Source: Eledone cirrhosa (lineage: Eukaryota). From it: a stretch of 64,000 nt of DNA. The stretch is from positions 132,928,001-132,992,000 of the forward strand of contig OZ024742.1 in assembly GCA_964016885.1 (NCBI GenBank), read 5' to 3'. The number at the start of each line of letters is the position of its first letter. The first letter of the stretch is position 1. This document shows positions 1 through 64,000 of the stretch, one piece after another. The position numbers and the translations under genes are program-made. The notes under the pieces are model-generated. The model was not told where the DNA came from and searched no databases. It saw only the letters and a program-made list of their open reading frames with translations.

Positions 1-88
1 ACGCACACATATGAATATATAGATTGGAGAACAATGGTTTGTTATAACCGCAGTCAATGGGACGAGTTTGGTAGAAGTAGTGGAACTA

Positions 89-598
<510 letters not shown>

Positions 599-2664
599 AT
601 ATTTGTTTTGACACACGATTTCATATCAAAAACCTCGCAAAACTATATATATATATATATATATATATACGTTTTTGCGTTTGACTATTGTATATGTATA
701 TATACGCATGCATGTTTGTGTATGGGTTTTGTCTATTTATGCCATTGATTGTTTCGAAATCTGTATACAGAGAGCCGGACAACATACCATGAATCATTTT
801 AATTCGAGTTTCCAGCAGCATTATCTATTCCATGTCAACAAGTGCAGATTAGTTTTTTCAATAAAACATCGTTTAGTTTACTCAGCTACATTCAGGATGT
901 AAAACACATTTTCCACCAAATTAACAAAACAATACAACCAAAATATCTATACACACATTTTCGTATTTCATATATCCGGTAATTGTAGATTACAGTAAAG
1001 TGAAATGCAGTTAGACTGTGCTGACTAGATGAAAATTATCACAACAATGTTAAATTTCGTATTCGAAGAACAGATTACTTTTTATTCCCTTACTAATATC
1101 GATAAAGTTACAGTGATACGTTTTTAAACTGTTTAAACAGATGCAGTGTTGGATTCGTAACAAAATAACTAAGTAAACAAACATGAAATCTAACGACAAC
1201 ATTTTCGTGACTAGATTTGATTGCTGAAAAACTTACTCAAAAAACTCCATACATCTATGCAGCAAATACATAGTGAATTGTCATATACTTCTACCTTATC
1301 TTAAGTCAAAATATATCAGATAATATTGTTTTAGGCCTTTTGAATCAGAAGAGCATATATATTTTAGTTCACATAAGCATATGATATTTTAATGCAAAGG
1401 AGAGCTTTGATTCACAATCATATCAAAATAATGTATATTCTAAATCGTGCCCATATATATAACAGAGATATTCTGAAGTGTACTAAAATCACACGGAAAT
1501 ACGTCTCAAATTTCTTGCTTAAATCTACCCGAGGGCGTATTATTTTCATGTGATAGTCATAGGAAAGAATAAACATGGCTAGCTTTAGTCGTGCATCACT
1601 TGAAATATATAATATTTGGTTATCCACTAGCATTTATTTTCATTCACATAATAATACTCGCATTAAATCACGCAAAAGTGCTAAAGCACACATTTCCACT
1701 GAAAGGTCTGTATTATTTTTCTTTAAAATCTGACAGTTTGTAAATGAAATCGATATGCAATTAAAAATATACTTTCTTCCTTAATATAGTAATATGAAGA
1801 ATCTTGAGGTGGTTTCAGTTCATTTTCAAATCATTTGAAGATGCTAACTAAGGAAATGAAATTGTCACGTTCATACATTTCTTGGCGAAATCAACTATGA
1901 AATAGATACGTATACAACTGGGGAACGACCTGACTCTTCAAGAGGTTATCATTGTTTATGGGTCCTTCTTGTGCATTTCATTTCCCAAACTGTCTTTAAA
2001 TAGCTACATTACACATATTGCTTATTTCTATATTCAAAGTATTTCTTAAAGTTCTTTAATATCTATAATTAGTGCATAAACAATTACGGAATAATAAACG
2101 TATTCTGAAAACGAAAGAATCATCGATTTCTGAAATAGAGGCGCGCATAGACATATGAATTAGAAAACACGCACACACATACACAACATCAGACACCCAC
2201 ATACGCATATATATACTTAGATGTTAGACTCATACCAATCGCGAATCTGAATTTGTCATCATATAAGAAGAATATAGGAATTCACAATAGGCTTGTTACA
2301 CTAGTGTTATTTCATTTGAATATTTTGTGAACGAAGGTACACAAATGTATGAAAGCTCAAAGCATTTTTTATCCTCTCCCTGGCTTTAATCTCCCATCCT
2401 CTATCTTATATGTTAAGAGATAAGTAAGAGGAACAACATACTCAGTGCTTTTTCCAGTGACGTTTTCGGAGCTCACTTATATGAAAGGTTATGAACAGAA
2501 CGGAATACATTTCTCTGACTAGTATCTCGTTTCTCTTAATTACACTGTTAAACCGTAATGATGATGGTAGTGGTGCCGTTGTTATTGATGAACAGAAAAC
2601 ATTGATGCCTAATCGAGATATATGAGGCATATGTCATCGTGTCCTAGGCTGATTGTAGCGAATA

Positions 2665-2832
2665 TATGACACTGATGATGATGATGATGATAATGAGGAT
2701 GCGTCGGCTGATAATGAGGCGGATGAGAATGTGGTTGATGTTGTGAATGATCATAGTGATAATGTCGATGAAGATGATGCTGATGATGATAAATATGATG
2801 ATGATAATGATGATAATGAGGATGATGATGAT
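2665..2832. repeat. degenerate (GAT)n trinucleotide repeat
   Basis: gatgatgat/gataatgag units; explains the His-rich ORF 2609-2986. Confidence 0.85.
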
Positions 2833-3120
2833 TTATCTGAACCTTAAGACAAAAATCACTCATTGATTTTACTCTTCGGAGGATATATCCATTTGGTGTC
2901 TTAATGCCAAACATGGTGTGACAGAATTTAAAATATAAGAGCAGTAGCTTTTTCATTATTAAGGTAAAGTTTTCCTTTAATACCACTTACTGCACTTATC
3001 AGGTTCTTAGCAATTCATAGATCTTTTGAATGCTTTGTATGTAACTCAAAAGATTAAATATTGCTTAATCATCCCAAAGTTCGCAGTGATGTTCCCGCCT
3101 GTTTCTTTTGAATCTGTATG

Positions 3121-3171
<51 letters not shown>

Positions 3172-3173
<2 letters not shown>

Positions 3174-5023
3174 GATATAATTTTATCTAATGTTTAATTG
3201 ATTAATTGTTTAATTAATAATTTATCAATTCAATCCGTAGTTTAAATGTGTATGTTAGATTATTAGAATTGAGACCTATATATTATAAAAAATATATATT
3301 ATTAAAATATATATTATTAGAAAATATGATATTATTACAAAATCATATATAATTTTATTAATTATTAATTAATTATTTTAAAAAATGTGTAAGTTAAAAA
3401 TATCCGAATATTTCTAAGCCCATGGAAATTCCGAGAGTTTACAGAAGAATATTCCCTTATTTGTAATAGCAGTAGAGCGTAAAGGAAATTGCCAGTCATT
3501 TATTAATAATTTAGATAGCTCTAAGGATTAAATGCTATAAAGTTAGGATGTTAAAAAATTAAAATTTCCATCTTAATAATGTAATTAGAGTATGAATCTT
3601 ATGTTATTTTATAGCAAGTTATAATTTTATAAATCTACCTGTTATACAGTTATGACTGTTAAAACATAAATTTGTTTGCTATAACGTCTTAACATTTAAC
3701 ATTTTTTTCATAGGAATATTTCTAAAGCATAAACCATAAAAAACTCTTTCTTAAGAGTATATAATATATTTAAAGTATAAATTTAATATATATATAAATA
3801 TTTTGATATATATATATATATATATATATATTAAGCATTTGAAAAACATATAAGTATAGAAATATAAATATACAATATAAAACATGAATTATAATTTTAA
3901 GAATGAATTATAATTTTTAAAATGAATTATAACTTTAAAAAATATAAGAATATAGAAAATAAAATACACAGTATAAAATATTAATTATGAATTATAATTT
4001 CCTTATACCCATCATAGGAATTTTCAAAAAAAAATCCTTCTTCAAATCTTTCAGTACGTTTATCAAGAAAAGTTTTTCAAGAAAAACATTTTTTCAAGGA
4101 AAAATGTTCTTTTAAGAGAGTTATAAGCAGTCATATGACAGAATCTAATGAATTATAGATAGGTTTAATAAAGATGAGTTATGTATTACATTTTATATAT
4201 ATATTTAAACGTTGAGTTCAATCTATGTTTGCAAGAACTGAAAAGATTATTCGTTAAATTAACAGAATTATTACTTTTCAATATAAAGAATATTTCCTCG
4301 ATACAAAGAGCACAATTTTCAGAAGAAGCATTGAATGGAGGAGCTTTGGAGATAATATTCCAAAGTAAAGAATAGTTGGTGTTCTTTGATTTTAGGTCCC
4401 ATAGTAAATTAGATAGAGAAGTTGAAGATTTTTTATTTATATTCGTACAAGAGCATTTATGGTTATTAAAACGGGATTTAAAATCTGTGGAGGTAGATCC
4501 TACGTAATTAAATGAATTTAAATTAGTTTTTACATTACAATTATATACTATATTTTTAACTAAACAATTGTTATTTAACGGACAGTTAGATTTATCTCTA
4601 CAGTTACATTTATCAAACTTTAAGTTTCTAGGAGCCGTTTTATTCCGTTGGAAATTGCTGGGGTTATTAATGTTATTCTGGTTAGGTTATAAGTTTCTAT
4701 TATTAATTCTATTAATATTCTGCGCTAAATTACTGGTGGTTGAATACGTTAATTTTATAGTATGTCTATTAAATATTGAGTAATACCTATGTGTTCTAGA
4801 GAAGCATTTATCTAGAGCTTTAAAGAATAATTTAGCAATAGGAGTTTTAATACTTAATGAGAAAGGAGGAGCGACGCATAATATATTCCTAGTTCTATTA
4901 CTTTTTTTGTTTTTCGAATTATTGTAAGGTTTTCTATTATAGTTGTTAAAAATATGGTTAATTGTCATATCATTATTATCAATATATTTAATTTGATTAC
5001 TATATCCAGTTCTACCTAACCCT
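3172..5023 (-). mobile_element. 5'-truncated Penelope-like element (Hydra-clade-like): RT thumb/linker, GIY-YIG endonuclease, 3' region
   Basis: Minus-strand translation ~4190-5020 gives PPFSLSIKTPIAKLFFKALDKCF..FNRHTIKLTYSTT then CNCRDKSNCPLNNNCLVKNIVY..YVGSTSTDFKSRFNNH..W.II.KAPPF..CALCIEE, with an in-frame stop; (TA)n on the left flank. Confidence 0.88.
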
Positions 5024-5084
5024 TCGAACCCACATCTTTGGTTATCCGGACCACTGTGCTACCATTTACACCAAAACATCACCC

Positions 5085-5305
5085 GGGTAATGTGTTGGTG
5101 TAAATGGTAGCACAGTGGTCCGGATAACCAAAGATGTGGGTTCGACTCCCATGTACGTCAAAACTCATATTTTTCCATTTCTCCGAGTGTTCTTAACCCC
5201 ACTATCAGGCTAACTAATTTCTTTAATTTCTTTAGTCAAAATACGGCGGTAGCTTACATTTCTAATAATTTCAAACCAACTCACTGTTCCGAAAATATTC
5301 TTGCT

Positions 5306-5308
<3 letters not shown>
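5085..5308 (+). mobile_element. copy of the 270-bp tRNA-containing repeat unit
   Basis: Reverse-complement match to the tandem units at 37081-37538; ends at CTTGA followed by (TA)n, as does the 37081 copy. Confidence 0.8.
5089..5160 (+). tRNA. tRNA-like cloverleaf (pseudogene or mobile tRNA-like cassette; identity uncertain)
   Basis: AATGTGT TG GTGT AAATGGTA GCAC A GTGGT CCGGATA ACCAA AGAT GTGGG TTCGACT CCCAT GTACGTC A; A and B boxes present, 72 nt, wobble-rich acceptor stem, atypical anticodon loop; TTTTT at 5170-5174. Confidence 0.6.
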
Positions 5309-5372
<64 letters not shown>

Positions 5373-5379
5373 TATATAT

Positions 5380-5415
<36 letters not shown>

Positions 5416-6650
5416 TATATGTGTTTCTAAATGATATACTTTCTCTCTTTTAAATTTGTTTAATTTAAATTATATATATATAATTCAAATTTAAAATATA
5501 TATTGAGAGAGAGAGAAAGTATATAATTTTAGAAACACAGTATTTATTAACATATAATGCAAATTGTATTCAGGAAAAGAATATAAACAATGTTCAACCT
5601 ATTGCAATAGGGCAACTTTAGTATAATTAAAATTCCATGCATTTAACATGTATGCATGAACTTAGAATTCGGGTTCTAGTTATGGGAACTACTGTATAGT
5701 GGATGAGTCGTTTCAACACTTGCCTGTCATCGGAGAAGCATGTCAAAATTATGAAAAACATTGTTTGCCTACTAAATATGGTTTTAAAATAGTAGTGACC
5801 TCTTTTTCGAGAACAGGGGAGGCAATTACCGAGTTCCAAATTTCTCGAGGCTAGAAACTTTGAACTAGCATATGTGTAATATATGCGTGACTTAAGTTAT
5901 AAACTAACCTGTATGCATGTGACATGAGTTGTAAGCTAATTATCTAAAACTTAATTACTTTAATCGATTTTGTTACAAACGGAGATCGTAGATATTTTAA
6001 CATTCAGGGGCCAAGGGAGATAACCCTGATGATATATATTTATAAATGTCTGTGTGTAATCTAGCGTGCAAGTTATTTTGCAAATATTTAAGTCTCTTTT
6101 ATACTCTTACCAACAATAACACTCTGAACAGTTTGATAGATATTGGTTATATATTGGTTATATATTTAGAAATTGCTTCTACAAATAGAATGTTATGAAA
6201 TGAATAATAATTGATTTCTGTTACGTCGATGTGTTATTTGATTTATTAGAAACAACAACAGTAATTGAAAGTATTTAATTTCTCAATAAAGAATTTTACT
6301 TACAAAAAGTTCTACCGTGGATTGAACACAAACAGATAGCATAGTCGACTCACTATTATCGGCATAACATGTAACATTTTCTCATAAACAATCCTAAAAT
6401 ATACATGATACTAGGAGGTCAAATATTTGTAGGTGATTGGTGGAATCTATTAATGGATGTGAAAATGATTAGAAATTATGGAAATATAAGAGAGGAAACT
6501 GTAGCACATCTAAATATGTTCTCAAAGGGATTTTAACTCAGAACCCAGGTGACACAAATACAGATAGTGAATGAAAACCTTTCGAAACTTTCACCACAGA
6601 TATATACATATATACATATATAAATATATATAGAGAGAGTGATAGCTAGA

Positions 6651-6713
6651 TAGAAGAAGAAGAAGAAGAAGAAGAAGAAGAAGAAGAAGAAGAAGAAGAA
6701 GAAGAAGAAGAAG

Positions 6714-6743
<30 letters not shown>
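6651..6743. repeat. (GAA)n microsatellite
   Basis: Pure agaagaaga run. Confidence 0.98.
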
Positions 6744-6744
<1 letters not shown>

Positions 6745-8253
6745 GAGTGAAAGAGGAGATGATTAGTTTATTAAAATGGAAAAGTAGAATGGAATATAGC
6801 AGGAAGTTATAGGTATATTAACAATTCCACAGATGAAAGTTATTGTTAATACATATATATTACATATATACACACATGCATCCATACACATACACACATA
6901 TATATATAGAACTATTTGCGTGTGTGTGTGTGTGTATATATATATACAGTATTTATTCATGTTCGTACACGAAACATTTAATGTGCTGCGTTATGTTTAA
7001 ATGTCATATTATGATCTCCCATGTAGACTCTACTCGTTAGTGCAGAATGCGTGTATATGTGATCGGAAAAATTACATCTTTTATCAAGCGCTAGTACGGC
7101 TTATTAAACTAACATTAGAACAACACTGACTTCGTCATAACGACGAAATATTTCTTTGTATATGTTTATCAAAGAAGGTAACTCCTAATCTGAATGAAAA
7201 AGAACTTCATGTGAAATATGCATGCTTGTGTGTTTGTGTCTTCGGTATTGCAAGTGCGTGGAGTAGAAATAATTAGATGTGAAGATATGTGTAATGTGGG
7301 ATTGACATATGAGGCACTTCACGTGTGTCCTTGGGTGTTTGTGCATACGATATTGGAATCGTGTAATTCTATTTCGGTACGGAAGTCAGTAACAGTTATG
7401 TAGAAATGATAAGTGTCACAATTTTGGTAGATGTAGTAGATCAGTTGGTTGGATCATTTTTGTATTTTTTCAAGTTGAATGCATGGGGCTTTTGAGATGT
7501 AAGCAAACATTAGGATTCAGGTATGTTTTTGCAAAGAAACAACCTTAGAAAAGCTTACAATTTTGACTAAAGCATAGGAGCATCTTTTATTTCCAATGCC
7601 ATATGGTCTTGATTTTCAAGAATGTTCCATGTTATATTACGTGTGACACATTTATTATTAAACTGGCTACTCTTTGTATCAGGGGTGTGCCAGTCTTCAT
7701 ATCAGAATGACAAAAGTGTCGTAAATCCAGGATGCGCAAGCAGCGTTAATGAGCACAAATCCCTGCACAGAAGTGTAATATAAAAGCCATCGTATATGAG
7801 ACAGATATTATACATACGGACACGATGCAGAGATAAGTGAAAGATAAATGGGCATGGTACAATATCGTTTTAATCAAAGATTCTACACCCATATTTCCTA
7901 AGTTTCCAATACCGGATACACAGGCATATAATCCGTTACCTCAAGTATCTCATGTATATGTATTTACACCTTATTACAGTCTGCAGGGTTGTCTAAGACA
8001 GACTGGATGTTGAAACCTAAGGTAGCGCATTACATGTTTTGTACATGAACATAAACAAAAAATAAATAAACACGCTTATACTAGAGTGTGCATTTTTATC
8101 CTTTTTACTTTTTCGTATCCACGGATATTTTTGCTGCACACACACACACGCACACACACACACATACACCCCCCCATACACCCCCCCACACACACAAACA
8201 CACACACACAGACACACACAGACACACACATACATCCGCACATACACATATAT

Positions 8254-8341
<88 letters not shown>

Positions 8342-9134
8342 CGAAGAGAGAGAATAGGAAGCGACAGAGAGTGAAGTAAGGAATGGGGAGATAGTAGTCA
8401 GACAGATCAATGTATAGAACAATAGATAGACTAATGGATTAAAATCGAAATAAAGGTCGATGTATCATCAAATAGTGAGAAGCAAAATGTAAATGGAGAT
8501 TTGATTTATAATTCAAGAGAACAGTAATATATCAGAAAATAAAAAATAACACAAAATTGTAATTCAAGATTACTGCGGCTCAAATCAGAGATTAAAGCAG
8601 AATTGAATTATTCAGGAAACCCTCTTGTGTAACTAAAATGCCTAGGAGAAAACAATATGCTATATTTTAAAATTTTATTGTTTGGAAATTATGTTGATAA
8701 CGAATATAATGTGAATATTGGTACGCTTTTCTTTCGATTCTGTCTTAATAGATGATTACTTCGCATACGTTGTCACTATTTCCCCTCTATTTCGTTTCTC
8801 TTCGCTTTTTCGATTAAATTATATTTTGAATTAAGAAAATGGTTTTGTCCATTACTTTTATTTCCATAAATAATTGCAATTTGTTTTGCAGCCATAATTT
8901 GTTTTCTTTTTATTTAATAAAAAAGAATATTGAAGACCATGCTAATTGTTTAAGAGCCTCCTCGTGAGTTCTTGGTTTCTCCAGACAAAACAGGTTTCAA
9001 TCTCTTAATACGACTGCTGCTCTGTTCAGAATATTAGAAATATTGATGCAAATTCTAACACTTAAAACTCATATAGCTATTATTGAAACAAATAACTGTA
9101 TGAAAAAAATCTAAAATTATATTTATGATACAAA

Positions 9135-9400
9135 TTTCTTCTCATATTGGCACAATGGCAGCAATGGCGGGTGGGTGGTAAACATGAATTAGTACAAAAC
9201 CGGCAGTATGTATCATTGACTCGGAATGAGTAATAATTGTTTCTACTTTTGGCACAAGGCCAGCAATTAACACAGTGTATTACTGGTACTTTATTTTATC
9301 GACTCCGTAAGGATGAAAGGCAGGATTTGAACTCAGAATGGAAAGGGTCAAAAATCTATGCTGCAAAGCGTGGTAACTTATACTACTAAACCACCGAATA
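9135..9400 (-). mobile_element. tRNA-derived SINE, two partial copies
   Basis: ttggcacaaggccagcaatt..actggtactttattttatcgactccgtaaggatgaaagg..atttgaactcag; same family as 52361-52575. Confidence 0.8.
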
Positions 9401-9409
9401 ATAATAATA

Positions 9410-11080
9410 GTTTCTTTATTCATCACAGCGAGTTTAAAAGAATAAAAACAAAATTCAGCACAAGATGGTACAATGAGGGTTTCTGCGTGTAAAATAACAA
9501 AAAGAAAGGATAAAAAAAGAGTTTAGAGGTATGGAAAAACAAACAATTCCTCGAAAAGGTGAGGTCACCGAGTGGTATTTGTGGAAAAAATCCCTTAAAA
9601 AGCCGCGCTCACACTGACTATTATGGTAAGCGCCACCCCCCAGGTTGTTTCTACCTCAAATACTAGAGGCAAACATTCCAGATTGGCCCATTCACACGGG
9701 CCATCCTCGACACTCTCACCCACCTTTCCACAAATCGCATTGAAATAAGCACTTCCATCACCACTCTAATTTTCCTCTCCAGTTTCACCTGCGAAAGTTC
9801 CCGTCTTCAACCCTTTGAGATACGTCAAACATACAACCTCTTTACCCATATCCACCAGGTAGATAAAAGCAGCATTCCCTTCCGGGTTAATGGAGAGCTG
9901 AAGGGCTTCTTAATGATGGGCACAAATGATAGCCGATAGCATCCTACACGCGTTAGCAGATATTTCGACATAAATTCACAAGTCAGCGATACTCGGACAC
10001 TGGAAGAGTGCGTGTATGACGGCTCCTTGGGGCCCGAGAGCATTATTGACAGGCCTGGCTGATAGCAGTTACATGCCTGTAAAATATATATCATAGACCA
10101 ACGCAAGGTCAGAGATTTCTGGATGTTATCCATTGGTCCAGGAGCGAAAACCTCACGTCGACGTCCAGAGTGTCCCCCCACAACCTCGTCCATTTTGCTC
10201 ATTAGTAACCCGCTAAAGAATGCCAAGCTGGAGTTTCAACTGATCGCAATGTACTATTGGTAAAGGGTTGTGTGCGCATGACGATATTCCACTTTCCAAG
10301 CGCTGCCTGTTGGTTTCCACTCGACCCAGTTTTGCATATATGTCAAAGGGACAAGCTGGGTAGAAACGTCTATAGCAAAAGAGAAGGACAGCCATTCAAC
10401 GTCGAGGAAATCCCGAGTTGTCGTACCTCAGCGCATGTCTGTGCATCATCAGCCACGATATGCCTAGTCCTTCATACAGTGGCTGTTGACAGCAGTTGGA
10501 CAACATGATCATCGGAGCGGATACCTTCCGCAAAAAGCGAAAGAGCAAACGCTCCAGTGCAGTCAGGGAAACATTATGAAAAGGCACCACCTCCACCCGA
10601 CGTTTCGTGTATAGCTTCCTCTCAGCCCATTTCTGGGTGAGAATGGCTAACCTATTCGTAACCATGTTCCAATTCTAATCCAGCTAGAGGTCCGGTCATA
10701 ACCAAAGTCCGAGCTACTTTACCGGTCCACCCGTCAAGCGCCCACGGCGCTGTTAGATGGCATGGACGTGCTTCTCCGATGCCGAGTTGCAAGCACAACG
10801 AATATTTCGTGTTAATGTTTGCTTCCGTCAACCTTTCTTATTCTCCCAAGAAGGTGTCAAACACTTCAGGTTGCAAAGTGGTCGACATCATCCCGGTGAC
10901 GTCGTCCACATATGTCGACACAGCCTTTCCACGTCTCGGTTCGAACGGGACGTCCACAACTTCAGCTTCCGCAGTAAAGTTTTGAGAGCCAGTACATATA
11001 GAAAAGTGTAGAGAAAGCACCGTTAGCAGACGAATCGGGAAATCTGAAATGGTTCAGAAAGATGGCAATTAACTTTGAAC
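9410..11080 (-). mobile_element. Tx1/L1-clade LINE, 5'-truncated: RT C-terminal half and 3' UTR (decayed)
   Basis: Minus strand: NCHLSEPFQISRFV..LYVLALKTLLRKL, VSTYVDDVT, W.ERKL..KRRVEVV, LERLLFRFL; C-terminus homologous to 50620-50710; ends AATAAAGAAAC followed by (TTA)n. Confidence 0.82.
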
Positions 11081-11700
11081 TAGAATTTGATAATGTGGCT
11101 ACCGTCTTGCATTAGAGCTTGTGTAAAATATATGGATTTCCACGTGCAGAAAAAAAACAATGAACATTGTTCACAAACGAGATAAGAGTGCTAGAGAACG
11201 ATGAGAGAAAGCTCTTATGAGATTTCCCAAATCAGACGGAAATGAAGATTGAAAACATTAGTCCAGATATTGTGATTGAGAAGAAGTAAAAAGAAAACTG
11301 TACCCTCATTGATGTAGCGTGTCCATTTGACACCATAATTGGATGAAATGAGGAGATAGTAGGGGTGTGTACCGACTTAAAATATGAGCTCTTGAAATGC
11401 TGGAGTAATGAAGCAAAGACAGTCGCCATTGTTCCAATGGTGATTGGTGCTCTTGGCATGGTGAGAAAGAACATTGAAAACTACTTGTTCAAATAGACTT
11501 TGCACCGGGGATTGGATCGTACTGGCAGTCATACCTAGTGGGAACAGCCAGAATATTGAGAAAGGATCTGGACTAGCAGCAATAGTGAAATGATATGGAA
11601 TGATATGAAAATGTTGGAGTTACCCTAGGTATACCTGGAGCCAGGTATTCCCTTATATAATCTGCCTAAAGCAAAATCGTGACAAATGGTCAAATAATAG
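11081..11700 (+). mobile_element. R4/Dong-clade LINE 3' fragment (restriction-like endonuclease)
   Basis: DNVA..LH.ELC, PDIVIEK..CTLIDVACPFD, DLKYEL..W, VPMVIGALGMV, GTARILRK; ends in (TAA)n. Confidence 0.85.
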
Positions 11701-11714
11701 CAATGATAATAATA

Positions 11715-11900
11715 ATTGTTTCTTCTTTTGGCTAAAGACCCGAAATTATACCAGTGCATTACTAGTACTTTATTTTCTCTACCTCGTAAAGATGTGAGGC
11801 AAAGTTAACCTCGTTGGGATTTGAACTCAGATCATAAAGGGTTGTAACTCTATGCTGCCAATAATAGCCTCCGACCTTCTACCATTACTGCCAATCTATC
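11715..11900 (-). mobile_element. tRNA-derived SINE
   Basis: tgtttcttcttttggc..ccagtgcattactagtactttatttt..cgtaaagatg..aaagttaacctcgttgggatttgaactcag. Confidence 0.8.
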
Positions 11901-12240
11901 GTTTCACATATTTGCACACATATGCAAGTTGTTTGTTCGTCATACGTTCAGTATCAATTTTTGGAAACATTACAATTTTCCATTTTTTTTCTATTATATG
12001 AGTGCAAAAATCCTTTGAGTTGAATTTATTTTCTATCTCTGATTAGTATACATTAAAAAATGTGATTTTTTTTATTTGTTCAAAGATTTTGTTAGTCCAT
12101 TTCTCTAGCATATCCTGTTTGTTTACGACTGGAATAAAGCGATTTTCCTTTGAAATGAAGTTCATTAAATTACATATGCAATTAAATTAGGAATTCTCTG
12201 TAAAGTACTTACAGGTGGAAATATATTACTTCGCATAATA

Positions 12241-12361
12241 TTTCTTCTTCTTCTTCTTCTTCTTCTTCTTCTTCTTCTTCTTCTTCTTCTTCTTCTTCTT
12301 CTTCTTCTTCTTCTTCTTCTTCTTCTTCTTCTTCTTCTTCTTCTTCTTCTTCTTCTTCTTC
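12241..12361. repeat. (TTC)n microsatellite
   Basis: Pure ttc run; explains the poly-K ORF. Confidence 0.98.
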
Positions 12362-12474
12362 TCTCTCTCTCTCTCTATCTCTCTTTTATATATATATATA
12401 TATACATTCATATATGTGATTTTGTAATTGTGTATGTGGGTATGTTTGTGTGCGTGTATATCTATGTGGCCAAA

Positions 12475-15260
12475 CACTCCTTGCAGCGGCTTCTGTTAGA
12501 AGAAAATGTCTCCAACTAGTCCGGCTGGATCCCGAAGCGAGTCAAGCCAAGTTACTGGATGTCATTCAACCATCTTGCCCAGGCCTGTCGGTTGGTTTTG
12601 CCCATAACATCTGTTCACCAATTTTTCCTGAGACATTGTAATTACATGTCTCTAGTATCGAATCTTAGATCTCTCAATTCGGAGTAGTAACGGATCTACA
12701 TGGAGTGCCTCTCTGTATCCTACACACTCTATCAAGTAACGTTACTCCAATGACCTTTCGGAGCAACCCAGTTCGGCCGCTTGTATTCGCGCTCGTATTC
12801 TTTTGGTCATTAACCAAGATTCATGATGGTAAGTTAATGGTTGGTACGAATACCGAATTGAAGATAGCGAGTTTGTCTTTTAGTCCTACCTCCCATTTTC
12901 TGTTTATCGATTGTTGAAGCTAGTACATTACTGCAAGAACTTCTGCAATTCTTACACTGTATTAAGAATCCTGCTATCCATCTCTTGTGAACACTGTATG
13001 GGGATAATTAAACACCTCCACGTGCTTCAGTGGAACTTCTGTTATATGTAGAGTGCATTACGTAGGCTTCCTTGAAAGGAGGAGTTTTTGCAGCACTGAT
13101 TTTCATTCCAGCCATGCATCTCCTGCAACTATACCCCTTCCACCCCAACTACACATGTAAATGCTATTCATGAAAAAATGAACAGGAGAGGTGACAGTAG
13201 CCAACGTTGGTGGAGTCCGACTCCCACATTGAATGGTTTCAATTTAACACCATTTATTCCAACAGAAATACTCGGGTATTCGTATAGAGACATCAGGGCA
13301 ACAAGAAGCCTACCATCCATCCCACATCTTGTCTCAGGAATGCGGTCATATGCCTTTTTGTGGTCTACAAAACAAGAATATACCTTTTGTCACAGCTCAC
13401 ACGATTTCTCGAAGACCTGCCACATTGTGAATATTTGGTCGGCTGTGCTTCGTCCAGGGCGGAAATCATACTGATTCTCAGCTAGCTAGGACTCGATAAG
13501 CTTCCTACATGTATTTGCCAGAAACTTATCTTAGACATTACCGGGGAGGCTTCACAAGGAGATCCGCCTGTAATTTTAACAATAACTCTTTAGGATTATC
13601 ACTCACGATTACCTTTGCTTAGGTGCCTTTTCAGAGATCCAGACCTGCTGGAACACACGAGACAGCCAGATAGTATATCTTCTCTATTTAGGTCTTTCAT
13701 CATTGCTGGTGGTATTACATCTTCTATGGTGGCCTTGCCACATTGGAGCTCTCTAACTTCTCTTGTGACCTCAGTCTCCCAGAGATTAGTCACAGCTCCC
13801 AGATGCACCGCTTGTACGTCAAAACATCCTGTGGTGATCGGGTTTAGGAGTTGAGCAATATTTTCTCCCTACCTCGTGCGAATAAACCTGTCTAAAAAGA
13901 GAACTCTAGACGCGTTCCTCATAGCAGATGTGGAGGAGGGCTTCTTATGACGAAGTCGGCGGATAGTCTGCCAGAACACCCAAAGTTCACCCATGTCATA
14001 ACTTTGAACAGCCTACTGTCTCTGATGCGATTATTTGTGCCTGCTTGTACCGCAAGTACAAGAAGGGGTACTTATTTCCAAGCCAAATGTTGTAGGCCTC
14101 CTTATTTGCTCGGATGGCATATGTGACCGCTTGATTAATTTAAGGGCTCCACCCGCCAACCGGCGCTACAAAATCCACTTTTAACAGCTAAAGCAGAAAC
14201 TGCTATCCTGAACAATCTCCACTTTATCCCAATGTCCTTAGATACTCAATGAGTTCTCTGAATTTGAATGCAATATCATCGGCATATCTGGTCTTGACTT
14301 CCTTATCAAGCAACTTTTCCCACTTTATCTTGTGTGGCGTCGTTGACCTGCCAGTTTTGTGACATCGTTTGTCTTTTTGTAGTCTCAAGTTTCAGATAAC
14401 TTGTTTGGGATCAATTGACAGCTCAGTCTCGCTCTTAATATCCAACACAGAATCAACGACATCTGAGACTATAACAAAATAAATTATTGATCTCTGGCCA
14501 CGATTCAACCATGTATATTTATGGATGTCTCTGAGCTGGAAGGTGTTCATAATAGAGTCCATTGCTAGAACAGAAGACTAATATGAACCTCTGCTTTCAT
14601 ATGTAAATTGGAATCGCCATTCCTACCAATCATTAATTTCGGTGTCAGGTGGTCAGTGTCAACATGTGCATTACATTCTCAGATTAGTATGTATGAATCA
14701 AACATCTAACGCTGTCGTGAATTCATCAAGAAAGGATCTGTAATCAGACTCCTTGTTTGGTACATAAACTTGCACCTCCCACTGGCAAATCCTCCCTATC
14801 CAGTCCATAGTCTGGTATCCAGTCCATATTCTGGCAGACAGAGGCTTGGTAGTATGCCTACTCACACATGTGCAGTCCGTTTTGGCGCCAAACCTGAATA
14901 GTGGGTTTTCCATCCTCCATCCTTATCTACAGAAACAGAGCCAGGGAACTTTGTTGAGCTAATCCTGACTATATCTAGCCGGTCGCCTCAAGCTTCCGCT
15001 AGTTCCTGCTCATTAACTTTGAGGATTTCAATGTTCCAGGTTCCAATTGTGAAGCTTTGCTCTATTTGGATCGCTATTTGGGGTTTTAGGCTACGCAATG
15101 TTGTGCGTCCACCCCACGCCTCCCAGGAGAGTACGTAGACCCATCGCCAGTTTTTTGTGGCGTGAAATGGAGACTGCTATGTACTTTTCGAACAAATCTT
15201 CTTTCTAAGGCCTGAATGCGTCCCCTCTAAACCAACAGGAAGGGTGCAGCTACATGGTTC
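12475..15260 (-). mobile_element. RTE-clade LINE, near full length but decayed (APE and RT)
   Basis: Minus strand: TIGTWNI (APE start, ~15050), FRPGRSTADQIFT, CFVDHKKAYDRIP, LLSPLLFIFFMN and a C-terminal R..W.D box; many stops and frameshifts. Confidence 0.85.
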
Positions 15261-15449
15261 GTTTTCGTTTCTCTCAGCATATTGTAGTTTTAGTGATAAT
15301 ATTCTCATCAGTCACCAATCAGGTACTTTCTAAAAATTGCAAAAACTAGGCTTTTTAAGAGACGGCCTTTACTCGCCTCATCATAGCAATTTCTTCGGGT
15401 TTTGAAAGATTTTGGGGAGCTAGAGCTGTAACTTATTGCTCCATCTCCC

Positions 15450-15590
15450 TGTTAGAACGTCGGAATATAATGCTTTATGGAATTTGTTCCGGCTCTCTAC
15501 TCCCTGACTTCAAATAACGCCGAGATCAACTTTGCCCTTCATCATGTCAAGGGCGATAACAAAGTACCAGTCTAGTACTGGAGTCGATCC
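15450..15590 (+). mobile_element. tRNA-derived SINE (diverged)
   Basis: cttcaaataacgccgagatcaactttgcccttcatc..cgataacaaagtaccagtctagtactggagtcgat. Confidence 0.7.
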
Positions 15591-15950
15591 TTCCTCTATA
15601 TCTCTCTTTGGTTTCCTCTCTCTCACTTTCTATTTTTGTCTGGAAGAAATCTGCTGTACTCAGGCCTAGAGATGGAAGTCTTAATCTCCGCTTTTAATCT
15701 CCTCATTTTCCAAAGGTGTTTGGAAGATGCCAGCTTGAGCTGTCGTCTCTTGGCGATGTTGAGAGGATTAATAAGAAAAGATTTGTGTAGTCGAGTGACG
15801 ATTGAGGATATTATTGTAGTGGGATTCCACCAATCGTAAGAAACTTTCAATAAAATCATGTCTTGCCGGATTGTGTTAGAACTCAGGAAAATCATTTGAG
15901 TATTGATATGAGAAATTATTATTATACGCATATGTAGATACATACATAAT

Positions 15951-15977
15951 TACACACACGCACACGCACACACACAA

Positions 15978-16064
<87 letters not shown>

Positions 16065-16225
16065 CACACACACACGCACATATATATACACACATATATA
16101 TATATATATATATATACATATATACATATATGTATATATACATATTTATACATACAAACACGAACACACACGCACACACACACATACACACACATACACA
16201 CCCACATACACACACATATATATAT
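15951..16225. repeat. compound (CA)n/(TA)n microsatellite
   Basis: Alternating CA and TA tracts. Confidence 0.95.
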
Positions 16226-16227
16226 GA

Positions 16228-19003
16228 AAATAGGCAGAAAAAAGACGATTTTTAGGAAGAAAAATATTTTTTTTTCCTTTTATTTATTTCTCTTTTTTCT
16301 GAGTTAGAAAATGTTTAAAACAAAATATTTTTACTTTGTGTGAAGTGTTAAGGTATTAGTTAATTGATTTATTAATTAACAATGGCATTTATTTATTTAT
16401 TTATATATTTAATAATTGTCTACTACCGGTTTCAGCATTTTATGCATTATCAAAGGGAGGTATTTGCATTGGTGTAAAATGTTGATGATGTTGAACATGT
16501 TAAGGAAATGGAGAAAGAATAATAATATTTACAAACAAGGTTTTTGAAGTGAAAAGAAAAAAGAAAAAAAAAGAGGGTTGTAATGGGAAAGAAAAAAATA
16601 ATATTATTTAGAGGCATAGTTCTTGAGGGTAAGCAGTTAAAAATGTGTTATTATGGCAAGAGTGCTTAATTGATCCATGATAAAGGCAAATGGTAGTCTG
16701 GGGTTTCATACTATTTCCCTTTTTAGAGAGTTAATATGCAGGGGGAGGTAATTAAGGGTGGTCATGTAGGGAGAGAGAAATGAGAGGGGTAATTCATTTA
16801 TATACGAAAAGGGATTAGGTAGGGTGTTAGGGAGGTAACTCTTTAGAGAACACAGGTATTTGGTTTTGGTTCATTGTTCGTTCCAGTTTTAGTTTAGTCC
16901 ATTAAGTTGAGGTTGGAATTTGTTAATGAAGTACGTTTCATTATTGGTACGATGTATGAAAGAAGAGTTGTCTATGAATTTGTAAATGAGGAAAGTTTTA
17001 AAGTTTGGATGTTGTTTAGGTGTACAATTGGCGATATGTTCACTAACAGCAATCTTTCTGTATTCTTGTATTTTGATCTGTGATCGATGGACGGGCATAC
17101 GTTGTCGGAGGCTACTTTTTTCGACTGTCCTATGTAGTGCTCTTGACAACCTGAGCAGATCAAAACATAGATTAGGTTTTCAGATGCACATGTGAAGTTG
17201 TGTTTAACTGTGAAATGTTGTCCTTGTTTAAAATGGAATGTTGAACCTTCTATTAGATGTATGCATATACCACAGTTGGGCCTTCCACATTTTTTTACTG
17301 TAGGGTTCATTGTGAGGGTTGGTTAGATTTTGGCTTGTGTGAGGATGTTTTTTTTATGGATTTAGGTTGTCTTTTGCTCTCTATGATGTTATGTGTTTGG
17401 AGGATTTTGTTCATTCGTGGGTCTCTTTTTAGTAAAAGAATGTTCTGGAGGATGGTGTCGAATGCCTCATTGTTGAGGGGGTTGTTCTTAGAGATGCATG
17501 GTAGAGTTTTCTGTTGCGGTTCATTCCTCGGTTTGGGGTGTGTGAGTTCCTGAATGTTGAGTTTTACAGCACGTTGGAATCCATTGTTGATTAGGGATGG
17601 TGGGGAGTTTCTGCCGATAAGTGTGTTCTTTAATTCTTCTCGTCGGCTGTAGCACGTGTATTTATCTGAAACTATTGTGCGGATCCTTCTGGCTAGGTTA
17701 TAAGGAATTGTCATGTTGGTATGGCGAGGGTGTCACGAGTTAAATGGAAGATATTGTTTGGAGTTTGTGGGTTTTTAATATATGTCTGTTTCTATTTTTT
17801 TGTTCTACATGAGGATGTCGAGGAAAGGGAGTTGTTCATGGCTGTAATCCATTGTAAACTGTAAGTTTGTGTTGAGTGCATTTATAAGGGTTTTAAACAC
17901 AATCATTCTCTTATACTTTCATGCCAGAGAATGAAGCAGTCGTCCAGATATCTGTTCCAGTTTTTTCTATGTGTAGTTAGAAGTGGTTACCGTATTTGTC
18001 TAGAACTTTACGGTATAGAGTTGTTTCCAAATATCCCATGGTAAGGTTGTCGTATGAGGAGGGAGGGCTACATTCCAGAAAGAGGAGAGAGAGAGATAGA
18101 GTGAGAGAGAGAGCAAGCGAGAGAGAGAGGGTCATACAGAATACTAGGGCCTACACGAGTATAGAGATTGAGACAAATAGCCTTTTTGATAATTCGGGGT
18201 CTGTGTCGAGATAATAGGAGTGATCAACAGTCGCAAATCTCTGAATATACACAGTAATTTTATTGGCAACCCAGCCTTAACTGATTCTCATGGATTCTGC
18301 CATCTTACCCTCTGTTTTCCCTTCCGTATCTTGTAACATTTCGATCAAGTTCGGTGAATCCTTGTTAACCCTGTGACACCGTTAAATACTGAGGTTTCAC
18401 CGTTAAATACTGAGTTTGCTGAGGTTTCATTGTTAAAATTTCCTTCAAGAATTTTGCCTATTAAGAGGAGCTAATAGTTGTTGAAGTGTATTGGTGACTG
18501 GAGACATCTCTGCTGAATTTCGGCCGCTCGATGGAAACGCCACTATATTTGCTTTGACGACAGTATAATATACTAGATGCTTTCTAAGACAACTGGCTGT
18601 TAAATTCAGTCTGGAACACATTGCATTTTTTACTACTCTCGATCATTCTAATATCAATTAAAGCAGAATTACAGAAAAAAGCAATCAGGTTTGAAATGAG
18701 ATGCTGAAGAAAAATCATTGGCTTCGCTTCTAAAGAGCGCGCACGTAGCGGATGTTTCCGCACCCCTACCTATCAGGCAACATGTCGGCAACTGGAATCG
18801 GTAATTGACAATTATTAAATAAATTAATTAATAAATAAATAAATAAATGCTATTGTTAATTAATAAATAAATTAACTACTACCTTCACACTTCACACAAA
18901 GTAAAATATTTTGTTTTAAACATTTTCTAACCCAGAAAAAAAGAGAAATAAATAAAGGAAAAAAAAATAATTTCTTCCTAATAATCGTTTTTTTCTCCCT
19001 ATT
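16228..19003 (-). mobile_element. Neptune-like Penelope element (RT C-terminal half and GIY-YIG with CCHH), bounded by inverted pseudo-LTR arms
   Basis: Coding remnant 16889-18070: NLTMGYLE, WNRYLDDCF, IPYNLARRIRTIVS, KCGRPNCGIC, NLIYVLICSGCQEHYIGQS, H..SEH..C, INKFQPQLN. 16228-16435 is an inverted copy of ~18792-19003. Confidence 0.9.
16420..16457 (-). ncRNA. minimal hammerhead motif, U3-A8 core variant
   Basis: Minus strand: ccct-TTGATAA-t gcat aaa atgc t-GAAA-CCGG-TA; palindromic CCGG in place of helix III; helix I poor. Confidence 0.5.
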
Positions 19004-19029
19004 ATATATGGTGGGAAAATACGATATAT

Positions 19030-19216
19030 ATATACACTTGCTTACAATCCGTGAAAAATCTTTTCCTGTTCTTACTCTCGTTTACAGTATTATTCTTTCT
19101 TGTAATTCCTATATTTAATTCATCTTCTGATGAAGGGTTAATGACGGAAACAGAAAGACTCGTTTTCTTCTATATCAAGCGTTTCCGTGTTTTGTTTATA
19201 TTACATTTTGCTCAAA
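19030..19216 (+). mobile_element. short pLTR-like fragment with degenerate hammerhead motif
   Basis: tctt-CTGATGA-agggttaatgacg-GAAAC-agaa-aga at ~19123-19158; the GUH triplet is mutated; lies between microsatellites. Confidence 0.4.
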
Positions 19217-19254
19217 CACACGCACACATACGCACGTTACACACGTACACACAT

Positions 19255-19400
<146 letters not shown>

Positions 19401-20938
19401 ACGTTACACACGCACACACACACACATAAGTATATATATATATATGTGTGTGTGGGTGTGTATATAGGGTCTCTCTCTTTGTGTATGTGTTTGTAGACTG
19501 AAAAATTATTAGAAACGAACTAAGTAGTAGCTATATGTTTATTTTCAAAACGGATGAATCTAGATTGTCTTGCTACTCATCATCCTTCTGCAAATTTATC
19601 CTGAAACTATTTTACCTGAAAACATTAATATCGAACATCTTAAATAAAAAAGGATTTCCTGATTAACTACCATGAGTCAAACCTATTTCAATATTTTAGA
19701 AAATACTTCACTTTTCCACAAGTGAATGCATGCATACATTCAAGTATGCAAAATTACATAAATACGTTCATTACACATTCACACACACATACACACACAA
19801 ATATACACACACACATACACACACAAATATACACACACACATACACACACACATATATATATATATATATGTATACTACCCCGCCACAGCATTTACTACA
19901 TCTGCACATTTTCTAGGCATTTGGTTAATAAATATACACTTCATCAATTTGTCTTTTCCCAACTTTCTTTCGTCAGAAACATCGGTCCATATAAGTCAAA
20001 GAAAACTCTATCGGTGTAATATATGCTTTATTATATCTACGTAGTTTTGCCTGTTATTCCAGTTCCAAGAATTTAAGGGCACTTCTGAAACTGATCCTAT
20101 TAAGAACGAAACGGCTAGCAGTTCAATCACTAGAATAATTTAATAGCCATAAGAAAACACATTTATAAGTACACACATATAACAGTGAGTGCTTAGGTAT
20201 GTTTGTATCTTTGTGTTTGTGTCTAATATTATCTCCTTCTCCTCGTTTTCTCCCTCTCTTTCTTAGCTTTCGGTAATCCCATCTCTAGAGTAATCTACCA
20301 GTGTTGAATTTGTATTAAGCAAAATACAAAGTAAATTATTAGATAAACAACAGCGACAACAACAATCAGAAAAATAATAAGAAAAATTATGAGAAAAATA
20401 ATATGAAGAACAATTAGAAGAATAGCAACAACTACAATGCCAAAACAGCAGCAACAACAACAACGACAACATTAAACCTAATAGCAAGCATAATATTTTA
20501 ACATCAAATACCGTAATAAAATAATACGAAACGACAAGAAAACAACAGGAGCTACAAACACCATCGATACAAAGGAACTAAGAAAAATTAGGATGGAAAA
20601 TATCTGAAAAACAAACAATAAATAATTAAAGAAAAACTAGCAGTAAGATTAATAGTAATAACAAAAATAACAACATTAATAAATATGAAGCAATTATACG
20701 AACAAAGCAAGTAGAAAATAATAGCTATGACAACAACAGCAACTAAAATAGATGACAATTCTAATAAACAAGAGAACAAGACAAAGCGATATTTGTCACG
20801 ATAGAAAGAGAAAGAACGTGAGAGAGAGAGAGATAGGGAGATAGACAGAGAGAGGAAGTGAGAGAGAGAGAGAGAGAGGATGAAAGATAGGGATACGGAA
20901 ATAGAATAAGAGATATATAAATATATATATGCATATGT

Positions 20939-21039
<101 letters not shown>

Positions 21040-21310
21040 AAATTTTAAAAATTACCATAAACTTTCAAAGCTTAATTGTTTCCTTGCAAGGAACAAAAGC
21101 ATACATTTTAAAGCAGCAATTTTTTCTATCTTTTGTGCATTTTACTGTTTCTGTTTACTAATTGTGGAATCTAAAAATTGAATTCTTCTCTTAATTACCA
21201 TCATAATAACAATAATTAATGGAAAAATTCAAAATAATCGTGTCTCACATTCCTTCATAGTGTCTGTCATAATATTAGTCGATCTCTTTTTCATTCCCTT
21301 TCTCCCTCCG

Positions 21311-21749
<439 letters not shown>

Positions 21750-21905
21750 ACGCCCTGCTATGCCAAGTATCGAGTAATCTGTTGAATCTTACTATTTAAA
21801 AAAGTGGTATAATACCGATCTCTCTCTCCTCAATCTCACTCTCACCTCTTCCTGTCTCGCTATCCTTCTCTCTCTCTCTCCCTCTCTCTCTCTCTCTCTC
21901 CCCCC

Positions 21906-21954
<49 letters not shown>

Positions 21955-21955
<1 letters not shown>

Positions 21956-22935
21956 TAGAGCGGGTAAAATTCCCGAGATCCATGGACGAGTTCTCACCAG
22001 CGGTCTCTGTCCCTCATTATCGCTGCCATGTCCTGCGTTTCCAACAGACCAGTCCCTGTCCTTAGGGCATCAACATACATTAACCTTGGTCTTCCTCTTC
22101 CATTGTGACCATATAGGGGCTCCCACGGGTGCACTGAGTGCAATGTCAACTCTGGATGTCGGTGAGCATGTCCAGTTAACCTCAGTCTCCTCTGTCACTT
22201 TTGAGCTGATGTTTGGGAGGCTCCCATACAGCTCTGAGTTTTTCATCCTCAGTGTATACTGATTAATGTTCAGAGCCATCCTCAGCATTCTTGTGTAGCA
22301 CCCATCCACCATCTGAGTGAGTTTATTCGTCAGTGTCGAAGTCTCATACCCGTACAGCAGCACAGACTCCACTACTGCAATGAAGAGGCGGATTTTCAGG
22401 TATTTACGTAAGTCCGACTTCCACACCGATCTCAAGTTGTGGCACGCCGCCCAGGCTTTGCTCTTTCTCTCAACCACATCATCTTCCGTATTCCCAAATA
22501 CAGGAAATCCTCAACCAATTCTAGCGGCTTCCCGTCTACATTACTGATCCCCTCTGGCTTCTCAATATTCTCTACCAGATATTGTTTTAGTCTCATTCAT
22601 TCTCTTCCCCACACCCATCGACACAGTCTCAACCTCGTGCATCAAATCCTCTGCCTCCTTCACTGTATTTGTCCCCAAAACTATGTCGTCGGCAAATTCA
22701 GCATCCGATATCTTTTTAGCCTTAACTATCCTGCTCTGAGCTGGTGCTACAGTAAATCCAGAGTCTTGGTGTTTCTCCAGGGCAAGGCGCATACAATAGT
22801 CTACTACAATGATAAAAAGGTAGGGAGCCATTGTATCTCCCTGGAACACTCCAGGCAGTGTCTCAACGAACTCTGTCATCCCATCAGGTGTAATGACTTG
22901 GGCTTTGGTGTTGGTGTAGAGCAATTATATCAGGT
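21955..22935 (-). mobile_element. RTE-clade LINE 3' part (RT motifs B-E and C-terminus)
   Basis: LYTNTKAQVITPDG..GVFQGDTMAPYLFIIVVDY..EFADDIVL; VESVLLYGYET..DGCYTRMLR. Confidence 0.9.
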
Positions 22936-22939
22936 ACAC

Positions 22940-23818
<879 letters not shown>

Positions 23819-23880
23819 TTATATACACTCTGCCTGATTGATTTGGTTCCAACTCCAATAATTCACAGTACAAACCATAT

Positions 23881-23915
<35 letters not shown>

Positions 23916-24859
23916 ATATGTGTGTGTGTGTATGTGTGTGTGTGTGTGCGTGTGTGTGTGTTGTGTCTGTATGCGCGCGTGTGTGTGTGTGTATACAGTA
24001 TATATACATATATATGCAAGTGCCAGAACATACTTCAGAGGTTTTTTGTCAAATAAAATTGTTACCTTGGCTGATACTCGTATTCACTATAGATACACAC
24101 TCTATTTTATATATGTATAATTTGAAAGTTGTTGGACTAGAACATTGCAAGTGTATAAATTTACTGTGGGCATCCGACAATTTTAACACCTCTCCGTTGC
24201 TTTCATTATTGATTTCGATATGTTTTATCTAATCTATCTACATTTCCTTAATTTTCCAAAACTTTTCGTAATTTGCTGTTTCGGAAATATTTCACAATGA
24301 AACTAACGTACGTAGAAAATTAATTTCATAAAACTAAACTACGTTATTCACCACCAAATTTAAAATATTTAAATACTACAAAATGGTAACATATCAGAGA
24401 AATATACACTAACTATGAAATCGGAGATGTTATGATTATTACTACTGTTGTAGATGTGCTGTGTATTAAACTTTCATATCCGTTCATCCAAAACATGTAT
24501 TATCAAAAGCGTTTCTAGAAAAGCATGAACCTGTGTGATGCATCTTGTTTGGATTAGTATAATTTTACTATTTTAAGGTTCCACCAAATATGATGTATCT
24601 ATTTTCATTTCCATAACCAGGTCACCTCTCTTTATTGTTGTATTCCATATTGTAATTTGTAACACTATTGCATTTCTCTCGATCCTCGCGATCAACAAGT
24701 ACCAATAAAACAAACATTGGATTTTTTATCAATTGATGTTCTATTAGACAACACAACAAAATGTATCTGTTTTGTGATTCTATTTGTTTTCTTATGTTTA
24801 ATAATACTTAGCTATCGTATATGTCATTTACACAAGTTTACTATCTTATCTGACAGTTG

Positions 24860-25100
24860 CATTAGCTGGAGGTGATTTTGTCTTGCCTGAGATCTTTGGG
24901 AATATATATATTTTTATTTTTTGAATCTTGAATATGTAAACCATGATTCGGTACCATAAATACATGTGACGAAGAGGAATATGTAAAAAAATCATTGTAT
25001 TGAGCATTTCGTTTTTCCCAGTAATATATTATGTAATAATCTTTACTAAGACGGTGATTTAGGATTTGACAGATCTGAGATTTGGCTGCTATTCCTAAAA
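24860..25100 (-). mobile_element. possible very decayed LINE RT C-terminal fragment
   Basis: Minus strand CIYGTESWFT resembles the LYGxExW box of RTE-type RTs; little else is recognisable. Confidence 0.3.
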
Positions 25101-26395
25101 CACCATTGGCATATGGTAGGCGTGTAAAATCTACACATATGGTATTTGTGTACATTTATTATCAAAATCCTTCTAGAACGTAAGGTCGTTTTCTATAATT
25201 TGATTGGAATTTAGCTGATAATTCTAGTATGTCAAGGCACTACCTTGGCATGCGGTAGTTGCGCCGGAAGAGATGGCTAAGTTATTGTACGTTGTCGTAA
25301 AGGTTTGGTTGCTGTATCAATCCCTACCTCCATTTCTACAACTAAAGATAATAATAAATTTATCTAAAAATAAAGTGTTTACATTAAACAATTAATTCAA
25401 ACGAATACTATACTACAAAAATATACAACGTAAGCCACTCTAACTAAAGCAAATGTGAATTCTTATAATAGTCGGCACTACATATATGTACGTATATACA
25501 TACATATATGCTTACATGATGGCTTTCCCCTCGTTATCGAGTATGGCCATTGCATGATATACCATTATAAATAATTATTAATTAATTCTATGGTGCAATG
25601 CTTGTGCATGAAGATATTTTTTATTAAAGTGAGGAAAGACTCTGCACTGAACCAATCCCACTCTCTGAGCGGCAGTAGCTATAACCGGAAAAGAAGAAAA
25701 GATCAACATCATCGGTAATAACTGAGCCGCAGGTTTTATATCGGAGTCATCCCAGTTTCCTGAGTTGCCTTCTCCTAGAAGAATGCCCTGACAAAGGGTA
25801 GTGTCTTTCATTCCCAGTGGTTTAAACGTGCGGTACATGTGTATATACATATTTACACACTTTTGGATGGCCGTTGACTCTTATGAGTTCAAAGGGCGGA
25901 AGAATATGCATACATGCATATATGCATACAAACATATATACATACAAACATACATACATGTATATATATATATATATACGTACATACATGCATAAATGCA
26001 CGGATACATACATAAATACAAAGAAATACACGATCAAACAAATATACATATATACATTACATGATACGTCATCGGTTAATATTAAGGCGGATATTCAGTT
26101 GTTCGTTCAAGTCAGTGAATTGGCGTGAAATAAGGTGAGGTTTCCGCGGAAACGAACCCTATTAAAATAATTCTCAGGTTAAATCTGCGTGATAAAATAC
26201 GCGACAATACTTGATCTTTGCATTACAAATTCAATCTTATGTATCAATAGAATATCACCGGACTTAATATCATTTGCAAGATATATCCTCCCATGAGACT
26301 ACAAAAATATAACAGGTGTCCATTATGCCACATATTGGGATGAAATGTAAAACCTCAAGAGCAACACCGTTGATTTTATATATATATATATATAT

Positions 26396-26530
26396 TGTTA
26401 TACTTGGGGAGGGTCATATTGTAAAAATATTGCCATAAATAATAACAGAACAGACTCACTTTTTGGTTGGTTTTCGCTTCTATATCTTTTACATCTCCAT
26501 AGCTAATGTATTTCGCCATCAACGTTTATA
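26396..26530 (+). mobile_element. partial second copy of the 412-598 element (left end only)
   Basis: tgttatacttgggggagggtcatattgtaaaaatattgcc..ttggttggttttcgcttctat; starts at the same TGTTATA after (TA)n. Confidence 0.75.
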
Positions 26531-26612
26531 TTATATATATATATATTAGACTAAATATGTCATGTCTGAGAATATCTGAAGCACGGGCCATACCATTTAT
26601 GGAATATATGTG

Positions 26613-26670
<58 letters not shown>

Positions 26671-26892
26671 TATATATATATATATATTATTTCTGAAGAC
26701 AGCATGTATATGTGTAGGTATGTATATTCCCTCTGATAGTTTGTATAAATATTGTACATAGATCTATAGAATATGCATACCAACTCTAACACATATATAT
26801 CCTAGAAACGATCGTAAAATGATGAATATTTTTTCATATAAGGAATTGTTTCTTTGTTTATTCATTATTTTTTTTATAATTTATATATATAC

Positions 26893-26970
<78 letters not shown>

Positions 26971-27589
26971 GGTATCAGTAGTTGGACTGCGGCCATGACG
27001 AGAAACTGACTTAAAATCTAAATGGTTCATATGCACACCAGTATTTGTTTAAGGACTGGGCAAACAATATACGAAAAAGAAAACAATAATACATGCATTT
27101 ATTAAAGTAGGCAAAATATGGTAAATGGCAGCCTTTAAATTTGTCATCCCACTCATGACTTCCCTGTTTTTCTTTCTCACACATATATTCATTCTCTTTC
27201 ACTCTTGTTCTCCAAAAATTCTTCCCATCTCCTATCCACCACAATGATTCTCTCTTTTACATCATGATGTTTAACATTTAGCATGATTTTAAATTAATTA
27301 CACAACAACAACAGCAACAACAAAACAACACTGGTTTCAATTTTTATCAATGTTAAAGTAAATTTGTATTACAATCACATAAAATAGTAGCAACACATAT
27401 TGAATATATATTATGAAAAAATTGGAAATCATGCAAGACATAAATTTTAAAAAGTAAGAGATATTCAAGGAGGTAGAATAAAATTATAATTGTTTCTTTG
27501 TTAGCCATGTTTGACTTCACTATATGCATAGAAATTGAGGTTACAAATACTATATGTGGTGGTATGTATATCAGATACCTGATGCAAAT

Positions 27590-28200
<611 letters not shown>

Positions 28201-28294
28201 GAGAGCGAGAGAGAGAGAGAGACATATATATATATACACCCCCATATACACACATATATATATGTGTGCGTATGTTTGTGTGTAAATGTATAAT

Positions 28295-28327
<33 letters not shown>

Positions 28328-28600
28328 CTGTGTGTGTGTTAATGTGTGTTGGTGCGCGTTGAAAGAGTGAGAGAGATTGAGAGTGAAATAGAATTTAGAA
28401 ATGATGAAGTTTATACGCACATGTATAGGAACAATTCTGTGAGATTAGAATTGTAAAAATATTACCAGTAATAAAGCAACAACGCTAATATTGCATTCCT
28501 AGACTCACATATACGTACTTCTCAATACAACTTAAACACACAAACGTATAAAGCGTATGTACTCACTCAAAGATTGTAAATATATATATATAATATAAAT

Positions 28601-28721
<121 letters not shown>

Positions 28722-28814
28722 CACACAAGGAGAAACAGTTAGCCAGTTTTAAGCTCATATCCTCTCAGACCACACACACACACACAAATATGCACACACA
28801 GACACACACACACT

Positions 28815-28846
<32 letters not shown>

Positions 28847-28900
28847 ATATATATATGTGTATATATATGTATATATATATATATCCATACATATATACAT

Positions 28901-28993
<93 letters not shown>

Positions 28994-29693
28994 TATATAT
29001 ATATAATTATATAGGGAATGATGTGAATATAAAACGAAATGTATGCTTAAATATTCTAAGCAATTTGCATAACAATTAAAAAGTGCAAATCAAAGAGATT
29101 GTTTTGCCTTCTACATACGATGAATAAATAAATATTTCTTTTAAACATCTTTCATTTCAGAATAATCGATAGAAATATTAACTATTGTTGACCCTTTAAA
29201 TATTCTGCTGAAACCAACACAGATGAGATATTATCAACTTGAGACTCTCCATGTATTTAAAATAGCTTTAATGATTTCTGTAGCTTTAGCGGTTTCGAGA
29301 TAACACCGTATGCATTGTTTGTTATGAAATATAGTATGCATTATTAAGTAGGTATATGTATCTATATATATCTAAACGTGTCATATGATTTTGTGTGACA
29401 GAGATTTTGATTCTTATGACCAGTTAACATTACAAACCTAGGATGGTTAAGTAGAGACCTTGTAGAGTAGGACACTAGATTGATAAAATAGACATATTGA
29501 TAGAGTGAGATATAGAGAGATATAGAGGGAGAGAAAATGAGGTATATATATATACATGTAAAGTTATATTTAAAATTGTTGGGTTACAACTAGTAAATAT
29601 TTATAACTGATATAAAAGCACTCGACAAATATTTGGAGTATATTTACAATATTAAATAAATGGAAAACTATATTTATAAAACCATATCTATTT

Positions 29694-29749
29694 CATTATA
29701 TATATTTCGGGGATATCATATTAACAATATGCTATGCCTTCATCAGACA
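29694..29749 (-). ncRNA. minimal hammerhead (left-arm copy)
   Basis: Reverse complement of 31434-31489. Confidence 0.62.
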
Positions 29750-31433
29750 AAATACAATATAAACAGTTTTATAGATAAATATATTCGACATACCGTAATA
29801 AACATCAACTTCATTTGGAGAGGTTTACGCTAGCAGTGAAAATACAGAGAGAAAGAAAGAGAGAAAGAAAAGAGGGAAAAAAGAAAGAAAGAAAGACAGA
29901 ACGAAGAGAAGGAAGAAAAAGAAAAAAAAGAAAAAGAAAAAGAAAAAAAAAGAAAAAGAAAAAGAAGAAAAAAAAAGAAGAAAAAAAAAGAAGAAAAAAA
30001 AAGAAGAAAAAAAAAGCCGATAAATCTTTTGATTCCTAAATCTTTGATTCCCTCTTTTTACTCTTTTTATTGTTTAATTTATTTTATTTATTTTTATTTT
30101 TATCTAAACATTCCTCATGAAAAATTAAGCTACCCTAAAAGCCGATGCTCCAAATTTTTTGAATTAACCTTACACTAGATAAACTTCTATATTAAATATA
30201 GGAACATATGTAGACATTATTGGACATCATAATCTTTTTTGCGATATTCTTTGCTAGATGTGATTTGATAGATAATTTTTGGCTTTGTCTTGTAATGAAC
30301 TTGGCAATATATTGTCAATTAACTTTGAAGGGTTGTTCTTTGTGGTTTATTTTCATTTTTATTTTTATTTTTATTTTTATTTTTATCTTTATTCTTTTAG
30401 TATTGTAGTATTCTATAATATTTTTATTTTTATTTTATTTTTAATATTTTTATATGTAAATTTTTAATACGTAATATTTTTTAATACGTATTTTTAATAT
30501 GCAATATTTTTATTATGTAATATTCTTTCGTAATATCTTTTTAGTTTTCTATTCTATATTTTTATATATTTTTACTTATTATTATTATTATTGTTATCTT
30601 TGTTTATAATATAATATATATTTTCGATTAGTATATTGAAATCTGCTCTCTATTTCTGCTTGATAGATAATCTTGTAGAGTAATCGCAAGAATAATAATA
30701 TGCTCAAATTTTTATACCACATTGAGAATGTTTTCCGGTAACTTAGAATTTGCGGAGTGAATCAGTTGGATTCACATTGATGTTTGTAGCTGTCACATAA
30801 ACATATGAATTTTTTAAAACTAAACATAAGATAATGAATTTTCACACATTGTGAATACTTGTTTCATTCAGGAATACTGATATTTACAGTATAGTGTAAG
30901 TTTTATAAATACTAATACATTAAAACATAGGGTTTTCTACGCCTCGAATATGTCTGGCTATTTTTAAATTTTTTCTCTCTATATATCTCTCTATATCTCT
31001 CTATATTTCTCCCTTACATTAATACTTGAGCTAAATAAATAAATAAATAAATAAATAAATGTATCATTGATACACTTACTCAAAATGACCTCCCACTACC
31101 TAATTTTCTATATATATATATGTATCTATCTCTATTTCATCTCTCTCTCTATATATATATATATCTTTCTGTCTCTTTACATGAAGCTCTTCGCTTTATC
31201 TATTTTTCCATCTCTCTATTTTGTTCCATGCATTTCTTCTTTTTCTTTTTTTCTTCTTTTTCTTTTTCTTCCTTCTCTTCGTTCTGTCTTTCTTTCTTTC
31301 TTTTTTCCCTCTTTTCTTTCTCTCTTTCTTTCTCTCTGTATTTTCACTGCTAGCGTAAACCTCTCCAAATGAAGTTGATGTTTATTACGGTATGTCGAAT
31401 ATATTTATCTATAAAACTGTTTATATTGTATTT

Positions 31434-31489
31434 TGTCTGATGAAGGCATAGCATATTGTTAATATGATATCCCCGAAATATATATAATG
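31434..31489 (+). ncRNA. minimal hammerhead (right-arm copy)
   Basis: tgt-CTGATGA-a ggcatagcatatt gtt aatatgatatcccc-GAAA-T-ATAT-A-TA^atg. Confidence 0.62.
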
Positions 31490-31532
31490 AAATAGATATG
31501 GTTTTATAAATATAGTTTTCCATTTATTTAAT

Positions 31533-31612
<80 letters not shown>

Positions 31613-32990
31613 GGCAGGGACATAAAACAACAGAGATTGAGAGACAGTTTATAAACAGAAACATTTTGCAGTAATGTTATAAAACCTGGCTACTTTGAAA
31701 TTCTTTTCACAAAAATGTGCTATTTTTTATGTCTAAATATACACATATACTTATATGAATAAAATAATATACATACATATATACATATATATACACACAT
31801 AGTACATAATACATTACATTGATGGGCAAATATAAAACATTTTATTTCTCTAAAATGTAAGGTTAGTGTGAACATATTATTTACATACTCTGTAGAGCTG
31901 CATTTGACAAACACCTCGGATTAGTTTACCCTACTAGGGACTTTTGTACTTACCTTTATACTTGAGCGGTTTCTCTTAAAACAGCTTTTCAATTTTTTAA
32001 TTTACATTCAAATGTTTAATTTACATTTGTAATTTTATTGTCGCTTACATATTTGTTAAAAGAAGGGACACAATTGGTTATAAAGTTATCCCTTATGTCC
32101 GGGAACAAACACATTGCTTGAAAAAAGGTGTAACACTTTTCTGACCAGGTATTCATGATTATGTATGCAAACCGTTTAAGTTTGGCCTAAATTCTTCTTA
32201 AGAAATACATTTTCCCTCTGACGTTTACAGGCAACATAAGTAGAAAGGGAACGTATTGAAATTCTGTAAGATTTTCCCGCCGCTTTTCTCTTCATATTCG
32301 CTAAGAGAGATATTTTTGTGTGTATGGATACCTAAATTGGTTTTGATGGACTGTCATTCATTGTCGGAGTTTTAATCATGTTTGGACAATTTAATGTCCA
32401 TGGCACACCTTACATGTTATAATATATATTAAATTTTCTGAGATGCAAGGGATGTTATTTTTTATTTTGAAAATGGGACCGTCTTTGAAGTGGAATTCAT
32501 AGTCTTCCAATAGATAGGTGCACATCCCACAGTCAGGTCAGTTGCTTCTATTCACTTCAGGTTCTTAAATTCCGGTTTGCAGCTTTGCATTTCTTAATCT
32601 TTTTTTTTTATTTTTATAATTGGGTATAAGTGACAGAAATATTACAAATAAAAAACTATTAATTTAAACAGGAAAAAAACTTTTGAAATGCTATTTCAAG
32701 CGAAATTAGTCACGAACAAAAGTAAGTACAAACGTACACAAAGTATTGTTTTTGAAGTAAAAGAGATTATTTTTTGTTCTGTACACATAACATGTATATA
32801 ACATTAAAAATAACGTATTAGGTGCTTTTATCAAATCTTTATCATTTTCCCGATTTCAATAGAACTCATTAAACTTCCAACATTTTGGTTTTCCCTCTCT
32901 CTGTCCCCTCCCCTCTCTCTTTCTATGCATACATACATAGACACATATACATGGGTGAAAGCAGCGATTCTTTGCTTATACTTTAATCTA

Positions 32991-33071
<81 letters not shown>

Positions 33072-33361
33072 TATATATTATATTGAATTATATTATATCA
33101 TATTGTATAACATATACATCAAAGCTGAAGCTGCAATCAACAGGGTAGAAACCAACAAAATCGCTCAATTTTGCGAAATGTTGATATCTGTCTCGACCAA
33201 GATAAACACATACTGTTATATAATGGCTGACATAATGAGTATATTGATCAGGTGAATGTAGCCATCGTATATAACCACAACAACGACGGATAACATCAGG
33301 TAACAGAATAAGCTATGAATAAATGAAGTTAATTTTTACCTGTTGACTTACACTTCTCGTT

Positions 33362-33413
<52 letters not shown>

Positions 33414-33909
33414 AAATAAAGTTTCCGCTCTTCATGGCTGAATACAATAAATGTAATCTGATGTTTTCGAATATTAATAATAACATTCGATCTTTTTTTT
33501 CCCTTCGCTGTAACCTGTATTTTTCTCTTCCGTTACTGCTATCCGCTTTCTCTCTCACGCTTCTCTCTCATTGTACCTCTTACTTTCATTCACCCCCTCT
33601 GCTATTCACCCTCACTCGGCTAGCCTCTTCCTCACACTTTCACTCACTCACTCTCTGCTACTCACCCTCTCTCTCTTCCTCCCGTCTGACCCGTGTGACT
33701 TATGTTCACATATATCACTGACTTGTTTGTTTACATGTCTCTCTTTCTCCACCCAATTCTGTTTATCCCAATAAATTATTTTTGTTATTGTTCGCGCTGG
33801 CCTGAGGTATCTGATCTGTAATGCGAAGAAATACCTATGATGGCTAGTAGATCACTGTTGATGGATAGGCCTGGCTTCTAGGCCTATTTTTTTAATTTAT
33901 ATGTTATAT

Positions 33910-33954
<45 letters not shown>

Positions 33955-34123
33955 ATAAGAATAATTATATTAATATGTGTTTGATACAACTATAAATATG
34001 GAGGGTAGTACTAAGTACTATCCGGTTAAGGCATGACAAAAGCTCAATGCAAATGTTCAAGTGTTTTACTGAGCCGAGATACAAAGTGTTATAACGATCA
34101 AATGTTAGATTAGAACATTTATT

Positions 34124-34170
34124 TGCTGACAATTGTTTCTTGCAGAGGGATGTCTGGATTCATCGGAGCA
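34124..34170 (-). ncRNA. minimal hammerhead, CCGAUGA core
   Basis: TGCT-CCGATGA-atccag..ctgcaa-GAAAC-AATT-GTC^AGCA. Confidence 0.68.
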
Positions 34171-35865
34171 TAGGGAATGTCGAACCATGTAACTAAAATC
34201 CTAGTCATTTAGAACATTTTGGGTACATACTCTCTACTTAGACTCTAAAAAATATAAACCTTATCATAAACCTAATGAAACACTTTGCTTTGTTAATACC
34301 ACCTCTAACCCCCCTAAATATGTATTGACCTCAATCATTAAAAGGGTATCTAATAGAATATATAGTCTCTCTTACAACGAGAATACATTTAATCGTAACT
34401 CCCAATACTATAATGAAGCTCTAGCCCGTTTCGGCCATAGATATACAATTAAATATAAACCTAAATCGTCAACCACCCATAGACAACCCAATATAATTTC
34501 ACACAACATGGCCATGCAAAAAATTGAATATGATCATAGTATTGAAAATCCCCACTCCTATACAAAGGGCATCACAAAAGTTAAATCACACCACAACAAT
34601 AAACCTAAGAAAAACCAAAAAAAAAGATATAGATAAGAAGGAACCTAACACCACACTAAAGATTAGTATGAATAACAACCAGAATAGAAGAAGTAACACA
34701 TTTTTTAATCCTCCGTTCGACTTAAATGTATCAACAAACATACCTAAAGCTTTCCTCTAACTCTAGAAAAATCTTCCCAACTAACCATAAATACCACAAC
34801 CTATTTAACAAAAATACAATTAAAATCTCCTACTCCACCACACCTAACATAGCAGACCATATAGCCAGCACCAACAAGAGAAATATTTAAATGTTCTTCA
34901 AATTACACCAAAGTAATAATGCCCAGCATAGAAATAACCTCAACAATAACACAATACAAGACCATACCGCAAGTCATACTAATAATACTACTACTAATAA
35001 TAATACTTACCATAATCATAATACTAAAAGTAGAAACAGAAACAACCACTCAAATGCATACCCCCTTAACCAGTATACTAGTTAGCAAAACAATTGTAAT
35101 TGTAGACCTAACAAGACATGCCCATTGAATAAGAAGTGCCTTATCAAAGACATTATCTACTCCGGTACTGTTAACCGCTAATCACATCTCGAAAGTATAT
35201 ATAGGCTCAACATCCAATAGTTTTAAGACCAGATATAATTCACACCTTGATTCGTTCAGAAACCCTAAACTTAGCAACATAACCTCACTATCCACATACA
35301 TACACTCATTAAAATCAAGTAATACGCCATACACCTTAAAATGGGAAGTGATAGCTAAGGCCACTCCATATAGACCACCTAACAAATTCTGTAACCTTTG
35401 CATCCTCGTGTCTAGAAAAAATATTCACTCTAATCTTAGCCTGCTAAATAGGAAATCCGAGATCTCATCCACGTGTCCACATTACCATAGATTCTCGTTC
35501 CGCTTCTTTAAACCTAGTAACTAATATTAATAATAATAAACATAAAAATAAAGACCAATGTCGGAGATAACACTAGACCACCACATTTTAATTCATCCAA
35601 GTAGACCTTCATGAATATAGGACTACACCTTAATTAAAAACCACACTAACCTATATAAGTCAATAAATACCCCTTGTTTGATCTCTTACCTTATCCAATT
35701 AAAATATTTAAATAATATAGACACTCTAATATAATCTCAATATACAACACCAACTAAATAGCAGACAACTCTGTATATAACACCAATTACTCCAGTATAT
35801 ATTATGCAACTACTATCCTGTCATAAAAAAACTTCAACTCCCTCTACACAATCTGTATATATATA

Positions 35866-35927
<62 letters not shown>

Positions 35928-35941
35928 CATATATATATATA

Positions 35942-36003
<62 letters not shown>

Positions 36004-36298
36004 CATTCTCACACATATATATATATCTTATATTAGATATACATATACTATGTAAAAACTATCTAGTTATAATAAAATAATTTAAAAAATGTTTTTAACA
36101 CCCTCCACACAAGTTTAAAAGATAACTATATAACCAATAATATTTTATATACTCTATAAATATTAATTTATAACACTACTACAATGCTAAAACAACCCTT
36201 AATTTATCAACAACCTTAATTACCTCCCTTTGTTATTAACTCCCTTTACAACTTTCTGTGTAAACTCGTAAAATTAAGCAACCTAACGGTTTACCAAC

Positions 36299-36345
36299 AG
36301 CTTGATAACGGTTAATACAAACCCTAGAAAATATAATTTGTAGCT
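36299..36345 (+). ncRNA. hammerhead-like motif, U3-A8 variant
   Basis: AGC-TTGATAA-c ggtt aataca aacc cta-GAAA-atataattt-GTA^GCT; helix III imperfect. Confidence 0.4.
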
Positions 36346-36970
36346 AAAAAATGCATAAGATAATATACCTACAATAACAACATGGCCAGTAATTCGGAGG
36401 AATTTACATTTAACAAACAAACATCAATTGACTATAAACGACTCAAAATAATCCCATGGTTAATAGCTGGGATTTACAAACAACATATACACATATATAC
36501 GAACAACAACAAAAATACACTTGAATGAAAATCACATATCCAACTATATGACGTGCTTTGCATTACACTTTATATAACAAATACCTGCATTATCACCACA
36601 TGCCTCTCTAACACATTGCACACTATATTAAACATTTATAACTATTATAACATGATTTAACACCCCACACAAAATAAGTTTATTTCAACTGCATTATAAC
36701 TCTTTCCTCATACATGCCTTATTGTCTGTATTGACTCCCGCATTGTACACCAATCGTCCTTGCTTGTAACTTTTTTGCCTGTATTTTATTTTTTTTGCTT
36801 GTGCTTTTTGCTTATACATATTACACTTTCAACCAGTAATTATGCTTTTTCAAGCAGAACCTCTTTTCAAATCCTGACTATCCACATGATGCCTTTGACA
36901 CTAAAAACAATTATGTACCCTAAATGTTCTAAATGACTCGGATTTTAGTTACATGTTTCGACATTCCCTA

Positions 36971-37017
36971 TGCTCCGTTGAATCCAGACTTACCACTGGA
37001 AGAAACAATTGTCAGCA
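36971..37017 (+). ncRNA. minimal hammerhead (right arm; core CCGTTGA)
   Basis: TGCT-CCGTTGA-a tccag acttacca ctgga a-GAAAC-AATT-GTC^AGCA; A6 mutated in this copy. Confidence 0.6.
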
Positions 37018-37080
37018 AATAAATGTTCTAAACTAAAATTTGATCGTTATAACACTTTGTATATATATATATATATATAT

Positions 37081-37538
37081 CAAGTGAGAATATTTTAGAA
37101 ACAACGAGCGAGTTTGAAATTATAAATGTCAGCTATCGCCGTATTTTGACTAAAGTAATTAAAGAAAATTATTTAGCCTGATAGTGGGGTTAAGAACCCT
37201 CGGAGAAATGGAAAAAAGATGAGTATTGACGTAGATGGGAGTCGAAACCACAGCTTTGGTTATCCAGACCACTGTGCTACTATTACACTAACACATCACC
37301 CGCCTTTTCCCATTCAAATTAGAAGCTATATTATTCGCAACTGTAAATGTCAAGTGAGAATATTTTCGAACAGCGAGCGAGTTTGAAATTATAAATGTAA
37401 GCTATCGCCGTATTTTGACTAAAGAAATTAAAGAAAATTATTTAGCCTGATTGTGGGGTTAATAACCCTCTGAGAAATGAAAACGATGTGTATTGACGTA
37501 CATGGGAGTCGAACCCACATCTTTGGTTATCCAGACCA
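37081..37538 (-). mobile_element. 1.7 tandem copies of a 270-bp tRNA-containing unit
   Basis: caagtgagaatattt at 37081 and 37351 (period 270); tRNA-like segment at 37227-37297 and a partial one at 37494-37538. Confidence 0.85.
37227..37297 (-). tRNA. tRNA-like cloverleaf (degenerate copy)
   Basis: GATGTGT TA GTGT AATAGTA GCAC A GTGGT CTGGATA ACCAA AGCT GTGGT TTCGACT CCCAT CTACGTC A, followed by a T6 run. Confidence 0.5.
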
Positions 37539-37713
37539 ATCCAGACATTAATGATGTCTGTAGTACTGGTGGTGGTCGTGGTGGTGGTGGTTGTGACACT
37601 GTTATTGTTCCTCTTCAGAGCACCGTCTAAATCACTTTCTTGACGTACCTTTCTTTGGAAAAATTCCCTCCCACCGCTGGAGTTGGAAGACTGTGTAACA
37701 TCAATTTGTTTAA

Positions 37714-37748
<35 letters not shown>

Positions 37749-37949
37749 ATGACAAAACATGTTATAACATTTCATATTTAAAGTTCATATATTTGGGCCT
37801 AAGGCCCTAATATTCTGGGAAGTCGCTTTTTCTGGGCAAATGCACCATTTTATCAAAAGTTTTAATCAAAACTCCAATATTAATGGATGTACTAAAACAA
37901 GCCTTTTGTAGCGTAAACATCCATGGCGTATCGGTCAAAATCAAGCAAT

Positions 37950-38250
37950 AATAATTGTTTCTACAGTTGGCACAAGGCCAGCAAATACCCAGTCCATTAC
38001 TATTACTTTATTTTATTGACCCCGTAAGGATGAAAGGCAAAATTAACCTCGACGGGATTTGAACTCAGACCGTAAAGGGACGTAACTATGCATGGTATCC
38101 GACCCTCCATCGATACAGTTAATTCACCGCAATAATAATGATAATGTTTCTACTTTTGGAACAAGGCCAGCAATTATACGAGTGCATTGCTGGTACTTTA
38201 TTTTATCGAACTCGTAAGGATTAAAGGGAAAGTTAACCTCGGTGGGTAAA
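37950..38250 (-). mobile_element. tRNA-derived SINE, two adjacent copies in a (TAA)n tract
   Basis: Two tgtttctac..ggcacaaggccagcaa..cgtaaggat..aaagg..aacctc blocks at ~37955 and ~38145. Confidence 0.85.
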
Positions 38251-38526
38251 TAATAATAATAGCAACTAGCTGACCACAGGGATATCTATGCTTGAATTAA
38301 GAAAAAAATAAATATTAAATATAGATCAACACATTTTAACATTTATGCATATACGTTATCTCTACACACAGAAACACGCCCTCACGCTCTCTCCTTTCCC
38401 TAAGGCAAACACACTCTTAGAATCCGCTTTCCTGCGTAAACATAGTTTCACATGAAATATACAACAGCTCTACTAATATAACACGTTTGCAAACAGACAC
38501 AAATACACACACGAACTCACACACAT

Positions 38527-38607
<81 letters not shown>

Positions 38608-38749
38608 GGTGTGTGTGTGTGTGTGTGTGTGTGTGAGTTGTGTGTATATTTGTGTGTATATTTGCAAACGCATTATATCAGTAGATGTATATATATACAT
38701 GTATATATATATATACCTTTACATATATATATATATATATACACACATG

Positions 38750-38818
<69 letters not shown>

Positions 38819-41800
38819 CTGTGTATACTTACATACATATGTGTATATAGGTATATACTTACATACATGTGTGTGTGTACGAATGTATGTGTAAGACGAG
38901 GGCTGATCTTGACGTTTGCATAACCGACATTGATACACCACACATAAAATATTGAGATATTATCATTCTTTTATCAAACATAAACAGACGAATGAAATGA
39001 AAGGTAATTATCACAAAGTAATTTCAAGCTGCAGAAAAATACGAAAGCACCTACCAAAATAAGAATATCTTATCTTGTAACGACATCAAATCTACACTAC
39101 ACCTAACGGGCTGTAGTTCCGAAGTTCTCTAGTGCTAGATAAAATTGTTTTAACTATCAAACTTTAATTTGATATTCCTTTCAAATTGTTAGTGATATCA
39201 GAAAGTAATTGAAATCTATTCCTTTCATGTGTTACCTCAAAGAGAATCATCAAAAGTTACTTGTTTAGTGAAAAGCAATTTGAAATGTGAATCAAGGTCT
39301 TATCGTTTTGGGGGGGTATTTTTCAATGATATTTTCACTTAATTTAACATATGTTAAATTTGTTTATGTACACCTTCTCTGAACTCTTACTGTATATAAC
39401 ATCAAGATGTTTAAATGTCCAATTTCTACATACATCACTTGTTTAATGGAATTCCGCTTACCAGAGAGGCCACGTTAATATCCATAAGGTATAGAAATCT
39501 CATTATATAATTGTTTCTACGTCATGCATATATAATCGATTTTGTAAACTTTCTCTCTACTTTGACCTATTGAATAACAATTCCGATTAGTAGAGACAGT
39601 AATGCCAAGCAATCGGCGGTAACATTAAGAAGACATTATTAGATGATCGGTGCTGTCCGTTTCTTTCATTCTAGTCAGGGAAATACGCATCAGCAACATA
39701 TTAGACTGAATCAATGTTGTAGATTTCTGTCTTTAGCAATACCTATTACATTCATACATCTATATATATAACAGCCATACACATATATCTATCTAACTAT
39801 CTATATGTTTGTCAGCCTGTCTGTCTGTCTTTCTCTCTCTCTCTCACTCGCTCTATCTCAGCGCACGCACACACACACACATACACGCACACATACAAAC
39901 ACACATACGCCACACACGCACACACACACTCACACACATATATATATATATATAAAGTTAAATAGTCTCAGAAACCCACAATTAGACAAACGTGGTGAGC
40001 ACGACAACACAGCTGATATGACCAAAACTCGACAGAAATCGCTCGAGGTCATTCAGAGAGTGTTCCTCCAAAAAGTGTGGGAAGGCTGTAGATAGGATTG
40101 CATATATATATATATATTGGCCAATTCTCTCTCTGCTAATAGTATGATGTAGCCCTGTACAACCTGCGCCATGTTCGGGTGGTCAGCAACTAAACCAGCT
40201 CCTCCACCAGACCCTATGATGGCAAGGAGGGTATGTGGAAACCGGCTGCACCAAAACAAGAGCTGTTAAAAGTCGTATGAGCTCCACAGATTCAACGAGC
40301 ATCCAACCAAATTATGGGTGAAATAGCTTCACCAACCTGCAATTGGTCAAGCGTGGTGACAGTTTAACCTCCATGACAATAACATATGCGATCCTCATAA
40401 CTGCCCTGATACGTTGTCTTCGCTTGTCACTGGACACACAGCTTCGGTGATGAAATGGGTGCTATACATGTAGCACAGGAGTGTAACATTGTCATCCTTA
40501 TGTGTATATATTTCTCCAAAAGTCCATCAGTGATGAGGTGTGCAGTTACGACCGGTTAGAAGCACATAGTCACAAATTTGCATATGGACAGCTCGAGTTT
40601 TATCCTGACCTCGCTGCACTATTAACCGGAACCGCGACATACTTCGGTGGAGGTTTGAGCGTCTAAGCAAAATGTTGGGGGATGAACTGCTCACCCGTTC
40701 CACGTGCTTACCTAAACAAAGCCTATCCAGACATCAAACAGACACACATTCTGTGGTGGTTAATAATAGCATGGCATAAACCAAGATATATATGTATATG
40801 TATAAACCAACTCTCGTCATAAATGTTATTTCAAAATATACATTAATTCTTCATAGGTACTTAAAGAACATTTTTTCCGCTGTTGCTTCGTTTCAAAACT
40901 CTTGCAACACTTTGTTCATACTTCGTATTTTATTTAGTATAAATTGCAAATTAATCTATCAGAAACAATTTTTATTAATTTTACATTTTTTAATTTTCGA
41001 TGGATTGCATGTTAATGTGTCGCGTTCTACTAATCAAATGTACGAATATTCTATAAAGCAATTGATTAATTACGATTGATTTATTAAGTGACTGGAAAGA
41101 ACGATGTCGTCTGCAAATAGCATGCTTTCAAGGAAAGCTATGATATAGTGATATAGTTATCAATGTTTGCAACATACATCAGATTCCTTGAACGAAAATT
41201 TATTATAACTCATAAAGACTCTTACATAGATAATGTCACGCAGATTCGATTGCAGAATTAGGGAAACTGTCACAAAGGCCGAATCGTCACCAATCAAAAT
41301 ATCAGCAATAACAATGACAATATTATTAGTGACCAAATCTTAATTCCTGCAATTGATCATTTCCCCTAACATGCAAAATAACTTAGTATAAACAATAACG
41401 TGGACAAATACGCAAATAGACACAATATAACAAACAAACAAATAAACACACACGCACACAAACACATTCACATATAAGGCTAGACTGACATATATAGAAA
41501 CACAGGCCGACTTCGTTGTTTCCGTCTATATGTTTTGCAAGTCTTATATCTGAATAATCCCAGTAGACTGTAATTAAGTTTTTGAAAGATTACGCATTAT
41601 TTATGTTTTCTACACAGAATCAATGACGAATTAACATCTGTCCACAACATTCATTAAATGCTTAACTATTTATTATAAATAAACTACAGAAAGTGAAAAC
41701 TGTGTTGTTGATAAATAAATAGTCTTGATATTGGTAAATAAATGTTACCGTGTCATAAATGTTTATATGAAATACCATATATTAATATACATAAAGAAAT

Positions 41801-41899
41801 ATAAATGCTTCAGTTATTTCCTTTGGGGGTTTAGAAAAGTATAAAAGATATTTGTGGCCATTGAAATCTTTATCTGCAGAGTATATATGCAGTCAAATA

Positions 41900-42110
41900 A
41901 CGGTTTATGATTTAAGCACAAGGTCAATAATTTGGAGGAAAGGGAAAGTCGATTAAATCGTCACGATATTTGAACCTTTATCATTCGACCCGGAAAAGAT
42001 GAAAGGTAAAGCTAACCTTGGTGGAATTTGAACTCAGAACGTAAAGGAACATAATTATTCCACACAGCATGTTATACGAGGTTCTATGTATACTGCCAAA
42101 TCCCACACTT
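41900..42110 (-). mobile_element. tRNA-derived SINE (diverged)
   Basis: gcacaaggtcaataa..cgacccggaaaagatgaaaggtaaagctaaccttggtggaatttgaactcagaacgtaaagg. Confidence 0.78.
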
Positions 42111-42398
42111 TATTTAATAAACAATAAAATATTTTGATTGTACCCGCCTCGTAAGCACAAAACCAATTAGAAATACAGAATCTTCAATGTAGGGACATGG
42201 TGCGTTTTAATATATATCAATACAACGTACTTTGTGGTCGAGTGGACGGCGACGAAAGAAGCTTCCCTACTTCATCCTGGTGTGGTGAGTGGGCTAACTG
42301 TCAGGAAAGCAGTACAGAAAACAGGAGTCAAAATCATCCATCACATCTATAGTTTAAGCCTCACAAACCTGCAATCTATCTATCTATCTTATCTATCA

Positions 42399-42451
<53 letters not shown>

Positions 42452-42779
42452 TGTATGTATAGTATATTTGACAATATACCGTATTTTTAATTAAACACAT
42501 TTAGAAGACCATACGCTATCGGGTTTAAAGTAGTGACTATGTCACTTACTTCTTTTCGGCGAAAGAAAGGAGAGGAGCTACTTATCTATCTGTCTATGTT
42601 TCCGTGAGGGCATGTGTCTGTGTGATTGTCATTGTTTGTTTGAAAGATATCTACGAGCTCCAGTATTTTAGGCCTTACCTGTGAATCATGTTGAGAATGA
42701 TCTCAAATTATTGTTATATTTGATTGAATTATAAGTAATCTTGACTCAAACACTTTGGAACAGATTCGGATGCATGCAA

Positions 42780-42818
42780 ACACGCACACATACACAGGCA
42801 TCCACGCGCGCGTGCACA

Positions 42819-42898
<80 letters not shown>

Positions 42899-42992
42899 GG
42901 CACACACACACACGCGCACACACACACACACACACGCACACACACACAAGCATACATACATTCACATACATACACTCACACTCACACACACA
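42780..42992. repeat. (CA)n microsatellite
   Basis: CA-dominated tract. Confidence 0.95.
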
Positions 42993-43224
42993 CCTGCCCG
43001 CGTCGCCACAGAAGTACACATATATACATCTATTGTGTCCAGATTTACATTCTGAACACACCTTAATACAGAATCCAAGTATACTTTGGCATTTCATTCC
43101 AATCCATTGCATTTCATTTAACGTTGACAAAGTAGAATTAATTATCACTATATTTTGCTCATGTTTGCTTAATTATTCAGTTAATTATTACACACCCCAT
43201 ACAGATTAATAAACTCCCCCCCTC

Positions 43225-43285
<61 letters not shown>

Positions 43286-43659
43286 CAATATTGTATTGCA
43301 ATTGCGTATTCATTTCTCGTTAACAATCCATAAAATAAATATTCATTAACAGTAATTAAAAATAGTGAAATAGCTCATCTTAAATATTATGTGAATATAA
43401 AATTGCGAATAGAATATAAATTATGTAAACAAACGCAGTTTCGCCATGAAATACACTCATTGAAATAAATTAAAGTAGGATTAAAAAATAAAATGGTTAA
43501 TTCTGTTCATTACTCAATATATGCAATGTATTCTATTTTCTCTCTTTATACACATAGTCTGACTTTAATATCATTCAGATTTTTGCTTTCAAATCAAACT
43601 GATTCTTATAATTCCCGGATCGATAACATAGAAGTGGTGTTATCATTAGCAATATTAGC

Positions 43660-43875
43660 CAGCGTTGTGGATTGGCTGAATTGAGAAAGAATCGAACAAC
43701 ATAGTATGGCCTATTTAGTTACGCATTCTATGTACTGAAATCATATCTCAACGTTGTTAAAGATGTCTATCAGCTACTGAAATTGCAGAAATAAAGCACC
43801 AGTAAAGTACTGGGGTGTATATAATCGACTTACCTTCACTTAAATTGCTGGTTTAGTGATAAAGTTAGAAATCAA
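43660..43875 (+). mobile_element. tRNA-derived SINE (diverged)
   Basis: gtggattggc..ataaagcaccagtaaagtactggggtg..aatcgactt..aattgctgg..agaaatc. Confidence 0.65.
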
Positions 43876-44178
43876 TTTCATTAGTATTATATTAGTCATA
43901 GAAGAGAAATAATTGTTAGTTATCTGTTTGGCTACAATTAAAAGGGTTAATATCTATGTGAATTGCCGTCTATACACACAAGATAAAATAAATATTAAAG
44001 CACTGAATTATGAATATAACTAAAGGAAGAGGCGTAAAATGCAGCGCAGAAAGTAAATATGAACATAGCAATTAACCTGAACGAAAAATCGATAATTAAT
44101 CATTCCTTAATTCAATTTATTCGGTGGATTACGAGCCAAAAATATTACTATGAATATTATTATTACCATTATTATTAT

Positions 44179-45185
44179 TTGAAAGTTACTTTCAGTTCTG
44201 CTTCTTTCCCATATTATGCCGAGTGTCAATCTGACATCTGATGCAACAATCTTGTAACACACACGCTTTACAATGGATTGCCATACAAATGTTGCCATAG
44301 GGGCATAGACAAACAAAGGTATTCAAATAGATAATGCCCTTCACAGTATATGAATAGTGCCATTCAGCATTATTTTCTGTATATCTTGCAGAGAACGTTT
44401 TCCAGTTCCCATTTTTATCATTCCGTCTACACCGACAATCAATGGTATTGTATAGTCTTACAGATACCACATTTTCTCAATTTCAATTATCAGATCTTTA
44501 TATTTATTAAACCTTATGAACACTTTCTTGGAGATATCACGATCTAATGGAAGGCTCTTGTCAATTCAGGGGCATGTTTTCTTATTATGGTCTTTCACAA
44601 TTATATCAGCTCTGTTAGCCTTGATCATTATGTCGGCTTTCAAAGGTACTTCCCATGATAACATGACTTTATCGCCTCTTGTTAAGCAACTGGGTGATTG
44701 CTGTCCCATTTTGATCCTTTTCTATACTATAAAACATGCATATAACCCAGTGTAAATATTGCTCTTAATGTTCCTGCCACGTTTTATATTCCTGGCGAGC
44801 TAAAAGGTTGCAGCCTGAAACCAAGTGGTCAATGGTCACAACATGGTCATCGCAGAATCGATATTTTGAGTCATGTAATTTCAGATCATATTAGCTCCAA
44901 AGTTGTTCCTTGAAAATGACTGGCCGTGTGCAGCCAAAATTAAGCACTCCCTCTCTGCTTTCATCCCATAACTCCACTGATAGGTGAGAGGTTGCTCCAA
45001 ATCAGGTTCTATGTCATGGAGCTGACAATGCCCATGCAGTGGTTGTTGTCCCATTTCGTACACATTCCCGTTGCAATTCATGCTTGGCCAACATATTGAT
45101 GTTCTTTGCCGCTTTAATTGCATAATCAACAACATTTTCACCTGACATACGTGAGGACTACGTGCTCTACTTACCTTAAATCCCA
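44179..45185 (-). mobile_element. R4/Dong-clade LINE 3' part (CCHC region and RLE)
   Basis: QPLHG..TYQW..MKAERE..ILAA, TIDHLVSGC, NRADIIVKD, VIIGVDGMI; (TAA)n at its 3' flank. Confidence 0.82.
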
Positions 45186-45189
45186 ACTC

Positions 45190-46575
45190 AGCACCACATG
45201 AAAATTGTAGCTAACGCGGCGATCGGCAGATATGGAAGTTCGGTGAGACATGGATAAATGATTACAGCTGATCTGAGCATAGTGTAACCCCAATAGATGG
45301 CAATGAAAAACCTGTGTGAAATTAAAGAATAACAACCTGCCCTCTCCTATATTAATCATCATAAGCTGAAATCCAGCTACAATTTATTGTCCTGAAGTGC
45401 TCGTAGTTTATACAACAATATCCATCTTTTTTTATTATTACGTCAATCATTGCTAATCTATTTCTTATGGGCAGTAACGAAAACTACAACAATCTCCAAA
45501 CGGCTCGTTTTGACTGTAATTCTTACTCTACTGATTTACAACATTCAAATTGGCTTGAATTTTATGAATCTGGAGATGTGAATAGTATACTTCAGAACAT
45601 CCGGAATTCAATATGGGTGGCATGTGCAGCATCAGTACCACCTAAGCAAAAGCACCATCCAAAAATTGCAATTTGGGTGACTGCAGCTGTCTGACTGGCC
45701 AGGAAAGAATGAAATGATGCTGAACCAACATACAACCTACAGCGATCAGCGGTTAATAGAAAAAAGTGCAGTAGATGATCTTACTATCTCCAGCAGGTGG
45801 CAAAACTGGCAGTGCTCGAATTTGAACAGCGTATTGCAACCAACCCTGAGGGCAAAGTGTTCTGGCATATGCATGTTAAAGGCAGGGACACCACTCTCCA
45901 GTTGGTCCTCTTCACAATCCCCACACATGCGGGATTACTGACGATCCCAAAGAATTCGTAGAACTTATTGCTGAAGCTTATGCAGGCAAGTTTGCAGTTG
46001 AAAATCAATTAGTGCCATCTCCACCGCATCTGATATCAAATTCTATATCAGCTATGGAATTTACAGCTGCAATGCTGCAATGCCACCTCAATATATAGCG
46101 CAAATATGACTCTCCACTTAATGGTGTTACATACATGCTTGTCGAAAGTGGTGGGTACTTTCGCCTGCACCAGCTTTCAATCTTCTTCCAATTCTGCGTG
46201 TTACACCAGAACAGTGGAAAACTGCCAGTCTCATTCCTCTGTTTTAAAAGGGTGATCGAACGTCACCTATCAACTATCGTCTAATCAGTCTTACTTGCTG
46301 ATGGAGTCCAGTATCAGTGAAACACTCTGGACGTTCTAGAAGTCTCACAGCCTACTCCAGCTCTCACAATCAGGATTTATCCCTACTTCCAGCTACTGTG
46401 TTCAACTCATCGTGTTTCCTGAAGATATAACCCGAATCAATGATAGCGACTCATGACTGAATGTTATTTATCTTGCCTTTGCTAAAGCTTTTAATGCTGT
46501 GCCACACAAAAGGCTTAAGGCAAAACTCTCTGCAATGGATGTTAGAGATGATATTTATAACTGGTTGAAAGACAG
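45190..46575 (+). mobile_element. CR1/L2-group LINE fragment (linker and RT N-terminal motifs)
   Basis: WKTA..IP..KGDRTSPINYRLISLTC and VIYLAFAKAFNAVPHKRLKAKL..DIYNWLKD. Confidence 0.8.
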
Positions 46576-46599
46576 CATTTTTCTTTCCTACATAATCGC

Positions 46600-48480
46600 T
46601 GAACACCTTAATAAGTCAATCCAATTCGCTGTCATTTCTGGCATTCAGTTTCAAGACATCCATATAAAACAAATGATTTATGGTTTTACTGCGTATTCTG
46701 TAGCCATATTTTGTTTGGTTGAACGCTAGAAATAGAGGTGTGAGTATAATGCAAAATATCAGAGAAGAAGACGAATTCCTTAGAAAAATACCACAGTTAA
46801 TACTTATGTTGCTCGAATTTATATTTGCACCACCATGTGACAATGATGGAGTTCATTCCATATAACATGTTGTAGTTGAAGACGTCTGGAATTACTGGTG
46901 AAATTTTCAGAAAAGGCAATCTTTTCAAATGCGTTTGTATAACCAGTCCAAGCAGTACAACATTTTCTGCTTGTTATTACAGTTTAGTGAGATGTTGATA
47001 TTTGCAGCCGTATGACCGACAGCGAGAGCCTTTCTTCTCGACAGCGAACATATTACTTTCATCTATAAATGTTTCTGTTGTCTCAGTCAAGATTGAGGTG
47101 AACATTTTGTATGAGGAATGAAGGTCCAGATAGGACGAATAGTTTTTGGAATGTTTGTTTCTGTCGATTTTGGCACAGAATATGCTGTCTTCTGCAAATC
47201 AATCAGACATTTTCTCAGAGTTGTGCATAATTTCGTTATAATATTTTGCTACTTACGTATCATGGATAGCAGATAGTGATTTCCATTTCTTGGCTTTCTT
47301 TAATGCTATATCAAGTTCTTCCATAGATATGTCTTGTCAAGATTGCATTTCTAAATTGTTTTATGTTTCTCCCATGTTCTTCATCCATTCTGCATTCGCA
47401 TGATGAGATATTTCTGTACTCCATACTGTTTTCCCAAATCTATAAATTTCACGAATTGAAGGGGATTCCTTTACTTGAATTCTCTGTGTTCCTATTTCCC
47501 AGTAAAACCTTTTTGCGTCTGACATAAAACGCGTATTTTGCTTGTAAAAACCTATTTCGCTCCAAATATTCAGATTCCTTGAGTTTTCAGCTGTACTTTC
47601 TTTTTTCAGGATTTCTCTGATTGATGGAATATCAGGTTTTATTTGTTAATCCTTTTCCTTCATTTTTTTTATTTGATAGATTTCTCTGCATATATTTCAT
47701 CCAGGATTGATATTTCTCCCCTCATCATTTTAATGTGTTTTTCTCATTTTTTCATTTATCAGAGTTGTTTATTGAGTGTGCTGTGATGTTATCGCATTTT
47801 CCTTAACACATTTCCTTTCTATTACCGTTCTGCTGCATAAATATCGTCATTCAGTTCTCATATATCAGGCTCCATCACTTCAATTATTGCTATAACAGCC
47901 GGATTTCCACTTCTTATGTCTTTTATTCTGGTTGTTGCATGTCTATTTTTGGAAGGAATCCCTTTCACCCTTACATTATTTTTATTTTTCGAAGTTCATT
48001 GGAGATATCCACAGCCATATTGTCAACCTGTCTTTCAACTTGAACTTAGCTCTATTGTGTTTTTGATACTTTCAATTTTCTCTGAAAGCTCTCCAATACG
48101 TTTTGTAGTTTCTCTTCCATCACATATATTTGCATCTCTTTTTGATATTGGTATTCTCAAATCTGTTTCAACATTCTTCTCCATTTCATTTCATTTTACA
48201 TGTCAGTCTCCTATTTCTAAACTATATTTTCTTAAATTTGTAAGTTTTTTTTCTTCCAGGTGTGGTCTCATGTTTGGATTTATTTCTGAAAGAATTTGCC
48301 GTAAGTTTTGATATCAATGGTTTGCCCAATCAGTAATAGAATGCGTGTATCACTTGTTTATATCTTCTCCATTCCATTTGATATGTTGAGAGTTAGTCCT
48401 CCTTGCGGTCCTGTAATTCGAAGGCTTGGGTTGAGATTTTTCTTGTTCAAGTGACGATTCAAAACCGTGTCTAGTGAAGA
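46600..48480 (-). mobile_element. R4/Dong-clade LINE 5' part (N-terminus to RT motif C)
   Basis: INCGIF..SSLIFCIILTPL..YGY..TINHLFYMDVLKL, upstream PKTIRPI and an R4-type N-terminal region; decayed. Confidence 0.78.
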
Positions 48481-48829
48481 GCAACCCTACAGCTATAGTT
48501 TTAACATTTTTATAGCTCTATCTGTTCGCCATTTTCAAAAATACGTGCAGCTTATGAGAAGTTATTAGTTTAAAAAGTTGTGAAACAGTCTTTGTCTTCT
48601 TCATCTCCGACTGAAAGTGTTTCCGGTCATGTAGGCAATAACCTATCCAAATGTTGTAAGCAATAAAAATACAATAGCCGAAATAAGAAAAATTAATTCA
48701 ACATAAACTCTCCACCCTCACAAACCCTCTGTAGCTCGGATTCTTCACCTTCTTCTTCTTCTTCTTCGTATTATCATAATTATTTTTTCCATTATTATTT
48801 TTATTGCGCATCGTTATTGCTTTACCAAC

Positions 48830-50207
48830 GACAGCTCTGTGTACCTTAGGTGTGAGAAGTGTAGTTTTTGCTGATGTTGTTTCTATTGTATTGATATTAC
48901 TTCTTGCAATATGTGTGCAGTGCCTAGTAGTGCTATCTTTTGTATGCTGTATATATTGTTAAAACCTGGGGTTTGAGCTATGTATTTGTCTTTGTGTGCT
49001 TTTAGAATTCCTAGGGCACTTATTATTATAGGTATTGTTTGGCTTTCATCTCTCTGATTCTATGTATCAGTATATCCCAGAGAATGGTTGCTTTCATATT
49101 CTCTGAGACTTTTTCTGGTGTGTGTTTGCACCATAGTTTTTATGTTGGTATTTCATAGTGCGGGCCTAATTTCCATTGTATGAAGATCCCAACTCATGCC
49201 TTTGGATATATTAGTTTTTGGCTAGAACTGGGCATCTAGACGCTATGTGGTTTATTCTTTCTCCACATATTCTACAGTTACTAACAGTGCTTTGTTACAT
49301 TATGTACTTCTGGTAGTTTCTAGTAGGTAGACTAGTCATGCGCTGCAATTAGAAATATTTCCCTCTTAGCTTTTAGTCCAGTGCTTTGAAGTCAATGCTG
49401 TGTGTGTTTTTTTGTCTACTTCCTTTCTATTTAGTTTTTTAATGGGAATAAGCCATGTAAGGACTTCTCTTGCCATCGTTTTAATATGACATTCTTGATG
49501 TCGGTTTTCAATTTAAATTTTATGTCTTTCACACTTTCTGCTGTAGTGTTTTCTTTGTTTTCATTTTCCTCATAATTATCTCTTAGTACAGGTTTTGATT
49601 TGAAATTTTTGTCATCCTTGAATACCGAAAACAGTTTTTTGTTTCGTGGCTATTTGTATTAGCTTTCCTTTGTTTTTTATTAGGTATTTTTGTAGACCTA
49701 CAATAGTTATTTTATAAGAGATTTCTAGTTCCATAAGGCCCTTTCCTCCTTGGGTTCTTGATAGGTATAATATTTCTATGTCTGATTTTGGAAGGTGTAT
49801 TCTAAATGCGGTCATTACTTTTCTTGTTTTTTTTCTTCTATTCCAGCTAGTTCTTTTAGAGTCCATTTCAATGTTAAAGCTGTAGCTCATTACTGGGACT
49901 GCTAAAGAGTTGATGCCAATCACCTTATTCTTTGCAATTAGTTCAATTTAGAATATTAACCTATTTTCATTCATCCGTCTGTGTTGAAACTTATCTAGTT
50001 TGTTGATTCCTAAGTATCTGCATGTCTGATTTGGATCTAGTTCTCTTATTTCTGTTTCTTTATCTACCATGATATTATTGCTTTTTAGTTTCCCTCTCTG
50101 CCGTAGCACATTTTTCTAATCCACATGTCATACCTATTACGTTTGTGAATCTGTGTAAAGTTTGTAGCAGTGTTTAGAGTTGTTTATCATTTGTAGCATA
50201 CAGCTTT
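48830..50207 (-). mobile_element. R4/Dong-clade LINE, 5'-truncated at RT motif C
   Basis: KLYATND, YLG, INSLAVPVMSYSF, HLPKSDIEILYLSRTQGGKGL, INHIASRCPVLA, IPIIISALG, ALLGTAHIL; (TAA)n at its 3' flank. Confidence 0.85.
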
Positions 50208-50982
50208 CGGGATTAGGGAGTGCTTTTCTCGTGATGTGGGAAACAGAATGTTAAACCCATATCAAATCTTTTAAAGCGGTTCCCCAAAGAAAGTCCAACA
50301 AATAGTGAGGTTGAACCACCCGAACTCCACAAGTCCACGAGAGGTGACTTGGCCATTTTCCTCACTTTTAGCATGCCAAGATGGCCATTTTAATAGGGGG
50401 GTGTTTTAATGTCGATGGCCTGGGTTCATCCTGGAAGCAGGTTCGCCTGCTGAACGACCTCAGTTGACTAGATACGGATGCGACTGCCATCGGTGTGACC
50501 AGGGTTACCGACTTGCGTTGCTTGGACGAAAGAGGTTATTTGGTGGACCCGATGGAAAGGACTGACGACAGATACCTTTCACTTCGGCCAATCCCTCATC
50601 GACATTTTCAAGTTTAACTTGGGATGGTAGGTGAGGGTGGAGAGAGAAGTACTGCATCCCAGTACATTTGTTAAAAGGTGTGTGAATGTGGCGAGAATAG
50701 CCCGCGTTATACTCTGAACATGTACCTGTAGACTAATTAATTTGAGGGTGAGAAAGGTGCCCATCCCGGGTGACTCATGTACAGCACTGGTCATGAATCA
50801 CCCGACGCCTGGAAGCTGGTGGTTATCACTCCTATTTGGACATTTTCATTTTTGTATTTTTCTTGTTTATTGTTATTGTTTTAATATTGTTTACTCGCTT
50901 TTTGTGTAAACCCCCGCTGTCCCCCTGTATTGTATTGTCTTCTACATGTCGGCCCTTGTGGCCAATAAATGAAACAATTATT
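50208..50982 (+). mobile_element. internally deleted Tx1/L1-clade LINE (ORF1 end and APE start joined to ORF2 C-terminus and 3' UTR)
   Basis: AILIGGCFNVDGL..VRLLNDL matches the APE start at ~60770; VRVEREVL..FVKRCVNVARIARV matches 9700-9780; ends AATAAATGAAAC followed by (TTA)n. Confidence 0.75.
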
Positions 50983-50999
50983 AGTATCATTATTATTAT

Positions 51000-51220
51000 A
51001 GGATGGTGGATTAGCAGTATCGGCAGAGTGTCGGTTAAATATTTTTGCAGCATAGATTTACCGCCCTTTACTTTCTGAGTTCAAATCCCGCCGAGTTTAG
51101 TTTACCCTTTCCTGATTACGTGGTCGATAAAGTAAAGCACCAGTAATGTACTGGGGTCGATTTAATCAATTTCCATTCCTTTCAATTGCTTGCCTTGTGC
51201 CCTAAGTAGAAACAATTATT
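51000..51220 (+). mobile_element. tRNA-derived SINE
   Basis: ggtggattagcagtatcgg..gagttcaaatcccgccgag..gtcgataaagtaaagcaccagt..ctggggtcgat..gccttgtgccctaagtagaaac followed by (TTA)n. Confidence 0.88.
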
Positions 51221-51464
51221 ATTATCATCGTCATCATAATATCTTCCTCATCATTAAATCCTCCTCTTCACCATTCACCATTATTGCTTCTTTACATGCT
51301 GTCAATAATTTCCAGATCTAATATTTCGAAAAACTAAAAAAGGCAAAACATTCGATGATATAATCGAATTTTGTTACAAAATTAAACCATGTTCTAAACA
51401 ATTCTATAAAACGCGGAATTTCCATGCGTCATGCTGATATTATTATATTGCATTCGGAATATTA

Positions 51465-51600
51465 ATGGATTAGCAATATTCGTTAGAATGTCGGACAACA
51501 TTATATGTATATTTCTTGGATTTTCCTTTCTGAGTTCAAATATCACTAAGGTCAAATTTGCTTTTCTACCTTCCAGTGAAGAACTGGGGTGATTCCATTG
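51465..51600 (+). mobile_element. tRNA-derived SINE (partial, diverged)
   Basis: atggattagcaatattcgttagaatgtcggac..ctgagttcaaatatcactaaggtc. Confidence 0.6.
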
Positions 51601-51896
51601 TCTACATTCGCTCCATCGCAATAAACATAATATTTTAGTTTTATTGACAGTTTACAAGAAATTAAATGGACTTCTGTCTATATGAAGATTATTATTCCTG
51701 TTTTCGATGAATGGAACATTCTACAATTTAAAGTATCGTCTACACCTGATACAAGTTTCAAGAGGATTCAGGCTGTTACTCTGTTGAAAAAAAGGGGGAA
51801 ACCAGTGAGTGAGAAATAGAAAGGAATAAGTAGCAGGCAATTGGAGTCATATTCTAATTAGCATTAGATGTAAATAAAAAAAAATCCACTAAACTG

Positions 51897-52340
51897 CGAC
51901 ACCTTCTCCGCCTCCGGCTTAGTCGCTTCCGCCACAAACCCCGGCATCACGGCCCGCCTCGCAGAAGAACATAAAATAAACAAATACCGGGGTTTGTTCA
52001 GCCGCTTCTTTTTAGCACCAGTCACTGTCGAGAACTCAGGCGTACTTGGACCCCGTACTGCCGAACTCCTCCGCAAGATCGGAACGCCGACGGGCCGTCT
52101 GAGGAGGCAGCCACGCGAGGTTGGGTGGCTGTTGCAGTGGGTGTCACTGGCCATCATCCGAGGGAATGCTTTTGCCGTCTTGTTACTGGGGTGCAAAGCC
52201 AATCACCCTCTCCCTTCACGCCCGAGCTCTTGCCGCCCCTCTCCTCTCGTTCTTTTTCGTCTTTCTTTCTCTCTTTTTCTCTATATTTCCCTATATTTTC
52301 TCCCCGGGCCCTTATTTTAATATTGCACCTTGATAGTTGT
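51897..52340 (+). mobile_element. CRE-clade LINE 3' fragment (RLE C-terminus)
   Basis: GC-rich island: AEEHKINKYRGL..F.APVTVENSGVLGP..LL..IG..LLQWVSLAIIRGNAFAVL. Confidence 0.78.
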
Positions 52341-52360
52341 CATTATTTAAAAATAAATAA

Positions 52361-52575
52361 GGGCGGTGGATTGGCAGTATCGGTAGAGTCGGACACCATG
52401 CTTTACAGCATAGATGTACGGCCCTTTACGGTCTGAGTTCAAATCCCGCCGATGTTAACTTTACCTTTCATCCTTACGAGGTCGATAACATAAAGCACCA
52501 GTAACGCACTGGGATCGATTTAATCGACTTTCCCCTACCCCCGAAAAGAAATTGTGTCTAAACTAGAAATCAATA
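52361..52575 (+). mobile_element. tRNA-derived SINE, best-preserved copy; central block resembles the Meta/MESC domain
   Basis: A box tggcagtatcgg, B box gagttcaaatccc, centre cctttcatccttacgaggtcgataacataaagcaccag. Confidence 0.88.
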
Positions 52576-52727
52576 TTTTAAAATAAATACATTTCGTAAT
52601 ATATGGAAACCATATAACAGTATAAATTTAAACATTAAGAAATAGTTATGTTATTTATTATTGTATTTGAACTAACGTCGATGTTTAATAGGTGAAGAGC
52701 ATTTTAAACAACACTAACGATAATCGA

Positions 52728-53060
52728 GGTTTCAAATTTAGTTAGAAAGCGAAACATTTCGGGGCGAAGAAGGTAGAGAATATGCAGCTATAATTTCTGG
52801 TGCCTTAATTTATCAACTTTCGAATGATGAAATACAAAAGTGACCTCAGATGATTTTGAAAGAATATAATGGAATGTAGCGCATTTGTAATTCATCCGAT
52901 GCTCTAACGACTTTGCCACCCCACAGCCAATCACAAATAACGACAACAGCAAAAAAACTTAATAATAATAATATTAAGGATTCCAGGCCAGCAATTTGGG
53001 GTGGAGAAAATCGATTAAGTAGAGGCCCATTGCAATTCTGGGGCTTTATTTTATACACTA
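52728..53060 (-). mobile_element. two diverged SINE copies
   Basis: ttatcaactttcgaatgatgaaatacaaaagtgacctc and aggccagcaatttgggg..aatcgattaa. Confidence 0.6.
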
Positions 53061-53459
53061 ATATTAATGATAATAATTATACTTATCTCTTTATTGAATA
53101 CAAGGGCCTACATATAGGAAACACACACACACATTTATATATATACATACATACATGTATATATATATATGTATACACATATATGTATATATATATATAT
53201 AAATATATATATGTATATATATACATGTATATATATATGTACATATATATATATATATAAATATATATATATATGTACATATATATATACATGCATACAA
53301 TACAGAGAGGAAGAAGGAGAGAGACAGGCAGTGAGAGGGAAAAGTGAAACATCAACTTCAGGCACATGTGTAACATAATTGATTGTGTATCTATTTATCT
53401 ATCTATCTTCCTATTTCTCTCTCTCTTTCCCTCTTTCTCTCTTTCTCTCTCTATATCTT

Positions 53460-53518
<59 letters not shown>

Positions 53519-53520
<2 letters not shown>

Positions 53521-53862
53521 CAATATATTAACACATGGAAACTATATTTATAAAACCATATTTATTTCATTATACATATTTCAAGGACACCAAAGCAAAT
53601 TATGGTGCGCTTTCATCAGATAAACTATAATATAGATCAGTTTTATAAACAAATATTGACATACCCTTAAAGAATGCAATCATGTCGGTTCGAAGCTCCC
53701 GGATAGTGGGGATACTAATTTTATTATTGGTCTATTATGCAAATTAGTGTCGGAAAGGTTTAAATCCCATACATTTCCATTTGTTAATATATTGTATTTT
53801 TACTCCAAAAATGTGTTATAAAAGTATTTGCTTGTTGTATCCCAAAAAATTAAATATAACTT
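53519..53862 (-). mobile_element. second member of the 29560-31538 fold-back family
   Basis: Same acaat..tggaaa.ctatatttataaaaccata end; 22-bp inverted arm at ~53774-53795 plus an extension homologous to 29560-29645; microsatellite flanks. Confidence 0.75.
53568..53622 (-). ncRNA. minimal hammerhead
   Basis: tat-CTGATGA-aagcgcacca taatttgctt tggtgtcctt-GAAA-T-ATGT-A-TA^atg. Confidence 0.62.
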
Positions 53863-53864
53863 CT

Positions 53865-53954
<90 letters not shown>

Positions 53955-54302
53955 CTGTTTATGTGTTCATCTATCACATACATATCTAACACTAACCAAT
54001 GATTCTATTCTGAAAGCTGACAAACTGTCAATATAAAGACAGTAGTTTCTGAAGTGAAAATGATCTATGTTATTGACGTTTGTTCACGATGATTATTTGA
54101 ATAAACGAATCTCACAACTTCACGTTCTTTAATCAACTTATTTCCTCAACATTGGTCTGTGGCGAATGTATCACACCTCACTGGTTAGTACTCTAAAATT
54201 AGGAAATGATCAAAGAAAAGTTCATAGACATCTCATAAAAGACGATGCTTCAGAGGCAACCAACCGACACGACTGATTCTTTTCATGTGTGCATTCTTTA
54301 AA

Positions 54303-54355
<53 letters not shown>

Positions 54356-54357
54356 AA

Positions 54358-54438
<81 letters not shown>

Positions 54439-54735
54439 GTGTGTGTGTGTGTTTGTGTGTGAGCATGCGTGTGTGTGTTTCCGTGTTCGTTCATGCTAGT
54501 TATGGAAATTGTCATTTATAGCACCATATATGGTTATATATAGGTTTATTCATGATTTATGTTTGTTTATATATACATACACATTCATATACACATACAT
54601 ATACGTGCATGTATGTGTTTGTATATGTATATATATAAGTATGTATTTATGTATGTATCCATGCATGCCTGCATTTATCTATGCATACTATCGATCTATC
54701 TATTATGTATCTATATATCTATCTATCTATCTATC

Positions 54736-54807
<72 letters not shown>

Positions 54808-55131
54808 AACACGCAATAAATTGAGTCCAGATGCATCACTGATTTTTCGTTTTCTTTATACGACCTACACTCTACTCTGCTGAATATTGAGTATTAATTT
54901 TTGCATACAGCCTATGGAAGCCCCATAGCTACTATTATACACAATTATTTTATTCATCTAACTATCAGTATATATTTGTGCGTTTGAGTGCCTTAGTAAA
55001 CACATATCACACGCGTACACGCACAATTACCAACACATATAAACACAGACGTACAGACACACACACCCACACACACGCACACATACACATACACACATAT
55101 ACACTCATAAACACAGACGCACACACACACA

Positions 55132-55183
<52 letters not shown>

Positions 55184-55184
<1 letters not shown>

Positions 55185-55760
55185 TAGTTAAAGTACCCGT
55201 CCTTTGGACGGTTTAAGTAGCTTTCGATGTAGCTCATTAAACTAAACAAAGTAAATTTGAATACATAGAAGAAAAACGTATTTATGTAAACATGAAAACC
55301 TTACGCCCTATTCCAGCGAAATAATTAATATGTGAATCCGGTGTCATCCGTTATCCCAAGTAACAACATAAATCCAGTCTAGGTATAAATTTTTTTGACA
55401 ACAGTAAAACATTTTGTTCAAGTACAAAGAGTAAAGTAAAATCCGAATGAGCCGAATTGTAATAATCAAAATCCCAAAACAAAATGTTTGACAACATCAA
55501 AAATAAGTTCCTATTGTATTGACGAAAGAGAACTCTTGTCTTACTTGATCACAAAAATTGACACAAATAACCGAAATTTATTAATGTCTCTAAAGGCCCC
55601 AATATAGTTTTTTGAAAGCCTTTGTATATTATGTAGAAGTTTTGTGCAAGTAGAAGCTCTGTAAAAATGTTCAAAAAAATCACATGAATGGTTTAGAATA
55701 TATGAGCCTTCATTAACTATTGTCCACACACAGACACAACTTCAGCTTCATATATATACA
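55184..55760 (-). mobile_element. non-autonomous Helitron-type element
   Basis: Minus-strand 3' end: hairpin CCGTCC-aaa-GGACGG, 9 nt, then CTAG|T; 5' end A|TGTATATATATGAAGCTGAAG (expected TC degenerate). Confidence 0.68.
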
Positions 55761-55762
55761 TC

Positions 55763-55845
<83 letters not shown>

Positions 55846-56047
55846 ATATATTAGGTACAGGATTATCCTAGATATAGTAATGGTTAATTACTACACTGGA
55901 TATGGTTGACGTGCGGTGAGAGGTTACTCAACGAGTTATGAAAGAATTGTTGAAGAAACTTAGTTCCTGATCCTTCTGTATTCCGGAGTGTAGATAAAGA
56001 ATGAATAATAACAGGTAGACATCGTAAAAAAGGTAATTTATTACGTT

Positions 56048-56159
56048 TGCTTACAAATGTTTCCACGGTGGTAATACAGCCTAGTTATGCTATGTGCAAA
56101 TTTTCAACTATTTGCAGAACTCAAATATCAAATGCTGTGACTAATGTATCATCAGAGCA
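56048..56159 (-). ncRNA. hammerhead with ~85-nt helix II domain (left arm)
   Basis: TGCT-CTGATGA-[85 nt]-GAAAC-ATTT-GTA^AGCA; 4-bp helix I. Confidence 0.6.
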
Positions 56160-59049
56160 GAATAGTTAAAATGTACAATGTAAATACCCTTAAGTGAGGT
56201 TATTGGAGAAGATAGAGTAGAAAAGGAAGAGAGAAAAGTAGGGGAGAGGGAGAGAGAGAGAAAGATATGCAGGCGTTGGAGAAATAGGAGAGAGTGGTTT
56301 GTAGATATCTTAATCAAAATGTTATGGTAGGGGTTTTATTATATTGGTTACCTTTAGAGAGATGCGTTGATAGTCTAGGTTGGAATTATTTATTGCCCCA
56401 GAAGGCAGGTTCATAGATGTGGAGAGGGGGTGAGGTAGGTCAAAGGCGAGAGAGAGAGAGAGAGAGAGTGGAATGGATATAGAGGGAGAGATAGAGAGGG
56501 GACAGACGAAGTCTATGGGGTGGGTCAACTTTGGGTTCATAGTAATAATCTGCGAATTGCACTGAGTTACCATTTATAGTGATAAGCAGTGTATTGTCTT
56601 GTAGTGTGGGGGAAGAGAAGGTGATTAGCTAGAAAGCGATGTTATAGTTACGGGTTCGAATGTTAAGTTTTTTTATAGTGAGAGAATTTAGCTTTTAGTT
56701 TGGGGTTGCAGTATAATGATCGTTCGATTCTATCGTTAAGTAGTTTATTTTTGGATTTTAATAACAACCTGAAGGACCATAAGGTAAATTTTGACTCTAA
56801 CCCTAAGATCAGACTTATATGCCCTTCTAAATCAGATATAGGAAAAATTAGCAAACATATATTTGACAGAGTAATAACTCAAGTAAAAAGAAAATTGAAA
56901 TTAAATTATGGGGCAACACTAGTGAAGCAATTCGCTGGTTTAATAACGTAAAAAATAAGAATAAATCTAAGTTTATACAATTTGACATAGACGAATACTA
57001 CTCTTCAATCTCACCAAGCACTTTACGTAAGGCCCTATCGTTTGCTAAAGTCAATTCCGACCTAACGGAGGACGAAATTAATATTATTCTCGAGGCTAGA
57101 AAAACTATAATTAAGTTTGATAACTGCTACTGGGAACGTAAGGACAGACCCACAAACTTCTAAATTACCATGGGTTCCAACGACTCAGCGGAGGTCACGG
57201 ATATTGTGGGAATTTTCATAGCCCACATACTACATAATAAATTTAGTAATCTACAGGGAGGATATACAGAGATGACGGGCTCTTATTAGTTAATAACTTG
57301 AATAACCAAAATCTTGAAAGGCTACGGAAAAATATTAGAAAATCTTTTAGTGAACTGGGTCTAAAAATAACATACCAATACAATCTTAAAGTAGTAAATT
57401 TTCTGGACGTAACTCTTAACTTAAATACCGGACTGATACGACCCTTCCACAAGGTAAATGAGAACCTTACGTATATCAACTTTAACTCAAACCACCCACT
57501 CTCCATGATCAAATCGGTTCCCCGTAGTATTTCTCTTAGAATCTCTCGCCTATCGTCTCATTCTGAAATTGTTAGTGAACACGCTGAATACTATAATAAT
57601 GCATTAAGGAATGCCGACCACCGGGATACAATAGAATACATTGATAAGAATCTCCATAACACACATAGCTCTACATGAAATCAAGGAATACGTAACCGGG
57701 GGACTAAAATACGAGCGCACACACACAGTACCACCAGACATACTAATAATAGAAAATCACCACCAAATAAATCACGTTGTAGAAAGTATATCTGGTATAA
57801 TCCTGTTTTTAATGCCTCGATTAGTACAAAACTATCTCTTTCATTCTTTAAGTTAATCAACAAGCATTTCCCTAGTTCCCATAAATACAGTAAAATTCTG
57901 AACTCTAAAACTATTAGACTATCATACTCCACGGCACCAAACCTTGAAGCATACATAAAAAAACTTAACTTAAAGCAATTAAACAACACTACAAAACAAA
58001 ATATTTTGGTAACAGATGGGCAGAACGTAATATCTGCCTCCCAACCACTAAATGGGAGACGGGTATTACACAACCCACCTGTACTGCTATCACAAGCTAT
58101 CCATGGTATACCCGCTACCCACAACAAAATATGTAACTGCCATCTACCTGAAATATGTCCATTGAAGAATGAATGCCTAAAGTCCAACATTGTTTACCAA
58201 TGCATGGTTGAATCGAACGACCAGAAATGGTATTATATCGGATCTACCACCACCTCGTTTTAAATCTCGCTGCTACCGTTATCGATTCTCAATCAAACAT
58301 CCTGATCACCGTTTTGTGACCACGCTCGCCAACAAGACCTGGCAACTCCGTGAACGCAACCAACAGTTCACCTTAAAATGGGATATACTTTCCAGCGCAA
58401 GTGCATATCGGAGTGGATTGAAGTACTGTAGGTTATGTAACCTTGAACTCTTTTACATATTAAAATCCCAAAAGAAACTACTTAACGATAGAATCGAACG
58501 ATCATTATACTGCAACCACAAACTAAAAGCTAAATTCTCTCACTATAAAATAACTTAACATTCGAACCCGTAACTATAACATCGCTTTCTAGCTAACGAC
58601 CTTCTCTTCCCCCACACTACAAGACAATACCCTGCTTATCATTATAAATGGTAACTCAGTGCAATTCGCAGATTACAACTACGAACCCAAAGTTCACCCA
58701 CCCCATAGACTTCGTCTGTCCCCTCTCTATATCTCCCTCTATATACATTCAACTCTCTCTCGCCTTTGACCTACCTCCCTCCTTCTCCACATCTATGAAC
58801 CTGGCCTCTGGGGCAATAAATAATTCCGACCTTGACTATCAACGCATCTCTCTAAAAGTAACCAGTATAATAAAACCCCTACCATCACATTTTGATTAAG
58901 ATATCTACAAACCACTCTCTCCTATTTCTCCAACCCCTGCGTATCTTTCTCTCTCTCTCCCTCTCCCCTACTTTTCTCTCTTCCTTTTCTACTCTATCTT
59001 CTCCAATAACCTCACTTAAGGGTATTTACATTGTCCATTTTAACCATTC

Positions 59050-59161
59050 TGCTCTGATGATACAGTGGTCACAGCATTTGATATTTGAGTTCTGCAAATA
59101 GTTGAAAATGTGCACATAGCATAACTAGGCTGTATTACCACCGTGGAAACATTTGTAATCA
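59050..59161 (+). ncRNA. hammerhead with ~85-nt helix II domain (right arm, helix I mutated)
   Basis: TGCT-CTGATGA-tacag...ctgta ttaccaccgtg-GAAAC-ATTT-GTA^ATCA. Confidence 0.5.
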
Positions 59162-59210
59162 CACGGAATAAATTACCTTTTTTATGATGTCTACCTGTTA
59201 TTATTCATTC

Positions 59211-59293
<83 letters not shown>

Positions 59294-59516
59294 TATGAGT
59301 GTACTAGAGGATGAACTATATATGTGTCTGCATCACTGAGAATATTGGACCGTCACCGTTGATTTTTTGTATGATTGTTATTTACATAAATGCTTACATA
59401 AATACATATATCCATCCATACATCAATACATTCACACATACATACATACATGCACACACACAGAGACACATACTCACATAAACACATATATACATATATA
59501 CATGCATCAATACATG

Positions 59517-59600
<84 letters not shown>

Positions 59601-60577
59601 AATGTATATACATAAAACAAACAGATAACTCGATTTTGTACGGTTGTTTGTGTACCAGTGTGTGAATATTTTCATATATAACTTAAATCCAGAACTATAT
59701 TTATATACTTGTTAACTTAGCTCTCAATAATTTGTGTATGTATGATTGACAACCTAATGTTCCGAGGACGATTGTTCTCGTCGTGCTACCAAACCGTTCC
59801 TAAAATTAACGTGCTGGTGGATGAATATTTCACTTAAACTTGAGGCATTGCCTATTTCTTAGGAGAATTGAACGTGCGTTTGTTTGTGTACGACCCTTGG
59901 CCCTTCGGATCACAGGTTCAGTTGAGATTTGCCAGGTTATTAGGCAGAATCAACATGGATAGAGATGTGTTCTTCAAGTACATAACTTTCGAACACAAAT
60001 GAACTTTCTTTCTATCATGAGATGTATGTCCTAAACATTTACGTTTGTACATTTAAAATTCGTTTATATTTCGAATCAGATCACTTGAAATATCAAGGGA
60101 CAGAACTCTACAAGACACTGCAATCTAATTGCAAGAAGGTATGAGTAACGAAGGACAGGACACAATAGCTGTATATTGGTATGCATGGGCATACTACCAA
60201 AAGAACAAGAAAAGAAAATCAATCAGTGCTGACATAGACATATAAATAGTTGTGTGTGTGTTTTTATATCTTAAAGAATATTTTTTGTAATATGCGTTTG
60301 AATAGCCATATAACTATATGTGGTTGACAGTGAAAATTAGATAAAAAGTTGAAGCAACGGTTCAATTGTGTGGAGCAGAAGAACGCATATCCGTGTGTTC
60401 CAAGAATAGACCATAATGTACCTGCAGCAACCATAGGAAACAAATGAAAAATTACCTTTACCAAGAATGTTTCCTTTAAGTTGGGACATGCTATCATGTG
60501 AATACGTAATAAATAACACTGACCGTTTGCTTTTGCGAAATCAAATAGAATTATTTAGGGAATGACTAATCAAAATA

Positions 60578-60631
60578 TTCTTCTGCTTCTTCTTCTTCTT
60601 CTTCTTCTTCTTCTTCTTCTTCTTCTTCTTC
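60578..60631. repeat. (TTC)n microsatellite
   Basis: ttc run. Confidence 0.95.
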
Positions 60632-60634
60632 GTG

Positions 60635-61270
60635 GGAACCTCCTAGTGTCGCCTTGAGTCGACTTTTAAGGGAAACCCCACCAACCATGGAGATCGAACC
60701 ATCTGCCCTCCACATGCCGCATGGAGATGAATAGATGTTTCCTCTCCCTTTTAGCCTGCCTACATAGCCATCTTAAGAGTGGGATGTTTAAATATTCGTG
60801 GCCTTATGTCTCCTGGAAGCAGGGTGAGGTGAACGAACTCAGATAACTAGATATGGTTGTGACTGCCACCAGCGAAACAAGGATTTTCAACATACGCGCA
60901 CTACCTCTCATTTTTGACAGCTTTCAGATCTTTGCATCTCTAAGTCGGCCGGAAATGGAACCTGGGGTGGCTGTGCTGTTTAGGAAAGACCTGGATCTTG
61001 AGGTAAAATCGATCTTTCTAGACCCGGACGGTAAGTTTGTGGTCCTGGATATAAGTAACAGCAAATCTGGAGCCTACAAACAGGTGCTTGTCTATGACCC
61101 GACCGAGGTTACACAGTCGTATTTCGTTAGGAGTCTGGAAGCACTTCTGAGAATGACTCACCCATTAGTATTAGCAGGCGTACTGAAACGGCATCGTAGA
61201 TGCACGGTGGGATTGTGTAAGAGAAGCTGATAGAAGCAGGGGATGCAAAAGACTCAGGTACCTGATAGGC
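60635..61270 (+). mobile_element. Tx1/L1-clade LINE fragment (APE endonuclease)
   Basis: ILRVGCLNIRGL, ATSETRI, GVAVLFRK, DPDGKFVVLD, VYDP, LVLAG; frameshifted. Confidence 0.82.
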
Positions 61271-61585
61271 TAGCTGTGAAATTTATAACGTCATTTGCAA
61301 TTCGCTGGCATAATATTGGTGTCATGGAGAGGAGAGATTGTCATACATAATCAAGTGCTGGTCTTCACAAAAACACTTTGTTCGGACTTACACCATTTAG
61401 GTACAACTCCCATGACCTATCGTGATCGACATCTCTTTCTCTCCCTCCCACTCTCTCTCTCTTTCTCTCTATCCATCTCTCTCTCCCTCTCTCTATCCCT
61501 CCTCTCTCTCTCTCTCTCTTACTATCTCTCTCTCTTTATCCATCATATACAATATCTCTAATTTCTTCTTGAATGTTTCATTCTA

Positions 61586-61620
61586 ATTCCTGATGACGAT
61601 CTAGCCTCCGAAACGTTAAT
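61586..61620 (+). ncRNA. degenerate minimal hammerhead motif
   Basis: attc-CTGATGA-cgatctagcctcc-GAAACGTT-aat; weak helices I and II. Confidence 0.35.
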
Positions 61621-61738
61621 ATTATACCTACTGTATTCAGAGCGAACCTAATGTTTGTCATTAATTCATGTATGTACTTCATCGTCAATTGTGTTACCTC
61701 CATTTCCTTTTCATACATACGCACGCACCCCCCCCCCC

Positions 61739-62750
<1,012 letters not shown>

Positions 62751-63445
62751 TACATATATATATATATATTTAGCATAGTTATATGTAGAGGTGGATGGCT
62801 TAGACATCCTTTCTGGTGTTTTTTTATCTATTGTCCCCAATAACACGACTGGGAAAAATGATGCTTTTATATACATGAGTTATGAGAAATGTCTATTCTC
62901 TTTGATTTACGATATACCTAACCACGTGGTGATGGATTATTCTTTCATGATTTCAAAGGTAACAATCATCTAGAAAAAAAAAAAGTAAAAGCTGTTTGAA
63001 TGAACGAAAAGTAAACCAAACTAAATAATAATAACTGGGATATAAACCTAGCCTTGTGGGTAATGCTTATTTGGTTTTATGAGATTCAACGACAGCTGGA
63101 ATTAGTCGAAATAACGTCTTGACAAGTTTTAAGATGACAGTTATATTTATTGTGAAATGAGTGGTCCATTTTTTGTTACATTTCATTGCCAGGCTGGCTG
63201 GAATATATTCCTGTATAAATGAAGAAAGGTAGGTCAAAAGACGAAGAGTATAATGAAAACAGAAATAGGTAAGACTTAATGTGAAAGCAAGTTTCTTTCG
63301 TTCATAAAACTAATTTTCTTCCTCTTTATGATGCTTGAGGAAGGCTAGTTGGAAGAAATGCATTTTACACATAAATATACCCTCTCACAAAATACCTATA
63401 CGGCATATACACACATATACTCTATCCCTGTCTCATTCTCTCATC

Positions 63446-63448
<3 letters not shown>

Positions 63449-63527
<79 letters not shown>

Positions 63528-63533
63528 CCTCTC

Positions 63534-63577
<44 letters not shown>
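63449..63577. repeat. (TC)n microsatellite
   Basis: TC run; explains the SLSL/RERE ORFs. Confidence 0.97.
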
Positions 63578-63580
<3 letters not shown>

Positions 63581-64000
63581 CACACACACATACATATATA
63601 CATGCGGGTTAAGGGTGGATTTTGGCAAATATCATTTAGAAAGCTAAGAGCACACGAAGCTGTAACAAAACCATTGCCTAAGTTGATATGAAATGAGATT
63701 AAATCCTGAAACAGCTCATGCTTGTGTATGCGTGTGCATACGTATATATGTGTATGTGCGCAAGTTTGCCTTTTTGTATATGTATATTTTTCTTTCTTTA
63801 TGTGTGTGTCTGTGTGTGTTGGTATCTTGCAGACTGGGATAATTCCAGGCTGCAAAACTGTGGCACAGCGTTTCGTACAATTGAGCTTTCTTTGTGTGAA
63901 GGTAGTTTATTAGTTGCCCCTGTATCCTATACTTTTTCTCTTTTATGATTGAGCTACTATTTCATGCCATCAACGTTGTCCTTTTTCTTTTCCTTTTCTC

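Follow-up and report, generated by a model that had tools for sequence, protein, structure and literature searches.

The window examined here is a 64,000-nucleotide stretch of the genome of Eledone cirrhosa (GenBank assembly GCA_964016885.1, contig OZ024742.1, positions 132,928,001 to 132,992,000 of the forward strand), and coordinates are window positions unless stated otherwise. At 3124–5420 it carries a composite in which the 5'-truncated remainder of a Penelope-like element (PLE), putatively of the Hydra clade, is joined through a palindrome to a short non-coding unit with a tRNA-like fold. Within the unit we number bases as U1–223, corresponding to 5085–5307. The features are as follows (coordinates, strand, description), the last being a copy of the unit family that was overlooked by ARAGORN:

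3124..3172, no strand: (TA)n tract, left target remnant, read from the sequence
3173..3178, minus: six nucleotides equal to the last bases of the Hydra short 3' end in its sister-subfamily form, by hexamer match
3179..4185, minus: 3' UTR of the Hydra-clade PLE family P1, incomplete, by comparison with relatives
4186..5026, minus: 3' part of the Hydra ORF (thumb, CxCX5C linker, GIY-YIG), 5'-truncated, with one premature stop
5024..5026, no strand: 3-nt microhomology common to the PLE and the T-loop of the unit
5024..5084, minus: left palindrome arm, an inverted copy of U1–61 running in the direction of the PLE
5085..5307, plus: unit U1–223, subfamily A, with the long 3' end and without the 48-nt leader
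5089..5160, plus: tRNA-like cloverleaf with A-/B-box-like loops and a non-canonical anticodon loop
5161..5179, plus: 3' side of the 17-bp stem enclosing the tRNA when the unit is full-length; T5 (5170–5174) lies within it
5308..5420, no strand: (TA)n tract, right target remnant
37082..37537, minus: second, independent copy of the family, a partial tandem of a full 270-nt unit and a 5'-truncated unit, with the long 3' end on TA

The composite and its Hydra-type arm

The palindrome consists of two 61-nt arms (5024–5084 and 5085–5145) that differ by substitutions, with no spacer and two mismatches, just as an earlier sequence-only reading of this DNA had described it (spacerless, 2 × 61 bp at 5024–5145). 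The other parts listed in that reading were likewise located: the 72-nt cloverleaf matches the Rfam tRNA model at 5089–5160 (36.1 bits, above the cut-off of 29; ARAGORN, 5088–5161), which also settles the tRNA check that had been called for; the T5 run lies at 5170–5174, followed by further sequence up to the unit end at 5307 and the (TA)n; and TA tracts stand on both sides of the composite, at 3124–3172 and 5308–5420. Some points had to be amended. The PLE, said to be truncated at 5023, does abut the palindrome, but its match extends to 5026 and so overlaps the unit by the 3 nt of microhomology. The tRNA, said to be the head of the unit, is not, as full units have 48 nt before it that are missing in the window copy. 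Of the two outer ends of the composite, the short one is Hydra and the long one is the unit. Two further repeats were noted in the window, namely an imperfect AT-rich palindrome of ~120 bp immediately beyond the right TA tract (5420–5540) and a SINE-like pair, ~80% alike, at 9231–9367 and 11710–11861.

Relatives of the window PLE at 92–96% identity give a full element of ~3.9 kb (family P1) with RWR and DKT motifs, the CxCX5C linker, CxxC, CxH and a hammerhead core (CUGAUGA...GAAA) in the pLTR. The guess that this PLE belongs to the Hydra clade was borne out by these motifs (DKT, RWR for RWK, the linker, the hammerhead of the relatives and the TA ends), on which basis we assign 3173–5026 to a putative Hydra-clade element. 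The listed protein motifs, the hammerhead and TA targeting are also those given for Hydra-clade PLEs by Craig et al (2021, PMC8557442; this and the other cited papers are drawn on here in excerpt), which however describe such elements as "generally under 3 kb", whereas the family here is ~3.9 kb with a long 3' UTR and has RWR for RWK. The GIY-YIG match of the window copy is weak (Pfam E 9e-4, below the cut-off), and Pfam gave no match on a 520-aa stretch of another Hydra-type locus (L062). The window copy is 5'-truncated at 5026 and, as measured against four relatives, lacks 450–500 nt ahead of the short end, hammerhead included; this gap is why it has no hammerhead. Its terminal hexamer (3173–3178) matches the Hydra short end of sister subfamilies, the closest full-length relatives ending slightly differently, and the same hexamer precedes TA at 1 of the 210 TA tracts in the window and at 1 of 5,107 in other loci outside Hydra ends. 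Genome-wide, a 25-mer from the P1 pLTR has 44,753 exact matches. Hydra inverted pairs combine a long and a short end in 17/17 cases (minus-then-plus pairs from the first 100 matches, with one end called by eye), and the optional tail that separates the two ends is ~90 nt. A second Hydra-related autonomous family, P2 (L230–L243), has its own hammerhead and tail, and its protein is 40–64% identical to that of P1 in tblastn pieces. A fixed 5' end for P2 and a second unit–Hydra fusion at L229 were both rejected as query artefacts.

Among 40 scored matches to the PLE, the window copy alone carries the junction with the unit. No raw read spans this junction, the reads on 4700–5307 being mostly 85–95% alike and coming from other copies or individuals. 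The window junction is a one-off by-product and not the founding event of the family; the family is the finding, and palindromes of this sort are the rule in it rather than a peculiarity of the window locus.

Copies, ends and insertion pattern of the unit family

The genome-wide search proposed for the region 5085–5308 showed it to be one copy of a high-copy, non-coding family with units of 260–271 nt. The DNA search of the 3.0-Gb genome, in which 40 of 1,550 candidates were scored, gave full-length unit copies at 94–96% identity. A motif in the 3' part of subfamily A has 2,256 exact genome matches and a 23-mer common to subfamilies A and B has 3,865 (reversed controls, 0 in both cases). The full unit measures 271 nt in subfamily A and 260 nt in subfamily B, which are ~80% alike, and reads as a conserved 48-nt leader followed by U, repeated seamlessly, with one locus (L168) holding a head-to-tail array of four units. 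A tandem non-coding unit of this length fits the 170–400-nt range of non-LTR retrozymes.

Insertions were analysed in a sample defined by the first 100 matches to the subfamily A motif, taken in genome order from one contig, which gave 81 distinct loci. Inverted arrangements were found at 53/81 and a head-to-tail joint at 10/81. The 3' ends point outward in 53/53 inverted pairs, of which 45 combine a long end (U212–223) with a short one (U165–190), 7 involve another end and 1 has two long ends. Unit 3' ends peak at U183–185 and U220–223, ~38 nt apart. Outer 3' ends touch (TA)n in 121/134 cases, compared with 586/5,017 background windows (12%), and poly(A) was seen at 0/135 unit 3' ends; target site duplications are unreadable inside TA tracts. 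Inner breakpoints vary among copies and the two 3' ends of a pair are unequal, the inverted arm repeating the 3' region up to a fixed end of its own rather than representing an upstream part of one transcript. Both joint types also occur in the raw reads of two DNA runs from one study, in which the fold-back at U66/70 is covered by 25 reads with 10 starts and 18 with 8, and the 271-nt head-to-tail joint by 42 reads with 9 starts and 37 with 6. The family pattern is therefore not an assembly artefact.

Marks described for PLEs are copies in partial tandem, inversion of a 5'-truncated copy and a 30–40-bp tail that is optional (Craig et al, 2021, PMC8557442), and the tail has been linked to two internal start sites of the reverse transcriptase (RT), with the hammerhead found dispensable in vitro (Frangione et al, 2024, PMC11167929). 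The unit family has the features of a non-autonomous PLE on this description: inverted, outward-facing 5'-truncated copies, partial tandems and an optional tail in the 30–40-bp range. The proposal that a tRNA-containing unit was moved by a PLE rather than a LINE thus holds at the level of the family, with its inverted pairs, ~38-nt optional tail, partial tandems, TA targets and lack of poly(A), and the pattern named in advance as evidence against it, LINE-type tails at other copies, was absent (poly(A) 0/135, 3' ends on TA 121/134). We consider it very probable that the family is moved by PLE-type mobilisation.

The tRNA module and the retrozyme plan

Unit copies score 31–51 bits against the Rfam tRNA model, and in aligned copies the A-/B-box-like loops are conserved and the anticodon loop is variable. 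In the window copy position 33 is C, and a Ser anticodon is combined with a short variable loop; this non-canonical anticodon loop and isotype-inconsistent body do not fit a functional tRNA gene. No source isotype was found among the 16 tRNA matches listed (63 candidates scored), to which the unit is identical at 34–45 of 71 positions.

Many inner or 5' ends of copies fall within this module. Of 148 such ends, 51 are at U66–70 in the T-arm, 10 at U59–63 and 8 at U-3 to +7; the rest of the tRNA and the leader account for 4 each, and 71 lie further towards the 3' end. Exact matches to the tRNA start number only 507, compared with 2,256 for the 3' part of subfamily A. We scored the first 30 of these 507 tRNA-containing arms, some of them from the same locus: 13 end at U-1 to +7, one of these continuing into a B-type leader, and the remaining 17 extend into the leader, in most cases reaching the next unit as well. 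This near-binary outcome suggests an RNA 5' end at the tRNA start alongside templates that continue past it, and the positions of the ends point to such a 5' end in the unit RNA. The ends at the tRNA start are ragged (86 ends) and do not separate a Pol III start (near U1) from an RNase P cut (U5). We lean slightly towards the tRNA making the 5' end as a putative internal Pol III promoter; that it does so as a putative RNase P cut site is possible, with less confidence. A T5 run directly behind the tRNA should stop most Pol III transcripts, which counts against the Pol III model. For the minor cluster at U59–63, an RT stop at a modified A58 would fit, though this is speculation.

Full units carry the tRNA fold in their middle, at the end of a 17-bp stem. 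This stem forms between the last 17 nt of the leader and the 17 nt that follow the tRNA; it lengthens the acceptor stem, and T5 lies buried in it. Across 24 aligned units, 96% of the cells in this structure pair, and differences between the subfamilies within the stem change A-U to G-U or restore the pair, the changes being one-sided. Covariation in the stem was not above that of shuffles in the 24 aligned units (69/500; RNAalifold covariation term -0.35), and single copies fold weakly better than shuffles (z -0.9 to -2.1). A working hammerhead was not found in the unit, judging by core motifs: CUGAnGA is absent from subfamily A and present in 1/24 aligned units, a B copy that by eye lacks stem I. 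We also discarded the idea of a degenerate hammerhead in subfamily B, as the core is mostly CUGAGGG and no stem I was seen by eye. Rfam is uninformative on this point, having also missed the Hydra hammerhead.

The same genome contains retrozymes. P3 is a 310-nt tandem hammerhead family and P3b a related one with 2,062 exact matches, in which the core is often decayed. Both use TA targets as the unit does, occur in tandem and inverted forms, have a 36–43-nt tail and carry the ribozyme at the end of a perfect 15-bp stem that encloses it. The unit shares this plan, with a tRNA fold in the hammerhead's place. At the level of sequence, a profile of 45 unit copies gave no match to P3, and one local alignment between unit and P3, among 12 tests, beat 100/100 shuffles. 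In anchored alignments behind the 3' ends of unit and P3, 5–29 of 3,000 background windows score higher, with a register picked post hoc. The unit may, tentatively, be built on a retrozyme chassis, with a tRNA having taken the place of the hammerhead: RNase P or a Pol III start would make the monomer end, the 17-bp stem would hold the nicked or ligated circle and the Hydra RT would copy round it. We regard this as doubtful on present evidence; if true, the unit would be a small-RNA-based PLE passenger, the PLE counterpart of SINEs and TRIMp3. P3 and P3b loci were recorded at L105:237-546, L159, L272 and L291–L320, P3b copies with decayed cores being still widespread. Two further hammerhead-core repeats form inverted copies at TA (L120, L139, L193, L284; L030, L085), one of them ~430–440 nt long and in tandem.

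Proposed mechanism, probable partner and comparison with known elements

In the model that we propose, the PLE endonuclease would nick both strands of a (TA)n tract and the RT would start cDNA at two internal RNA sites, one per strand, giving a long and a short 3' end that both face outward. The majority of cDNAs would stall at the T-arm (U66–70), and those that pass the tRNA would either run off the RNA 5' end (U-1 to +7) or enter the leader and the next unit, for which the template beyond the tRNA start could be a multimer, a circle or an end-to-end jump. The arms would then be joined at their 5' ends via microhomology or snap-back. For the window, the right arm would be a full unit cDNA whose first 61 nt were copied in turn by snap-back, and the left arm a Hydra cDNA primed at the short end and joined to the unit piece at the 3-nt microhomology. 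Snap-back pieces like this one are also present in unit-only insertions (L009, L103, L134), and we find it fairly likely that the window composite arose in one event using two RNAs.

A stepwise origin is possible but less probable: the family would still be PLE-mobilised, and a unit would have landed in TA beside an older Hydra copy, with deletions later fusing the two at the 3-nt microhomology. Such an origin draws on the facts that most unit–Hydra neighbours are separated by a TA tract, that Hydra ends are very common (the 44,753 exact matches given above) and that the window PLE arm has at least one large internal gap. It fits poorly with both outer ends of the composite being proper 3' ends in the short-plus-long pairing, with the middle piece and the right arm starting at the same base as in the unit-only snap-backs, and with the layout being repeated at L163 with another Hydra-related family.

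Whether Hydra is the partner of the family beyond the window bears on the second alternative. In 174 partly overlapping locus records, direct same-direction fusions with the unit 5' of Hydra-type sequence were found at the window, L133 and L163, of which L163 repeats the window layout with family P2; L136 has the reverse order, and other unit–Hydra neighbours are parted by TA. A Hydra motif lies within 300 bp of the unit in 7 cases compared with 0.73 expected from genome density, and nearness per TA tract is 7/273 versus 4/562 (p 0.046). This modest excess per TA tract means that shared targets explain much of the nearness of unit and Hydra. Some unit ends directly abut non-PLE repeats. The partner could instead be another PLE clade or family (Neptune, Poseidon, Naiad or an unsampled Hydra family), the Hydra fusions being shared-TA accidents. 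This would accommodate the lack of 3' sequence common to unit and P1, for which local alignment scores fall within those of shuffles, and a 38-nt tail that fits the 30–40 bp of other PLEs and the 36–43 nt of the local retrozymes better than the 90 nt of Hydra. We consider it unlikely, as every direct PLE fusion seen involves Hydra-type sequence and the unit shows a weak anchored likeness to Hydra short-end flanks (68 and 22 of 3,000 background windows, register picked post hoc). In 3' sequence, the unit's likeness to P2 and to retrozyme P3 was weak and post hoc. Hydra is a reasonably likely PLE partner of the unit, and as the best explanation of the whole we think it probable that the family is copied in trans by the RT and GIY-YIG endonuclease of the genome's Hydra-clade elements.

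Dependence on a LINE, with the unit as a tRNA SINE and the inversions made by L1-type twin priming, would account for a tRNA-like part with A-/B-box-like loops and for the many copies that start at the tRNA, but is very unlikely given poly(A) at 0/135, two fixed 3' ends, an inverted arm that duplicates the 3' region and has a separate fixed end, and a conserved 48-nt leader that precedes the tRNA in seamless tandems. Least probable of all is an assembly artefact or a DNA-level satellite/MITE amplification, for although palindromes beside TA tracts assemble poorly and pairs with 3' ends out resemble terminal inverted repeats, the arms carry substitutions, inner breakpoints vary, the ends are unequal and both joint types are present in raw reads.

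Several known systems resemble the tRNA unit in part. Animal non-LTR retrozymes are likewise short non-coding tandem units with proposed PLE movement (Cervera and de la Pena, 2020, PMC7229834; Li, Clavereau and Pollet, 2026, preprint, 10.64898/2026.07.22.740005). Retrozymes carry a type I hammerhead, whereas the unit is without a working one and has a tRNA fold in the equivalent place. Sm-alpha and Sj-alpha (PMC6765202, PMC2770079) are the nearest precedent, in the excerpts used, for a tRNA in a retrozyme-like unit: they are tRNA-derived (tRNA-Gln in S. mansoni), tandem and thought to be Pol III-transcribed, and their promoter does not simply lie at the start of the mobile RNA. Unlike the unit they have an active hammerhead, and those excerpts name no PLE partner or PLE-type marks for them. 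MRC1 and other Chlamys elements are non-autonomous PLEs with pLTRs and head-to-tail copies, in a clade without canonical hammerheads; their 3' ends are generally similar to that of the autonomous partner, and PMC8557442 mentions no tRNA part in them, its one use of the term concerning selenocysteine. The TRIMp3 elements (Cassandra, Helenus and Ajax; PMC10886601) offer a small-RNA module in a terminal repeat of a non-autonomous element with a non-LINE partner, and transcripts of Cassandra begin within one repeat and terminate within the following one. TRIMp3 elements depend on LTR retrotransposons, with PBS, PPT and 4–5-bp target site duplications, and Penelope goes unmentioned in PMC10886601.

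We found no description of a tRNA-bearing, ribozyme-free PLE passenger in the literature searched, outside which lie Repbase, Dfam, subscription journals and bioRxiv supplements; the parts of PMC13282606 and 10.1101/596502 drawn on describe none either. LINEs have tRNA-based parasites in the SINEs, and LTR elements have them in TRIMp3; the unit family would fill a third slot, that of PLEs. The unit offers a compact test substrate for target and template recognition by the PLE enzyme, for the reason behind its two start sites and for the question of whether a hammerhead is needed. Autonomous Hydra families, hammerhead retrozymes and the tRNA version on the same targets in one genome also permit direct comparison. 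Repeats of this kind make tRNA gene counts too high and are probably classified as SINEs. Two other tRNA-bearing arrangements were seen among the loci. A dispersed repeat of ~1.75 kb (L215, L217–L225) has a fixed end at TA and a high-scoring tRNA gene 310 bp inside (Rfam, 53–71 bits) whose anticodon varies, and is perhaps a non-autonomous DNA transposon. L214 and L216 hold a tandem array of tRNA-Thr genes and pseudogenes.
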